Translations under genes and position numbers: made by a program
Shown here: one piece after another, positions 1 through 64,000 of the stretch
Layout of the letters: each line of letters starts with the position of its first letter
How positions within the stretch are numbered: the stretch's first letter is position 1
Notes under the pieces: generated by a model
Database searches by the model: none
Told to the model about the DNA's origin: nothing
Seen by the model: the letters and a program-made list of their open reading frames with translations, nothing else
Source: an uncultured bacterium
Lineage (GTDB): Bacteria > Fidelibacterota > Marinisomatia > Marinisomatales > UBA1611
Length of the DNA stretch: 64,000 nucleotides
Direction: 5' to 3'
NCBI GenBank assembly: GCA_965660855.1
Contig: CBFIBM010000004.1
Coordinates: 1-64,000 of the forward strand

Positions 1-74
1 GTGACGCGGGTGAGACTCGAACTCACGGCCAATGGCTTAAAAGGCCACTGCTCTACCAACTGAGCTACCGCGTC
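1..74 (-). tRNA. tRNA-Lys (anticodon TTT); 3' end at window edge
   Basis: Reverse complement GACGCGGTAGCTCAGTTGGTAGAGCAGTGGCCTTTTAAGCCATTGGCCGTGAGTTCGAGTCTCACCCGCGTCAC folds as a cloverleaf, loop CT-TTT-AA, GTTCGA T-loop. Confidence 0.95.
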
Positions 75-383
75 GAAAATATTTAAACTAAATTAATTCG
101 AACACTTTTAGATTAGATTATAAATTTACTAAAATTTAAAAAGCGATATAATAATAAATTTACATATATTTTTGTTTATTGAAGAAGACGTCTTTAATGT
201 GAAATCAGCGGTTATTTTTTTATAAAACAACCTCAATGTCGTTTTCTTTTCAAGATCATTTTTCCATCTAATAACATGAATTTACATTTAATAAAATACT
301 ACCCTATGCAGGCTTTGTTCAAGGTAAGGATTTTTGTTTATGGTAGAATATGTAAATTATAATTGGTACTTTTAGAGAACACA

Positions 384-794
384 ATGAAATCAAAGCTAGA
401 ACACGCTAACCTTATTGTCAAAAATATCGATGAGACAATTTTGTTTCTTAGAACTGCTTTACCTGATTTTGTGATACGAAATGATGCCACCGATAAAGAC
501 CGTAATAGATGGGTTCATATTGGGAATAGTGATTATTACTTATCCTTAAACAGTGCAGATATTAAAAAAAAAGAAAATAATCAAATGCCTTATTCAGGAA
601 GAATTGGGCTTAATCATCTAGGGTTCATTGTTCATGATGTTGATGAGGTAAGAAGTCGCCTAATCTCTGCTGGTTATATTAAATCTACAGAATGTCTAGA
701 AACTAAATATAGAAAAAGTATTTACTTTTATGATAATGAGAATAGAGATTGGGAATTTGTACAATATTTTACAGCTGATAGAGAAAAAAAATAA
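384..794 (+). CDS. VOC/glyoxalase family protein
   Basis: LEHANLIV...GLNHLGFIV...SIYFYD..WEFVQY glyoxalase pattern; ATG 384 preferred over TTG 363. Confidence 0.85.
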   Translation: MKSKLEHANLIVKNIDETILFLRTALPDFVIRNDATDKDRNRWVHIGNSDYYLSLNSADIKKKENNQMPYSGRIGLNHLGFIVHDVDEVRSRLISAGYIKSTECLETKYRKSIYFYDNENRDWEFVQYFTADREKK

Positions 795-873
795 TTATTT
801 AGTAGATCCTCTTTAGGGTTTGTAATATTTATATTCCTATAATTTTTAAAAAAATCATAAAGAACTCTAACTC

Positions 874-1944
874 ATGAATAAGGTTATATTTATTATCGCG
901 GTAACTTGTTTTATTTACTCCGAAGATTTTCAAATCATATCAGATGGTGAAGAAAGATCTTTTAAAGCTTATTTCCCTGAGAATATTTCAGAGAGCGTTC
1001 CAATGGTCATATTAATGCATGGTCAAGGAGAAACTGTATATAATATGATTGCCTTAAGTAATTATTATCTCTCAAATAATATTATTTCTGTATTTCCTCA
1101 AGCAAATGTCCACTCTGTGGGTGATGAAGGTGATTCAACAACCGTTTGGAATGTACGTAATTATGATACAATGTCAGACGATGTAATGTTTATAAATGAT
1201 TTGATAACCTATCTAACCACAAATTTTAATTTGATTAATCCAAATAAAATTTTTGCAGCAGGATATTCAAATGGTGGTTATATGGCCTATAGATTATCGT
1301 GTGACCTATCTGATAAAATAGCAGCTTTTGGATCTGTATGTGGTAATATGTACTTAATTGATGATAATACTGATTGTACAGAGCAAGATAGGGAAATTCC
1401 AATTATTCATATTCATGGTACATTAGATAATATTAATCCATATTATGAAGGTGGATATGGCCTTTTTGGCAATGATATTATTGGCGATGAGTATTTAACT
1501 ATCTTTGAATCTATTGAATTTTGGAGCTCTCAAAATCAATTAACCAATGAATCGGTAGATACCATGTTCACCGGTGGTGGTTATTGGTGGGCTGGAGAAT
1601 ATTTTGAGACTAGCTCTATCAAGTTTACATATAGTAATAATATTTTAAATACGAAGTTTACTCATATCCGAGCTGTGAATGGTGGCCATGTTTGGTTTTA
1701 CGGAGATAATTGGGGATTTAATTCTCATGAAGAGCTACTTAATTTTTTTATGGAATATGATCTGAGTGATTTTATAAATTTAATTGGAGATCTTAATAAC
1801 GATGGAATTTTAGATATCAATGATTTAAGTGTTATAGTAAATTATATTTTAAACTTAAATGACCTAGATGAAGATCTAGATTTTAACTCTAGCTCTACGA
1901 TAGATATTTTTGACCTTTTAATTTTAGCGGACTCAATTAATTAA
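874..1944 (+). CDS. Secreted LpqC/PHB-depolymerase-like esterase with C-terminal dockerin domain
   Basis: Signal peptide; MHG, GYSNGG nucleophile elbow, IHGTLD, GGHVW; C-terminal GDLNNDGILDINDL...DFNSSSTIDIFDL dockerin repeats. Confidence 0.85.
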   Translation: MNKVIFIIAVTCFIYSEDFQIISDGEERSFKAYFPENISESVPMVILMHGQGETVYNMIALSNYYLSNNIISVFPQANVHSVGDEGDSTTVWNVRNYDTMSDDVMFINDLITYLTTNFNLINPNKIFAAGYSNGGYMAYRLSCDLSDKIAAFGSVCGNMYLIDDNTDCTEQDREIPIIHIHGTLDNINPYYEGGYGLFGNDIIGDEYLTIFESIEFWSSQNQLTNESVDTMFTGGGYWWAGEYFETSSIKFTYSNNILNTKFTHIRAVNGGHVWFYGDNWGFNSHEELLNFFMEYDLSDFINLIGDLNNDGILDINDLSVIVNYILNLNDLDEDLDFNSSSTIDIFDLLILADSIN

Positions 1945-1963
1945 AAGATAATTGAGTGGATAG

Positions 1964-2266
1964 TTGCTCGTTAAAAAAATAAAAACAGACCTCTATATCA
2001 ATAAAAATATTTATTATAGGACAGGTGTTTTTTTTATATTTATTTATCTTTTAATAATAATACTTACTCGATTTCAAATTATTCCTTCAAGCTTTAAACA
2101 AATTCGTTTTTTCCCAATTACAATTGGAATGATATTTTATTTTTATGGCATCATTACTCACTATAAAAATTCAAAAGATATTTATTTTATTAAACAAACC
2201 TCTTTGGGGTTTTTGATTGGAGGATTTATTTTAATTATTATTTTATTTTTTAAACCTTTTTTTTGA
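1964..2266 (+). CDS. Hypothetical membrane protein (about 3 TM)
   Basis: ORF with hydrophobic segments, no recognisable motif. Confidence 0.5.
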   Translation: MLVKKIKTDLYINKNIYYRTGVFFIFIYLLIIILTRFQIIPSSFKQIRFFPITIGMIFYFYGIITHYKNSKDIYFIKQTSLGFLIGGFILIIILFFKPFF

Positions 2267-2434
2267 TATCATCATTGTATAACCTGAGATAGATAAAACC
2301 CAAATTAGAAATGATATAGTTAATAAGATGAAATTCCTTAGTACTTCATTATCGTTTTTATACATTTCAAAAAAAAACCAAAGCCCTACATGTACCATAG
2401 TAGAGATAAAAATTCCAAGTGCAATTTTTCTCAT
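2243..2434 (-). CDS. Small hypothetical membrane protein (2 TM)
   Basis: 63-aa ORF, two hydrophobic helices, basic tail, follows 2466-2765 on the same strand. Confidence 0.55.
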   Translation of the reverse strand: MRKIALGIFISTMVHVGLWFFFEMYKNDNEVLRNFILLTISFLIWVLSISGYTMMISKKRFKK

Positions 2435-2465
2435 AATTTAAACCCTTGTATTCTATTCGTAAGCA

Positions 2466-2765
2466 TTAATCAGAATTATTCTCATATGGAAAAGGATTAT
2501 TTATCAGACTTAAGCTCTTATAATTATATTCAGATTCTACTGAAATGGGTATTTTGTTTTTTAAATGTAAAAAATTTTCCCCAACAATGATAAATCTCTT
2601 ATTTACAGAACCCTCTACCATACCGATCCTTTCTTCAAGTTTAATTAAGCGATGACGATATGTATCAGAAAAACCTTTTCCAGTTCTTTTTTTACTTCCT
2701 ATGCTTAACACTAATACCATTACCATCACCACACCAGTAATAACACCACGGAAAAATGAACTCAT
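2466..2765 (-). CDS. Hypothetical protein with N-terminal TM/signal and short coiled coil
   Basis: AGAGGAG Shine-Dalgarno upstream of ATG; N-terminal hydrophobic helix. Confidence 0.65.
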   Translation of the reverse strand: MSSFFRGVITGVVMVMVLVLSIGSKKRTGKGFSDTYRHRLIKLEERIGMVEGSVNKRFIIVGENFLHLKNKIPISVESEYNYKSLSLINNPFPYENNSD

Positions 2766-2857
2766 TTAAAAACTCCTCTTTAAAAAACGCAAATTAAATT
2801 TTTAATATTTTCTAATAAAAATATTTTTTTTTTACTGTAATTTTATTAAAGTTTATA

Positions 2858-3037
2858 ATGAAATTAACAATATTACTTACATTAGTTGGAAGTGCCATTG
2901 GATTTGCATACGCATCAGTTTTAGGCTGTGATACTGCTTGCTCTGTATCGTATTCATCATTAAATACAACTTTTTATGGAGCATTTATAGGCTTAATTCT
3001 TGCGTTCCCAATTAATAAAAAAATAAAGAATAAATAA
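2858..3037 (+). CDS. 59-aa two-TM protein with CxxxC loop (DUF6132-like); absent from ORF track
   Basis: Hand translation MKLTILLTLVGSAIGFAYASVLGCDTACSVSYSSLNTTFYGAFIGLILAFPINKKIKNK; pattern G..IG..Y....GC...C.......T.YGA..G. Confidence 0.75.
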   Translation: MKLTILLTLVGSAIGFAYASVLGCDTACSVSYSSLNTTFYGAFIGLILAFPINKKIKNK

Positions 3038-3086
3038 ATTTAATATCAACCTCTTAGTTTTTTAATTTATTTAGTTTTTAGCATTT

Positions 3087-3110
3087 AACCTCACAATTGT
3101 GAGGTTTTTT
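3087..3110 (+). terminator. Intrinsic terminator
   Basis: AACCTCAC-AATT-GTGAGGTT hairpin running into a T-tract. Confidence 0.75.
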
Positions 3111-3150
3111 GTTGAAAATATTATTAAATCATAAGATTTATTAAATAAAA

Positions 3151-3564
3151 ATGGATAAAAATAGTTTAAAACGTAATAAGCCCTGCCATTGCGGCAGTGG
3201 TAAAAAATATAAAAATTGTCATAATTCGAATGAAACTAAAAAATCGAATCTATGGCTATTTATTCTTCTTCCATTTCTTTTATTTGCATACTTTTTTATA
3301 CCCAATGATAATATACCTGAGAAAACTGATATTAAACCTTTTTCTAGTAATCAGAACACTAATGTTTTTTCCCAATCAGGTAAAAAAGCACCACCAGGAA
3401 AAGTTTGGTCTCCCGAACACAATCATTGGCATGATGCTCCTGTTGGTTTAGAAAAAAAAACTAAAGAATCTCCCCTTTCACCTGTGCCACAGGGAATTCC
3501 GCCTCAAGGAAAAATTTGGTCACCCGAACATAATCACTGGCATGATGAAAATTCTCATAAATAG
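3151..3564 (+). CDS. SEC-C metal-binding motif protein with TM helix and duplicated GK(V/I)WSPEHNHWHD motif
   Basis: RNKPCHCGSGKKYKNCH SEC-C motif; one TM; two His-rich repeats. Confidence 0.85.
   Translation: MDKNSLKRNKPCHCGSGKKYKNCHNSNETKKSNLWLFILLPFLLFAYFFIPNDNIPEKTDIKPFSSNQNTNVFSQSGKKAPPGKVWSPEHNHWHDAPVGLEKKTKESPLSPVPQGIPPQGKIWSPEHNHWHDENSHK
3397..3546 (+). repeat. Two diverged 39-nt direct repeats (3397-3435, 3508-3546) encoding GK(V/I)WSPEHNHWHD
   Basis: 12 of 13 aa identical, differences mostly synonymous. Confidence 0.85.
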
Positions 3565-3641
3565 TGTTTAAGACATAATAAATTATCACAATAGACTAAA
3601 TCTACTTTATTCAAAATTCTTTCTATTTTTTAAAATCTCAA

Positions 3642-3694
3642 TTGACCTGAAAATAATTTTATTGTTACATTTGCATTATAACCAATAAATGGAG
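3642..3694 (+). promoter_or_regulatory. Putative sigma70 promoter and RBS of proteorhodopsin
   Basis: TTGACC (3642)-18 nt-TACATT (3666) with extended TG; GGAG at 3691 before ATG 3700. Confidence 0.5.
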
Positions 3695-3699
3695 TAATT

Positions 3700-4398
3700 A
3701 TGTATTTAAGCTCTCTACTACTAGCAAACGATTATGTCGGGATGACTTTTTGGCTTGCTACAGCAATTATGTTAGCATCTACGGTATTCTTTTTTGTTGA
3801 AAGAGGAGATGTTAAGGGAAAATGGAAAACATCAATGACTGTTGCGGGTTTAGTAACTGGAATCGCTTTCTGGCATTACCTCTACATGAGGGAAGCTCAC
3901 TTAGCAGGAGATGTAACAACAGTTTTTAGATATATGGATTGGCTTGTAACCGTCCCGCTTCAAATTGTTGAATTTTATTTAATTCTAGCAGCTGTCACAG
4001 TTGTACCTACACTATTATTCTGGAAATTATTAGGTGCATCTTTAGTTATGCTCGTTTTCGGATTCTTAGGTGAAGCAGGGCTAATGGATGCAACTTTAGG
4101 ATTTGTTATTGGAATGGCAGCATGGGGGTATATAATATTTGAAGTATTTAGTGGGGAGGCTGCTAAATTAAGTGAATCAAGTGGTAACAAAGGTGGCCAA
4201 TTTGCATTTAATACTTTAAGATTAATTTTAACTATTGGGTGGGCAATCTATCCAATCGGATACTTTCTAGGATATTTAAGTAGTGGACCAACTGACGCTG
4301 GAACAGTAAATGTTATTTATAACCTTGCAGATTTAGTTAATAAAACAGCTTTCGGATTAGCTATATGGGCAGGAGCTAAAATGGATTCTGACGCTTAA
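3700..4398 (+). CDS. Proteorhodopsin, DTE proton pump, Gln at spectral-tuning site (blue-absorbing type)
   Basis: 7 TM; FWHYLYMR, RYMDWLVTVPLQIVEF, GWAIYP, YNLADLVNK retinal-binding Lys. Confidence 0.97.
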   Translation: MYLSSLLLANDYVGMTFWLATAIMLASTVFFFVERGDVKGKWKTSMTVAGLVTGIAFWHYLYMREAHLAGDVTTVFRYMDWLVTVPLQIVEFYLILAAVTVVPTLLFWKLLGASLVMLVFGFLGEAGLMDATLGFVIGMAAWGYIIFEVFSGEAAKLSESSGNKGGQFAFNTLRLILTIGWAIYPIGYFLGYLSSGPTDAGTVNVIYNLADLVNKTAFGLAIWAGAKMDSDA

Positions 4399-4424
4399 AA
4401 AAATTACTAAAATTCTCAGTTTGT

Positions 4425-4460
4425 AAAACAAAACCCTGCTTTATGGCAGGGTTTTGTTTT
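4425..4460. terminator. Bidirectional intrinsic terminator
   Basis: 15-bp stem AAAACAAAACCCTGC/GCAGGGTTTTGTTTT between convergent genes. Confidence 0.9.
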
Positions 4461-4482
4461 AGTATCTAAATAAAAAAAGACT

Positions 4483-4662
4483 CTAATCGTTACTACTTGA
4501 AACTTCTAACTTTATTAACTTATTTTTATTCATATAATAATAAACCTTATTAGGGTTACAACAAATCCTGCAGTCCCAAACTTCAACGTTCTCTCCTTCA
4601 AAATATTCAAGATCAACAGAAAAACTTTCAAAACAAAAATAACAACTGATTTTTATTTCCAA
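4483..4662 (-). CDS. 59-aa CPXCG-motif-like cysteine-rich (zinc-ribbon) protein; absent from ORF track
   Basis: Hand translation from TTG: MEIKISCYFCFESFSVDLEYFEGENVEVWDCRICCNPNKVYYYMNKNKLIKLEVSSSND; CxxC...DCxxCCxP. Confidence 0.8.
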   Translation of the reverse strand: MEIKISCYFCFESFSVDLEYFEGENVEVWDCRICCNPNKVYYYMNKNKLIKLEVSSSND

Positions 4663-4767
4663 TTTATCTTGGACTGTAATTAAAATTTATTAGGCTCATA
4701 CGTCCATTAAAAATATAAATTATAAAAATGGGACGTAAGTAGAAAATTATATCTTAATAGAACTTAT

Positions 4768-4989
4768 CTAGGAAAACATTAGAATATTCCAAAAGAGTAC
4801 TTGAATTACCCATATTACTAATAGTAAAAATGAGAAGAATATAGTGTGTATTTGAGGGTTCCGGTTTTTAAAAATTGTTATTGGATAAATGGGAAATAAA
4901 AAAAAACAAAACAATGAAAATTTATAAATAGGTAACCAATTAAAAATTATTGTCGAATAACATTTAATAAAGTTAAAAAATTCAAGCAT
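4768..4989 (-). CDS. Possible small membrane protein downstream of cstA
   Basis: 73-aa hydrophobic ORF 9 nt after the cstA stop; could be spurious. Confidence 0.3.
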   Translation of the reverse strand: MLEFFNFIKCYSTIIFNWLPIYKFSLFCFFLFPIYPITIFKNRNPQIHTIFFSFLLLVIWVIQVLFWNILMFS

Positions 4990-4998
4990 TATGATATT

Positions 4999-6729
4999 TT
5001 ACTCTTTTTCTGTTTTTGATTTAATTTTCCTGTAGACCTTAAATCCTTCATAAATCATCCATATAATAAGAATAATAAAGATGATTTCTATAGCGAATAG
5101 TAATAAGTTGTTATTTATGAACGTATTCGCATTGATAACTAAAGATATAAATGTAGTAATCGTAATAAAAACAAAAGGGATAATTAGTGGAACTATTTGC
5201 TTCTTTTTTTTCCAAAAATAAATTGACATCATTAGTAAAATCAATGCGGCTAACATTTGATTTGATGCACCAAAAAGAGGCCATAATGCCCACCCAGCTT
5301 TTATTTTTAATCCTGTAATAGGATCTGTAACATTCCAAAGAGTTAAAAAAAGAGCTGGTAGAATAGCTACTAAAGTAGCAAAATATCGATTTTTCAATAC
5401 CTTATTATTTATACTTATACCAACTTCGGTTAAAATAAAGCGTTGGACTCTTGTAGCGGTATCTAAAGTTGTTGCAGCGAATGAAATAACTAAAACAGCT
5501 GTAATTGTTTTTGCAAGTTCAGAAGAAACCCCTAATGACTCGATTAAAGCTCCACCCCCGAGAACAAAAGCAGTAGCTTTATTTGTAGCAGTATGTGCCC
5601 ATGTATCATAATAAATATTCCAACTTAGATTCTCGACGTATCCAATAGATGGTAAATTACATTTCCCAACTAAAGAAATACCAGCTACAGCAGCAATTAT
5701 TGATGCTAAAGCTAATGTTGCTTCTCCAAGCATAGATCCATAGCCAATAATTTTAGTATGTTTAATATTAGATATTTGTTTCGAAGTTGTTCCTGAAGCA
5801 ATTAAACCGTGAAATCCGCTTATTGCACCACATGCAATCGTAACAAATAATAATGGAAATATACTTTGTCCCCCTTCCTCTAAAGATCTAATCATCGGAG
5901 CCTCTATCTCCGGCTGTGCAATAAAAATTCCTGAATAGATTAAAATTAGTCCAACAATTAGTTGATGACTATTTAAATAATCTCTTGGTTGCAGTAATAC
6001 CCAAACTGGTAAAAGACTTGCAATTGCAGAATACATAAATAATAAAAAAATCCAAATTGTTAATTGAGAAGATTTATCAATTCCATACCAGTCAAGAGAG
6101 ATGGGTGTAAAAGTGCCTATGTATACAAAAATATAAAGGATAACCAAACCAATAATAGATAGATGCAAAGCATTGTATTTTTTCTTATATATTAATACTC
6201 CTACTATAACTGCAATAAATATCTCTATGTTTATAGGTAAGACAGCGGTTGGCATATTCACAAAGAGTCCTGCTATTGCCATAGAAAAAACAGCCATCAC
6301 CAACCAGCTCAACATCATTACAAAAATCAGAAATATGATCTTTACTCTTCTGTTTATAATACTTCCTGTAATATCAGCAATTGTATTCCCTTTTTCTTTT
6401 ACAGAGATAACAAGAGCGCCAAAATCATGTACTGCTCCAAAAAATATTGCACCAAATACAATCCATAAAAAAGCTGGTAACCATCCCCAATAGGCTGCAA
6501 TACAAGGACCAATTATTGGTGCAGCTCCAGCTACAGAAGTAAAATGATGACCAAGAAGAATATATTTAGGAGTTGGAACATAATCTATTCCGTCCTCAAA
6601 TTTTTTTGCTGGTACAGAACCTGAAAATTGATTTATAGAAAATACTTTTTCAGCTAAGTATGATGCATAATAGCGATACCCAATCCAAAATAGTATTAGA
6701 CCACTAATTGCTAAAAATGATGAATTCAT
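4999..6729 (-). CDS. cstA: Carbon starvation protein A (peptide/pyruvate transporter family)
   Basis: DGIDYVPT, GHHFTSVAGAAPIIGP, LLQPRDY, IACGAISGFH, TTLDTATR, LWPLFGASNQ. Confidence 0.95.
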   Translation of the reverse strand: MNSSFLAISGLILFWIGYRYYASYLAEKVFSINQFSGSVPAKKFEDGIDYVPTPKYILLGHHFTSVAGAAPIIGPCIAAYWGWLPAFLWIVFGAIFFGAVHDFGALVISVKEKGNTIADITGSIINRRVKIIFLIFVMMLSWLVMAVFSMAIAGLFVNMPTAVLPINIEIFIAVIVGVLIYKKKYNALHLSIIGLVILYIFVYIGTFTPISLDWYGIDKSSQLTIWIFLLFMYSAIASLLPVWVLLQPRDYLNSHQLIVGLILIYSGIFIAQPEIEAPMIRSLEEGGQSIFPLLFVTIACGAISGFHGLIASGTTSKQISNIKHTKIIGYGSMLGEATLALASIIAAVAGISLVGKCNLPSIGYVENLSWNIYYDTWAHTATNKATAFVLGGGALIESLGVSSELAKTITAVLVISFAATTLDTATRVQRFILTEVGISINNKVLKNRYFATLVAILPALFLTLWNVTDPITGLKIKAGWALWPLFGASNQMLAALILLMMSIYFWKKKKQIVPLIIPFVFITITTFISLVINANTFINNNLLLFAIEIIFIILIIWMIYEGFKVYRKIKSKTEKE

Positions 6730-6876
6730 TTAATTAACAAATCCTTATTTTTGTTGTATAAATACTAATGTTTAAATATATAATATGAATTTTAATTGAT
6801 AAATTAATTTTCAGGTTTAAATATATTATCCAACTTTAGATTATTAAAGAAAAATCAACTCTATAGGAGACTGGTC

Positions 6877-7257
6877 ATGAAACAATATTTTATTGGCTTT
6901 TTAACAGCTTTTTTTTTGAGTGCAAGTATCTATTTTTATGTAAAAATTTTAACTCCCTCAAAAAATAAATCTTACAATAAAGAAATCATTTTAGAAAGTG
7001 AATCTGGAAAAACAATAATTAAGGGTGGGGAAATTATACTATTTAATGAACAAAATCTTATGATCGCTTCTCTTGGCAGTGATAATAAGAATAGTGGAAA
7101 ATTAGTGATTCATAATAATTTAGGATATCAGGTTATTAATCTTGGAGCACATTATGGTGATGGAATGAGTGGAAATGGAATATTTAATATTAACAATCAA
7201 AATGGTGAATATGGTTGGTCTGTAATTGGGCGAGTTAGGGGTGAGCACTATCAATAA
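6877..7257 (+). CDS. Hypothetical membrane-anchored protein with Gly/Asn beta-repeat body
   Basis: AGGAG RBS; N-terminal TM; repeated G.L.I.N..G units. Confidence 0.7.
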   Translation: MKQYFIGFLTAFFLSASIYFYVKILTPSKNKSYNKEIILESESGKTIIKGGEIILFNEQNLMIASLGSDNKNSGKLVIHNNLGYQVINLGAHYGDGMSGNGIFNINNQNGEYGWSVIGRVRGEHYQ

Positions 7258-7463
7258 TAAATAATGTATATGAAAAAATTTAACTATATAGTAAAATTAG
7301 GTAGAAATGTTACCTTGAGTTGAAAAAAGAAAACATCTCTGCCTAAAATAGTATTCTATACTGCAATACTAGCATCATCGTACTTAACGATTTTCTAGTG
7401 TTATGTACTTGAGATCTATATCACGCTTTAAAATAATGAAAGGGGGGAAAAATTTTTAAACTT

Positions 7464-8198
7464 ATGGACATGTATCTATTAGGATTCCAGCCAGATATTT
7501 ACCATTTTTTTGAATCTATATCACCATTTCTTAATTATTGGTTAACCTTTTTTTTTGCTTTTACCCTAATTAGATTATCTATTTTTATCCTTACTAAAGA
7601 AAGAATTAGTATTTACAATAGTATAATTGGAGAAGCAGCTGGTATTTTATTAATTCTTGCCCATACAGTTTGTTTTTTTATGGCTATTTATACAAAAGAT
7701 GTTATCTCAACAATTCTATTTTTATGGTGGGGACCTGGATTTTTATTAACAGCTTTAATCCTATTTTTATCTAAAAAGAAAATTATAAATTTTAATTGGG
7801 CTTTATACGGCAGGGTTACTTCTTATGCCTGTAAAATAAGTTATATTATTTTTATGATAATCTATTTTTTCCTGAATGATTGGAGCATAATCTATACGTT
7901 TAGTTTTTGGATAATACATGACCAAATAAATTTAGCGTGGTTTTGTACTAATGCCGATCGAACGCGACGAACCTTTGAAGATTTTTTTCTAATTAGATTA
8001 CTATATTTAGGAGGGTTACTCATTCCTTTTTTTATAAAAATACCTCATAGTCAAATATTCCAACCAATATCAATTCTATTATTTATTTTATGGATAATTT
8101 CAATAAGAAGATTGGTAAAGAAAGGTGTTTTTTTTAAACGCCCATCTGGTGAAGGTGCTTTTTTAAGAGATATTATCTATTTGCCACTTAAAAAATAA
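7464..8198 (+). CDS. Hypothetical polytopic membrane protein
   Basis: About 7 hydrophobic segments with polar motifs WWGPGF and DQINLAWFCTNADRTRRTFED. Confidence 0.7.
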   Translation: MDMYLLGFQPDIYHFFESISPFLNYWLTFFFAFTLIRLSIFILTKERISIYNSIIGEAAGILLILAHTVCFFMAIYTKDVISTILFLWWGPGFLLTALILFLSKKKIINFNWALYGRVTSYACKISYIIFMIIYFFLNDWSIIYTFSFWIIHDQINLAWFCTNADRTRRTFEDFFLIRLLYLGGLLIPFFIKIPHSQIFQPISILLFILWIISIRRLVKKGVFFKRPSGEGAFLRDIIYLPLKK

Positions 8199-8199
8199 T

Positions 8200-9233
8200 T
8201 TGACTAGATTTTTATTTTTTTTCGTAGCATTTTGTTTTTTAAATGCAAATAAAAAGCCTCCAAAAACAGCAATTGGATCCTTGCCAACACCCACGCTTGG
8301 AAATATTTTTTCAGGACCTAATGATATTGGATACCATAATTATTCTGGAAGTAAAGGAGAAGGTAATGGTATAATATTAACTTGTTTAGGTGGACATATA
8401 GACCTTGCACATGTTCGATCAACAGCAGATTGGACAAGATATGCCTATAAAATTATATTCAATGAATTACAAAAAACATCTAATCATATCTCTTTTAGAA
8501 CTACCGTTGATCCTTCAATTTTTCAAATAAATATAAAATATCCAGAATATTGGAAGACCATGTCAAAAGATTTAAAAAAAAAAAGATTCATCTAATATCA
8601 AAGGAATTAGCAAAATATGTAATTTTTAACGCTGCAAATTGGCATGAAATTTTGACATGGTTTGGATATAGTAAAGTTCGTTTTTTCTCAGAATATCCTT
8701 CTTCCTTTTCATGGGAAGACTCTTTTTCAAATATGATGGGAATATATTTAGTTGATAAAGTATTACATCTTGAAGATAACGATTATAATATAGAAATGAC
8801 AAAAAGTCTTCAAATAGAGCTGGAAAGCTTAATAATGCTCGATAGGACTGAATCTATTGCAACAACAAATAAAGTCAAAAACCTTTGGTACAAGGGTTGG
8901 GTTCCTGGCTTACTAATTATGAAATATAGAAACTTTGATATTGGTAATAATGATGGGTATATAAATCCAACTATAATTCCAAATAATGATTTTTGCTCAG
9001 AAGAGTTACATCCAGGATATGAAATACCAACCTTAAAAAATGTTAACGAATATGGAGTTTTATTTGAATTAAATATTGAACCAAAAGAACATACTAAAAA
9101 AGAAATTTTGAAAGTTGTTTATGGAGACAATTTCAAAAGATATTTTAGCATAAATTCTGAAAAACATATTCCTCTTATTATGAAATACATAAAGAAAAAA
9201 GCATTAGAAAAAGGATATAAATTCATAGACTGA
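8200..9233 (+). pseudogene. DUF4056-like secreted protein split into ORFs 8200-8595 and 8550-9233 at an A11 run
   Basis: N-half GIILTCLGGHIDLAHVRSTAD and C-half WHEILTWFG...SSFSWEDSFSNMMG resemble one DUF4056 domain; frames differ by -1 across A11 at 8574-8584. Confidence 0.7.
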
Positions 9234-9292
9234 TTTAAGTTATCATGTTAAAGTATTTCTGTTTAAAGAGTTCAACTATTTAAATTTATATA

Positions 9293-9859
9293 ATGTTAAA
9301 AGAAATTCTTAAAGATTTACAACGTCAAATAAATAAAATGAAGGTTAAAGGAATCAAAAACCTTGATGAAGCTACCTTAAATGACCTTAGAAATTATATA
9401 ATGCTTTTCAGACAACTTGATGTGGCTAGGTATTATGAAAAAGAAATATTAAAAATAAAATCCAATTATGAAGGTTTTCTTCAAGCAGAAAAAACTATGA
9501 ATGAATGGTATGATAAACAGATTAAAGAGTTAGAGTCTGAATATGATAGAAAAAAAGGAGAAAAACTTTTTTTAATTTCTTCTGAAAAAAATGAATTAAC
9601 TCAAGAATTAACGATCCCAGTTGAAAATAAAAAGTTAATACCTATGGAAAATATTTTTAAGATAAAAGCTAGAGATATTGTTTTAGTGAGCCTTAGAGAT
9701 TCAGAAAGAAAAGTATGGGAATTATACACTGAGGGACAAACTGTTCAAAAAATTGCGAATAAACTAAGTAAGCATAAACAGAGTATTTCTGCTACAATTA
9801 TAAATATAAAAAATAAAATTTCACGTAAAGAAAATATGTTAAAAAATAACAAACAATAA
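9293..9859 (+). CDS. Coiled-coil protein with C-terminal LuxR/sigma70-region-4-like HTH
   Basis: LRDSERKVWELYTEGQTVQKIANKLSKHKQSISATIINIKNK. Confidence 0.65.
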   Translation: MLKEILKDLQRQINKMKVKGIKNLDEATLNDLRNYIMLFRQLDVARYYEKEILKIKSNYEGFLQAEKTMNEWYDKQIKELESEYDRKKGEKLFLISSEKNELTQELTIPVENKKLIPMENIFKIKARDIVLVSLRDSERKVWELYTEGQTVQKIANKLSKHKQSISATIINIKNKISRKENMLKNNKQ

Positions 9860-9872
9860 AAAAATTAATAAT

Positions 9873-11006
9873 TTGAAAACAGCTTATAATTTAATTCTCG
9901 TAGTAACTAGTTTAATATCTTGTACATCATCAAAAAATATAAAAAATTCATCCCTTGATAAATTAAACCCTAATGAATCTACTAATTTAAATGATCACAA
10001 AGAGTTAACGGAAAGATACCAAACTTTAATACCAGTACAGGGGAGTATAATTATGGGTTATACAATAGATGGATATATACCTTCTGAGGGGCAATTAGAA
10101 AATATATCACATCTTGCTATTTCATTTCTACGACCGGTAAACTCCATTGGAGATGTAAGCTTGACTCCTGGTTGGGAGGACCTTGATAGCGTCATTTCTT
10201 TTGCTCAGGAACACAATGTTAAAACTATTATATCATTTGGTGGTGGAGGATTTAAAATTACTTCTGAATTAATGGGAGTTTTGGAGCATCGAAAAAACCT
10301 TATAAATAACATTCTTAATTTTATAGAAAAATATAATTTAGATGGTTTTGATTGTGACTGGGAACCATCTTGGGATAACAATAGAAATGAAATGGAAATT
10401 GTAAATAATACAATTAATAATTACTATTTTATATTTATCAAAGAATTTAGAAAGGCTTTAGATTCTAAATTTGGTAAAGGTTCTAAAAGTTTTTCCGCTG
10501 CTGTTTTAAACAAAAACTTGATCTGGTATTCCCAAAATAAACAAGTTGCACACTTCCCACAAAATGGTTGGTGGAATTATTTAGATTGGATTGCATTAAT
10601 GAATTATGATAATGAACTAGGATCTCTTCATGCAACATTTAATTCCGTATTTGGATTAGATGGTTCTCTATCTCATTGGACTAATTTTGGTATCCCCAAA
10701 AATAAAATTATAATAGGTATTCCATTTTACGCTAGGGCTGGTTGGGGTAATGAATGGCTGTTCTACAAAGATATCATAGATATATATCCTACAATTAATG
10801 ATACTATTGACTTTATTTCATATGAGAAAAATAATATAGGAATGAAGGATTATGGTTTTAATGGAGTCTCAACTGTTACTCGCAAAGTTAATAAGATAAA
10901 AAAATTAAATCTAGCAGGGGTGATGATATGGCAACTTGCTGGTGATTTACCGGTGGATAACAAAAAATCTTTACTTAAAGCTATAAATAATGAATTACAT
11001 CAATAA
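9873..11006 (+). CDS. GH18 glycoside hydrolase (chitinase-like) lipoprotein
   Basis: Lipobox LISC; ISFGGG, LDGFDCDWE (DxxDxDxE), MNYD, GIPFY, GVMIW. Confidence 0.92.
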   Translation: MKTAYNLILVVTSLISCTSSKNIKNSSLDKLNPNESTNLNDHKELTERYQTLIPVQGSIIMGYTIDGYIPSEGQLENISHLAISFLRPVNSIGDVSLTPGWEDLDSVISFAQEHNVKTIISFGGGGFKITSELMGVLEHRKNLINNILNFIEKYNLDGFDCDWEPSWDNNRNEMEIVNNTINNYYFIFIKEFRKALDSKFGKGSKSFSAAVLNKNLIWYSQNKQVAHFPQNGWWNYLDWIALMNYDNELGSLHATFNSVFGLDGSLSHWTNFGIPKNKIIIGIPFYARAGWGNEWLFYKDIIDIYPTINDTIDFISYEKNNIGMKDYGFNGVSTVTRKVNKIKKLNLAGVMIWQLAGDLPVDNKKSLLKAINNELHQ

Positions 11007-11025
11007 AATGAAGTTGTATTATTTA

Positions 11026-12909
11026 TTATGGAACAAAATTTAAATGAGCTATCATTAATTCAAAATCAATTTTCTCTACTTGCACTTTGCACTTATCTCC
11101 TACTTTAAAAAGTTTCGATTTTTCTCTTCCTTTAATACCAATATTATTACTTAAAGCTCTGTATTGATCCCTTGGAAACTTATTAATGTTTATTTCCCCT
11201 TGTATTTCAATTGAATCACCTATCCCAATTATTGCTTTTTCTTTTTGAAATTCTAAAAAAAATCCATCTAAAATACCCTTAGAGTTATCAGAAAGCCATC
11301 TTAACCCTTTAATTCTTAAATACTCATCCTGTGCATTTTTGGAGTTAATTTCTGCTTTATTTGCTAATTCTATTGCTTTATTATCTTTTTCAGTAAATTG
11401 TCTTTCTCTACCTCGAATGTAATTTTTAACAAATCGATGAACTAATAAATCTGGATATCTCCTAATCGGACTAGTGAAATGTGTGTATTTTTGAAAACCT
11501 AACCCAAAATGACCGTGACTGAATGTATTATAACTTGCTTTTTTTAATTTCTTTAAAATAAACAGAGAAAATGCTTTTCTCTTTATATTAGAATTAAAAC
11601 TTTTAATTAATTTATGAATTCCAATATCCAATCGATACTCCTTTTTTTCTGAAAATAAACCAAAATCAGAAATTAAATTTCTTATAATACGTTCACCATA
11701 TTGAGATGGTTTATTGTGATTTCTGAATATTTTAACTTTATCACCAAAAATATTTGCGATACTCTTATTTGTTAATAACATACATTCTTCAATAATCCTA
11801 TGAGATTTAAATTTTTCCTCCTCCTCAATATTGGAAATACCTCCTTTATTGTTAATGCCATATTTAATTTTAGTTGAAGCTATCTCAAACCCTCCTTTTT
11901 CTAACCTTTTTTTCATTAATACCTTGGATATTTTATCTAGCGATTTCAATTGATTTCTAATTTCTCCAGATCCTTTCATATTTAATATGTCATCTACTTC
12001 TTGGTAAGTAAACTTTTTATCCACTCTTATACATGTTTCATTTATTTTTGTATCTAAGACATTTCCGCCATGGTCAATTTCAAATATAACACTTATGGCT
12101 AACCTTACTTCATTCTGTTTTAATGAACAAAAATTTTCAGATAAAACTTTTGGAAGCATATGTGTTACACCTTCTTGAAAATAATAAGAGTTTCCTTGAT
12201 ACATTGCAATTTCATCTACTTTTGAACCTTCTTTTACAAATTCAGAAACATCTGAAATATGTATATATAAACGATAACCAATTGCTATCTCTTCAATGGA
12301 AATTGCATCATCAAAATCTTTTGCAGATGAAGGATCTATTGTAAATGTTAAAAGATTTTCAAGATTAATACGATTATTTATTACTCTGCTAATGGTCTGT
12401 TCAGAAAAAGAAGATACTATTATATTGACTCCATCTCTAATTATTCCATATTTATAGATAATATATAAATAATCACTATCTTTTTTAGAACCTTTAGATA
12501 TAACTCTAACTAATTTTGCATAAGCTACTGATGTTCCTTTACCCCAATCAGAAATGACAATTTCTACAACATCGTGTTCTAGTAAATATTCTAAATTACC
12601 TTTGAGTATGATTTTCTTTGATTGATACGAGTCTATTCTAACAAAAAAAAAATTTTCTTTTTTTATGATTAAACCTGTGAATTTATTTTTAGATCGTTTT
12701 ATTATGTTTAGAACTCTTCCTCTTAACTGAACAGATTCATGATTTCTTATAATATTGAATTCTACTTTATCTCCATCAAAAGCTCCGTTAATATCTCTTT
12801 TCTCTACGTAAATATTATTATTATGGAAACTTTCATTTTTTATGACTGCATATTTCGCAGGTCCTATTTCTATGGTACCCTGAAATAAATAATTATTTGT
12901 TTTTTTCAC
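11026..12909 (-). CDS. rnr: Ribonuclease R / RNB-domain exoribonuclease
   Basis: FTIDPSSAKDFDDAIS, IEECMLL, HFGLG...YTHFTSPIRRYPDLLVHR, cold-shock and S1 domains. Confidence 0.9.
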   Translation of the reverse strand: MKKTNNYLFQGTIEIGPAKYAVIKNESFHNNNIYVEKRDINGAFDGDKVEFNIIRNHESVQLRGRVLNIIKRSKNKFTGLIIKKENFFFVRIDSYQSKKIILKGNLEYLLEHDVVEIVISDWGKGTSVAYAKLVRVISKGSKKDSDYLYIIYKYGIIRDGVNIIVSSFSEQTISRVINNRINLENLLTFTIDPSSAKDFDDAISIEEIAIGYRLYIHISDVSEFVKEGSKVDEIAMYQGNSYYFQEGVTHMLPKVLSENFCSLKQNEVRLAISVIFEIDHGGNVLDTKINETCIRVDKKFTYQEVDDILNMKGSGEIRNQLKSLDKISKVLMKKRLEKGGFEIASTKIKYGINNKGGISNIEEEEKFKSHRIIEECMLLTNKSIANIFGDKVKIFRNHNKPSQYGERIIRNLISDFGLFSEKKEYRLDIGIHKLIKSFNSNIKRKAFSLFILKKLKKASYNTFSHGHFGLGFQKYTHFTSPIRRYPDLLVHRFVKNYIRGRERQFTEKDNKAIELANKAEINSKNAQDEYLRIKGLRWLSDNSKGILDGFFLEFQKEKAIIGIGDSIEIQGEININKFPRDQYRALSNNIGIKGREKSKLFKVGDKCKVQVEKIDFELMIAHLNFVP

Positions 12910-13151
12910 TTCTGATTTTTTGATTTAAATCTTCTAGGACCAGACAACTTATTTTTAGCATGTTTTGTTTTTCTATTTGTAACTCTTTTTCTCCATATTT
13001 CAAAACTTTTCTTTCTCAAGTTCTTCCTCATTATTTTTATAACCTCTTTTTCAGGAACTCCAAATTGTTTAAATATAGCGTCAAAGGTTGTTCTATCTTC
13101 CCAAGCCATTTCTATTATTCTATCTATGTTACTATCTTCCATCAATTTCAT
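12906..13151 (-). CDS. TIGR03643/DUF2805 family protein
   Basis: IDRIIEMAWEDRTTFDAI..QFG..EKEVIKIMR..L...SF..WRKRV. Confidence 0.9.
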   Translation of the reverse strand: MKLMEDSNIDRIIEMAWEDRTTFDAIFKQFGVPEKEVIKIMRKNLRKKSFEIWRKRVTNRKTKHAKNKLSGPRRFKSKNQK

Positions 13152-13447
13152 CTTATTTTAGACTTCATTTATATAAATAATTTATTTTTTCTTTAAAATT
13201 TTATTGAAAAATAATTCAATTTTTTTAGGTAATGTAATTTTCTTTTCTTTCACTAAGTAGGCAATTAACATTAAAATCAAAATCTTCATAAAAAAATTTA
13301 ACTATTTTTTTAAAGGAATAAAGAATAAGGAATAATGGTTTTTGATTTTTTTATTCATTAATTTGAACTAATTAATAAAACTAAACTTCTAATCTAATTA
13401 TTATGAAAATTTTTTATAATTGTATTCTTTCGGAGTCAACATATTAA

Positions 13448-13909
13448 ATGCATAAAAACTCTATTATAATTTTAATCGCAGTAATGTTCTTATTTGGCAG
13501 CGATACATCTAAAACAATATCAACATATAAAAATGGGAATGTAAGTCATATTTCATATTTTAAAGAAGATATAGAGAAAGGAAAACAAATTATTAGACAA
13601 GAGACTTTTCACTTTACAGGTTCCAAAGCTATGGAAGGAAATATTAAAGATGATTATAAAATTGGTTTATGGACTTATTACTATCAAGATGGAACCAAGC
13701 GATTAGAAGGGAACTATAGTGTTGGTCAAAAAGATGGTTTGTGGACTTATTGGTACGATAACGGAATAATTGCAAATCAATACACATATAAATCAAAAAA
13801 TGTCGAAGGCCAAATACTCGAATGGCATATTGACAAAGAGTGTTGGACTCGATCAGGGGACCCATGCGAGTGTGGACCCAGTTGGTGGAGTGACTGCGAG
13901 CAAAACTAA
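13448..13909 (+). CDS. Secreted MORN-variant repeat (YwqK-like) protein
   Basis: Signal peptide; repeated GLWTY(Y/W)Y..G units; Cys/Trp-rich tail. Confidence 0.8.
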   Translation: MHKNSIIILIAVMFLFGSDTSKTISTYKNGNVSHISYFKEDIEKGKQIIRQETFHFTGSKAMEGNIKDDYKIGLWTYYYQDGTKRLEGNYSVGQKDGLWTYWYDNGIIANQYTYKSKNVEGQILEWHIDKECWTRSGDPCECGPSWWSDCEQN

Positions 13910-13940
13910 ATGATTCAAATAATTTAATAACCATTTTTAG

Positions 13941-14207
13941 ATGGATTCTGAGAAAAAAGAGAAAATAATTCATTATATTACTGAGTTTAGTATTGCATTT
14001 ATTGGTATCACCATTTTTGTATTATTATTTTGGTTTAAAAATTTTGAACTAAACTTTAACTTAATTTCAATATGGGTCTTACTTTTTAACATTACACTTA
14101 TCTTTTTTTGGTTATGGAAGAGTAATTATAAAAGCTGGGAAAAAGGTTTTGTTGTTCTTTATTTTATGTTAATAGAATTAATTATAATCAAATCTATTTA
14201 TCCTTAA
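13941..14207 (+). CDS. Hypothetical membrane protein (3 TM)
   Basis: Hydrophobic ORF in operon context. Confidence 0.6.
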   Translation: MDSEKKEKIIHYITEFSIAFIGITIFVLLFWFKNFELNFNLISIWVLLFNITLIFFWLWKSNYKSWEKGFVVLYFMLIELIIIKSIYP

Positions 14208-14225
14208 AACCTAATTATTTAATAC

Positions 14226-14726
14226 TTGAGCTATAATATGAAAGCCCTTTATAAAAATTATTTTAAAAAAAGTGAAATTATAAACCCAATTTTAAAATCT
14301 ATTCTTAACGTTCCAATTTTTAGTAATCTGTCTAAAAAAGAGCTTGAAGAAGTGCTTAAGCTCACACATGAAAGACACTATAAAAAAGATGAACATATCT
14401 TTAAAAAAATGGCTCCATCAGAAGGTATGTATGTCATCGTTTCTGGTGATGTGAAAATAATAGATCCCGATACCAAAACTTCTTTTGCTTCCCTTAAAAA
14501 TGATGACTTTTTTGGAGAACTCGCTTTGCTCGATGAAGAACCAAGGTCAGCTTCTGCAATTGCTCAAAGTCCTTCAAAATTAATTGGTTTTTTTCGTACT
14601 GACCTATTAACATTAATGAAAAGATCTCCCGAACTTGGAAATAAAATTTTACTTAACTTATCTAGAATCCTTGGAGAAAGATTAAGAAAAACAAACGAAG
14701 AATTAGCTACAAATTCAAATGACTGA
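14226..14726 (+). CDS. Stand-alone cyclic nucleotide-binding domain protein
   Basis: GMYVIVSGDV, FFGELALLDEEPRSASA phosphate-binding cassette; no HTH. Confidence 0.92.
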   Translation: MSYNMKALYKNYFKKSEIINPILKSILNVPIFSNLSKKELEEVLKLTHERHYKKDEHIFKKMAPSEGMYVIVSGDVKIIDPDTKTSFASLKNDDFFGELALLDEEPRSASAIAQSPSKLIGFFRTDLLTLMKRSPELGNKILLNLSRILGERLRKTNEELATNSND

Positions 14727-15832
14727 TGGATCCAATTCATAAAATCTACAGGCTACTAATAGTACTCATTATAGGTGGACTTGCCTGGAATATTTTGCCA
14801 TTTTTAGCCTCGATTATTGGGATGTTAATATTTTCTTTCCTATTCACCACAATCTTCCTTCCTAGTGTAGATAGAATAGAACGATATCTAAAATCTCGTA
14901 TTATTAGTGTTTTTTTAATACTTTCATTTACATCTCTTCTTTCAATTTCATTCTTAGGCCTCTTTTTTTCAAATATTGGATCCCAAATCAAACTTTTTAC
15001 AACTCGAATAAACAATGAAGATTTTTCAAATAACCTAGCTAATTTATCAGATAAGATTCGAAACTCTCTTCCTGATTTTATAAGTACTCTAATACCTGAA
15101 GGCGACAACCTTATTTATATGGCAAAGAATACTTTGATTTCAATATTTCAAAATATTTTGTCACTTCTTGGCTCTGCTGGCGGTTTAATATTTATAAGTT
15201 TTATAGTCTTAATATTTACTATAATCCTTTTAATTGAATATCATGATTTTAAAAGAACTTTAGTTAAATTTCTTCCAAATAAGTATTTAGAAGTTGGTTT
15301 GAGGACGATATATAATATTGAACAGCAAATTTCAAAATACTTAAGAGGCCAAATCTTAGCTGCTAGTAGTGTTGCTATTCTATCAATTCTAGGTTTATTT
15401 ATTTTAAACCAATTCAACGCAAATATTACCTTGATTGTCTTTATTGGAATTATTGCTGGTTTAGCAAATCTCATCCCTATGGTTGGTCCTTTTTTTGGAA
15501 TGATACCTGCAATTCTTATTTCATTGATGAATAATATTGGAAGTGAATCAGCTTTTTTACATCAACTCTTTGGGGTGATACCCTCTCCTTTCTATATTAT
15601 TGATATTATACTAATGTTTATTATAGTGCAGCAAATTGATAATAATTTTGTTACCCCTATCGTTGTTGGGGAAAGTGTTGGACTACACCCTATGGCTGTG
15701 ATGATTGTACTATTAATTGGCGGTACATTAATTGGACCACTCGGGATGTTGTTTGCAATACCTGCAGCAGGAGTTTTAAAGGTAGTAATTGGTGAGATAG
15801 TTTTTATATCTAGAAACTCTCATCTTTTATAA
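14726..15832 (+). CDS. AI-2E family transporter
   Basis: YLRGQ, NLIPMVGP, VQQIDNNFVTP.VVG..VGLHP, G..GMLFAIP. Confidence 0.92.
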   Translation: MDPIHKIYRLLIVLIIGGLAWNILPFLASIIGMLIFSFLFTTIFLPSVDRIERYLKSRIISVFLILSFTSLLSISFLGLFFSNIGSQIKLFTTRINNEDFSNNLANLSDKIRNSLPDFISTLIPEGDNLIYMAKNTLISIFQNILSLLGSAGGLIFISFIVLIFTIILLIEYHDFKRTLVKFLPNKYLEVGLRTIYNIEQQISKYLRGQILAASSVAILSILGLFILNQFNANITLIVFIGIIAGLANLIPMVGPFFGMIPAILISLMNNIGSESAFLHQLFGVIPSPFYIIDIILMFIIVQQIDNNFVTPIVVGESVGLHPMAVMIVLLIGGTLIGPLGMLFAIPAAGVLKVVIGEIVFISRNSHLL

Positions 15833-15835
15833 ATC

Positions 15836-17959
15836 CTATTCTTTTGATAGGTTTATTAAAAATGCATATTCTAATGCAGTTTCACGAAATCGTCTAAATC
15901 TTCCTGATTTCCCACCATGTCCAGCATCCATATTCATTTTTAAAAAGAGCTTATTTTTACTTGTCCAATTTTCTCGAAGCTTTGCAACCCATTTTAGTGG
16001 TTCCCAATATTGTACTTGGGAATCAAAAAATCCAGAAGTAACTAAAATATTTGGATACTCTTTATTTGTAACTAAATCATAGGGAGAGTATGACAACATA
16101 TAATCATAATATTTTTTTATTCTAGGATCTCCCCATTCATCCCACTCATTCGAAGTCAATGGAATAGAAGGGTCTAACATGGTTGTTACCACATCTACAA
16201 ATGGGACAGCAGCAATTGCTCCTTTCCATAAAGTTGGTTCCATGTTTATGACTGAGCCTATTAATAATCCTCCTGCACTTCCGCCTGAGCAAAATAAATT
16301 CTCTTTTTTTGTATACTGTTTTTTTATCAAAAATTTTGCAGCATCAATAAAATCATAAAATGAATTCTTTTTATTTAATAATTTCCCATCCTCGTATGAT
16401 CTTCGACCATAGATTTGACTTCCTCTTACGTGTGCTATTGCAAAAATGAAGCCCCTGTCTAAAAGACTCAGTCTAGACAAACTAAAATAAGGATCTATAG
16501 TTGACCCATAAGAGCCATATGCATAAAGTAGTAAATTTTGTGGCCCTTTTTTTCTTAAGTCTTTTTTGTAAACTAAAGAGATTGGTATCTTTTCCCCATC
16601 TCTTCCAATTCCAATTAGTCTCATTGATTCATATTTTCCTGATTTATAACCACCTATAATTTCTTGTTTTTTTAATAAAATACTTCTACCAGTATCCATA
16701 TTATAATCATATGTAGATGGTGGCTGTGTAAGGGAAGTAAATACAAATCTCAATATATTTGTATTCATCTCTTTATTTATCGAAAGATATGAAGTATATG
16801 CATTATCATTAAATTCTAAATAATTATCCTTTCTAGTTTTTTGATTAATAACTCGTATCTGTGAAAAGCCATTTTTCCGTTCATTGAGGACTAAATGGTT
16901 TTCAAATACATCCATATCTAATATTTGAGTTTCATTCCTATGTGGGATGACCTCTTTCCAATGATTAACGTTAGTATTAAAAATTGATGTTTCCATCAGT
17001 CTATTGTTTTCAGCTTTTAAATTTGTAATTATATAAAATTTATCTTTATAATGTTCTATAAAATACTCATGTTTAGTTCCTCTTGGTGTGAAACTAGAAA
17101 ATTCTCCTTTTGGATTATCTGCAGATAGTATATGATAATCACTTACAAGCGTGCTACTATTCCAAATAATAATATATTTACCAGATTTTGATCGATAAAC
17201 ACCATTATAGTATTCATTATCGTCTTCTTTGTAAACTAAATAATCTTCTGAAGGATTATCTCCAACTTCATGTCTATATATTTTTTCTGACAGTAGTGTT
17301 GTCTTATTTTTTTTTGTGTAAAATATTGTTTTATTATCATTGGCCCATGCTAAATCTCCTTCAGTATCTGCAATACTGTAATTTAAAGTTTCACCTGATT
17401 TTAAGTTTTTAAAGAAAATAGAATAAAACCTTCTCCCTAAAGTATCAACACCATATGCAATCCAATTATTATCTGGACTTACATGAATGCTATCAATCGA
17501 AAAATAGTCTGAATTTTTTGAAAGTACATTTGCATCTAAAATTATTTCTTCAGAACTTTTTAAATTATTTTTTTTCCTACAATAAATTTCATATTCTTTA
17601 TCCTTTTCATATCTAGTATAATAAAAATACCCGTTTTTAAAATACGGAACAGAATTGTCCTCTTTCTTAATTCTACCAACAATTTCATCAAATAATTCAC
17701 TTTGTAAAGATTCAGTATGTTTTAACGATTGCGTTGTATAATCATTCTCTTCCTTAATATAGTCTAACACAGCTTGAGTTTGTTGATCGAATGGTTTTTT
17801 AGTTTTTTGCTCATCCGTAAGCCTCATCCAATAATAGTTATCAGTTCTCACATGATTGTGTTTTTCAATTTTATGTGTTTCTTTTTTTGCTTTTGGCTCA
17901 TTAATTAATTCTGAACAAGAACTCATTATAAAAACTCCTAATATTATATGTTTGTTCAT
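15836..17959 (-). CDS. ptrB: S9A oligopeptidase B (probably lipoprotein)
   Basis: RTDNYYWMR, YGSYG, GGSAGG, DSQVQYWEP, AGHGGKSGRF. Confidence 0.95.
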   Translation of the reverse strand: MNKHIILGVFIMSSCSELINEPKAKKETHKIEKHNHVRTDNYYWMRLTDEQKTKKPFDQQTQAVLDYIKEENDYTTQSLKHTESLQSELFDEIVGRIKKEDNSVPYFKNGYFYYTRYEKDKEYEIYCRKKNNLKSSEEIILDANVLSKNSDYFSIDSIHVSPDNNWIAYGVDTLGRRFYSIFFKNLKSGETLNYSIADTEGDLAWANDNKTIFYTKKNKTTLLSEKIYRHEVGDNPSEDYLVYKEDDNEYYNGVYRSKSGKYIIIWNSSTLVSDYHILSADNPKGEFSSFTPRGTKHEYFIEHYKDKFYIITNLKAENNRLMETSIFNTNVNHWKEVIPHRNETQILDMDVFENHLVLNERKNGFSQIRVINQKTRKDNYLEFNDNAYTSYLSINKEMNTNILRFVFTSLTQPPSTYDYNMDTGRSILLKKQEIIGGYKSGKYESMRLIGIGRDGEKIPISLVYKKDLRKKGPQNLLLYAYGSYGSTIDPYFSLSRLSLLDRGFIFAIAHVRGSQIYGRRSYEDGKLLNKKNSFYDFIDAAKFLIKKQYTKKENLFCSGGSAGGLLIGSVINMEPTLWKGAIAAVPFVDVVTTMLDPSIPLTSNEWDEWGDPRIKKYYDYMLSYSPYDLVTNKEYPNILVTSGFFDSQVQYWEPLKWVAKLRENWTSKNKLFLKMNMDAGHGGKSGRFRRFRETALEYAFLINLSKE

Positions 17960-18231
17960 TCTCTATTCCTTAAAAGAGTTGGATAATATTAATAATATAT
18001 TGAATAATAAGTAGAAGAATTATCACACGAACTACAGCTTAATAAATATCCTCATAAACTCATTTATATTATGAGATACAGTATTTAGTTAATACTTGTT
18101 TTTAATTAAAGTTTTAAATAATATTACTTAAGTCCAAAGTGGACTTACTCATGCGGAGTCTTACTTGAATCATACATTCATCAAATGTAAAATGATGAAA
18201 TGTATCTATTTTTAGATGGTTTTATAGTCAT

Positions 18232-18753
18232 TTGAAAAAGGTACTTTTTATCTTTTTTTTAGCAGCTATATTACCTAGCTGTAGCGCTTCTATATTTTTA
18301 AAGAAAAGACCTGCTACTGAGAACCTTAAGTTGGCCTTAATTAAAGATTCATATAGGTTTTTAAAAATTGAACAACAAAAAGGTTTTGGTCCAATTATTT
18401 CTTATAAAATTAAATATCCATTTAGACCTTTTTCTATTGGTAGTAAAAAACTCGTTTTAAAATTAAATGAATATGAAAACATTGTCGATCAACACATAGA
18501 TTATAAAAAAAAATATGATATTAAGAAATCTAAGCAACCCCTTATTTTTTCACGTTTAGCTTTTAGGGATAAGAATAAGGAAACTATTAAACAAAAAAAT
18601 ATTGATATACAATTGATAAAAAGTTTAACAAAAGATTATGAAAAATGGGGTCCAGAATGGGAAGAAAAGGCTCAATCTTACGCTGAAAATATTTCTACGA
18701 AAGAAATAAAAAGTATACGAAGTGAAATAAGAAGAATATATGGTAAACTATAA
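18232..18753 (+). CDS. Hypothetical lipoprotein
   Basis: Signal peptide with LPSC lipobox-like motif. Confidence 0.6.
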   Translation: MKKVLFIFFLAAILPSCSASIFLKKRPATENLKLALIKDSYRFLKIEQQKGFGPIISYKIKYPFRPFSIGSKKLVLKLNEYENIVDQHIDYKKKYDIKKSKQPLIFSRLAFRDKNKETIKQKNIDIQLIKSLTKDYEKWGPEWEEKAQSYAENISTKEIKSIRSEIRRIYGKL

Positions 18754-18846
18754 TTTCTTTTCTATTGATTATTATAATCACTTTGACATATATCTTAGTT
18801 TATAATTATTTTTAATGAGTGGAAATTTTCCGTTAACATAATTCAG

Positions 18847-18948
18847 AAGGGGGTGATCAGTTGTCTAATTCAAGTAATTTGCTGACCTCCAAAAAATCAG
18901 CAAAATAAAATCCACATTGCTGCCATCGTGAGGTCAGCTTTTATAAAT
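18847..18948 (+). ncRNA. Candidate structured small RNA / 15-aa sORF with extended anti-SD complement
   Basis: AAGGGGGTGATC at 18847-18858, TTG sORF 18861-18908, GCTGACCTC/GAGGTCAGC stem, own terminator. Confidence 0.5.
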
Positions 18949-18980
18949 AAAAAGCGCATTCTCTAAAGAGTGCGCTTTTT
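18949..18980. terminator. Bidirectional intrinsic terminator
   Basis: AAAAAGCGCATTCT-CTAA-AGAGTGCGCTTTTT. Confidence 0.88.
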
Positions 18981-19794
18981 ATTTATAAATCAATATTCCA
19001 ATGTATATAATAGTTAAAAATATTGCTAAGTATCCTGGAAATTTGAGTTTTCTTTCAAAACAAGGTCTTGATGCTGCTAAATGAATAAATATAAAAATTA
19101 ATCCAGGTATATAAGTTAAAGTTTCTACATCATTGAAAGATCTTCTAAAAGGAAGAAAAAAATAAGAGAAGCAAAGCCATATAATAAAACAATTCATGAA
19201 CCATCCAAAAAAATTTAATAGCGGTACTCCATAATAGGGACCCTTATTATTCCACTCCCATCTTTTTTCATCAACTGCTATTGGATCTAGTACTGAATCT
19301 ACTAAAACCATCATAATACACGGTATAATAAATAGTTTTATATTATTATTTATTATTTGATCCAAACTATAAGACCCTAAAAAACAAAATAAATTATAAC
19401 TCATGTAAGTTAACATTACCCAAGCAATAGGTATGACAATTGGGATACCCAATAGGCTAGGTCCAGGTGTTAATTCTAAATTATATTTGTATTTTCCCCC
19501 GAAAATTATACCCGTTTTTTCTCCTACTATCTCCATTAACATACTAATAATAAATGTGATCAAAATAAATATAAAGATATTCGGAATGCCCCAGAAAATT
19601 GAGCCATGATAGACTAAAAATAAGAATAAAGTTAATACTTGAAAAACTCTAATCTTTTCAGCTTTTTGATAATTAGGATCTAAACCAAAAAAAATTTTCT
19701 TTTTATATAAAGAAAAAGAGCCCGTCCTGACCAATCTATATAAGAATGGGATTAAAATAATAAAAAGAAATATAATTATATATAGAATATTCAA
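18979..19794 (-). CDS. Carotenoid biosynthesis (CruF/LyeJ-like hydratase family) membrane protein
   Basis: E.VG.KTG.IFG.Y.Y, GIP..IP.AW, D..LDP.AV....W.W, YYGVP..NF.GW. Confidence 0.85.
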   Translation of the reverse strand: MNILYIIIFLFIILIPFLYRLVRTGSFSLYKKKIFFGLDPNYQKAEKIRVFQVLTLFLFLVYHGSIFWGIPNIFIFILITFIISMLMEIVGEKTGIIFGGKYKYNLELTPGPSLLGIPIVIPIAWVMLTYMSYNLFCFLGSYSLDQIINNNIKLFIIPCIMMVLVDSVLDPIAVDEKRWEWNNKGPYYGVPLLNFFGWFMNCFIIWLCFSYFFLPFRRSFNDVETLTYIPGLIFIFIHLAASRPCFERKLKFPGYLAIFLTIIYIGILIYK

Positions 19795-19798
19795 TTTT

Positions 19799-20509
19799 TT
19801 AAGGCTTAATTCTTAATTGAAATAGTTTTTTATAAAAAGGTAAACATTCATTATAAATAATTTTTTCATTAATATTTAAAGTGATTTTCTTTTTCTCATA
19901 TTTCTTAAATTCTGTTGATTTTTCTACATTTTCATACCAATACTTTGCCCAAACACCATCAGATTTTCTTTTTCCTTTTGGCCAGCTTAACATCTTTTGT
20001 GAAAATGATATTCCTAATGATTGACAAAGTTTTTTTATGATTACTTTTGGATGTAGTAGAAGATCCCTAGAGTCAATTATAATTGGAGGTTCTCCTGAAT
20101 GTTTTACTACTATATCATAAATTTTTATCTGCTGAGGATAACCTAATTGTGAAATTGCATTAATTGGAAATTTTTTTTTATAACTTCCTATTACTGCCTT
20201 TGGATCTCTGATTAGCAAACAATTATTCGATCCAATTATCCAATCCATATTATTATTATCAAAAAAATGATGCGCCATATGCTTTTGGTACCAAATCGTT
20301 TTATTATAAGGAATTTCATTCAAACAAAATGATGCTACTTCAGTCCAGTTAGAGCTCTGGGATTTTAATATTGAATTCCTTCCAGGATGATGAAAACCTG
20401 TTCTTTTTAGGTAATAAGCATAGAATGGTTCATCTAATACTGCTGTGTCATCTCTATTTTCAAAAGATCTCATTAACGCGGTAGAAATATTTCTTGGCCC
20501 TGACCACAT
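19799..20509 (-). CDS. Sulfotransferase-like P-loop protein (partner of class IV aminotransferases)
   Basis: MWSGPRNISTALMRSF, DEPFYA.YL, YQKHMAHH, LIRDP, DGVWA.YWY; start may be upstream at 20536. Confidence 0.88.
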   Translation of the reverse strand: MWSGPRNISTALMRSFENRDDTAVLDEPFYAYYLKRTGFHHPGRNSILKSQSSNWTEVASFCLNEIPYNKTIWYQKHMAHHFFDNNNMDWIIGSNNCLLIRDPKAVIGSYKKKFPINAISQLGYPQQIKIYDIVVKHSGEPPIIIDSRDLLLHPKVIIKKLCQSLGISFSQKMLSWPKGKRKSDGVWAKYWYENVEKSTEFKKYEKKKITLNINEKIIYNECLPFYKKLFQLRIKP

Positions 20510-20532
20510 TAAAATCCTTTTCTTCTTATTTT

Positions 20533-21438
20533 TTATGATATCTTACCTTCAATATCTTCTAAATATTTACCCTGTAAAAACTTCGTGATTTTTCCTCTAT
20601 TGCCATCCCCAATTTTATGACCATCAATAGATATTACTGGTATCACTCCTGAAAAAGTTCCCGTAACGAAAACTTCACTAGAATTGTATACATCTTCAAT
20701 TGAAAAGTTTTTTTCATATACAGGGATTTTATTTTCAATGCATAACCTTATGATTGAACCACGAGTTATACCATTTAAACAATACTCCCCAGTTGAAGTC
20801 CATACCTCCTCATTTTTAAAAATAAAAAAGTTAGTTGAATTACATGTTGATATAAAACCATGAGGGTCTCTCATTAAACCCTCATCAACTCCTAATTTTT
20901 CAGCTTCAATGCATGCCGAAATACAATTATGTTTACTTAAAGAGTTTATCCTTGGATCTTGTACTCTAGTATCTCTTATTGTTTTTACCAGACCGATTGT
21001 AATCCCTTTTTTTATGACATCGGGATTTGCAACTTTATATTCAGGGATTATTACAATCGATGGATCTCCAATAGTAACCTTTGGGTGCTGATATGGTGTG
21101 GATTTTAGGCCCCTTGAGACTATTAAACGAACATGAACATCTGACTCCATCTTATTCTTTTTAACTGTTAGGTAAATAATATTTTTTAAATCCTCGGGCT
21201 TAATCCCAATATTCATTGAAATTAAATCAGCACCTTTATATAGTCTATTTAAATGTTCATTTATATGTATGAGCTTATTTTTGTGTAATCTTATTCCTTC
21301 CCATACACCATCTCCAAGAAGGTAACCACTGTCCATTACTGAAATTAAAGCTTTCTCCCTCCTGAAAAATTTTCCATTTACATATATTTGAATATTTTTA
21401 TTTCTTGAATCTGGTTTATAATCATGTGTAGAAGCCAT
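20533..21438 (-). CDS. Aminotransferase class IV (IlvE/D-amino-acid aminotransferase-like)
   Basis: SVMDSGYLLGDGVWEGIR, NSLSK PLP-Lys, NSTNFF, LNGITR, EVFVTGT. Confidence 0.92.
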   Translation of the reverse strand: MASTHDYKPDSRNKNIQIYVNGKFFRREKALISVMDSGYLLGDGVWEGIRLHKNKLIHINEHLNRLYKGADLISMNIGIKPEDLKNIIYLTVKKNKMESDVHVRLIVSRGLKSTPYQHPKVTIGDPSIVIIPEYKVANPDVIKKGITIGLVKTIRDTRVQDPRINSLSKHNCISACIEAEKLGVDEGLMRDPHGFISTCNSTNFFIFKNEEVWTSTGEYCLNGITRGSIIRLCIENKIPVYEKNFSIEDVYNSSEVFVTGTFSGVIPVISIDGHKIGDGNRGKITKFLQGKYLEDIEGKIS

Positions 21439-21439
21439 T

Positions 21440-22183
21440 TTATTTCCCCTCTATTTGTCGTATTCTCTCAAACAATATTGCTGATGCGGTAGCACTCACA
21501 TTCAATGAGTTAGTTTTTCCTATCATCGGAATTGTGGCAATAAAATCACAAGATTCTAAAACTTTTTTCCTAATTCCCCTACCTTCGCTTCCCAGAACGA
21601 TAAGGATTTTTCCTTTGTATTCTGTTTCAAACCATAGCTTAGTGTTAATACTATTTTCTACACCTATTACCCAAAAACCAATACTTTTATATTCTTGAAA
21701 CGTATTTCTTAAGTTTGTCACTTCGTAAATATTAATGCTTGTAAATGCCCCTTGGCTTACTTGAAGAGAAGTTTCATTTATTGGAGCAGAATTATGTTTT
21801 GGAATTATAATACCATCAACACCAGCACATTCTGCTGTTCGTATAATTTGGCCTAAATTTTGGGGATCTTCAATCTGATCTAAAACTAATAAACATGCAT
21901 TTTTTTTATTAGTTAAAGCTGGTAGATCTTTTTTAATAATTTCTCCTGAAAAACATATAGCCACTCCCTGAGATTTTCCTTCATAATATTTTTGATTAAA
22001 TTGATTTTTATTCATCAAGTTAAATTTTTTATTTTTTATCAAATTTTGAAGCTCGATACTTTTATTCGCTCGACCATTTTCTAATATATCAATTTTATGG
22101 ATTTGAAATAAGTTTGATTTTAGAACTGCGATAGTGTTATTAAGTCCAAGCAGTGTAAAAGAATTTGTATATACTTTTTTCAT
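21440..22183 (-). CDS. rlmB: 23S rRNA (G2251-2'-O)-methyltransferase, SpoU family
   Basis: LDQIEDPQNLG.IIRTA, LGSEGRG, IPMIGKTNSLNVS. Confidence 0.9.
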   Translation of the reverse strand: MKKVYTNSFTLLGLNNTIAVLKSNLFQIHKIDILENGRANKSIELQNLIKNKKFNLMNKNQFNQKYYEGKSQGVAICFSGEIIKKDLPALTNKKNACLLVLDQIEDPQNLGQIIRTAECAGVDGIIIPKHNSAPINETSLQVSQGAFTSINIYEVTNLRNTFQEYKSIGFWVIGVENSINTKLWFETEYKGKILIVLGSEGRGIRKKVLESCDFIATIPMIGKTNSLNVSATASAILFERIRQIEGK

Positions 22184-22281
22184 AAAGGTTTGAATGGTTA
22201 ATTTTTAGGCTAAAATTTAAATAAAAGATTTTGATTTCTAGTTCATTAAAAGAAAATATAGTGTAATTTTTATAATTAAAT

Positions 22282-22354
22282 GGGCCCATAGCTCAACGGT
22301 TAGAGCACCAGACTCATAATCTGTTGGTTCGGGGTTCGAATCCCTGTGGGCCCA
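22282..22354 (+). tRNA. tRNA with CAT anticodon, most likely tRNA-Ile2 (lysidine); CCA not encoded
   Basis: GGGCCCA/TGGGCCC acceptor stem, CTCATAA loop, GTTCGAAT; lacks initiator features, Ile-like acceptor stem. Confidence 0.88.
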
Positions 22355-22494
22355 CTCTATCTTTAGTTAAATATCAATTTTTTCTAAAAAATATTATACA
22401 ATAAGAAATTATTTTTTTGTATTATATTTTATAGTATAAGCATTTACTCTAGTTCTATTTATGTGTTGAATTCGCAATTAGAAGGAGCTCTTTA

Positions 22495-23346
22495 ATGAAA
22501 ATCATTTTAGTAAATTTAATATTTAGTAGTTTTTTATTTTCTATTAGTGGAAAATTAATATTTAATGACGGAACAACTATTGAAGGTAAAATAAATACAA
22601 TTACTAAAGATGCAGTAAACTTGGTCCCTGACGGTCTTACTTTTCCTGAAAATATCCAGGTAGAAAATATTGATACTTTAAAACTTGATGATGGTAACAT
22701 CTTGATAGAAAACAGTATTGTAGTTTATCTTTACCAAAACGGTGAATTTCTTGAGCCAAGTAATATTAAAGATGAAATAATCTATGAAGATGATTATGAA
22801 CTTGAATATGTATTGGTTCCAAATTGGAGTGTTAATTTGTATACAGGCCATCCAATATATGGAGCTTCGTCTTTCAAAGAATATGATGACTGGTCTGTCC
22901 TAAACGGTTTCTCCGTAGGATCTCCATACGGAGTATTTGCAGGAGATTTTTTTATGAATGTCATTTTTGAATTTGCTCATTATACTTTTAAGCAAAAAAA
23001 TGATCCTACGGGCTTAGCGCAGAGTTTTGGTGGATCAGCTTTGCAATTAGGAGTAAGCCCAGGTTTTTTTTTAGGATCTGCTAGCATTAGCTTGACTGCC
23101 TGTTCAGGTGCATATCAAACAGAAAAGCAAGAATGGAAAACTGGTTTTATCATAGGGGGTAGCGTTGACATACCCCTAGGATCTTTTCTTATAGATCGAT
23201 ATGGCGATAAGGATATTATAGAAAGCTTTGAAGAATACCTCGAGTCTGTGGAATTAAGAATTACGAGTAGAAGCAATTTAATCCAGAAATCGGATGGTGC
23301 GACTGGTTGGCTAGATGCCGGTATATCAATCGGTTATGAATTTTAA
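22495..23346 (+). CDS. Putative outer-membrane beta-barrel protein
   Basis: Signal peptide; amphipathic strands; C-terminal beta-signal GISIGYEF. Confidence 0.7.
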   Translation: MKIILVNLIFSSFLFSISGKLIFNDGTTIEGKINTITKDAVNLVPDGLTFPENIQVENIDTLKLDDGNILIENSIVVYLYQNGEFLEPSNIKDEIIYEDDYELEYVLVPNWSVNLYTGHPIYGASSFKEYDDWSVLNGFSVGSPYGVFAGDFFMNVIFEFAHYTFKQKNDPTGLAQSFGGSALQLGVSPGFFLGSASISLTACSGAYQTEKQEWKTGFIIGGSVDIPLGSFLIDRYGDKDIIESFEEYLESVELRITSRSNLIQKSDGATGWLDAGISIGYEF

Positions 23347-23366
23347 ATTAAAAAACACAATATTTT

Positions 23367-24287
23367 TTGAATTATAAAAAAATATTTTTACTATTTTTAT
23401 TGAGTTATTCTATATCTCAAAATGAAGCATATCTGGGTGAGGTCTCATTCAATTATAGTGGAACCGTAAATAATTACTTCTCCTCAATTTCAGGGGATTC
23501 CACCCTGACAAGTATTGCCTTTAATCAAGATAATGGAGATTCTTCTTTTTTTTTATTTGCAGCAATTACCCAGCAAGAAACTAATGAATTTGATTTATTT
23601 TTAAGTGTTTTAAGGGATACAACTTTTCCAGTTGAATCACGATCATGGCAAGTCCCAGGCGAAGGAGATGAAGAGAATCCATTAAGTCTAGAAACAATTT
23701 TAGTTCTTATGCCTGGATTAGATTCATCTTTTGTTTTAAACTTTTTGGAGACTTTTTCTGATACATCTGAAAATCAAAATTCAGATGATTTATTTAATGA
23801 AATTTTTACAACCTTAAGTGATCAGCTGTATTTAGGTCTGCAAGGAAATCTAGAACTCGAAGTTTTAAATGATAGTTCTATCGTTGGAAATTTTAATTCT
23901 ATCCTATTTAAACCTGCATTTCATATACCACCTCATTTAGTTACAATAAACGATGGTGAATTCTCTTTTAATAAAGCTCTGACCACTCCTATATTAAAAT
24001 TAGAAGACTCAAAAATAAGTGTAAATGATTATAAACTATTCAATACTTATCCAAACCCTTTCAATCCAATCATTCAATTCCAATTTGAATCAGATTTAAA
24101 ATCTGATATTTCATTAGATATTTACGATATCAAAGGTCGAAAAATAAAAACAATTTATGAAGGCACAGTTGAACCTGGAGAACAAATTTTTGAATGGAAT
24201 GCAAAAAACTTTTCAAGTGGTATATATTTATCAGTTTTGAGAAATAAATCATATACTAAAACAAAAAAAATAACATTAAATAAATAA
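23367..24287 (+). CDS. Secreted acidic protein with T9SS type A / FlgD-Ig C-terminal sorting domain
   Basis: YPNPFNP...IYDIKGRKI...W.A....SGIY.......KKITL. Confidence 0.88.
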   Translation: MNYKKIFLLFLLSYSISQNEAYLGEVSFNYSGTVNNYFSSISGDSTLTSIAFNQDNGDSSFFLFAAITQQETNEFDLFLSVLRDTTFPVESRSWQVPGEGDEENPLSLETILVLMPGLDSSFVLNFLETFSDTSENQNSDDLFNEIFTTLSDQLYLGLQGNLELEVLNDSSIVGNFNSILFKPAFHIPPHLVTINDGEFSFNKALTTPILKLEDSKISVNDYKLFNTYPNPFNPIIQFQFESDLKSDISLDIYDIKGRKIKTIYEGTVEPGEQIFEWNAKNFSSGIYLSVLRNKSYTKTKKITLNK

Positions 24288-24604
24288 TGAAAAATGTCCA
24301 ATTAAAATACCATGAAGTCGTTAATGACCTTCTTTTATTACAATGGGATGACAATACCGAAAACATACTATCTTTAAAATCGATGAGAGATAATTGTCCT
24401 TGTGCTAATTGTTCTGGTGAAACAGATGTCTTTGGTAATATTTATAAAGGCCCTCCTCAATCAATGAACTCTGAAAGTTATAAATTAAAAGGAATACATC
24501 CTGTTGGGCATTATGCAATTCGTCCATTCTGGAATGATGGACATAGCGATGGTATCTATCCATTTGACTTTCTAAAGCAATTATGCATTGCTTTGGACAG
24601 TTAA
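24287..24604 (+). CDS. DUF971 / GBBH-like N-terminal domain protein
   Basis: RDNCPCANC, PVGHYAIR..WNDGHSDGIY.F..L. Confidence 0.9.
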   Translation: MKNVQLKYHEVVNDLLLLQWDDNTENILSLKSMRDNCPCANCSGETDVFGNIYKGPPQSMNSESYKLKGIHPVGHYAIRPFWNDGHSDGIYPFDFLKQLCIALDS

Positions 24605-24616
24605 TTTGTATTCTTA

Positions 24617-25588
24617 ATGCATTTTTTTAAGCACCGAAAATATAATTATTTAGCTTATCTTTTTTTATGTTTCCCTCTCCTTAATGCGAAAACAGTAAAG
24701 ATTGAAGAAATTTTACTATCAGGAGATATTACAAACCCGGATAATGAAATCTCTGGCATGGATTGGTATCAAGGCTTACTTTTTATGATACCTGAAAATT
24801 TAAATAAATTCATTTATGCAATACCTAAAATTGAGCTTGATAATTATTTTCTATCAACTAATCCAATTCCTATAATTCCGAGGAAGATTAGACTTAAAAC
24901 CCCTAATTATAATAATTTAATTAATGGTTTTGATGGATTTGAAGCAATAGCCTTTTATAAAGATAACGTTTTCCTTTCAATAGAAGCTAAAAGTAATAAT
25001 CATATGAAAGGCTTTATTGCCTGGGGAACATCTGATCCTTTAACGCAAGAAATTTTTATCCCATTAGATAATCTAATAGAGATAGAAACACCAATTCAAA
25101 TTGATAATATGTCTTACGAAAGTATTATTGCTAACGGAAATGATTTAATTCTTTTATATGAAGCCAATGGAGTTAATCTTCAAAAAAGTCCTGAACACAA
25201 AGTATTTTCTATTATTGAATTTTCGACTTCTAAAATAATCAGTAGCAATATTGAATATCGAATTACGGATGCTACAAAAATTGATTCGAATGGGAAATTT
25301 TGGTGTATAAATTATTTATGGCCAGGAGATAAGATAAAATTAAAACCTCATAAAGAATTTTACTTGAATGAGATTGAAAAAAATAACAATTATAAGCAAA
25401 TTGAACGTCTTATAGAATTTGAATTAAAGAATGGAAAAATTTTACTTACAGAAAATGAACCCATAAATTTTGAGTTGGAGAATGATATTTCTCGTAACTG
25501 GGAAGGCATTGTTCGATATGGCAAAGATTCTTTTTTAATTGTTACAGATAAATACCCTCGAATGATTTTAGGTATGGTAAAAAAATAA
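24617..25588 (+). CDS. Hypothetical secreted protein, probable beta-propeller (phytase-esterase-like)
   Basis: Signal peptide; EISG, GFEAIA, NWEGI, LIVTD blade motifs. Confidence 0.65.
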   Translation: MHFFKHRKYNYLAYLFLCFPLLNAKTVKIEEILLSGDITNPDNEISGMDWYQGLLFMIPENLNKFIYAIPKIELDNYFLSTNPIPIIPRKIRLKTPNYNNLINGFDGFEAIAFYKDNVFLSIEAKSNNHMKGFIAWGTSDPLTQEIFIPLDNLIEIETPIQIDNMSYESIIANGNDLILLYEANGVNLQKSPEHKVFSIIEFSTSKIISSNIEYRITDATKIDSNGKFWCINYLWPGDKIKLKPHKEFYLNEIEKNNNYKQIERLIEFELKNGKILLTENEPINFELENDISRNWEGIVRYGKDSFLIVTDKYPRMILGMVKK

Positions 25589-25603
25589 TTAGGAGTTAAT
25601 CAA

Positions 25604-26353
25604 TTGAAAAATTTTATAATAGTTTTATTTTTTCTAAACATATTACTTGGCTGGGGTAAAATAGGTCATAGAATTACAGGGGAAATTTCAGAAAAATATC
25701 TCACAGAAAATGCCAAAATACAAATTAAAAAATTAATTGGACACCATAATATCTCTAGATTAGCAAATTGGGCTGATGAAATAAAATCTGATCCTAAATG
25801 GAGAGATGCTAATGATTGGCATTATTGTACAATACCTGATGGTGAAAAATATGATCCAAATATCGGTGGAGGAAAAGCAGTAGAAAAAGTTAATGAATTT
25901 ATAAAAACATTAAAAAATAAAAATTCTACTAAAAATGAAAAAGTAGTAGCATTAAAGTTTTTAATTCATCTCATTGGAGATTTACATCAACCACTTCACG
26001 TTGGCAATGGGCTTGATAGAGGCGGAAATAATGTAAAAGTTAATTGGTTTAATGAACCAACAAATATTCATTCTATATGGGATACTAAATTAATTGAATT
26101 TCAAAAATTAAGTTATACGGAGTATTCGAACTATTTAACATTACAAGAAGATAGAAGTACCATCAGAAAATGGCAGAAAGCTACTGTTTTAGAGTATGTT
26201 TATGAGTCACAAGAGGCTCGGAGACAATGCTATGATTTTGAAACAGAAAACCTTAAATGGGAATATTTTTATAAAAATAAAGCACTATTAGAAAGAAGAC
26301 TTCTCCAATCAGGTATTCGCTTATCTGGAGAATTAAATAGAATTTTTAAATAA
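25604..26353 (+). CDS. Secreted S1/P1 nuclease
   Basis: Mature WGKIGH, WADEIK, WHY, HLIGDLHQPLH, DRGGN, HSIWD. Confidence 0.95.
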   Translation: MKNFIIVLFFLNILLGWGKIGHRITGEISEKYLTENAKIQIKKLIGHHNISRLANWADEIKSDPKWRDANDWHYCTIPDGEKYDPNIGGGKAVEKVNEFIKTLKNKNSTKNEKVVALKFLIHLIGDLHQPLHVGNGLDRGGNNVKVNWFNEPTNIHSIWDTKLIEFQKLSYTEYSNYLTLQEDRSTIRKWQKATVLEYVYESQEARRQCYDFETENLKWEYFYKNKALLERRLLQSGIRLSGELNRIFK

Positions 26354-26355
26354 TA

Positions 26356-27105
26356 TTATTTTTTCCCCTGGTTCGCTACCTCAGCTTCTTTTTTTGCTAT
26401 AAGGTCCTGATTTCCTAAATAATAACTATCTAGAGGTTTTAGGTTGTCGTCTAGTTTATAAACAAGAGGTGATCCAGTAGGAATATTGAGTTTCAAAATT
26501 TCTTCATCAGAAATATTATCTAAAAATTTAACCAATGCTCTTAAAGAGTTTCCATGTGCAACAATAAGTATATTTTTACCAGATTCTAAATCTTTTTTAA
26601 TATGCTCGTTCCAGTAAGGCAAAAACCTGGTAACCGTATCTTTCAAACATTCAGCTAATGGTAAATCCTCTTTATCTAAGCTATTATACTTTTCATCGAA
26701 CCTAGGATGTCTTTTATCATCATAATCTAAAGATGGAGGAGGAGTTGTATAACTTCGCCTCCATATATGTACTTGTTCATCTCCATATTTTTCAGCAGTC
26801 TCTGATTTATTTAAACCCTGAAGAGCACCATAGTGTCTTTCATTCAATCTCCAGTTATAATTTATTGAAATTTTATCTAAATCAAGACCCATTTCTCTTA
26901 AACAAATGTTCATTGTATTATTAGCTCTTTTCAATAAAGATGTATGAACAGTATCAACAGATAGGCCTTGATTTTTAATTAATCTTCCTGATTCTTTAGC
27001 CTCTTTTTCACCTTTTTTTGTAAGATCAACATCTGTCCAACCGGTAAACCTATTTTCTAAATTCCATTGACTTTCACCATGTCTCAACAAAATTAATTTT
27101 TTCAT
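26356..27105 (-). CDS. gpmA: 2,3-BPG-dependent phosphoglycerate mutase
   Basis: [43 protein letters not shown]. Confidence 0.97.
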
Positions 27106-27199
27106 ATAAGTTAGATTTAAGTTAAAAAGTAAATAATTTAATAGTTAAAATTTCTTAATCTCTTGTGTATTAGAAAAGGGTTTTTATTAAAAAATTCGT

Positions 27200-27892
27200 A
27201 TGTGTGGAAGAAATACTTTAACTGAAAATACCAAATCAATAATTAAAGATTTTTCTATTGATAGTTGGGATTCAAAACAAATTATCCCTCATTATAATAT
27301 TTGTCCATCTTCCTATACGCCTGTTTTAATATCTAAAAATAATACAAGAATTGTAAGAGATATGAAATGGGGATTAATTCCAAGTTGGTCATCAAATAGT
27401 TCAATTGGGAATCAAATGATTAATGCTCGATCAGAAAGTATTTTAGAAAAACCTTCTTTTCAAAATCTAGTTAATAAAAATCGATGTATAATCTTTTCAT
27501 CTGGATATTTTGAATGGAAAACACTTAATAATAAAAAACACCCATTTTATATTACAAAATCTACAAACAAAATTTTACCACTTGCTGGTTTATGGACAAC
27601 ATGGAAATCAAAAAAGTCTGAATTAATTCATAGTTATACAATTATTACGGGTAAAGCACAAAGTAGTTTAGAAAACATACACCATCGAATGCCTATAATT
27701 TTAAAAAGAAATAATATTGAAAAATGGATAAATAGTGAAAAATACAATTTCCCCGCTGTTCAAAAGTTTTTAAAACCACATTCATCGGATTTAATTTTTC
27801 ACAATGTTTCTACATTGGTTAACTCCACAAAAAATAATAGTAAGAAGTGCATACTAAAAATAAATAATCTATGTACAATCAATCTATTTTGA
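27200..27892 (+). CDS. SOS response-associated peptidase (SRAP/YedK/HMCES)
   Basis: N-terminal MCGR, WGLIP, INARSE, FEW, IHHRMP. Confidence 0.93.
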   Translation: MCGRNTLTENTKSIIKDFSIDSWDSKQIIPHYNICPSSYTPVLISKNNTRIVRDMKWGLIPSWSSNSSIGNQMINARSESILEKPSFQNLVNKNRCIIFSSGYFEWKTLNNKKHPFYITKSTNKILPLAGLWTTWKSKKSELIHSYTIITGKAQSSLENIHHRMPIILKRNNIEKWINSEKYNFPAVQKFLKPHSSDLIFHNVSTLVNSTKNNSKKCILKINNLCTINLF

Positions 27893-27909
27893 TAAATTTT
27901 TATTTTGAA

Positions 27910-28277
27910 TTATAATTCTAATTCAAAACCACCTACCGGAGTAAAATCAAAATATTGTACTAGATCCACTTTTTTTGATGCTTCACTTCAAAAATATGTT
28001 TTTAACTTCTTCCGATTATATGCATCTGTTCTGATCCAAACATCCGCTATAGACTTTATTTTTAAAGTAATATGATTTACAGAAATGAATAATTTTGTGG
28101 AGTTATGAAATACCCATCAGTATCTGAAATTGAACTAAATTTTGTACCTTTAATCATTATATTAACATCTAAAAGTAAAAGTTGATTTTCGAGATCAAAA
28201 ATCTTCCTTTTCACAATTCCTTGTGAAGTATTATTAGAAAAAGAAAAATTAAAATCAAATATAATCTTTAGAACCAA
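27910..28277 (-). pseudogene. Collapsed TonB-dependent-receptor-like relic
   Basis: Degenerate carboxypeptidase-regulatory-like N-domain (GIVKRKIFDLENQ..L.DVNIMIKGTK...ISDTDGYF), frameshift, internal TGA, then C-terminal strand YFDFTPVGGFELEL*. Confidence 0.6.
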
Positions 28278-28288
28278 AAATTTTATTA

Positions 28289-30070
28289 TTAAAAAATTTC
28301 TGGAAAATTAATATCAAATATAGAAGGTAATTTATCTTGTAGATTTACCCCAAAAATAAGTCCAATAGTAGTCCAATATGTTTTTGAATCCTCATTTATT
28401 ACACCAGAAACATAGTGAAGCTGAGTATTAAACCCAATTATCAGCGGTGTTGGGAGTAGATTAAAAACGTTTGAATTTGCAATTGTAAAACCATAACCTG
28501 GAGATATCAGTCCTCCACCCACTTTAATCCCTGTTTCAAGAGTAGGAGGAATCCAAAACCACCCTAATCTAGGATTTATTTGAGCAGTTAAATAATAGGA
28601 TATTGTTTGAAATTTTTGTTCATCAATATCATAGTCAAAGTTAAATCTATTTATTTCAAGACCTATATCAATTGGGGTTTCTCCAATTGAAAACAATTTT
28701 CTTCGACCTAAGGAAAAAGCATAATTTATACCATGATCATGGTTTCCTAATGTTTTTTCTACAAAAAATGGTTGGCCATAAGATAATGTCAAAAAAGATT
28801 TAGGTGTTGACCCAAGTATAGAGTCTTGAAGTGCTATTTTTGCCTGTCTCGCTAATTTTCTTGCCTCTTTTCTATCATCCTTTGCTTTTTTCTTTTCAGA
28901 TTTAGCTTGTTTTCTAGCATAATCTTCCACTTCTTTTGTTTTTTCTATTGCTCCAAGTGTTGCAGTCGCTGCTGCTGCCTCCAAACGAGCTAGCTCTGCG
29001 TCTCTTTCAGCGTCATACATTTTTTCTATTGCTTTTTGAGCTTTATCTTTAGCTTCATTCATTTTTTTTGCGAAAGCTTCAACATTTCTTGCTTCTTTTT
29101 CCGCTTTCTTTAAAATTTTTGCAGTTTCTTTTGCTAATTCATTTGCTTTAATTAGCTCTTCATTTGCTTTAACTAGCTCTTCATTTGCTAATTTTAAAGC
29201 CTCTTCTGCTCTTTTTGAGAACTCAATCGCTAAATTAATATTGTTAATGTCTTTTAAACCATGATCAATAATTTTTTCACCATCCCATTCATATCTATAA
29301 GCATATTTGTCAGGTTTATAGTAAGGTATAATTTTTCTTTCAAGTTCTTTGTTTTTTTTATTTGAAATAATTCTCACTGTTTCTTCGTTTATACGATCAT
29401 GCAAGAACTCTACTGTTTTAATTAAATTATTTTCTGAATTAAAATACTGTATCATCCTTAAATAAGAACCTTTCTCCCAAAATAATAAATGTCTTCCCAC
29501 AAAATTTTCATCAGAGTCAAAATAAGAGGATTCTACGACTTCAGAAATTTTATCATTATTTTTTTCAAAAGTATAATTAAAATTATATGAAAAATATTGA
29601 TAACCAATTTCATCTTTAAATAAAACCTTTTTTGGTCGTCCATCGCTCCGACTTCTAAATTCTGCAATCCAACCGGGTCTTACATAGCTTAATTGATTTG
29701 CATATAAATTTTTATCCAATCTCGATGTATTACCTGTGGTATGAAATTCTACCTTGTATTCAGATCTTGCTCCTGATTTTGACCATTTTAAGTGATATGT
29801 TTCTTTTGGATTTCTATCTTCTCCAAATTTTATAACTTTTTTTATCCTCTTATCTTTATTGTATTGAACTTCATAGTATTCTTGACCATAAAAACTTTGA
29901 GGTTCTCCTTTTAGGTCTAAAACTCTTCTATATGGATTCCAATATTTGTAATATGAAATTGAAGCCGACTTAGATATTTTATTTTCTACAATATCATTTA
30001 TTCCAAAAAGGTAAGATACAAAAAGAAAAACGAAAAAAAAAATAACTGAAAATTTCAGGCTAATCCCCAT
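28289..30070 (-). CDS. Hypothetical envelope protein: beta-rich N-domain, long Ala/Lys/Glu coiled coil, C-terminal beta-barrel-like domain
   Basis: Signal-like N-terminus; Tyr/Gly beta-hairpin repeats; about 140-aa coiled coil; amphipathic strands at the C-terminus. Confidence 0.75.
   Translation of the reverse strand: MGISLKFSVIFFFVFLFVSYLFGINDIVENKISKSASISYYKYWNPYRRVLDLKGEPQSFYGQEYYEVQYNKDKRIKKVIKFGEDRNPKETYHLKWSKSGARSEYKVEFHTTGNTSRLDKNLYANQLSYVRPGWIAEFRSRSDGRPKKVLFKDEIGYQYFSYNFNYTFEKNNDKISEVVESSYFDSDENFVGRHLLFWEKGSYLRMIQYFNSENNLIKTVEFLHDRINEETVRIISNKKNKELERKIIPYYKPDKYAYRYEWDGEKIIDHGLKDINNINLAIEFSKRAEEALKLANEELVKANEELIKANELAKETAKILKKAEKEARNVEAFAKKMNEAKDKAQKAIEKMYDAERDAELARLEAAAATATLGAIEKTKEVEDYARKQAKSEKKKAKDDRKEARKLARQAKIALQDSILGSTPKSFLTLSYGQPFFVEKTLGNHDHGINYAFSLGRRKLFSIGETPIDIGLEINRFNFDYDIDEQKFQTISYYLTAQINPRLGWFWIPPTLETGIKVGGGLISPGYGFTIANSNVFNLLPTPLIIGFNTQLHYVSGVINEDSKTYWTTIGLIFGVNLQDKLPSIFDINFPEIF
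29138..29190 (-). repeat. 21-nt tandem repeat (about 2.5 copies) encoding heptads ANEEL(V/I)K
   Basis: TTCATTTGCTTTAA(T/C)TAGCTC repeated on the + strand. Confidence 0.8.
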
Positions 30071-30930
30071 GCCATTAATATTATCATAGTTAAGAATAAT
30101 GAAAAACCTATAAATCCACCTGTTTTGAACTTATTATTAAAATCTATCACTTCTCTATCTAATGTTTGATAGTTTAAAGCAATTGTTTCATGCTTTCCCT
30201 CATCTACAAACACATCTAAACGCCCCATAACCAAAATATCATTTAACATTTTATCTTTACTTGTTAACGAATTCGAATCCCGAGTATAATCATTAGAAAA
30301 ATATCCAACCTTATGCCAACCAGGGAGCACATCAACGTAATTTTTCAGGGGTGAATAACCTACTAATTGGTTATCTACATAAATAGGTAAGCCTTCTGTA
30401 TCACAAAGAATTTCTAATGTTGTACGCATACGTGAATCTTTCCATGACGTAGGGTGATATTTTTTCTGAGCGTTTTTCAGCTCAGGAAAAACATACGATG
30501 GGTTTACGTTTTTTTGCTCGACAAAATCAGAATAAGTTAATACAAGTACTACCTCTTGACCTTGGTCATCAAACATTACATCAAACATTCCAATACTACG
30601 ACTAATCTGTATTGATAATTGTAATGAGTTTTGAGACCAAACTTGTTGAACTTCTTGAATTGGATATGAAACCATCTCTTCAAAAAAAGCCGAATTAGGT
30701 TTAATAATATTATAAAAATTAATTATGAACCAGTTTTCCTGTTCTATCCAACTAGAAACATCTGCTTTTTCTATATAACTAGAGAAAACGAACTCTATTT
30801 TTACTCCTTTTTCTATAGATTGAACTTTTGAAGATAAAATAGTTGGAATATCCTGAGAAAATAAAAGTCTAACAAAAATAATAAATGCTATAATTCCCCG
30901 ATAAATTTTAAACGGGAAGACAACATTCAT
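30055..30930 (-). CDS. PEGA-domain protein with AMIN-like N-domain and C-terminal TM
   Basis: LEILCDTEGLPIYVDNQLVGYSPL...DVLPGWHKV; C-terminal hydrophobic helix. Confidence 0.75.
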   Translation of the reverse strand: MNVVFPFKIYRGIIAFIIFVRLLFSQDIPTILSSKVQSIEKGVKIEFVFSSYIEKADVSSWIEQENWFIINFYNIIKPNSAFFEEMVSYPIQEVQQVWSQNSLQLSIQISRSIGMFDVMFDDQGQEVVLVLTYSDFVEQKNVNPSYVFPELKNAQKKYHPTSWKDSRMRTTLEILCDTEGLPIYVDNQLVGYSPLKNYVDVLPGWHKVGYFSNDYTRDSNSLTSKDKMLNDILVMGRLDVFVDEGKHETIALNYQTLDREVIDFNNKFKTGGFIGFSLFLTMIILMAWGLA

Positions 30931-30936
30931 TTTTTT

Positions 30937-32475
30937 TTATTCTTCCTCTTCTTCCGTAGCAAGGTTAATTCGAACTTTTTGAGTTTTACCTTGAGGAACA
31001 TATATATCTTGATAATCTGGGATTGCCATTGCGTATTTTTGAGGGGGTGCATTTGGGTTAATAACTCGAACTCGATGCCAGCCTGGAGTAACTGTTAATT
31101 TTTTTGGCAATGGAGTCTTCCCTATTAGAGTTCCATCAATAAAAACATTTGCTCCATCTAAATTGCAAGATAACTTAAGAAATGTTTTCCTTGCAGTCAT
31201 GTCAGTAGGTAACAACCTAACTTCTTCAGAATTTTTTAATTTTCTAGTAACTCTTTTTATTTCTGTTTTAACAGGGGTTTGGTTTAAAAGTTCTTTAGCA
31301 GTTTGGTGTTCTTTTTGTATTAAACTTCCAAAGTTATTATCCATAACAACACGAAGATCTTTATTAAGTGGTCCTAAATCATTATCACTTTTTGTAGTTT
31401 TTAATACTTCTCTTTGAGATTTTTTCTTCACAACTACTGATTTTTCGCCAGATAACGCTCTTAATAATTCTCTATAGGTTTCATCTCCTACAACACCATC
31501 AACATTAAAACTGTTAAACCCTCTATCTAATTGAAATTGTATGACTGCTGCTTCTGTAGCTGGACCAAAATCGCCATCAATTCCATCACTCCCTATACCC
31601 GAAGAGCCAAGGTAATACCCAAGTGATAAGAGTGATTTTTGTAATATTTTTACTTCTTTAGGTCTGTTTATGCCTGAAAATAACAAACCATTTTCAAGAA
31701 TATTTGAGATGTCTATTGATTCAACTTCTCTCTTCTGGGGTTCAGGTAATGGTGGCCCACTTACTTCTATTTTTTTCTTCTTAACTATCAACGGTTTTGG
31801 ATCTTTTGGAAGTATTCGATCCTCTTTTTTTCTTTTTGAAGCAGATTCTACAAAATCAGAGCCCTTTTTAACTCTGTCTTCTTCGTTTATTTTGTTTGGA
31901 TCGTCTTCAGTAGAATACCAGTTATTATACCACACAAAGTATTTTTCAGAACCATATTTTTCTTTTGCATAAACAAAAGAATCGTAGAATGGTGATCCTT
32001 TGGATTCATTTTTTGGCAGAGAAAAAACTCTATTTTGGTTGACTTCTTCTGAAGATCTCAACTCATACCTTACGCTATCATTTAAAGATTCCCAGACTTG
32101 AATTAAGATTACTCGGCTTGCATTTGAATGGAATATTTCAAAATCTTCAATGGGTTTTTCAAATAAATACCCTAATTGCACTGATTCATTATTTTCTGTT
32201 ATTTCAATGTCAATTAATGGGGGTTCAAACGTAATATAGTCTCTTGATGATGAGCTAAGTCTGGTACCGTTTAATGTAATATAAAACCAATTCTCCTGCC
32301 CTTTCCAACCGGCAATATTTTCAATTTCAAGGATTGTACTTGTAACAATCCTTAATAAAGTTCCATTATTTTTTTTATGCGTTGTAATCAACTGGACTTG
32401 GTTAGAAAAGACAAATGAAAAGCAAAAAAATAAGATTGCAGAGCATAATTTGATATTTGATTTCTTAAATTTCAT
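30937..32475 (-). CDS. Secreted protein: AMIN-like N-domain, PG_binding_1 domain, PEGA domain
   Basis: EVKILQKSLLSLGY...IDGDFGPATEAAVIQFQ....VDGVVG.ET; LSCNLDGANVFIDGTLIGKTPL...VTPGWHRVRV. Confidence 0.88.
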   Translation of the reverse strand: MKFKKSNIKLCSAILFFCFSFVFSNQVQLITTHKKNNGTLLRIVTSTILEIENIAGWKGQENWFYITLNGTRLSSSSRDYITFEPPLIDIEITENNESVQLGYLFEKPIEDFEIFHSNASRVILIQVWESLNDSVRYELRSSEEVNQNRVFSLPKNESKGSPFYDSFVYAKEKYGSEKYFVWYNNWYSTEDDPNKINEEDRVKKGSDFVESASKRKKEDRILPKDPKPLIVKKKKIEVSGPPLPEPQKREVESIDISNILENGLLFSGINRPKEVKILQKSLLSLGYYLGSSGIGSDGIDGDFGPATEAAVIQFQLDRGFNSFNVDGVVGDETYRELLRALSGEKSVVVKKKSQREVLKTTKSDNDLGPLNKDLRVVMDNNFGSLIQKEHQTAKELLNQTPVKTEIKRVTRKLKNSEEVRLLPTDMTARKTFLKLSCNLDGANVFIDGTLIGKTPLPKKLTVTPGWHRVRVINPNAPPQKYAMAIPDYQDIYVPQGKTQKVRINLATEEEEE

Positions 32476-34210
32476 CTAACGCTTTTTGTAATTTAGTTAG
32501 TTCCTTAAGCTCAAAATCAGAATCTTGACCTTTTAATTCTTTTTCTCTAATTTGAATTCTAATATTTTTAATCTGTTGTTTGATAGGTTCTGATTTTAAG
32601 ATTTTTAAACAGTCACTTACAATTTCTTCAGTTAAAATATTTTTTTCTGCTTCAAAAAGTATTTTTGCAATAAAGTTTCTTTCATTAATATTATTGAATT
32701 GCTCTATTATACTAGAAGATTTTACTTCTAAATTTTCATTTAATAAATACCGAGCTAATTTTTTTAACGATTTATTTGTAAATAAATTAATTGAAACATT
32801 AGCTATAGCATAATCTCTTATATTTTTATCTTCATTAGAAAGTAATTTAATTAATTCAAGCTGAGCTTTTTCTATTTTTGTAGTAAAAAGCTCTTCTTCA
32901 TGAGTTGAGTCATCTTTTCCAGCTTGATATGTCGTTCTTATATTCTGACTCTTCAAAGTCTGCATTAAATCTTTGGTGTCAACTTGCATTCTTTCCGAAA
33001 AAATTCGAATCATCTCATTTTTAATTATGATATCCTCAATACTGCTGATCTCTTTTACAAATTCAATTATGTAATTACGCCGGTCAGAGCCCTGAAGAGA
33101 AAGAGCTTGATTATGTTCTAAATGAAAATCCAAATATGATTTAGGAGAATTAATTTTACTTATTACATTTTCTTTTTTTTCATTTGTAATCCAATCATCA
33201 GGATCCATTCCCTTCGGAGGGCGAACAATTAGTGGTTCAATTCCTGATCGAAATAAAACCCAACCAGTCTTAATTGTAGCATTTGCTCCCGCATTATCCC
33301 CATCAAAAAGTAATATGACTTTCTCCGCAAATCTATTAATGATAGCCCCGTGTCTTTCTGTAAAAGAAGTTCCCGAGACAGCGATTACATTATGAACTGA
33401 ATTTTGATATAATTTAAGGTAATCCATATACCCCTCAACAAGGATTGCAAAACCTTTTTTCCGAATTGAATCACGAGAAGTATTTAATCCATAAAAAACA
33501 TCACTCTTTCTATAAAGTGGCGTTTCGGGAGAGTTTAAATATTTTGCTATATCATCAACATCATATATCCGTCCACCAAATGCAATTACCTTTCCCGATG
33601 AGTTAAAAATCGGAAACATAACTCTTGACCTAAATCGATCAAATATTCCTTTATCAGAGTTGCTAAATAATCCTGATTGAACTATTTGTGATTTAGAATA
33701 ACCTTTACCTTTACATTTCTTTACTAACTGATCCCAACTATTTATTGCAAAGCCTATTTTAAATTGAGTAATAATGTCCTCGGTTAAACCTCTGCTTTTT
33801 AAATACGATAAAACTTTTATATTTTTTGAAGAAAATAAATTTTTCTGATAAAGGCTTGTTGCAATTTCATGTAGTTCATATAAAGAAGAAAATAATTCAT
33901 TAGGGCCTTTAGATTCTTCAATCTGGATTGGAATATTATATCTTTCTGCAAGAATCTTTATTGATTCAGGGAATGGAACTTTTTGATACTCCATTACAAA
34001 TGAGAAAACATTTCCGCCAACACCACAACCAAAACAGTGATATATTTGTTTAGATGGAGCAACACTAAAAGAAGCTGTTTTTTCTCCATGGAATGGGCAT
34101 AAACCAAAATAATTTGAGCCTCTCTGTTTTAAATCTACAAATTGAGATACTACATCTAAGATATCTGCTGAATCTCTTACTCTTTCAATAATATCTTGAG
34201 ATATTTTCAC
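32465..34210 (-). CDS. dnaG: DNA primase
   Basis: CPFH..KTASF, CFGCG zinc finger; KYLNSPET, VEGYMD, FDGDNAG, DPDD. Confidence 0.97.
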   Translation of the reverse strand: MKISQDIIERVRDSADILDVVSQFVDLKQRGSNYFGLCPFHGEKTASFSVAPSKQIYHCFGCGVGGNVFSFVMEYQKVPFPESIKILAERYNIPIQIEESKGPNELFSSLYELHEIATSLYQKNLFSSKNIKVLSYLKSRGLTEDIITQFKIGFAINSWDQLVKKCKGKGYSKSQIVQSGLFSNSDKGIFDRFRSRVMFPIFNSSGKVIAFGGRIYDVDDIAKYLNSPETPLYRKSDVFYGLNTSRDSIRKKGFAILVEGYMDYLKLYQNSVHNVIAVSGTSFTERHGAIINRFAEKVILLFDGDNAGANATIKTGWVLFRSGIEPLIVRPPKGMDPDDWITNEKKENVISKINSPKSYLDFHLEHNQALSLQGSDRRNYIIEFVKEISSIEDIIIKNEMIRIFSERMQVDTKDLMQTLKSQNIRTTYQAGKDDSTHEEELFTTKIEKAQLELIKLLSNEDKNIRDYAIANVSINLFTNKSLKKLARYLLNENLEVKSSSIIEQFNNINERNFIAKILFEAEKNILTEEIVSDCLKILKSEPIKQQIKNIRIQIREKELKGQDSDFELKELTKLQKALDEI

Positions 34211-34212
34211 TA

Positions 34213-34740
34213 TTAAGGCTTTGTAAACTTTTTAATATAAGACTCACTTAATACAATTGGGTCTTCCCAGTGAAAAAATGAAATAATCATCTCCCTTGCT
34301 TCATTACCTGCTTTTGCTAATCGTGAGTTATTATCAATAAAAATTGTCCATTTTGGAAGTGGTAATATTGCTATTAACCATATAAAGACAATTAATGTAA
34401 AACTTCCTTTTATTGATCCAAAAAAGAATCCTAAAGATTGATTGATTAATTGATTTCCACCAGTTAGAAAAGCAATTTTAACAAGCCTTGTAAATATTCG
34501 TCCAATAAATATTACACCCACAAAGATGATTGAAAAAGATAAGAATATAGATAGCCAATAATCAGTTTGCACTAGATTTAAAATCTTTATAGAAAGATTT
34601 GAACTATTAGATATTGATATCATAATCGCTGCAACTAGCCCTATCAGTCTACCCAGTTCTTCTATTAAACCATTTTTATAACCCTTAACACCCCAAAATA
34701 GAATAAATATGACAGCTATGCTATCAAGCAGCCAATGCAT
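34213..34740 (-). CDS. cvpA: CvpA family membrane protein
   Basis: LD.......G...GLI.E, NQSLG..FG..KG. Confidence 0.88.
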   Translation of the reverse strand: MHWLLDSIAVIFILFWGVKGYKNGLIEELGRLIGLVAAIMISISNSSNLSIKILNLVQTDYWLSIFLSFSIIFVGVIFIGRIFTRLVKIAFLTGGNQLINQSLGFFFGSIKGSFTLIVFIWLIAILPLPKWTIFIDNNSRLAKAGNEAREMIISFFHWEDPIVLSESYIKKFTKP

Positions 34741-35199
34741 TTAACTCAGCAATTCTCTCAAAACTTGGTTAGCTATTTTCCCATCGATAGAGCCTCCACC
34801 ACGTTTCATAATAAGAGGCATTATCTTACCTATTTCTGAAATATCGATTACCCCTGTTTCATGGATTAAATCCTGTACAAGAGTTTTTATTTCATCTTGA
34901 CTCATAGCTTTAGGTAGGTATCTCTCAAATATTTTAAGTTCAGTTTTTTCTTTTAATGCCAAATCATTTCTTCCTGCTTCTTCGTAGATTGAGTATGATT
35001 CTTTCCTTTGTTTTACTAGTGTTTTTAGGACACTCATTCCATCTTTTTCAGATAAATTACCTCCTAAACTAATTTCTTTATCTTTTAATTTTGCTAGTAA
35101 ATTTCTCAAAGCTATTACTCTCTCTTTTTCCTCAAGTTTCATAGCTTCATACATATCAACTTTTATTTTTTCATTAAATTTCATTTTAACTCTTATCAA
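34741..35199 (-). CDS. GatB/YqeY domain protein
   Basis: VKQRKES...Y..AGRNDLA.KE..E......YLP, GKIM, DGK. Confidence 0.92.
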   Translation of the reverse strand: MIRVKMKFNEKIKVDMYEAMKLEEKERVIALRNLLAKLKDKEISLGGNLSEKDGMSVLKTLVKQRKESYSIYEEAGRNDLALKEKTELKIFERYLPKAMSQDEIKTLVQDLIHETGVIDISEIGKIMPLIMKRGGGSIDGKIANQVLRELLS

Positions 35200-36004
35200 C
35201 TCTTTTCATTCCTAAAAGTAGGTGGTCTTTGTTAGTTTCAAACCCAATGAATCTTCTACCATTCTTTTTACAAGTGAGTGCTACATCTCCAAAACCCATA
35301 AAAGGATCAAGCACCCAATTTAATTTAAAGCTACTTGCGTCTAGTATTCTCTCAAATAATTTTTGAGGGTAACGTCCACCATCATCGATTCCAAATGGCA
35401 AATCAATCCAAAGGTTTGATTCTAAATTGTGATTATTCTGATTTTCTTCATTTCTGTTTAACCCAACTGGATTTTGTTTAAAGAGAAAACCCTCTGTTTT
35501 AGTTGCATACCAAATATCAGAAATATGATTTTTCCAAGTTTTACTGCTGTCGCTTTGATTTACTTTACGCCAGGTAATTCTTGATTGTACATTGAATAAA
35601 TTACTTAATAATCCATGGTACATGCCTGAATATTGCCAAGGTGAGAATACATAAATTGCACCTGTGTTTTTCAATACTCTTTGTGCTTCTCCAAGCCATA
35701 AGTTATTCCATTCATAATATTGTTGCAATGTTTGCCCTAGCTCATTATCAGAAATATCACCCCATATGTCTTGAGGTGGATCTGCTATGATTAAATCTAT
35801 TGAGTCACTCGGTATTCGTTGGATTCCATCTAAGCATTTAGAGAGGAACATGCCTTCAAACATTTTCTCAATTGTCATATTAATGTCTTCTACAGTTCTA
35901 ATTGCTGGCAAATATTTATTTAAATCATCAATATTTAGCCCTGGATATGTTTCAAGGGGGTTTAAGGAAATTGATGATATTCTTTTTTCGGTGTTATTTG
36001 ACAT
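35186..36004 (-). CDS. Beta-class N6/N4 DNA methyltransferase homologue with degenerate motifs
   Basis: SIDLIIADPPQ, RVLK..G, VLDPFMGFG, GRRFIGFE. Confidence 0.85.
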   Translation of the reverse strand: MSNNTEKRISSISLNPLETYPGLNIDDLNKYLPAIRTVEDINMTIEKMFEGMFLSKCLDGIQRIPSDSIDLIIADPPQDIWGDISDNELGQTLQQYYEWNNLWLGEAQRVLKNTGAIYVFSPWQYSGMYHGLLSNLFNVQSRITWRKVNQSDSSKTWKNHISDIWYATKTEGFLFKQNPVGLNRNEENQNNHNLESNLWIDLPFGIDDGGRYPQKLFERILDASSFKLNWVLDPFMGFGDVALTCKKNGRRFIGFETNKDHLLLGMKRVDKS

Positions 36005-36205
36005 GATAAAATTTAAAAAAATAAAATAAAATGTTTTATAACTTTTACAATATGTTTTTTTATTAAAAAAAACGATTAACTAAATTTAACAATAAAACTA
36101 GAAGATTAATTTGTACTATTATAAACCCATTCAATAAATGGATTTGCAGAAAATTTAGCACGGTTAATAAAAAGATTATTTTTAGAATGAATGGAGCGTT
36201 AGAAA

Positions 36206-36751
36206 ATGAAAAAAATAATATTTTCTACTATATTAGCATTTAAAATTATATATGGAGGCGAAGTCTCTACTACTATTTCTGAGGTAGTTGTTAATGAATA
36301 TTTTACTATTGTGGGAGATCATCAAATTTTTGCAGGGAAAAAAGAGTCTCAAGCCCTCTGGTCTATAAAAAATCCTAGAGTTAAATTTAATGAAGGGAGC
36401 GCTGAATTTCTTGCAACAGTTTTATTTGAAAAAAATAAAGTTTATATCAAAAAAGATATAAAAAAATATGTAGATATTGAATATGATGAAAAACTTAATG
36501 AAATACAACTTTTAATCAAAAACGCTCTTGTAAAAATGGAACGTCGTGGAAAAGTACTTGGGAAGCTTGACCTAAGTCAAATTTATCAAACTGGACTAGT
36601 TTTTTCAGGTCCAAAATCACCAATTGATTTTTTTAAAATGAAAACAAAGTTAGGAAAAATAAAATTTGATGTTTTAATAAAAGATGAACGTATCTACTTT
36701 GAAAATGGACAGATTCGATTTGCACTTGATATTGACTACAATATTTTTTAA
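36206..36751 (+). CDS. Hypothetical secreted protein
   Basis: GGAG RBS, signal peptide, beta-rich body. Confidence 0.7.
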   Translation: MKKIIFSTILAFKIIYGGEVSTTISEVVVNEYFTIVGDHQIFAGKKESQALWSIKNPRVKFNEGSAEFLATVLFEKNKVYIKKDIKKYVDIEYDEKLNEIQLLIKNALVKMERRGKVLGKLDLSQIYQTGLVFSGPKSPIDFFKMKTKLGKIKFDVLIKDERIYFENGQIRFALDIDYNIF

Positions 36752-37629
36752 TGCAAATATTAACGACAAAACTACCTCTTTCTGGATGGTGGAGTACTGG
36801 AATTCCAAAATATGAAGATAACCCCGCTATGCAAGAAGGTAAAGTTCCCAACCTTAAAATTTTAAACAAAGAGCGTGACCAATTAATACGTATTATTCAA
36901 AAAACAGGCAACAAGGTCATTGAATTAGATTTCCCCAGTGAATTTGATCAAGAAGAACCACTTCATGATTTTGTTTTTATCAGAGACCCATTTATTTCAA
37001 ATCAAAAAGGGAAAATCGTTATTTTGAGGTCTGGAGAGCCTCTAAGGCGAAAGGAAAACCATTTAACAAAAAATATTTTAGAGAAGATGGGTTTTGCTCC
37101 TGAATCTATACCTGATAAACCAGGTATTAGAGCAGATGGTGGTGAATTTTATTTTTGTAGTAAAGGTGATATCCTTTTTGCAGGAATACAAAGAAATACA
37201 CGGGAAGGTATTTCAGCAGTTGCAAGTTTGTTAAATGTAAAAAAACTTCTTATCCTTGATGGGCTTGGATATCATTTAGATACTTTTTTCACACCAGCTT
37301 ATAATAGTGAGGGTTTTCTTGTTGCATTAATTGTTTGTACGAAAATACTATCTAATCAATCAAAAAAGGATTTATATAAATTTGCAGATAATGAAGATGT
37401 ACCGATCTATGATGTACCTCAAAATGATGCAATTGGAACAAAAAATAAACTTGGAAATTTTGCTGTAAATGCCCTACCACTACCAGGCGTTCTTATTAGA
37501 CCTCATAAATTTACCGATCCAACTATTGATGAAAAACTTTCTAAAATTGGTGTAAAGTGCATTATAACACCTACTACTCAATTTGAATTAAGTGGTGGCT
37601 CGATTCATTGCGTAACAAATGAATTATAA
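36751..37629 (+). CDS. Amidinotransferase/arginine deiminase/DDAH superfamily protein
   Basis: VFIRD, RRKE, DGGE, YHLDT, GGSIHCVT catalytic Cys. Confidence 0.88.
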   Translation: MQILTTKLPLSGWWSTGIPKYEDNPAMQEGKVPNLKILNKERDQLIRIIQKTGNKVIELDFPSEFDQEEPLHDFVFIRDPFISNQKGKIVILRSGEPLRRKENHLTKNILEKMGFAPESIPDKPGIRADGGEFYFCSKGDILFAGIQRNTREGISAVASLLNVKKLLILDGLGYHLDTFFTPAYNSEGFLVALIVCTKILSNQSKKDLYKFADNEDVPIYDVPQNDAIGTKNKLGNFAVNALPLPGVLIRPHKFTDPTIDEKLSKIGVKCIITPTTQFELSGGSIHCVTNEL

Positions 37630-37655
37630 AAAAGGGCATAAAAGCATGCCCTTTT
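37630..37655. terminator. Bidirectional intrinsic terminator
   Basis: AAAAGGGCAT-AAAAGC-ATGCCCTTTT between convergent genes. Confidence 0.85.
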
Positions 37656-37672
37656 CAAAAGATACTATAAGC

Positions 37673-38380
37673 TTAGAAAGCCATGCCTATTTTAAACATA
37701 GCTTGTGCAAAACCATTAGAGCCATCATAAACATTTTCTGCAATAGTATATCTAAAGTTTAAATGGCTGTCTAATACTAAAATTTTAAAACGTAATCCTG
37801 CTTGCACGTGAAAACCGCTTGCGTCAATTCTATTATCTTTTAAATAATTAATTAATTCATTTTCTAAATCATTGTCGTTAGGATTAAACTCGCTCAAGTC
37901 TTCAATTTCAAATATCTCTTTAACCATATCTATATTTGCTCTTGGAGTTGATGTGTGTCCGTTAATTCCAATACCCGCATTTATTGCAGCCTTTGCTAAA
38001 ATTGGAATTGTAATGTCCATTAAGTTCTTTTTCAAAGTAAAAGCATAAGAAACTCTTCCCCAGCCGAAAGGTATATTTTCTAAATTTGGTATACCAGAAG
38101 GAGATATGAAGTCAAATTGGTACTCTCCAAATGCAAAATCACCTTCAGCTTCTAGGGCAAAACCAAATAAATCAATAAAGGCATATCCGCCAAGACCAAT
38201 TGGGAAGGTTTCCATCTCCTTAGACTCTACGGTGACTTGAGTATTAGTCCCTTCATTTTGATATTCAATGCTTCCATCCAGCTTTGAGTAGTCTTGTCCA
38301 AATTGTAACCCGAACCCCGCTAAAGCAAAAATATAGGAAGGCACGGCTAAAAGTATAATTCTAGTTAACAATTTTTTCAT
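37673..38380 (-). CDS. Outer-membrane beta-barrel protein
   Basis: Start reassigned to MKKLLTRII (AAAGGA RBS); signal peptide; C-terminal FKIGMAF. Confidence 0.75.
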   Translation of the reverse strand: MKKLLTRIILLAVPSYIFALAGFGLQFGQDYSKLDGSIEYQNEGTNTQVTVESKEMETFPIGLGGYAFIDLFGFALEAEGDFAFGEYQFDFISPSGIPNLENIPFGWGRVSYAFTLKKNLMDITIPILAKAAINAGIGINGHTSTPRANIDMVKEIFEIEDLSEFNPNDNDLENELINYLKDNRIDASGFHVQAGLRFKILVLDSHLNFRYTIAENVYDGSNGFAQAMFKIGMAF

Positions 38381-38488
38381 TTTTATTCCTTTTATTTGTT
38401 CATATAATTTATAGAGTTTACGGTAAGTCTTTTTAGTAAACAAATCACTCGTTGTTAACACTATCACTTTCTAAATAAATTTGATATC

Positions 38489-40744
38489 ATGAAACAATAC
38501 TTCTTAATATTTTTTCTACTACTAGGTAAAATTGCTTTTCCTCAAGATGCGGGTTGGCCAACTCAGATGGGAAAGTATTTTTCTTCAAATTTTGGAGAAA
38601 ATAGAGATGATCATTTTCATATGGGAATTGATATTAAAACTGGTGGAAAAATCGGCATGGAGATTCTAGCTGTTGAAGATGGGTATATAAGTAGGATAAA
38701 ATCAGATTATAATGGCTATGGTAAAGCTGTATACCAGCGCACAGTATCTGGGCATGAAGTTGTTTATGCCCATTTAGAGTCTTTTACACCTGTGATGGAA
38801 AAAGTGTGGAGGTTACAACAAGCTAAAAGAAAAAGTTACAAAGTTGATGCTCAATTCTCTCCTAGAGAATTTCAAGTACAAAAAGGTGACTTAATTGGGT
38901 TTTCTGGAAATACCGGCCATTCTTTTGCGCCTCATTTACACTTTGAATATCGTTCAAGTAAGAGTGTCCCTCTAAATCCCTTGACCATGGCATTTGATTT
39001 AGAAGATAATTCAATGCCCGTTGCTAAAAAAATAGCACTAATTCCCATTTCTCAAGGTTCTTTAATAAATGCAAGTCCTCTAGCACAAACATTCCCTCTT
39101 TTTAGAGATAAAAAGGGAATTTATCATTTTGCAGATACAATTAGTGTTTTTGGTGAATTTGGTTTTTCAATAGAAACAATTGATAAAAGACAAGGATCGA
39201 AAAATAAATATCAATTCTATCGTGCTGAATTAGTAGTTGACGGTGAGAAAGAATTTGAGATTGAGTATAATAAGATTCCCTTTAATGAGGGGAAGTTTGC
39301 AAAAACAATTATCCAGTACGATATGAAAAGAAAAAATTTAGGTGAGTTTCAAAAGCTCTATAGATTACCTGAGCATAGAAGTATTTCAATTCATAACTCT
39401 GAAAAAACAGGAATTTTAAAATTACCTCCAGGTTTTCATTCTATTATTATAAATATATTTGACGCTTATGGAAATAAAACCATTGTAAAAGGAGTCGTTG
39501 CAGGGTCTTTCCCAATGGTTTTAGATGCGAAAGAAATTTTAAAAGATAATAAAGTTACTGTTCTTGCTTTAAGTCCAAAAAGAGGAGGTCTTCCTATAAG
39601 AAATGCAATTATTTATAGCTTTACTTCTTATGGATTTCCAGATCAAAAATTAGATATTCTACATTCTGAAAAAGTTAAAAACGATTTACATGTAACCTTA
39701 TCATCTAAAGATATTAAAAATCGTATTTTACAAATAATTGGTATAAATCAATTAGGTGGAGTGGTAAACCCCTATCATTGGACTTCATTTAATTCAAAAA
39801 TAAGTGTAGTCGATATACAACCTGAGCTTGAGATTTCAAATACCGAACGAGGACTTTTTTTTCAAGTTAGCTTGGATCAATATGTTCCTACTAAAGTACA
39901 AATAAAACTTGCTAATGATAATACATTCTCATCTTACAATTTAAACCAAATAGGACCAAACACTTTTCTGTCAGAAATGCTCTCTCATCAAATTGTTGAT
40001 AATATGAAATATATAGATGTAGAGCTATCTCACGAAAATTTATTAAGAGAAACAAGGTTTAACTATGAGATGCAAGCTGTTGGTCCAGGTTTAAAAAATC
40101 AGATATTTTCTACAGATAGAAACTGTGCTATTGAAACCAAACCTAATACATTTTTTCAAACAAACATTTCTTGGATCGAAAAAACTGATGTTTTTAACCC
40201 CGTTGAGGATGGGTTTCATATGGCACCTGTTTATCAATTGCAGCCCTATGATTTAGCATTAAAAGGAAGCTTTCATATTAGAATTAAGTATAATAAAGGT
40301 TTAGCAGAACATTCAAATCTAGGAATCTACTATTTTGATCCTAAATCAAAAAAATGGATATATACACCAACTGAAAATAATAAAAGAAAACAAGTATTAA
40401 CCGCTGAATTAGAACAAATGAACGCTGTCACTATTATACAAGATTTAGATTCTCCAAAAATTATTAATACTTTCCCTGGGAATAGTGGCAGATACCATGT
40501 TAAAGATGTAAATACAATAAAAATTACAGTGGATGATCCAATATCAGGCATAGAATCTGAAGAATCTTCTTTTGAGCTTAAGTTAAATGATAAAAAGTTG
40601 TTTGCTGCTTACCAACCACTCAAAAAACAAATTAGCTATATTTTGGATCAGCGTTTATCAAAAGGACAACATAAAATTGATTTTAAAGTAGTGGATCGAG
40701 CTGGAAATGAATCTAATGAAGTAATTTATTTTGTTGTTTTTTAA
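38489..40744 (+). CDS. M23 family metallopeptidase with C-terminal Ig-like domains
   Basis: FGE.R..HFH.GID, YAHL, SGNTG.S.APHLHFE. Confidence 0.92.
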   Translation: MKQYFLIFFLLLGKIAFPQDAGWPTQMGKYFSSNFGENRDDHFHMGIDIKTGGKIGMEILAVEDGYISRIKSDYNGYGKAVYQRTVSGHEVVYAHLESFTPVMEKVWRLQQAKRKSYKVDAQFSPREFQVQKGDLIGFSGNTGHSFAPHLHFEYRSSKSVPLNPLTMAFDLEDNSMPVAKKIALIPISQGSLINASPLAQTFPLFRDKKGIYHFADTISVFGEFGFSIETIDKRQGSKNKYQFYRAELVVDGEKEFEIEYNKIPFNEGKFAKTIIQYDMKRKNLGEFQKLYRLPEHRSISIHNSEKTGILKLPPGFHSIIINIFDAYGNKTIVKGVVAGSFPMVLDAKEILKDNKVTVLALSPKRGGLPIRNAIIYSFTSYGFPDQKLDILHSEKVKNDLHVTLSSKDIKNRILQIIGINQLGGVVNPYHWTSFNSKISVVDIQPELEISNTERGLFFQVSLDQYVPTKVQIKLANDNTFSSYNLNQIGPNTFLSEMLSHQIVDNMKYIDVELSHENLLRETRFNYEMQAVGPGLKNQIFSTDRNCAIETKPNTFFQTNISWIEKTDVFNPVEDGFHMAPVYQLQPYDLALKGSFHIRIKYNKGLAEHSNLGIYYFDPKSKKWIYTPTENNKRKQVLTAELEQMNAVTIIQDLDSPKIINTFPGNSGRYHVKDVNTIKITVDDPISGIESEESSFELKLNDKKLFAAYQPLKKQISYILDQRLSKGQHKIDFKVVDRAGNESNEVIYFVVF

Positions 40745-41397
40745 TGTTCTTCCCATACAAAGATGATAATCCGAGAGTTTTATATCCATATGTTACGTTC
40801 GGAATAATTTATTTTAGTGTATTTATTTTCTTATGTCAAATATTTCTAAACTCAACAGATGCCTCTTTAGCGAGTAAACTTGTTTACATATTTGGCTTTA
40901 CTCCAGAGAGATTTAATATTATCAGTATTTTCACCTCCATGTTTCTTCATGGAGGTTTTGGACATATTGTTGGTAATATGTGGTTTCTTTATATTTTTGG
41001 AGATAATGTTGAAAGCATATTAGGACATGTAAAATATTTTATTTTTTATTTATCCTCAGGGCTATTTGCTGCATTGGGCCAATATGCCACAAACCCTAAT
41101 TCAGAACTCCCAATGATTGGTGCAAGTGGAGCAATTGCTGGAATCTTAGGTGCATATTTAATAAGTTTTCCAAAAGCCAAGGTACATGTCTTTGTAATGT
41201 TATTTATTTTCTTTACCACTTTTATAATACCTGCTAAAATTGTACTCGGTATTTGGTTTTTAGTCCAAATAAATGGAGGATTTTCTGAATTTGGTGTTAT
41301 TTCAAAAGGTGGAACAGCTTGGTTTGCACATATTGGCGGTTTTATCTTTGGAGCACTTTTAATAAAAAAATTTCAAAAATTCCAAGTAGAATATTAA
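40744..41397 (+). CDS. Rhomboid intramembrane serine protease
   Basis: SMFLHGG..HI.GNM.FL.IFGDNVE, GASGAI, AHIGGF. Confidence 0.95.
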   Translation: MFFPYKDDNPRVLYPYVTFGIIYFSVFIFLCQIFLNSTDASLASKLVYIFGFTPERFNIISIFTSMFLHGGFGHIVGNMWFLYIFGDNVESILGHVKYFIFYLSSGLFAALGQYATNPNSELPMIGASGAIAGILGAYLISFPKAKVHVFVMLFIFFTTFIIPAKIVLGIWFLVQINGGFSEFGVISKGGTAWFAHIGGFIFGALLIKKFQKFQVEY

Positions 41398-41400
41398 ATA

Positions 41401-42012
41401 ATGAAACCAACTTTTATTGGAATTACAGGTGGTACAGGTTCAGGAAAAACTTATTTGAGCAAATTATTTGTAAAAGAATTTGGTAACAAGAATACTACAA
41501 GAGTTGAACTAGACTCTTACTACAAAGATAATTCTAATTTAAGTTTAATTGATCGAGAAAAAATAAACTATGATCATCCAGAATCTGTGGACCGAAAACT
41601 AATTGAAAAACAATTGCTTCAATTGCGTAATTGGGAGAATGTTCAAATTCCAAATTATAATTTCTCAAACCATACTAGAATGAGTTCAAAAAATAAAATC
41701 ATACCTAAAGAAATCATAATAGTTGATGGTATTTTTGCTTTATATTTTGAGGAGATATATGAATTATTAGATATAAAAATTTTCTTAAATACCCCAAGAG
41801 ATATAAGTTTAATTAGGAGATTAGAACGTGATATTGCTCATCGAGGACGATCTCTAGATTCTACAATAAAACAATATTTAAATTCAGTACGCCCTATGTA
41901 TGATGAATATATAAAACCAACTCAAAATCTAGCCGATATAGTTATGGAACATGATCATGATTTTTCAAAATTAATTGATAAGGTAAATTTTTTAATGGAC
42001 AAAAATAGTTGA
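41401..42012 (+). CDS. udk: Uridine kinase
   Basis: GITGGTGSGKT, DSYY, NYDHP, RRLERD...RGR. Confidence 0.95.
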   Translation: MKPTFIGITGGTGSGKTYLSKLFVKEFGNKNTTRVELDSYYKDNSNLSLIDREKINYDHPESVDRKLIEKQLLQLRNWENVQIPNYNFSNHTRMSSKNKIIPKEIIIVDGIFALYFEEIYELLDIKIFLNTPRDISLIRRLERDIAHRGRSLDSTIKQYLNSVRPMYDEYIKPTQNLADIVMEHDHDFSKLIDKVNFLMDKNS

Positions 42013-42572
42013 AAGCAAAAACGCAAATTTATGGTAGAATTGAAGTCATCTGCGGAGGTATGTTTTCTGGAAAAACAGAAGAGTTAATACGAAGACTTCG
42101 TAGAGCAGAAATTGCCAGATTAACCATTGCTATATTCAAACCACAATTAGATACTAGGTTTAAGAAAAAACAAATTATAAGTCACAATAAAACAGCAATG
42201 AATTCAACCTTAGTCAACGAATGTGAAGCTATCTTAAATGAGGCAGAAAAATATGATGTCATTGGGATTGACGAAGCTCAATTTTTTGATAATAGACTTG
42301 TTAAAGTTTGTCAAAAACTTGCAAATATGAATAAACGTGTTATTGTTGCTGGTTTAGATAAAGATTTCAAAGGAAGCCCCTTTGGCCCTATGCCATATCT
42401 TATGGCAGAAGCAGATTATTTAGATAAATTAAGAGCTATATGTACACTCTGCGGACGTTCAGCATCCAATAGTCAGAGAATGACAGAAGACATAGAAAGA
42501 GTGGTTATTGGCGAACTCGATATTTATGAAGCAAGGTGCCGATCTTGTTTTAATAAACCGCCAAATATTTAA
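42009..42572 (+). CDS. tdk: Thymidine kinase
   Basis: GGMFSGKTEELIRR, IDEAQFF, AGLD.DF, zinc CxxC motifs. Confidence 0.96.
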   Translation: MKAKTQIYGRIEVICGGMFSGKTEELIRRLRRAEIARLTIAIFKPQLDTRFKKKQIISHNKTAMNSTLVNECEAILNEAEKYDVIGIDEAQFFDNRLVKVCQKLANMNKRVIVAGLDKDFKGSPFGPMPYLMAEADYLDKLRAICTLCGRSASNSQRMTEDIERVVIGELDIYEARCRSCFNKPPNI

Positions 42573-42575
42573 TTT

Positions 42576-43799
42576 ATGGATAATCTTTCAGGACTTTTAG
42601 GTATATTAGTTATCTTGGGATTAGCAATCCTTCTATCTGTAAAAAGAAAAAAAATTAAAATTAAAATTATTATATGGGGGTTAAGTCTACAGCTTTTTTT
42701 CTCATTAATTATTTTAAAAGTACCTTTTATTAAAAATCAATTCTTATATGTTGATTTATTTTTTAAAAAATTAATCAGTTTTTCTGATGCTGGTAGTAAT
42801 TTTTTATTTGAGTCATTTATTCCTGAAATTGGATATCATGGTGCTCTAGTGAATTTTGCTTTTAGAGCACTTCCAGTTATTATATTTTTTTCTAGCCTGG
42901 TCTCTATGCTTTATCATTTAGGATTAACCCAAATAGTAATTCAATTTTTTTCTAAAATTATGCAAAAAACAATGAAAACTAGTGCTCCTGAAACATTAAG
43001 CGTCTCAGCAAATATATTTATTGGGCAAACTGAAGCTCCCATTTTAGTACGTCCTTACATAGCTAAAATGACTAGTTCAGAATTAGGAACAATAATGACA
43101 GGTGGCTTTGCAACAGCAGCAGGTTCTGTATTAGCTCTTTATGTCCTTTGGCTAGAATCTATACCGGGAATAGCAGGGCATTTATTAGCCGCAAGTATTA
43201 TGAGTGCTCCAGCCTCAATAGTCATTTCAAAGATAATTTTTCCAGAATTTGATAAACCATTATTCTTAGATGATATTAATCTTAATGAATTAAAAAAAGA
43301 TGAAAACATTATAGATGCTATTGTAAGAGGAGCATCAGATGGGTTAAAGTTAGCAGCTAATGTTGGTGCAATGTTAATCGCATTTGTTTCAATGATTGCT
43401 ATGATTAACTATATTTTTAGTTTTATGTTTAATCAAACTCTGCAACAAACTTTGGGTCTAATATTGAGTCCTCTAGCTTGGAGTATGGGAATCCCATGGG
43501 AAGAAGCAAATATTGTTGGAACATTAATGTCTGAAAAAATAGTACTGACTGAATTAATTGCATATTCAAACCTTAGCCAAATTATTAAAAGCGAATTAAT
43601 TTCAGAGAGGTCTGCAATAATCTCTAGCTATGCATTATGTGGATTTGCTAATTTTAGCTCAATTGGAATCCAATTAGGAGGTCTAACTACTATTGCTCCC
43701 AAGAGAAAAAAAGATTTATCTAAAATAGTATTTAGAGCAATGATCGGCGGTGCTCTAGCCTCTTTTTTGACAGCAACTTTAGCAGGAATTTTAATTTAA
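42576..43799 (+). CDS. nupC: CNT family nucleoside transporter
   Basis: IFIGQTEAP..VRPY, GGFAT, SYALCGFANFSSIGI. Confidence 0.93.
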   Translation: MDNLSGLLGILVILGLAILLSVKRKKIKIKIIIWGLSLQLFFSLIILKVPFIKNQFLYVDLFFKKLISFSDAGSNFLFESFIPEIGYHGALVNFAFRALPVIIFFSSLVSMLYHLGLTQIVIQFFSKIMQKTMKTSAPETLSVSANIFIGQTEAPILVRPYIAKMTSSELGTIMTGGFATAAGSVLALYVLWLESIPGIAGHLLAASIMSAPASIVISKIIFPEFDKPLFLDDINLNELKKDENIIDAIVRGASDGLKLAANVGAMLIAFVSMIAMINYIFSFMFNQTLQQTLGLILSPLAWSMGIPWEEANIVGTLMSEKIVLTELIAYSNLSQIIKSELISERSAIISSYALCGFANFSSIGIQLGGLTTIAPKRKKDLSKIVFRAMIGGALASFLTATLAGILI

Positions 43800-43811
43800 T
43801 ATGAGAAAAAA

Positions 43812-44372
43812 ATGAAATTATTAATAATGGGTCCTCCAGGGGTTGGAAAAGGTACTCAGGCAGCATTACTAAAAAAAAGTTTGGATATAATTCACCTTTC
43901 TACTGGTGATATTTTAAGAGATGAAATTAAAAAAAATTCTATAATTGGTCTTAAAGCACAAACCTTTATGAATGAAGGTAAATTAGTACCCGATAAAATT
44001 CTATTAGATATTATTGCTGAACGTATTATCCAAAAAGATTGTGAAAATGGATTCTTATTGGACGGATTTCCAAGAACCTTAAAACAAGCAATTGGTTTGG
44101 ATAAAATTCTAGAATCAATTAATCAATTATTAGATTTTGCAATTAGTTTAACAGCAAATGAAGAAGAATTAATCACTAGACTTATTAATAGAGGTGCTGA
44201 GTTAGGTCGAAGTGATGATACACCCGAAGTTATAAGGAATAGGCAAAAAATTTACTGGGAAAACACTGCTCCCTTATTAGATTTTTACAAAGATAAATAT
44301 ATTCTGAAAGAAGTGGATGGATTAGGAGACATAGAGATCATTACAAACCGAATACTTAAAAGTATCAAATAA
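43812..44372 (+). CDS. adk: Adenylate kinase (short-LID type)
   Basis: GPPGVGKGTQ, HLSTGDILR, LLDGFPRT, RSDD. Confidence 0.96.
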   Translation: MKLLIMGPPGVGKGTQAALLKKSLDIIHLSTGDILRDEIKKNSIIGLKAQTFMNEGKLVPDKILLDIIAERIIQKDCENGFLLDGFPRTLKQAIGLDKILESINQLLDFAISLTANEEELITRLINRGAELGRSDDTPEVIRNRQKIYWENTAPLLDFYKDKYILKEVDGLGDIEIITNRILKSIK

Positions 44373-44373
44373 A

Positions 44374-44967
44374 ATGCTAAAAATTGGATTAACTGGAGGA
44401 ATAGGTTCAGGAAAAAGCTCTGTTAGCGCAATTTTAAAATCTTGGGGTGCATATGTTTTTGATGCAGATAAAATAGCAAAAAGCATACTCAATGAAAATG
44501 AAAGTGCTCAGAATGAAGTAATAACTGAATTTGGTACGGATGTATTAGGTGCAGACGGAAAAATTGACAAAACAAAACTTTCAAGGGTTGTATTCCATGA
44601 TGAAGACCATCAGATAAAGCTAAATGCAATTATTCACCCATATGTATTCTCTGAAATTGATAAAGAATTTGAGACAGTCTTAAATAAAGGGAAACATGAT
44701 ATTTTTGTTGTTGATGCAGCTTTGATTTATGAATCTGGAGCTGATACACATATGGATTATGTATTAGTGGTAACTTCTCACTTGGGTTTAAGAATTGAAA
44801 GAGCTTTATCCAAAGGAGATTTAAGTAGAGAAGAGTTCTTGAAGCGTGCAGACCTACAATGGCCAGATGAAGATAAAATACACTTAGCTGATTTTGTTAT
44901 TCAAAATAACGGATCTGAAGAAGACTTATTGAATGAAACAAAAAAAACATACGACTTATTAACTTAA
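44374..44967 (+). CDS. coaE: Dephospho-CoA kinase
   Basis: IGLTGGIGSGKS, DAD, IIHP, LIYE. Confidence 0.95.
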   Translation: MLKIGLTGGIGSGKSSVSAILKSWGAYVFDADKIAKSILNENESAQNEVITEFGTDVLGADGKIDKTKLSRVVFHDEDHQIKLNAIIHPYVFSEIDKEFETVLNKGKHDIFVVDAALIYESGADTHMDYVLVVTSHLGLRIERALSKGDLSREEFLKRADLQWPDEDKIHLADFVIQNNGSEEDLLNETKKTYDLLT

Positions 44968-44969
44968 CT

Positions 44970-45464
44970 TTACTTTTTAAGAGCGATAGGTTTATCTAGT
45001 ATTTCTTTCAATACGAAGGCTCTCTTTATGCTATTTGATGAACTAAACAACTTCTTCTTAAGACTTTTCTTGTTATTCCATTTATTACCTAGGTGTAATT
45101 CTTTTCTGTCAGCTAAGTCTGAATGGTAGATTTTATCTTCAAAATTCTCTTTTTTGTTTAATTCAATACTTGTCTCAGATTTATCTAGATTAAGCTCTTC
45201 TTCAATTAATTCATTTTTAACTTCTTTATTTAGAACCTCAAAATCGTCTGTAATTTGTTCCGAATCTATTGATTGTTCTTCAAACGTATCCAATGTTTCT
45301 TTTTGATTAAAAAGGTTTAATAGAAGATCATCTATGCCTTCTTCTTTCTTTGGGGTATCCCAGTCTGAATCAGATTCTATTTCACGATTCTTTTGATCTT
45401 TTTTCCTTTTATTTAAATAACCAGATATAAGATATAAAAATAATAAACCAACGCTTTCCCACAT
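44970..45464 (-). CDS. Hypothetical acidic protein, YqfB-like position in nfeD-floA operon
   Basis: N-terminal TM, acidic linker, C-terminal AFVLKEILDKP.AL. Confidence 0.7.
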   Translation of the reverse strand: MWESVGLLFLYLISGYLNKRKKDQKNREIESDSDWDTPKKEEGIDDLLLNLFNQKETLDTFEEQSIDSEQITDDFEVLNKEVKNELIEEELNLDKSETSIELNKKENFEDKIYHSDLADRKELHLGNKWNNKKSLKKKLFSSSNSIKRAFVLKEILDKPIALKK

Positions 45465-46240
45465 TATTTATTTGGCCTCTCTATCAGAAATAATATTCCA
45501 TTGCATAATATTTCGTTAATTAACGGCACCCAGTGAAAAGGATTTTTTATTTTAGGTAGATTAAAACGATAAGAATATGCAGGCCTGAGCAGCCAATTAC
45601 TTTCCTTGATAATATTAAAACCTGTTTTACTTAATATTCGTTTCATTTCTTTAATTGAAACCCTTGTCTTCTTTGTCTCAATAAGGTATTCAATTTTTTT
45701 TTGTGGGCAATTAATTAGCTTTAAATAATTCACATATAAGAAATTAGGAAAGATGTGCAAATATGGAAGTTTTCCTAAAATATTTGGTATAGTCTGCTGA
45801 TGCCCTGCATAAGCACAATATTTAGGAGGATACGACATGAAAAGTTTTCCTTTTTTTTTCAATAATTTAAAAATATTTTTCAATGCTAGTTCCTTATTAG
45901 GAATATGTTCAATTACATCTCTTAAAATAATTATATCAAATTTTATGGGTATTTCATTTTTGTATGATTCTGAATTACAAATATTTGCTTGAAAAATATT
46001 AATAGAATTATTTTTATTCAGCTCCAATGCATTCCCAAAACGAATATCAGAAAGCTCTATTCCATGACAATTAGCACCCTTATTTGTAAAATATTTTAAA
46101 AGTCCTGCTTCTGCACAACCAACTTCTAAAATCTTTTTCCCATATAAATCTTTTTCTTCTAAAAATGAATGTAAAAAATTTTTCCCATACCATTCCTGCT
46201 CACTATAGCACCTAAGACATCTATCCGAAATTTTATCCAC
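45464..46240 (-). CDS. Class I SAM-dependent methyltransferase
   Basis: ILEVGCAEAG, FDIIILRDVIEHI, LLKKKG. Confidence 0.9.
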   Translation of the reverse strand: MDKISDRCLRCYSEQEWYGKNFLHSFLEEKDLYGKKILEVGCAEAGLLKYFTNKGANCHGIELSDIRFGNALELNKNNSINIFQANICNSESYKNEIPIKFDIIILRDVIEHIPNKELALKNIFKLLKKKGKLFMSYPPKYCAYAGHQQTIPNILGKLPYLHIFPNFLYVNYLKLINCPQKKIEYLIETKKTRVSIKEMKRILSKTGFNIIKESNWLLRPAYSYRFNLPKIKNPFHWVPLINEILCNGILFLIERPNK

Positions 46241-46281
46241 AACGATGCTTTATGTATCTTATTCTAATTGTACATAAATTA

Positions 46282-47289
46282 TTAATTTTCGTTGGAATCG
46301 CCGCTAGCATCAGCAGAACTAGTATCAGAGATTGCATCTCTCATTATTGTATCTGATTTTATATTTTCCATTTTATAATAATCCATAATCCCCAAATTAC
46401 CATCTCTAAATGCTTGAGCCATTGCTTTAGGAACTGTTGCTTCAGATTCAACGACTTTAGCTCTCATCTCTTGTGTTTTAGCAGTCATCTCTTGCTCTTC
46501 TGCAACTGCCATTGCTCTTCGAGTTTCTGCTTTTGCTTGAGCAACTCTTAAATCCGCTTCTGCTTGATCAGCTTGTAAAGAAGCGCCAATATTTTTCCCA
46601 ACATCTAAATCCGCAATATCAATTGATAAAATTTCAAATGCGGTTCCCGCATCAAGCCCTTTGTCTAGAACAGCGCGTGAAATATTGTCTGGATTTTCTA
46701 GAACCTGAGAATAATTTTTAGCAGAACCAATGGCTGAAACAATGCCTTCACCAACTCTTGCAATAATCGTATCATCTGTTGCACCTCCAACTAAGCCAGG
46801 TAAGTTCGTTCTAACAGTAACTCTCGCTCTGGCTTTTAGCTCAATTCCATCTTTTGCAACCGCTGCTAAATAACCTTCTTTAGGAGCATTGATAACTTTA
46901 GGATATACAGATGTCTGGACTGCATTTAAAACATCGCGCCCAGCTAAATCAATAGCTGTAGCTGTTTCAAATTTTAAAGCTATATCGGCTTTGTCAGCAG
47001 CAATAAGAGCTGAGACGATATTCTGAACATTCCCACCTGCTAGGTAATGTGTTTCTAACATATCTGTAGAGATATCCTGTAGGCCTGCTTTATGAAGATT
47101 TATAACTCCATCAGTTACCAACCTAGGTGATATTTTTCGTAGTCGCATTCTAATTAAATCCACAATTCTAATTCTTCCTATCCCAAGAGAGACTATACCT
47201 TGAATCCACATTCCAACTGGAACAAAATAAAAAACTGTTAGAGTCACAAAAACAATTACTCCAAGCATAAACATTTGTATAAACGGCAT
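46282..47289 (-). CDS. floA: Flotillin-like protein FloA (YqfA)
   Basis: [60 protein letters not shown]. Confidence 0.95.
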
Positions 47290-47308
47290 AATTAATTCCT
47301 CATTTTAT

Positions 47309-48649
47309 TTATAGTTTTCTCACTAATATTCTATTTCCATCGACTGATAAAATTTTAACTTTTTCTCCTTTATCAATAAAACCACCTTCACTAACAACAA
47401 AAACACGATTTTTTTCCACATTTACCCATCCTGAAGGATTTAAATCGGTATCAGTTTTACCAATTTCATTAACTAAGGTCTCCCAACCAAATGAGTTTGT
47501 GAAACCATCTTCTTTTTTTTGGGATCCTGGAGCTGTTAATTGCTTCCAAAATTTTGTTTTTATCATAACTTTTAATAATAAATATATTCCAACTAACGCT
47601 CCCAGAAGACCTATTGTAAAACCATCCATGGCACTACCTAAAACTTCTTCACTTACAGGGACATCAGGAATCAAAAGTAAATATAAACCATATATGATGA
47701 CACCTAATCCAGAAACACCAACAATGCCAAAACCCGGTATAACAAAAGCCTCAAGCATTATTAGTGCAAAACCCGTAATAATTAAGAGCATATCGGACAT
47801 AGTTGCTAATTGAGCTATATATGAGGCACTTAAAGATAAAATTAAGCAAACTATACCGACAAAACCTGGGATACCCCATCCTGGACTCTGAAGCTCAAAG
47901 AGTATACCTAAAAAACCAAATGTTGTTAATAGCGAAGCAACAACGGGGTTGGTTAAAAAGCGTACTAAGTTTTCCGACCAATTTTCAATATTTTGTCTCA
48001 CTTTATATTTTGAATAATCTAACTTAATTATTAAGTCATTAAATGTTTCTGCTTTCCCATCAGAAATTTTATACTTTAATGCTTGTTCAGTCGTCAAAGA
48101 AATCAACTTTCCATCTTTTCTTCCTTCGATATCATTCACCGCAATTGAATCACTATTTATTACTAAATGTGTAAACTTCAATTCTTCATCAACCATGCCT
48201 CTGGCAATTTCAGCATTCCTTCCTCTTTTTTCCGCAGTTGAGGCCATTTCCTCTCGCATAAAACTAATTACTTTCTCGCTACCTTTTTTACCAGACATAT
48301 CGACTGCAGTAGCTGCACCAATAAGGCCACCTTCAGTCATATATATTTTTTCGCAAGATAGTGATATTAGTGCGCCTGCCGAAATAGCTCTTCTATTAAT
48401 AAAGGCTATCGTCGTAATTTTAGAGCTCAAAATTGCATCTTTAATTTGTGTTGCAGCATCTACTCTTCCTCCAAAGGTGTTTATTTCAAAAATTATTGCT
48501 TCTGCATTTTCTGATTCAGCTTGAGATATTACACGTTTAATAAAAGGAGGTAGTCCTAAATCAATCGTTCCTTCAATTGGAACTTTGTAAATAATTTCGG
48601 ATACTAATGATGATATTAATAATAAAAATATAAAAACTGGTTTTTTCAT
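47309..48649 (-). CDS. nfeD: NfeD family membrane-bound ClpP-class serine protease (YqeZ-like)
   Basis: INTFGG, AISAGA, TM bundle, C-terminal OB fold TDLNPSG. Confidence 0.92.
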   Translation of the reverse strand: MKKPVFIFLLLISSLVSEIIYKVPIEGTIDLGLPPFIKRVISQAESENAEAIIFEINTFGGRVDAATQIKDAILSSKITTIAFINRRAISAGALISLSCEKIYMTEGGLIGAATAVDMSGKKGSEKVISFMREEMASTAEKRGRNAEIARGMVDEELKFTHLVINSDSIAVNDIEGRKDGKLISLTTEQALKYKISDGKAETFNDLIIKLDYSKYKVRQNIENWSENLVRFLTNPVVASLLTTFGFLGILFELQSPGWGIPGFVGIVCLILSLSASYIAQLATMSDMLLIITGFALIMLEAFVIPGFGIVGVSGLGVIIYGLYLLLIPDVPVSEEVLGSAMDGFTIGLLGALVGIYLLLKVMIKTKFWKQLTAPGSQKKEDGFTNSFGWETLVNEIGKTDTDLNPSGWVNVEKNRVFVVSEGGFIDKGEKVKILSVDGNRILVRKL

Positions 48650-48734
48650 ACTATCAAATTTGAGGATAAAACATCTTTAGAAAAACAAAAATCGAATATA
48701 ATAAAACCCTTATAAATTGTAATTTATGTAGCTA

Positions 48735-49604
48735 ATGAAACCCAAACATCAATTTACATATTTTGTTCTTATTATTTTTAAAAAACTTATATCTAATTTG
48801 TCTGATAGAACGAGATATAAATTATCAACTTATATTGGTAAAATTCTTTTTCATATTTTTAAAGTGAGAAGGGGCGTAGCTGAAAATAATATAAAGAGAG
48901 CATTCCCATTGTGGAACAATGAAAAAATTAATAGAACATTAGAAAAGACTTATATTTTTTTCAGTAATAACCTCATCAATTTTATTGGGTTTCCATTTAC
49001 TTGGAAGAATTCAACCTTTAATGTAAGCGGGTCAAATTTTCTTGATAGTTCTTTTAAAAAAGGTAATGGAATAATAATGATTACCGGTCATTTTGGAGCA
49101 TGGGAAATACTTGGTAAATGGTTAGGTGATTATGCAAACCTATTTACTGGAGTTGCGTTTAAACAGAAAAACTTAGGGGCACATAAATTTTTCATAGAAC
49201 AAAGAGAGCTATCTAAGACACAACATATTTTTAAAAAAGAGTCCATTAAAAAAATGTATAGAGTTTTAGAGTTGAATGGAATACTTGGACTTGTGAGTGA
49301 TCAAGATGCTGGTAAAAAAGGCACTTTTGTAAATTTTTTTGGTAGTAAGGCATCAACTCCAAAAGGAGCTGCTTTATTTTTTCTGAATACAAAATCTCCA
49401 ATGATATTTGCATCATGTATTCAATTATCATTCCAAAATTATAAGATTGAATTTATTCCAATTGAAATCAAAAAGGAGTATCTCAATGATAAAGATGTTG
49501 AAAACATAACACAAACATATACTACGTTCCTTGAAAATTATATCAAGAAATATCCTGAACAATATTTTTGGTTTCATAAAAGATGGAAAACTAAAGAGTC
49601 CTAA
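48735..49604 (+). CDS. Lipid A late acyltransferase (LpxL/HtrB family)
   Basis: GHFGAWE, SDQDA, PEQYFWFHKRWK. Confidence 0.92.
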   Translation: MKPKHQFTYFVLIIFKKLISNLSDRTRYKLSTYIGKILFHIFKVRRGVAENNIKRAFPLWNNEKINRTLEKTYIFFSNNLINFIGFPFTWKNSTFNVSGSNFLDSSFKKGNGIIMITGHFGAWEILGKWLGDYANLFTGVAFKQKNLGAHKFFIEQRELSKTQHIFKKESIKKMYRVLELNGILGLVSDQDAGKKGTFVNFFGSKASTPKGAALFFLNTKSPMIFASCIQLSFQNYKIEFIPIEIKKEYLNDKDVENITQTYTTFLENYIKKYPEQYFWFHKRWKTKES

Positions 49605-49607
49605 AAA

Positions 49608-50180
49608 ATGATTAAGAACCTTAATTATAAAAATAAAACAGCTTTGAAAAGAGCCTGTCAAATTCTAAAAGCAGGTGGCATAATTGTATATCCAACCGAT
49701 ACATTATATGGTTTTGGCTGTGATGCTAATAATAATGACTCGATAAAAAAAATAAATGAACTTAAAAATCGAATAGCTCCAATGAGCATCATTGTAAATT
49801 CAAAAAAAATGGTAAAACCATGGCTAAATGTTAAAACTTCTGCGAAAACTAAGATATTGGATATGCTTAGTGGAGGGGGTACTATAATTGTTCCAATTAA
49901 AGTTAATATTGTTTCTAATTTAATTTGCGGCCCAAATAACAGTCTAGGAATACGAATTCCAAATCATCCTTTCTGTAAAAAATTAACTCGTCTTTACCCT
50001 AACCCCATCACAACCACAAGCGTAAATCGCACCAAAACACCTCCTATGACTGACCCATTTAAAATTTATGAAGAATTTTCAAATAGCGTTGATCTCATAA
50101 TCGAAGACGGAATAATTAAGGGTAAAGGCTCTACTATTAATCTGTATAAAGGCGATAGCACTTGGGAAAAAATTAGATGA
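49608..50180 (+). CDS. L-threonylcarbamoyladenylate synthase (TsaC/Sua5/YrdC)
   Basis: YPTDTLYG.GCD, K.R, GIRIP, TTSVN. Confidence 0.92.
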   Translation: MIKNLNYKNKTALKRACQILKAGGIIVYPTDTLYGFGCDANNNDSIKKINELKNRIAPMSIIVNSKKMVKPWLNVKTSAKTKILDMLSGGGTIIVPIKVNIVSNLICGPNNSLGIRIPNHPFCKKLTRLYPNPITTTSVNRTKTPPMTDPFKIYEEFSNSVDLIIEDGIIKGKGSTINLYKGDSTWEKIR

Positions 50181-50884
50181 GAAAAGTAATTATTGCGCTG
50201 CTATCCATGGTCCTTATATTCCCATTTAGTGGAAAACTAAACATTGGTGAAGTTTTAAAATATGAAGCATCTTTCTCAAATATAAATGCTGGAGAAGGAA
50301 GTTTAAAAGTTTTTGGAATTGAAAAAATCAGAGATAGCGAAACATACCACGTTCAGTTTAAAGCAAATACAAAAGGGCTTACAAATAAAATTTTTCCCAT
50401 AAGAGATGTAATTGATCTCTGGCTCGATAAAAAAAGTCTTCTTCCATTAAGAGTTAAGTCAAGTATTCGAGAAGGACGATATCGTAAGGAGGAAGATATT
50501 TATTTATTTCAAAAAGAGAACTATGCATTAAAGGATGATAAAAAAATTTTAATCAAAGAAAATACCCACTCCCCTTTCTCACTTTTTTATTTTTTTAGAA
50601 GTATAGATTTAAAAAATTTTGTTAAAAAAAATATAAATACCTTACAAGGAGATAAAGTTAAAACATTAAATGTGAATATTAAAAAGGATGTAAATATTTT
50701 TGTCCCAGCAGGAAATTTTAAATGTATCCGCGTTACGCCATCGCAAATAGAAGGGGAAAAATTTAAAAATGATGCAAAGATGGATATTTATTTTTCGGAT
50801 GATGTAAAATCATATCCAGTAAAAATTAAAATTAAATTAAACTTTGGATCTTTGATTCTTAAGCTGAAAGAAATATCTAATTAA
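50177..50884 (+). CDS. DUF3108-like secreted protein
   Basis: GE.L.Y......AG, VPAG.FKC, PVKIK..L.FG. Confidence 0.8.
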   Translation: MRKVIIALLSMVLIFPFSGKLNIGEVLKYEASFSNINAGEGSLKVFGIEKIRDSETYHVQFKANTKGLTNKIFPIRDVIDLWLDKKSLLPLRVKSSIREGRYRKEEDIYLFQKENYALKDDKKILIKENTHSPFSLFYFFRSIDLKNFVKKNINTLQGDKVKTLNVNIKKDVNIFVPAGNFKCIRVTPSQIEGEKFKNDAKMDIYFSDDVKSYPVKIKIKLNFGSLILKLKEISN

Positions 50885-52046
50885 ATAACCTCGTTATATC
50901 TGAAAATATAACTGTAAACATTAATATTAGAAGAAATGCCATCCCAATTTGCTGAATAACCATTTTTGTTTTGATTGTTAACGGCTTTCTTATAACTCCT
51001 TCAATTAAATGGATAAAGATATGACCACCGTCTAATCCGGGAATTGGTAAAATATTTAAAAAAGCTAAGTTTACACTTAATAAAGCCATAAAAGTAAAAT
51101 ATGGTATCAAACCTGCCTCAGCTGTCTGCCCTGCTAATTGGGCAATCATAATTGGTCCACCTAAATCTCGAACCGATGCAGAACCTGAAAATAACATCCC
51201 AATACTAGAAATAATCAAGTCAAAACTAGATATTGTTCTATCTATTCCAATTAGTATAGATGCGGTAAGGTCTATATTTTTATAATAAAATTCTGGTGAA
51301 ATTCCAATTATCCCAATGGTATCAATTACACCCTTTTGAGGGATTAAAGTGAATGAAGTTTTTAAACTAAAGTTTTTTGATTGTCCATCTCTATCAATTG
51401 TAATTTCTAAATTTTCTAGTGGCTTAGCATGGATAACAGTAGTCATATCTTCCCAAGTGGATATGTATGTATTGCCTATTTTTGTAATTCTATCTCCGGG
51501 TAAAATTCCTGCTTGTTCTGCCGGCATATTTTCTTGAAGTTGAAACACAACTGGATCTTTACTATATTCTGGAATTCCTTGAAAATATCCTATAGATGAA
51601 AAGATAAAAATGGCTAAAAGTATATTCATCAATACCCCAGCACTTAGAATCCAAATTTTTGCCCATAAGGGTTTGGACATAAATTCATCATCTTTACCAT
51701 AAATAGTTGCATCCATATTTTCATCAAGCATTCCAGCCATTTTTACATATCCGCCCAATGGTAATAATGCTATAACATATTCTGTATTTGTACCAATTCT
51801 ATTCCTTTTATTGAAAAAAGTTTCAAAAATAGGTGCCCACTTAAAGGAGTCCCCTACTCGTTTATAGAAGAAAAGTCTAAATAACCAGCCTTTGTTTTTT
51901 GAGGTGATAGTGAAGATTCGAGGTGGCATACCAATAGAAAACTTTTCTACATACACACCAACGGATCTTGCAGCAAGAAAATGACCCAACTCATGGATTG
52001 TAACAAGAATACCGAGTAGTATTATAAATGAAATTAAAGTTGTCAT
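50877..52046 (-). CDS. rseP: RIP metalloprotease RseP
   Basis: HELGH, PLGGYVKM, PDZ, NILPIPGLDGGH. Confidence 0.96.
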   Translation of the reverse strand: MTTLISFIILLGILVTIHELGHFLAARSVGVYVEKFSIGMPPRIFTITSKNKGWLFRLFFYKRVGDSFKWAPIFETFFNKRNRIGTNTEYVIALLPLGGYVKMAGMLDENMDATIYGKDDEFMSKPLWAKIWILSAGVLMNILLAIFIFSSIGYFQGIPEYSKDPVVFQLQENMPAEQAGILPGDRITKIGNTYISTWEDMTTVIHAKPLENLEITIDRDGQSKNFSLKTSFTLIPQKGVIDTIGIIGISPEFYYKNIDLTASILIGIDRTISSFDLIISSIGMLFSGSASVRDLGGPIMIAQLAGQTAEAGLIPYFTFMALLSVNLAFLNILPIPGLDGGHIFIHLIEGVIRKPLTIKTKMVIQQIGMAFLLILMFTVIFSDITRLFN

Positions 52047-52088
52047 ATAAGTAAAATTAATATCTTAAAATACATAAAATCCACTTAC

Positions 52089-53237
52089 CTATGAAAAACC
52101 TTTTACGTGTTCTTTTACCCATAATTCTAATTCTACTAAATTTTTTAAATCAGGTTTTTGTTCCCAATCATGTTTATCAAGACAAGATTTATTAATTTTA
52201 AAAATATCAGTGAATTTTATTTTATTTTTTAAAAATAAATCTACAGAATAATCATTTGCTAAGTTGAGTGCCGCACCAGCAGTCCCTTTCCTACGTAATG
52301 ATTGGAATGCTAATTCAATACAAGGGAATCTTTGAAAATCAGGTTTTTGAAATGTTAAATCTTGACATTCAAAAAAATTTAATCTTTCCCAAGGCGAGTC
52401 TACATGTCTTGGATACATCAAAGCATATTGAATAGGTACTTTCATATCTGGAACACCCATTTGCGCTTTTATTGATCCGTCTTTTAATTCTATCATTGAG
52501 TGCACAATCGATTGTGGATGGACAATAATTTTAATGTTTTCTAATTCAAAATTAAATAGCCAATATGCTTCTATTACCTCTAATCCTTTATTCATCATTG
52601 TTGCACTATCAATAGATATTTTTTTTCCCATATCCCAATTAGGGTGTTTAAGGGCCTCCTCAACTGAAATTTCAGAAAAAGTTGAAAGTTTTCTTTGTCT
52701 AAATGGCCCACCACTACCTGTTAAAATTAAATTTCTTACATCCTCTAGTTGCTCTCCCTGTAGACATTGCCAAATTGCAGAATGCTCGCTATCTACCGGA
52801 AAAAGTTCTGCTTCAGATTTCTCTAAAGCTTCTTTTATGATTTGTCCAGCCATTACTAAGCTTTCTTTATTTGAAAGTGCTACATTAACACCAGAATTTA
52901 TAGCATTTAGCGTGGGTCTCATTCCTGCCGAGCCAACTAAACCATTTAACATTATATCAACATTATCTCTAGATGCTATCTCTAAAAGACCTTCTCTTCC
53001 TTTAAATACCTTAATTGAAGTGTTACTTAAATAGGATTTTACTTCATCATATTTAAGTTCATTTGAAATACATACTGCTTGAGGTCTAAACTTTAAAGCT
53101 TGTTCAATTAAAAGGTCTGAATTGTTGTTTGCAGTCAGGTAAACTACTTCAATGCTATCTTTAAGATGAGAAATCACTTTCAGTGAAGAAACTCCAATAG
53201 ACCCTGTTGATCCAAGTAATGATATCCTTTTTAACAT
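52089..53237 (-). CDS. dxr: 1-deoxy-D-xylulose-5-phosphate reductoisomerase
   Basis: LGSTGSIG, NKESLV, PVDSEHSAI, HPNWDMG.KISIDSATMMNKGLE. Confidence 0.98.
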   Translation of the reverse strand: MLKRISLLGSTGSIGVSSLKVISHLKDSIEVVYLTANNNSDLLIEQALKFRPQAVCISNELKYDEVKSYLSNTSIKVFKGREGLLEIASRDNVDIMLNGLVGSAGMRPTLNAINSGVNVALSNKESLVMAGQIIKEALEKSEAELFPVDSEHSAIWQCLQGEQLEDVRNLILTGSGGPFRQRKLSTFSEISVEEALKHPNWDMGKKISIDSATMMNKGLEVIEAYWLFNFELENIKIIVHPQSIVHSMIELKDGSIKAQMGVPDMKVPIQYALMYPRHVDSPWERLNFFECQDLTFQKPDFQRFPCIELAFQSLRRKGTAGAALNLANDYSVDLFLKNKIKFTDIFKINKSCLDKHDWEQKPDLKNLVELELWVKEHVKGFS

Positions 53238-53908
53238 TAAAATATTTCCTTACATAAATTTATTGATAATGAAATTATTTGATTACTTAGTTTTAAGCCA
53301 AAACCAAGATCTAAAAAATAATTTTTATATAAGCAATCAATCTCAAAATAGTTTAACTGCCCTTTTTTTCGCTGTATATCATTTGAAATTCGAAAAATTG
53401 AAGTTTTTATAAACATTGAACCAGCCCCATATCGAAAATGAAAATTTTTCAACTCCACCCATTTTTTAAGTTCAATATTAATTGAACTTAAAAAAAAATG
53501 TTCTAATCCTTTTATATCCGTTCTTTGAACTATAAATAAATTATTTAAGGTATCATCATTCGTTCCAAAATAATACTGAACTCCTGCTCCTAAAATTTGA
53601 GGTGTTTCATCATCAAATTGAAAACTAAAAACCTTAGATGAAAGCATTAAGTTTTTTGATATCTGGGCAGAAAAATTTATTTTAGGATAAAATGTATTAT
53701 TTTTAAACCCACTTATTGTAAGATACGAATTTTGAAAGTGAATTTTTGCTTTACTATTGGGGTTTATAGTTGGTGTTTGTGAAAGCAAATAACCTGTACT
53801 TAATAAAATATGCTCCTCACAGTTGTCACAATTTTCTAAATCAAAATTAGATGATGCCGATGAAATAAGGACAACAAAAAAAATCCAATACTTCATTAAA
53901 GGTTTCAT
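53237..53908 (-). CDS. Hypothetical exported protein, possibly small beta-barrel
   Basis: Signal peptide, CxxC, amphipathic strands, terminal Phe; stop overlaps dxr start. Confidence 0.65.
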   Translation of the reverse strand: MKPLMKYWIFFVVLISSASSNFDLENCDNCEEHILLSTGYLLSQTPTINPNSKAKIHFQNSYLTISGFKNNTFYPKINFSAQISKNLMLSSKVFSFQFDDETPQILGAGVQYYFGTNDDTLNNLFIVQRTDIKGLEHFFLSSINIELKKWVELKNFHFRYGAGSMFIKTSIFRISNDIQRKKGQLNYFEIDCLYKNYFLDLGFGLKLSNQIISLSINLCKEIF

Positions 53909-53917
53909 TAATTTAAA

Positions 53918-54682
53918 TTAAATTATTCCACGTTTTGATGTATCAATAAAATATAATATCTGTTTTTTAAATGGGGAGTCTGGAAACTTTTCTTTTATTT
54001 TTAAAATAGATTCATTTCTGTTCCGTTTTGAATGGAAATATTCTTTATAGATCTCTTTAATTATTTTTCTATCAACTGGCGAGAATCCTCTTCTTTTTAA
54101 CCCTGTCCCATTTATACCTTGATATGATAAGGGAGTTTCCGCAGCTAAAATATATGGTGGTATATCTTGTACAACTCTAAACCCTCCTCCAACAAAAGCA
54201 TGTTCACCAATTTTGGTAAATTGATGAACAAGAACGCCACCACCAAGCACAACCCAGTTTTCAACTTCAACATGTCCGCCTAAAGTTGTTAGGTTTGACA
54301 TAATTACATTATCACCTATTATACAATCATGAGCAACATGTGTGGAAGCCATTAATAAACACTCAGATCCCACTCGAGTTTCTCCTGAAGCCGAAGTACC
54401 CCTATTAATAGTAACATATTCACGTATTGTCGTTGCTCTACCAATAATAGTTTTGGTCTTTTCACCATCAAATTTTAAATCTTGTGGAATCTCTCCAATT
54501 GAAGATGCGTGAAATATTCTACAATTAGACCCAATTTTAGTATTAGAAAAAATATTAACATGATTCCCTATAATCGTATTATCTCCAATATCAACATCAC
54601 CTTCAACTATAGAATAAGGACCAATCTTTACATTATCTCCTAGATTGGCTTTTCTATCGATAATTGCTGTTTTATGTATCAA
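53918..54682 (-). CDS. lpxA: UDP-GlcNAc acyltransferase
   Basis: Hexapeptide repeats, PQDLKF, IRE.VTINRGT, HVAHDC, VHQF. Confidence 0.97.
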   Translation of the reverse strand: MIHKTAIIDRKANLGDNVKIGPYSIVEGDVDIGDNTIIGNHVNIFSNTKIGSNCRIFHASSIGEIPQDLKFDGEKTKTIIGRATTIREYVTINRGTSASGETRVGSECLLMASTHVAHDCIIGDNVIMSNLTTLGGHVEVENWVVLGGGVLVHQFTKIGEHAFVGGGFRVVQDIPPYILAAETPLSYQGINGTGLKRRGFSPVDRKIIKEIYKEYFHSKRNRNESILKIKEKFPDSPFKKQILYFIDTSKRGII

Positions 54683-54692
54683 ATTTGAAATG

Positions 54693-55157
54693 TTATTCTC
54701 TCGCTCTATCTACAAGGTTCGCTGCAAATTTTGCTTCTGCTACAAGGGTATCGTCTACGTAGCATTTCCCGTGAAACTTACATAAATTTAATTTTCTTTT
54801 TGCTAACTCCATATGGACTTTTAATTGATCTCCGGGAGTAATCGGTTTTCTAAACTTTGCACTTTCAACAGTTGAGAAGAACATATTCATAGATAAAGGG
54901 TCCTTAATTTGGCTTAACATTAAAAAGGACCCTGCCTGTGCCATAATCTCAAGAGAGAGAACGCCTGGCATAACTGGCTGTCCTGGAAAGTGCCCTTGAA
55001 AAAAGGGTTCATTTATTGTCATATTTTTTAATGCTACAAGTGATTTACCTTCTTCTATTATATTTATTCTATCTATTAGAATAAATGGATATCTATGAGG
55101 TAATATTTTTATAATATCATTTATATCAAAATCTTTTTGATTTATTAAACTATTCAT
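54693..55157 (-). CDS. fabZ: 3-hydroxyacyl-ACP dehydratase
   Basis: LPHRYPFILID, NEPFFQGHFPGQPVMPGVL; start reassigned to ATG 55157 (GGGG RBS). Confidence 0.96.
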   Translation of the reverse strand: MNSLINQKDFDINDIIKILPHRYPFILIDRINIIEEGKSLVALKNMTINEPFFQGHFPGQPVMPGVLSLEIMAQAGSFLMLSQIKDPLSMNMFFSTVESAKFRKPITPGDQLKVHMELAKRKLNLCKFHGKCYVDDTLVAEAKFAANLVDRARE

Positions 55158-55159
55158 TA

Positions 55160-56107
55160 CTAATCCCCCAACCATAATTCATTTAATTCTTTTGCATATT
55201 CTTTTTTTACTTTTTTTACAAACTCAACATTACTTGCATGCCCAGCTCTTGCTGCAGTAACATGTCCTTTAATTGGAACACCTAACAACGCTAAGTCTCC
55301 AATGAGATCCAAAGTTTTATGTCTAACTGGTTCATTCTTAAAACGTAGAACTTTTCCATTTAAAATACCGTTAGCTCCTTGGATTATATTATCTTCTATT
55401 CCGAATAAATCTTTTAATCTTTCCATTTCTATATTATCAATTACTTTATCTATTATCACAACTGCATTATCTAAGGCGCCGCCTCTTATTAGTCCTTTTT
55501 CTTTAAGCATTTCCACTTCACTTAAAAAGCAAAAAGTCCTTGCTGGAGCAACCTCAAACGCAAAATCTTCTTCCATGTTATAAATTGCCTCATATTGAGT
55601 TCCTAAAGCCGGAAGTGGATATTCAACCATAAAAGTAATTCTAAACCTATCAGATGGAATTACATGTATATCTATATCTCTGTAAGGATTTGTGTAGTTT
55701 ACTGCTCTTGTTATTTCAAGAACTTTTCGTTCTTTCTTTTGTAGTTTAATTCCGGCTTTAATTAAGCACTCCACAAAATCCTTTGCACTACCATCCATTA
55801 CTGGAGGCTCTTTACCTGTTAATTCGATCAGTATGTTGTCAATTCTTAATCCACTTACCGCAGCCAAAGCATGTTCTACTGTGTGGATTCTAACATCATT
55901 CTCTTCAATAGTTGTTCCTCTAGAAATATCAACTACATGGTCAATATCTGCCTTTATTTCTGTACGACCAGGTATATCTGACCTTATGAATCTGATTCCA
56001 TAATTTTCAGGAGCAGGATGAAATGTTATTTTTGTTTTAACTCCAGTATGTAATCCAACACCTTCACATGATTGGGAAGACCTTATTGTTCTTTGTTTTC
56101 TTTCCAT
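55160..56107 (-). CDS. lpxC: UDP-3-O-acyl-GlcNAc deacetylase
   Basis: GVGLHTG, TVEHAL, PVMDGSA, ARTF, RHKTLDLIGDL. Confidence 0.97.
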   Translation of the reverse strand: MERKQRTIRSSQSCEGVGLHTGVKTKITFHPAPENYGIRFIRSDIPGRTEIKADIDHVVDISRGTTIEENDVRIHTVEHALAAVSGLRIDNILIELTGKEPPVMDGSAKDFVECLIKAGIKLQKKERKVLEITRAVNYTNPYRDIDIHVIPSDRFRITFMVEYPLPALGTQYEAIYNMEEDFAFEVAPARTFCFLSEVEMLKEKGLIRGGALDNAVVIIDKVIDNIEMERLKDLFGIEDNIIQGANGILNGKVLRFKNEPVRHKTLDLIGDLALLGVPIKGHVTAARAGHASNVEFVKKVKKEYAKELNELWLGD

Positions 56108-56109
56108 AG

Positions 56110-57108
56110 TTATTCTTTTAAACTATCCTGTTCTTTAAAAATTTTACTAACCTTATTAATTATAGCTTCTCTTTTATTATGCTCTCTAATTTCTCTTGCA
56201 GGGTACCCGGCATAGACTCTCCCACCCTTGAGTGACTTTGTTACACCCGATTTGGCTGCAAATATTGATTTAGGTCCTATTTGAATATGGCCAGCTACAC
56301 CCACCTTACCAGCAAAAGTACAAAAATCTCCTACCAAAGTACTACCTGAAATACCAAATTGAGCAGCTATTAGACACCCCTTCCCAATATTTACATTATG
56401 AGCTATATGGATTAAGTTATCTAACTTAGAGCCCTCACCAATTAAAGTACTCCCAATTGTACCTCTATCAATTGAACAATTTGATCCTATTTCAACATTA
56501 TTTTCAATTTTTACATTACCAGTTTGAAGTATCTTATAATGGTAATTTTTATGTGTTACATAACCAAATCCATCTGAACCAATTACACTACCGCTGTGAA
56601 TTTCAACATTTTCCCCAATAATGGTATCATTATATATTGTTACATTCGGATGGATAATGGTATTTTGACCAATTTTAACATGCTCTCCGATGAAAGTATT
56701 TGACCCAATAATAGTATTTTTATTAATAATGGATTTAGACATAATATTAACGCCTGATTCAATTACTACATCTTCTTCTATTATTGAGTTTTTACTTATA
56801 TTTGAATTTTTATGAATAGAGCCTTTTCTCTTTTTTTTAGGGAAAAAAAGCTCTAGTGTCTTAGCCATTGCTAGTTGAGGGTTTTCAACGACAATTCCAT
56901 CTCTATTCTTGAGCAGGGATGAGCTATTAACTAATACCGCTGAAGATTTTGTTTTTGCTAAATATTTCTTATAAATTGGATTAGAAAGAAAAGTAATTGT
57001 TCCTTTACGACTATTTTGAATTTCAGAGACACCGTTGATCAAGAGCTTTTCGTTTCCAAATAATTGACCATTAACGTGATCGGATATCTCACCTAATGTG
57101 AGTTTCAA
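56110..57108 (-). CDS. lpxD: UDP-3-O-acylglucosamine N-acyltransferase
   Basis: [24 protein letters not shown]. Confidence 0.96.
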
Positions 57109-57114
57109 ACTAAG

Positions 57115-57642
57115 TTACTTTTTAGATTCTAAGTTTCTTAATTCATGCAAGACATCATCTGTCATATCATACTTTGGCTTAAAATAAAGTAGACCAACCG
57201 ATGCGTCAATGATATAATCAAATCCTCCATCAATAGCAACTTTATCGACTGCTTCTTTAACTTTTCCTAAAATTTCATATTCCATTTGAGCTTGTTTTTT
57301 CATTAATTCACCTTGTGGACCAACTTTCTCAGCCTGATAATTTTGGATAGATCTTTCCATTTGAGCTAATTCTTGTTTTATACTTTCTCCTTTATCAAGA
57401 GCCATCAAGCGTTTAACCTCATAATCTTGTTTTAAACTATCCATTTTTAGAACCATCTGATCAAACTCTAACTGAACTTTTCTATACTCTAACTGTAATT
57501 GTGATTCAGCCTCTTTAAATTCTTCAAATTCTGTCCTAATACGCTCTGATAAAATATATCCAATTTTTAATTGTGCTGATACGGTACTTATCATACCTAA
57601 ATATGCTATAAAAAAAATAATTATACGTGATAAACCTTTCAC
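57115..57642 (-). CDS. skp: OmpH/Skp periplasmic chaperone
   Basis: Signal peptide, KIGYI, coiled coil, DYIID...LLY....D.TD.VL; next to bamA. Confidence 0.9.
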   Translation of the reverse strand: MKGLSRIIIFFIAYLGMISTVSAQLKIGYILSERIRTEFEEFKEAESQLQLEYRKVQLEFDQMVLKMDSLKQDYEVKRLMALDKGESIKQELAQMERSIQNYQAEKVGPQGELMKKQAQMEYEILGKVKEAVDKVAIDGGFDYIIDASVGLLYFKPKYDMTDDVLHELRNLESKK

Positions 57643-57658
57643 ACTTCCCTCCTATTAA

Positions 57659-60085
57659 TTAAAATTGTTGTCCAAATGTCAATGTTGTTTTCCAGGCAGG
57701 ATCCAATTCCCCAGAAGAATCAACTCTGTCGAATCCATATCCAATATCAAATCCAAGTTTTCCTATCATTGGCATAAAAAACCTAATTCCTGCTCCAACA
57801 GACCTTTTTAAATCCATAGGGCCATTTCTTGGAAGGTTTAATCTCTCCATTAAATCATTTGAAGACCAAATATTTCCCATTTCGGCAAATACTATACCGT
57901 AAACTACGGGATTTTCTGCAAATGGCACTCTAAATTCTGTCCCAATTTTCACCATAGTATTTCCACCAATAGGATTACCACTTGTAGTGAGAGGCCCCAC
58001 TCTATTGTCATCGTATCCCCTTAGAGGATTACCATATGGAATTCCATTTCCTCCCATTATAAAACGATCATTGTAGGGAATAAAAGAAATCCCCCCATTT
58101 TTTGAAGGGAGTTCCTTTATAACACCAATTTTAAAAGAATTTGTCAATACAAATTTCCAAAAAGTAGGTGTATACCATTCTAAGTTTAATGTGTGTTTGT
58201 GAAAATTTTCTTGTCCTCCTAAAGCCCAACCGGATAATGTTGAGTTTAAGGAGAAATGGGAACCTAATGTTGGGAATTCAGGATGATCTCTACTATCCCT
58301 CCTTAAAGATTGAGTCAAAGAGATACCATCGGATTGTTTCATACCACCTGCATATCTATCAAGATCTTCTTGAGTCCCTTTATTAATTCTTCTAGCCATT
58401 TGAAAGGACCATGTTCCTCTAAAAAAGTCATCTGGCCACTTAAAAATTCTACCCCACATAATACTTCCACCAGCGAGTGTTGTAAGTAACGGGGAATAAT
58501 AAGCAGTTGAACCTCCTCCTTGTAATCTATAAAAAACAGACCCACCTAATAAGTTTTTAGTATCATTAACCATCGGGTCTGTGAAGCTGATGCTAGCTGT
58601 TCTGTATTTTGGTTGATTCGAATTAAAATTTTGATAATTATACGATGAATTTGATCCACCAACATTTGTTCCTACATTAAAACTAAAACTAAAACTTTGT
58701 CCTTTCCCTCTAAAGTTAGGAAGTGCAAGTCCACCACCACCTGTCATTCCCAAGGATTGGGTATAGCCCATGTTTGCGCTAGCTTGTCCTGCTGGTTTTT
58801 CTTCAACCGTAAATTCAATATCTACCTTGTCTTCAGAAACTGGTAAAATATTTGGATTTGCATTCGCAAAAAAATTTAGCATCATAACTTCTCGATAACT
58901 ACGAGCAATTCTATCTTGGTTGTATACATCACCTGGGAAAATTCTTAACTGCCTTCTTATGACATTTTCACGTGTTCTTGTATTCCCAACTATAGAAATA
59001 TTATCTATATATACTTTATGATTTTCAACTATTGAAAACTTTACATCCAAAGAATCTTTTTCTACTGGTGTTACTTGAGGCTCAATACGACTATAGATGT
59101 ATCCCCTATCTAGATAAAGACCTTGAACTCTAGAAAAAACAGCCATATTGAAGGCCTCTTCATTATAAATATCGCCTTTCTCTAAGGCAAGCGCTCTATT
59201 CAATTCTGTTTGAGTAAATAAAGACATACCTTCCCAGGAAAAATTTCTGTATTTATACGGGGGACCTTCTTCAACTTTAATTATTAAATTCATCTTTCTT
59301 TTATTCTTAGAATAATTTATTGAATCACTAACAATACTAAAGTCTCTATATCCTTTGTTCTTATAAAATGCGGATAGCAGAAGAAGATCTTCATCAAATT
59401 TCTTATTATCAAATGTAGATCTCCAAAAGAAATACCAGGGCTGTTGCTTTGTTTCTTTTAATTGCCATCTAAGTCTAAAATCAGAAAAAGTTTCATTTCC
59501 TTCAAATACTACTTTACCAATTTTAGTTTTATTATTTTCTTTAATAGTAAAACGTATATTTCTAGCTAACTCTTTACCTCTTCCTCCAAATAAAGTAATT
59601 TTTTCTTTTGGAACTACTAATGATGAGCTAACCTGAATATTTAAAAACCCCTTCTCCGCGTATAGTCTTTTTATTATTTCTTCCGCTTTTTTAATGGTAT
59701 TAGGTTTTATTCTTTGCCCTTCAGAAAAAGATAATTCTTCATCAAGTTTAGAATTTTTTAATTTTCTATTACCGTTATACAATATTTTATTCAACACATA
59801 GTTTTCTGAAACTGCAATGATTATAGATAGACCTTTGGAAGATTCTTCATCGTATTCTATTTGTATATCTTGGAATAGACCTAGTTTCCACAATCGCTTT
59901 ATTGCTCTAGGAAAATCAACAGGCGATATACTTTGCCCTTCCTTAATTCCTGCAGTAAATAAAATTGTATTTTCAGAAGTAATAATATTTCCCCTAACGC
60001 TAACTTTATTAATTATAATCTTCTGATTTGCATTTTGAGTAAAACAAAATAAATGAAAAAAAAGATAAATAAATAAAATCTTCAT
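57659..60085 (-). CDS. bamA: Outer membrane protein assembly factor BamA
   Basis: POTRA repeats (GNTRTRENVIRRQ), LRGY, G.GIR...PMIG.LGFD.GYGFD, terminal F. Confidence 0.96.
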   Translation of the reverse strand: MKILFIYLFFHLFCFTQNANQKIIINKVSVRGNIITSENTILFTAGIKEGQSISPVDFPRAIKRLWKLGLFQDIQIEYDEESSKGLSIIIAVSENYVLNKILYNGNRKLKNSKLDEELSFSEGQRIKPNTIKKAEEIIKRLYAEKGFLNIQVSSSLVVPKEKITLFGGRGKELARNIRFTIKENNKTKIGKVVFEGNETFSDFRLRWQLKETKQQPWYFFWRSTFDNKKFDEDLLLLSAFYKNKGYRDFSIVSDSINYSKNKRKMNLIIKVEEGPPYKYRNFSWEGMSLFTQTELNRALALEKGDIYNEEAFNMAVFSRVQGLYLDRGYIYSRIEPQVTPVEKDSLDVKFSIVENHKVYIDNISIVGNTRTRENVIRRQLRIFPGDVYNQDRIARSYREVMMLNFFANANPNILPVSEDKVDIEFTVEEKPAGQASANMGYTQSLGMTGGGGLALPNFRGKGQSFSFSFNVGTNVGGSNSSYNYQNFNSNQPKYRTASISFTDPMVNDTKNLLGGSVFYRLQGGGSTAYYSPLLTTLAGGSIMWGRIFKWPDDFFRGTWSFQMARRINKGTQEDLDRYAGGMKQSDGISLTQSLRRDSRDHPEFPTLGSHFSLNSTLSGWALGGQENFHKHTLNLEWYTPTFWKFVLTNSFKIGVIKELPSKNGGISFIPYNDRFIMGGNGIPYGNPLRGYDDNRVGPLTTSGNPIGGNTMVKIGTEFRVPFAENPVVYGIVFAEMGNIWSSNDLMERLNLPRNGPMDLKRSVGAGIRFFMPMIGKLGFDIGYGFDRVDSSGELDPAWKTTLTFGQQF

Positions 60086-60837
60086 TAAGAATTACCAACT
60101 TGTTCACTAACCTTACCAAACCTTCTTTCCCTACTTTGATAATCAATTAATGCTTTTATTAATTCCTCCTTCCTAAAATCTGGCCAGTATGTATCGGTCA
60201 TATAAATTTCAGTATATGCACTCTGCCATAAAAGAAAATTACTAAGTCTACTTTCCCCGCTTGTCCTTATCATTAAATCAGGATCAGGAATCAAATTGGT
60301 GTAAAGATGCTTAGAGAAGAGTTGTTCATTTATATCATCCAGATTTATTGAGCCCTTAAGAACATTTTTTGCTAAAATTTTTGTGGCTTGTATTATTTCA
60401 TGACGACTTCCATAATTTAAAGCAAGAGAAAGGCTTAAACCTGTGTTTTGTCTAGTTAAATCTATTCCTTTTTGTAAACCTCCACTTGTACTTTTGGGTA
60501 ACATATCTAGATCTCCAATCACATTAAATTTTACATTGTTTCTATGGAGATCCTTAACTTCTTTATTAATTGTTTTCAATAATAATTTCATCAAAGCTGT
60601 CACCTCTGCCTTTGGCCTCTTCCAGTTCTCTTTCGAAAAAGTATACAAGGTTAAAAATTTTACCCCAATTTCTCCACATATACGTGTGACCTCTCTGACA
60701 GAATTGATTCCTTCCCGATGTCCTGCAATTCGGGGTAATAGTTTTTTTCTAGCCCATCTACCATTTCCATCCATTATTATAGCTATGTGTCTTGGAACAT
60801 GATCTAATGAAATTCTGTTTTTTATATCGAGTTTCAT
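60085..60837 (-). CDS. uppS: Undecaprenyl diphosphate synthase
   Basis: HIAIIMDGNGRWA, FSKENWKRP, RTSGESRLSNFLLWQ, ERRFG. Confidence 0.97.
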   Translation of the reverse strand: MKLDIKNRISLDHVPRHIAIIMDGNGRWARKKLLPRIAGHREGINSVREVTRICGEIGVKFLTLYTFSKENWKRPKAEVTALMKLLLKTINKEVKDLHRNNVKFNVIGDLDMLPKSTSGGLQKGIDLTRQNTGLSLSLALNYGSRHEIIQATKILAKNVLKGSINLDDINEQLFSKHLYTNLIPDPDLMIRTSGESRLSNFLLWQSAYTEIYMTDTYWPDFRKEELIKALIDYQSRERRFGKVSEQVGNS

Positions 60838-60948
60838 GGATTTATAATGAGATATTTTATGATTGCCTATTTTTTAAAGGATAAAATTTAATAGTATATA
60901 CAATTTTATACTTAAAAAAAATTAGAATTGTTCCAATCTAGAAAAATT

Positions 60949-62064
60949 CTATTTGCTCTGGAAATCTATTTGGATTAAGAGGTTCTCAGTAATTCTTGTA
61001 TAAAAATTTTTTGACGATGAATCTGTTTCTTGGGCAGTAATAGGCACGCCATCATCAGTTGCTAGCATTATTCTTTCTAATATCGGAATTTTACCTAAGA
61101 GAGGGACATCTAATCGCTTACTTTCTATCTCTCCACCACCTTTTTTGAACAGATCAAGAACAACATTAAACTTACCCTCTTTAGATATTTCTATATTTTT
61201 TCCATTTACTTCCAATTTAGTATCTTTATTTAATTCAGAAAGGGAACCATTTATAGAAAGACCTGACATGTTCTCAATGACACCTAAAACAGGTGTGTTT
61301 ACTTTTGTAAACATATCTGCTCCTTTTCTAACATCTGCTAATGCCATATCTTGTGGTGTTGTTACAATCACGGCTCCAGTCATCTTTAACTTTTGAGTTA
61401 AAGTAAGTTGTATATCTCCAGTGCCAGGAGGAAGATCTAAAATCATAAAATCAAGGTCACCCCACTCTACATCCTTAAAAAATTGCTCAGTCATTCTAGA
61501 TACTAAAGGCCCTCTCCATATTACAGGAGTCTCATTACCGCTTATAAACCCAAAGCTCATCACTTTCATACCATATTTTTCTAAGGGGATAAGTTTTTTG
61601 TCATTGGTCATTTCTGGTTGCTCATTTATACCTAATGCTATAGGTAATGAAGGACCATATATATCTAAGTCAAGAAGACCAACTTTATAACCTTTTTTAG
61701 CAAGCGAACAAGCAAGGTTAACAGCAACAGTTGATTTTCCAACACCTCCTTTCCCACTTGCGACTGCTATTATATTTTTTACATTACTTAGTGATGGTTT
61801 TTGTGGTGTTAATGAAGCATTTGGTGAAGAATCTGTGTTTGCTAAAGCAATCTCGACCTCATTATAATCTTTTTTTAATGTAGCCTTAATACTTTCAATT
61901 ACTTGAGATTTTTTGTCTTCATTTTTTGTAGACAAATTAAGTGTAATCACAACTCTTTGACCTACAATTTCAATATCTTTAACCATTCCAAAGGAAATTA
62001 TATCCCTTGAAAAACCTGGGTAATTAATCGTTGATAACTTTTTTAATATTTCTTCTTTATTCAT
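60949..62064 (-). CDS. mrp: Mrp/ApbC/NBP35 P-loop ATPase with N-terminal DUF59-like domain
   Basis: SGKGGVGKST, DIYGPS, WRGP, DLPPGTGD, VTTPQ, ENMS; CxxC missing. Confidence 0.93.
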   Translation of the reverse strand: MNKEEILKKLSTINYPGFSRDIISFGMVKDIEIVGQRVVITLNLSTKNEDKKSQVIESIKATLKKDYNEVEIALANTDSSPNASLTPQKPSLSNVKNIIAVASGKGGVGKSTVAVNLACSLAKKGYKVGLLDLDIYGPSLPIALGINEQPEMTNDKKLIPLEKYGMKVMSFGFISGNETPVIWRGPLVSRMTEQFFKDVEWGDLDFMILDLPPGTGDIQLTLTQKLKMTGAVIVTTPQDMALADVRKGADMFTKVNTPVLGVIENMSGLSINGSLSELNKDTKLEVNGKNIEISKEGKFNVVLDLFKKGGGEIESKRLDVPLLGKIPILERIMLATDDGVPITAQETDSSSKNFYTRITENLLIQIDFQSK

Positions 62065-62075
62065 AATCTTTTAAT

Positions 62076-62104
62076 AAAAAAAAACGGCTGTTTATAAACA
62101 GCCG
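62076..62104 (-). terminator. Intrinsic terminator after ferredoxin
   Basis: Palindrome CGGCTGTTTATAAACAGCCG followed by T9 on the minus strand. Confidence 0.8.
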
Positions 62105-62129
62105 CTTCCGATAAGTTTATAAGAGTTAT

Positions 62130-62435
62130 TTATCCTGGGTAATCCCTTCCGAACCACTCATAATTTATTTTTATATACTTATTCCATTCTTCAGGAACTT
62201 CACTTTCTTCAAATATTGCTTCAACAGGGCACTCAGGTTCACAAGCACCACAATCAATACACTCTTCAGGGTCAATGTAAAGAGAATCTTTTTCATCTGG
62301 AACAAAACCATCTACTTTTGCCTCAGCACCGGCTCCTTCTTTATCATGAGGACCATGGATACAATCCACTGGGCAAACCTCGACGCAAGCGGTGTCACAA
62401 GTCCCAACACAAGGTTCCGCAATGATATAAGTCAT
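62130..62435 (-). CDS. Dicluster (FdxA/7Fe-type) ferredoxin
   Basis: YIIAEPC...CVEVCPVDCI; LYIDPEECIDCGACEPECPVEAI; AGGAG RBS. Confidence 0.95.
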   Translation of the reverse strand: MTYIIAEPCVGTCDTACVEVCPVDCIHGPHDKEGAGAEAKVDGFVPDEKDSLYIDPEECIDCGACEPECPVEAIFEESEVPEEWNKYIKINYEWFGRDYPG

Positions 62436-62564
62436 AATAGTACTCCTACTTAGTTAATTATTTTATTACTTGATTCAATTTAAAATTTAATAGGAAAATA
62501 TTCTTCTTAAAAACATTTTACATAGTTCATCAGAAAAATTATCTGAAAACTAATTTTTTAAGCA

Positions 62565-62918
62565 TTATTCAGAAATATATAATTTTCTATTTTGTAATTC
62601 AGTCATTGTTTTAACTTGTTTAATCTCTTCGACTGCACCTTTTATTTTATCATCTAACTTTTTCAAAATTTTATCATTGGTGGCCATATTATTACTTAGC
62701 TGTATAAAGTCCTTATTTGCAACTATGACTTTATCTTTTGATGTATTCGCATCTTCAATTAACACATCAAGCTGATTTTCAATTTGATTTATTTTCGCTT
62801 TTAAACTATCTGACTGATCATTACTATTTATAACTCTAGAGTTGATCATAAAAAGGCCAATCAGTACTAAAAAAATATTAAAAGCTAGAAGTGCAGTAGT
62901 TGTGTTCTCTTTTTTCAT
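62565..62918 (-). CDS. Hypothetical membrane-anchored coiled-coil protein
   Basis: N-terminal TM then heptad pattern. Confidence 0.65.
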   Translation of the reverse strand: MKKENTTTALLAFNIFLVLIGLFMINSRVINSNDQSDSLKAKINQIENQLDVLIEDANTSKDKVIVANKDFIQLSNNMATNDKILKKLDDKIKGAVEEIKQVKTMTELQNRKLYISE

Positions 62919-62979
62919 AGAATGTATTTTATTTAATGTTAAAGAAGATTATAAGTGCATTAATTATATTTGAAAATAA

Positions 62980-63486
62980 TTAGTACATACTCATAATACC
63001 AAGAATTATTAAAATAAAATATGGAACTAAATCAGCTGCGCCAATATAATCTTTTGCTATTCTTTGCCCCAATAACAGAAAAATTAAAGTAATTGCAATA
63101 TGAACAAAACCATAAAAAATCCATAAAGTTGTTCTTTCTGAAAATGAAAAATAGACGCCATAAACCAATATTAACCCGCCAATTAATTCAAGAATCGTTA
63201 AAATTGAAAGTAATAATGGATATATTTTCCTAAAAATACTTTTTGAGAACTGAACTTTAAAATATTCTAAATTTTCTTCTCGGTAAAAAATTTTATCTAA
63301 TCCTGATTGGATAAAAACTATTGCTATAAAAATTGCAATTAAAATTTGACATAGGACCAGAGGGTCCTTAAATGCTACACCTAAGAGTTCAATTCTATCT
63401 CCATATCGCTCAGCTACAGACTGTGCCAAACTGTAATTAAATATGATTATACTAGTAAAAACTAATTTTAAATAATATTTTAACAA
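62980..63486 (-). CDS. DoxX-like membrane protein
   Basis: F.QSGLDK, ILELIGG, GQRIAKDY.GAA. Confidence 0.8.
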   Translation of the reverse strand: MLKYYLKLVFTSIIIFNYSLAQSVAERYGDRIELLGVAFKDPLVLCQILIAIFIAIVFIQSGLDKIFYREENLEYFKVQFSKSIFRKIYPLLLSILTILELIGGLILVYGVYFSFSERTTLWIFYGFVHIAITLIFLLLGQRIAKDYIGAADLVPYFILIILGIMSMY

Positions 63487-63499
63487 TGTAATACCTCTT

Positions 63500-64000
63500 C
63501 TAGGTTATAAGTTTTAAAACTTGATTTCTAACATGCTCTTTTAAGTCAACAATAGACATTTCAGAGTAATCTTCTTTGAAAATTGGCTTTCCGAATATTA
63601 TTGTTAATCTACCAGGTCTTATTCGCCAATCTGTTTTGTTCTTAGCCTCAAAAGCACCAACTAACCCTACCGGTATAATCGTTGCTCCTGAATTTTTTGC
63701 TAAATGAAATGGACCTTTTTTAAATAACCCTAATTCACCGTTTATAGTTCTCGTTCCTTCAGGAGCAATAATTAAAGAATCTCCTTGTCTTAGTTTATCT
63801 TCCGCTAAAGATAGACTATTTAATGCTTTTTTTAATTTTTTCCTATGAATAGGGATTATCCCATACTTTCTTAAAACATGCCCCCATAATGGATATTTGA
63901 AAATTTCAACAGCGGCAACAGCAGTTAAATAATGCTCAACATATGCTCCAATCATAAATTGATCAAACATAGAACAATGGTTAAACATATATATATACGG
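63500..64000 (-). CDS. plsC: 1-acyl-sn-glycerol-3-phosphate acyltransferase, 5' part outside window
   Basis: NHCSMFD (HX4D), PEGTR, FKKG.F, IIPV; frame open to the window edge. Confidence 0.9.
   Translation of the reverse strand, partial: PYIYMFNHCSMFDQFMIGAYVEHYLTAVAAVEIFKYPLWGHVLRKYGIIPIHRKKLKKALNSLSLAEDKLRQGDSLIIAPEGTRTINGELGLFKKGPFHLAKNSGATIIPVGLVGAFEAKNKTDWRIRPGRLTIIFGKPIFKEDYSEMSIVDLKEHVRNQVLKLIT

Follow-up and report, generated by a model that had tools for sequence, protein, structure and literature searches.

The window, that is, the whole 64,000-nt stretch of DNA analysed here, lies on contig C4 of a Marinimicrobia (SAR406) genome of the order Marinisomatales (assembly of 2.09 Mb, 84% complete, 31% G+C), and a 225-nt gap between two convergent genes is the site of the small RNA unit under study. 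The upstream neighbour is a lipoprotein-like open reading frame of 173 residues without a Pfam match (18232-18753, + strand), and the convergent neighbour downstream belongs to the Caroten_synth family (18979-19794, - strand). Between them runs a small transcription unit of about 160 nt (18819-18980, + strand) with its own promoter and its own terminator, both of which are conserved. A consensus scan places a sigma-70-type promoter at 18783-18812 (+ strand), composed of a -35 box TTGACA (18783-18788), an 18-nt spacer and a -10 box TATTTT (18807-18812), with 10 of 12 consensus positions matched and a predicted transcription start near 18819. Relatives present TTGACT or TTTGNT together with a TAAAAT- or TAAGAT-like box, at a constant spacing to a conserved GTGG/GTGTG block. 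The first-pass annotation had instead pointed to a TATAAT at 18801; these letters are indeed present (18801-18806, + strand), but they stand only 12 nt from the TTGACA at 18783, and the relatives support the combination of TTGACA at 18783-18788 and TATTTT at 18807-18812 as the promoter.

At the other end of the unit, folding and a minus-strand self-match reveal an intrinsic terminator hairpin flanked by an A-tract and a T-tract (18944-18985, usable on both strands). Because this element touches the stop codon of the convergent gene at 18979-19794, it can act on both strands, and the earlier remark that it had no long reading frame to serve is corrected by its also closing that gene. In relatives, each clade carries a different G+C-rich hairpin followed by a T-run at the same place. 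The neighbouring genes are constant within the clade of the window and different in other clades, the promoter and the terminator are always there, and the element occurs as one copy per genome. Given the fixed distance of the promoter, the clade-specific terminators and the varying neighbours, we conclude that 18819-18980 forms a small transcription unit that does not depend on its neighbours and has a promoter and a terminator to itself; the stand-alone small RNA initially proposed is thus backed by comparative evidence. Its 5' leader (18819-18845, + strand) opens with GUGGA (18819-18823), able to pair with UCCAC (18911-18915) just past the stop codon of a short reading frame to form helix P0, and DNA conservation between genera starts at 18818. 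This helix takes the form GUGGA:UCCAC in one clade and GUGUGU:ACACAC in two others, a co-change that is suggestive between clades and not significant in a permutation test (p about 0.23).

The leader is followed by an extended Shine-Dalgarno (SD) block, GAAGGGGGTGATC (18846-18860, + strand), recognized by its anti-SD duplex energy and its conservation, which combines 13 pairs to the 16S rRNA tail, including two G-U pairs, with an invariant AG. The tail used for this comparison, GGATCACCTCCTTTTC, is that of a genome of the same genus, the 16S gene being absent from the window's own assembly. The core of the block, AAGGGGGTGATC, lies at 18847-18858 (+ strand), and one more pair, of the G-U type, is possible through the G just before it at 18846. 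The 12-nt anti-SD complement noticed in the first pass is therefore correctly placed at 18847-18858, and it marks the strongest predicted 16S pairing in the 2.09-Mb genome: among 13,795 candidate sites on both genome strands, 18846-18858 forms the top duplex at -22.7 kcal/mol, with the runner-up at -20.6 kcal/mol. The value also passes the -13 kcal/mol mark of the Bacteroidota-type rpsU start region. The AG at 18859-18860 contributes two more pairs (15 nt in total) only if one rRNA base is bulged, and the block ends 2 nt before the TTG start codon. Taken by itself, the 13-mer is weak evidence in one window, since 0.44 matches with one mismatch are expected per window by chance, and its significance comes from conservation. 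The six positions upstream of GGTGATC (AAAGGR), which were fixed by none of the search patterns, contain purines only in 98 of 98 distinct relatives, without a single pyrimidine in 588 cells. Every change from AAAGGA among these 98 distinct copies is from A to G and faces a U in the rRNA tail. One position further upstream, a purine is still found in 81 of 98 copies, and beyond it conservation is lost. This coincidence of the conservation boundary with the end of the 16S tail represents the best evidence for selection on rRNA pairing.

The mini-ORF that follows (18861-18908, + strand) starts with TTG, comprises 15 codons (MSNSSNLLTSKKSAK) and ends with TAA at 18906-18908, as first described; its frame, length and stop position are kept in relatives. 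In all 49 distinct genome copies, TTG opens a 15-codon frame whose stop, 46 times TAA and three times TAG, occupies one and the same position. Among the matches listed from metagenomes, 110 of 120 copies possess 15 codons (99 TAA, 8 TAG, 3 TGA), six possess 16 and four are cut by contig ends, so that all 116 complete copies among these matches have 15 or 16 codons. The pattern used for the DNA searches fixed the TTG, whereas the covariance-model search left the start codon free, and here 31 of 31 hits retain TTG and 15 codons, save for genome G154 with 16. The sole in-frame insertion is found in G154 and amounts to exactly 3 nt, located between segments X and Y and yielding the 16th codon. In 50 of 50 copies, the +1 and +2 frames reach a stop within 0-7 codons, 1-nt indels occur right after the stop codon, and a variant from an RNA library exchanges the stop TAA for TGA.

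The encoded peptides are of a hydrophilic kind with many Ser, Asn and Lys residues; they are alike within clades and different between them, and the likeness within clades may reflect only low divergence. An ordinary micropeptide gene, in which activity resides in the 15-residue peptide and the strong SD serves only its synthesis, would account for the conserved frame, length and stop, and has a parallel in the alpha-proteobacterial peptides RreB and RreR, described as conserved in their clades (PMC5711450). This explanation is considered unlikely, as the codon differences comprise 174 non-synonymous against 20 synonymous changes, and the substitutions outside X are even over the codon positions (80/106/104), without a third-position excess. 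The only residues kept are M-S and L-T/A-S, with LTS encoded by the X helix arm, and the DNA identity between genera exceeds what a hydrophilic peptide of 15 residues would need. The constant end of the frame, combined with evenly spread and mostly non-synonymous changes, argues that reading to a fixed end is selected and the peptide is not. Selection would then concern the act and the length of a putative translation rather than its product.

The RNA is predicted to fold far better than expected from its composition. For the 176 nt at 18810-18985, the folding energy is -50.1 kcal/mol, compared with a mean of -31.0 kcal/mol for shuffled sequences (z = -5.3), and none of 200 shuffles is as good. 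This fold contains the 9-bp helix P1 (GCUGACCUC/GAGGUCAGC), which encloses helix P2 (CAGCAA/UUGCUG), followed by the long terminator hairpin. Four segments take part in the predicted pairings. Segment X, GCTGACCTCC (18881-18890, + strand; core GCTGACCTC at 18881-18889), is an anti-SD look-alike within codons 7-10 of the mini-ORF (GCUGACCUCC) that pairs with Z in fold I, with the SD in fold III, or with Y. Segment Y, TCAGCAAA (18897-18904, + strand), pairs either with X, in a hairpin with CCUCC in its loop, or with X' as helix P2. Segment X', TTGCTGCC (18917-18924, + strand), is a partial copy of X (GYUGRY in relatives) and pairs with Y or Z. Finally, segment Z, GAGGTCAGC (18930-18938, + strand; core GGAGGUCAGC), is an SD look-alike that provides the 3' arm of P1, a consensus helix according to RNAalifold. 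The two mutually exclusive stems of the first-pass annotation, one of which uses TTTGCTGA (18878-18885, + strand) as its 5' arm, have their arms at the coordinates given here, and both can be folded in relatives.

Among the matches listed, X is identical in 119 of 125 distinct copies, four others reading GCTGGCCTCC and two ACTGACCTCC. Helix P1 has 9-10 of 10 positions paired in 123 of these 125 distinct copies; changes affect one side (Z) and comprise 23 wobble cells and 10 breaking cells. As no pair is changed on both sides among the 125 copies, the two arms might be conserved for other reasons. The pairing of X with the SD consists of GGAGGU/ACCUCC plus CAG/CUG. Constrained folding of 50 copies favours the SD-free fold I in 45 and the SD-closed fold III in five, with a median gap of 3.9 kcal/mol between the two folds and 16 of 50 copies within 3 kcal/mol. 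Once X is removed, X' and Z form a hairpin after the stop codon in most relatives (-5 to -13 kcal/mol), and a hairpin between X and Y (-2 to -12 kcal/mol), its loop containing or adjoining CCUCC, is likewise available in most relatives. The variants of X retain every X pairing via G-U, namely in G154 (A to G) and in G087 (C to U). In G154, the A-to-G change in X is accompanied by a U-to-C change in Y, which gives a compensated X:Y pair (A-U to G-C), and the same G wobbles with Z and the SD. These models suggest a layout of an SD, an anti-SD look-alike, a decoy SD and a fourth strand able to lock the decoy.

The resemblance of X to rRNA allows for a different explanation, in which the RNA acts as a decoy for the binding proteins of the 16S 3' tail (bS21, bS18, bS6, Era, YbeY). 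X (UGACCUCC) differs from the tail (AUCACCUCC) at few positions, and Era and platform proteins are reported to contact this stretch of the tail (PMC13000453). Such a role is regarded as very unlikely: it rests on a resemblance and leaves the SD, the start codon and the stop codon unexplained. The four segments and the leader-sized frame also recall attenuators of the ermC/trpL type, where a short frame covers segment 1 of four alternately pairing segments and the last one, as here, contains an SD-like GGAGG. An RNA that belongs to an adjacent gene in cis, whether as leader, as attenuator or as 3' UTR, would further agree with sub-threshold cmscan scores for Thr_leader (27.1 bits, threshold 55) and L10_leader (26.7 bits, threshold 44). 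In contrast to attenuators, however, the RNA has no regulated gene downstream on the same strand, the neighbour being convergent in the window and variable elsewhere. A constitutive terminator comes next in every clade, and no conserved start is present past Z, which makes this interpretation extremely improbable.

The same architecture brings to mind type I toxin mRNAs, in which the SD is sequestered by an internal CU-rich stretch and a long-range helix joins the 5' and 3' parts. SD sequestration and a long-range helix would be common to both, but the peptide encoded here is short, hydrophilic and variable and not of the hydrophobic membrane type. For the alternative membership in Acido-Lenti-1, a likeness suggested in the first pass, no covariance-model match was obtained: at E <= 10, the list of 35 matches for 18650-19100 lacks the family, and six relatives scanned at E <= 0.01 do not show it either. 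Both ideas, a type I toxin mRNA and an Acido-Lenti-1 member, are accordingly given next to no credence. The comparison with Rfam by cmscan that had been proposed for the locus returns no family at its threshold for the small RNA. At gathering thresholds, the window yields two tRNA genes only (2-74, - strand; 22282-22354, + strand), and the best permissive match of the small RNA is SSRC34_2 with 35.5 bits against a threshold of 48, a score driven by the stem and the terminator. Elsewhere in the window, positions 22495-24287 contain two adjacent open reading frames of 283 and 306 residues, the second of which has an end that we take to resemble a type IX secretion sorting domain.

The element is known from at least about 125 distinct relatives in four families of one order, all of which keep the SD block, the TTG, the frame of 15 (or 16) codons and X. 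Besides the window's genome, 36 members of its family were searched with blastn and 24 gave a match, as did both genomes (2/2) of a second family; identity between genera was 74-93%, and the tally includes a few short and unrelated sequences as its weakest matches. A strict pattern search of species representatives returned 50 loci, one of which (L022, labelled KSB1) is a chance match and one of which is cut by a contig end. The covariance model R1 gives strong matches in 17 of 27 genomes of family f1, four of four of f10, eight of 10 of f16 and three genomes of f9; three further matches at 20-24 bits are regarded as noise. Nothing was found with R1 in other families of the order, and 121 genomes from 16 other families of the phylum contain no match. 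A metagenome scan adds at least 120 loci, at least 114 of them distinct. Locus L049 is a 4.7-kb contig assigned to a MAG of Winogradskyella sp.; it contains a typical element of the f16-family clade and is probably misbinned. A mobile or viral origin was rejected on the grounds of zero matches in the viral_contigs collection, no match among plasmids and a single copy in the window's genome. In genera and families without the RNA, a search for analogous sites with a 12-nt pattern yielded more than 150 matches listed; the 14 extra sites inspected among them all proved to be 16S ends or to lie inside other sequence, e.g. coding sequence.

Two studies contribute three RNA libraries whose contigs match the window at 95-99% identity and cover 18791-18940 and 18827-18957. 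They stop short of the flanking genes and their ends differ (18940 and 18957), the uncovered parts not being evidence of absence; one of them continues into adapter sequence. One contig starts 28 nt upstream of the predicted start, and such libraries can contain DNA. The sequence is thus present in RNA libraries, and this presence is all that the contigs show.

Although the first-pass annotation ranked the locus as its top candidate for an undescribed system, RNAs of this kind are already in print as the small mRNAs rreB and rreR of alpha-proteobacteria, which combine an SD of 16-17 nt with 14-18 codons. According to the original report, both are separate mRNAs of about 165 nt that have a promoter and a terminator of their own, 16-17 nt complementary to the 16S end, a GTG start and frames of 14-18 codons; strong association with 30S subunits and a stability that depends on the start codon are further traits of the group (Hahn et al., RNA Biol 2017; PMC5711450). 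Within this source, rreB is described as a 165-nt RNA whose 17-nt SD precedes a frame of 14 codons starting with GTG; it co-sediments with 30S subunits, is translated weakly and holds its SD partly inside a conserved hairpin (PMC5711450). The gene context of rre is conserved within a family only, and the function is stated there to be unknown (PMC5711450). Overproduction of rreB left growth of Bradyrhizobium unaffected in the experiments reported (PMC5711450), an outcome that speaks against a simple ribosome sponge. The literature searched, all outside subscription journals, contained neither a follow-up on rre function nor a paper on such an RNA in Marinimicrobia/SAR406. The SAR406 RNA shares with rre the stand-alone unit of about 160-165 nt, the dedicated promoter and terminator, the extended 16S complement, the non-AUG start, an SD partly engaged in a conserved hairpin and a gene context that is kept within a family only, and its frame of 15-16 codons falls inside the rre range of 14-18. 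It differs in having 13 contiguous complementary nucleotides (15 with a bulge) that end 2 nt before the start codon, whereas those of rre (16-17 nt) extend to the first base of GTG; measured against the rre definition of at least 16 uninterrupted nucleotides of 16S complement, it falls short with 13. Further differences are TTG instead of GTG, a peptide that varies between clades, the internal anti-SD look-alike and decoy SD, and an SD-poor host. The SAR406 RNA also belongs to another phylum without a detectable sequence relationship to rre, and 30S binding, shown for rreB, is here predicted from sequence.

The Rfam family CC2171 (RF01867) has a start region of the same type. Its consensus opens with GAAAGGAGGUGAUCCAGUGUCU, in which xUG UCU follows the same extended SD, and its end is likewise a terminator. 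The middle parts fail to align and the score stays under the gathering score: one relative (L024, 386-533) reaches 28.7 bits against 75, and the window has no match at E <= 10. The CC2171 consensus begins with 17 nt that complement the 16S tail and continues with GUG, so the family looks like the Caulobacter representative of rre, though it is filed in Rfam as an sRNA.

The host genome uses few SD sites. GGAGG occurs within 20 nt upstream of the first ATG in 0.6% of 1,446 long reading frames, the same rate as at 1,378 internal control ATGs, and AGGA precedes 12% of long-ORF starts compared with 4% of control ATGs. Among the few genes with an extended SD is rpsU, encoding bS21, on contig C10 (locus L072, 323-568, minus strand): its start region, TTTGGAGGTGATTTAAGTG, forms a duplex of -16.8 kcal/mol with the anti-SD, and GGAGGTGAT stands ahead of its GTG start codon. 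Across the order, GGAGG or GGGGG is found 5-12 nt upstream of rpsU in 55 of 58 genomes (L072-L130). An extended rpsU SD (GGAGGTGA/T) with a mostly GTG start, present in 55 of 58 genomes of the order (exceptions G047, G051 and G054), is a hallmark described for Bacteroidota and Chlorobia and is observed here in Marinimicrobia. In the family of the window (L073-L094), a conserved ACCACAAAC motif is located about 20 nt upstream of the rpsU SD, and its ACCAC could pair with GUGGU at the rpsU start codon, leaving the SD in the loop. One of the very few further well-placed strong SDs in the genome precedes a 194-residue reading frame (MSFWWEKLW...) near 33925 on the minus strand of contig C14, with GAAGGGGGTGACCAA before the ATG and a duplex of -17.2 kcal/mol. 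In addition, the spacer right after the 16S 3' end in two loci (L132, 3049-3075, and L131) reads AAGGAG, an anti-SD complement that might allow for pairing within precursor rRNA.

For Bacteroidota, three studies report that the 13-bp SD:anti-SD helix of rpsU cannot coexist with bound bS21 and that such an SD is typically confined to rpsU among the genes of Flavobacteriales (McNutt 2023, PMC9976891; Naeem 2026, PMC13000453; Arpin 2026, PMC13000457). The SAR406 RNA resembles this start region in its SD:anti-SD helix, within a range of 9-13 bp, its SD-avoiding lineage and its non-AUG start. It differs in that its SD precedes a 15-codon frame on a transcript of its own, with rpsU residing on contig C10. 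The bS21 protein of the window's genome matches its E. coli counterpart (E = 8e-13) better than the Flavobacterium johnsoniae chain 7jil_z (E = 8e-7), the latter over residues 3-52 only, so that the alignment stops short of the C-terminal region whose contacts hide the anti-SD in Bacteroidia. A link between bS21 and the small RNA may be drawn by analogy. Genera g2 (0/4) and g12 (0/5) as well as most families of the order have no copy of the RNA and keep the rpsU SD, which argues that the RNA is not obligatory in an rpsU circuit.

These data also bear on the possibility that the SAR406 RNA is a base-pairing sRNA with a mini-ORF of secondary importance, whose CCUCC in the X:Y loop blocks the SDs of the few SD-bearing mRNAs, above all rpsU. 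The X:Y hairpin with CCUCC in or beside its loop, available in most relatives, is consistent with such a mode of action, and X is predicted to form a duplex of about -14 kcal/mol with the rpsU start region in 20 of 20 genomes tested. The two partners do not co-vary, the mean energy being -14.49 kcal/mol for pairs from the same genome and -14.48 kcal/mol across genomes (permutation fraction 0.49), and on these grounds rpsU targeting by the X loop is rejected for the 20 genomes. The 13-nt SD, its purine-only flank matching the rRNA tail and the conserved stop would moreover be left unexplained, and Hfq is not found in the 84%-complete genome, making a base-pairing sRNA a rather improbable solution. 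A sponge for a CsrA-type protein was discarded as well, with neither CsrA nor Hfq found in this genome.

On balance, the SAR406 RNA is somewhat more plausibly than otherwise an rre-type mini-mRNA, one that would dock on ribosomes and control access to its own SD, a reading for which we infer 30S binding, translation and a conformational flip. Its 13-nt SD (15 nt with one rRNA bulge) would pair with essentially the whole free 16S 3' tail, which leads to the proposal that the RNA docks very tightly on 30S subunits with an accessible tail. The weak TTG and the 15-codon frame would then be translated, with the act and the length of reading being selected. X, within codons 7-10, would mimic the anti-SD and close the ribosome-binding site by pairing with the RNA's own SD, and the site would be open when X is paired instead with the downstream Z. 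Capture of Z by X' may follow when a ribosome reads through X and Y, flipping the RNA towards its closed form and rendering translation self-limiting. Small subunits with a free anti-SD tail may be the ones that read such an mRNA. As SDs are few in the lineage and rpsU has the only other well-placed extended SD, the RNA would most likely be read by, or compete for, the same exposed-tail subunits. In a more specific and doubtful version, the SAR406 RNA could be a second dedicated client of, or a competitor for, subunits that lack bS21 or are immature, and thereby serve as a sensor of free tails that works as a one-shot switch. Docking on the 13-bp SD and reading through X would hand the decoy Z to X', and the freed X would close the real SD.

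So far, rre-type small mRNAs have been described in alpha-proteobacteria only. With no sequence relationship detectable, the SAR406 RNA and rre appear to have arisen independently, and the recurrence of this architecture in an uncultured marine phylum that is unrelated to the alpha-proteobacteria and abundant worldwide speaks for selection on the architecture as such. The combination of an SD-avoiding genome with a bS21 gene that carries the other strong SD offers a concrete link between rre RNAs and ribosomes differing in the freedom of their tail. At least about 125 natural variants provide a mutational map of the purine-only SD flank, the fixed frame length and the three-way helix exchange. 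If the reading as a free-tail sensor is true, the 'specialised ribosome' circuit of Bacteroidota would extend to another phylum and include a non-protein-coding component, and the rre small mRNAs would gain a function.
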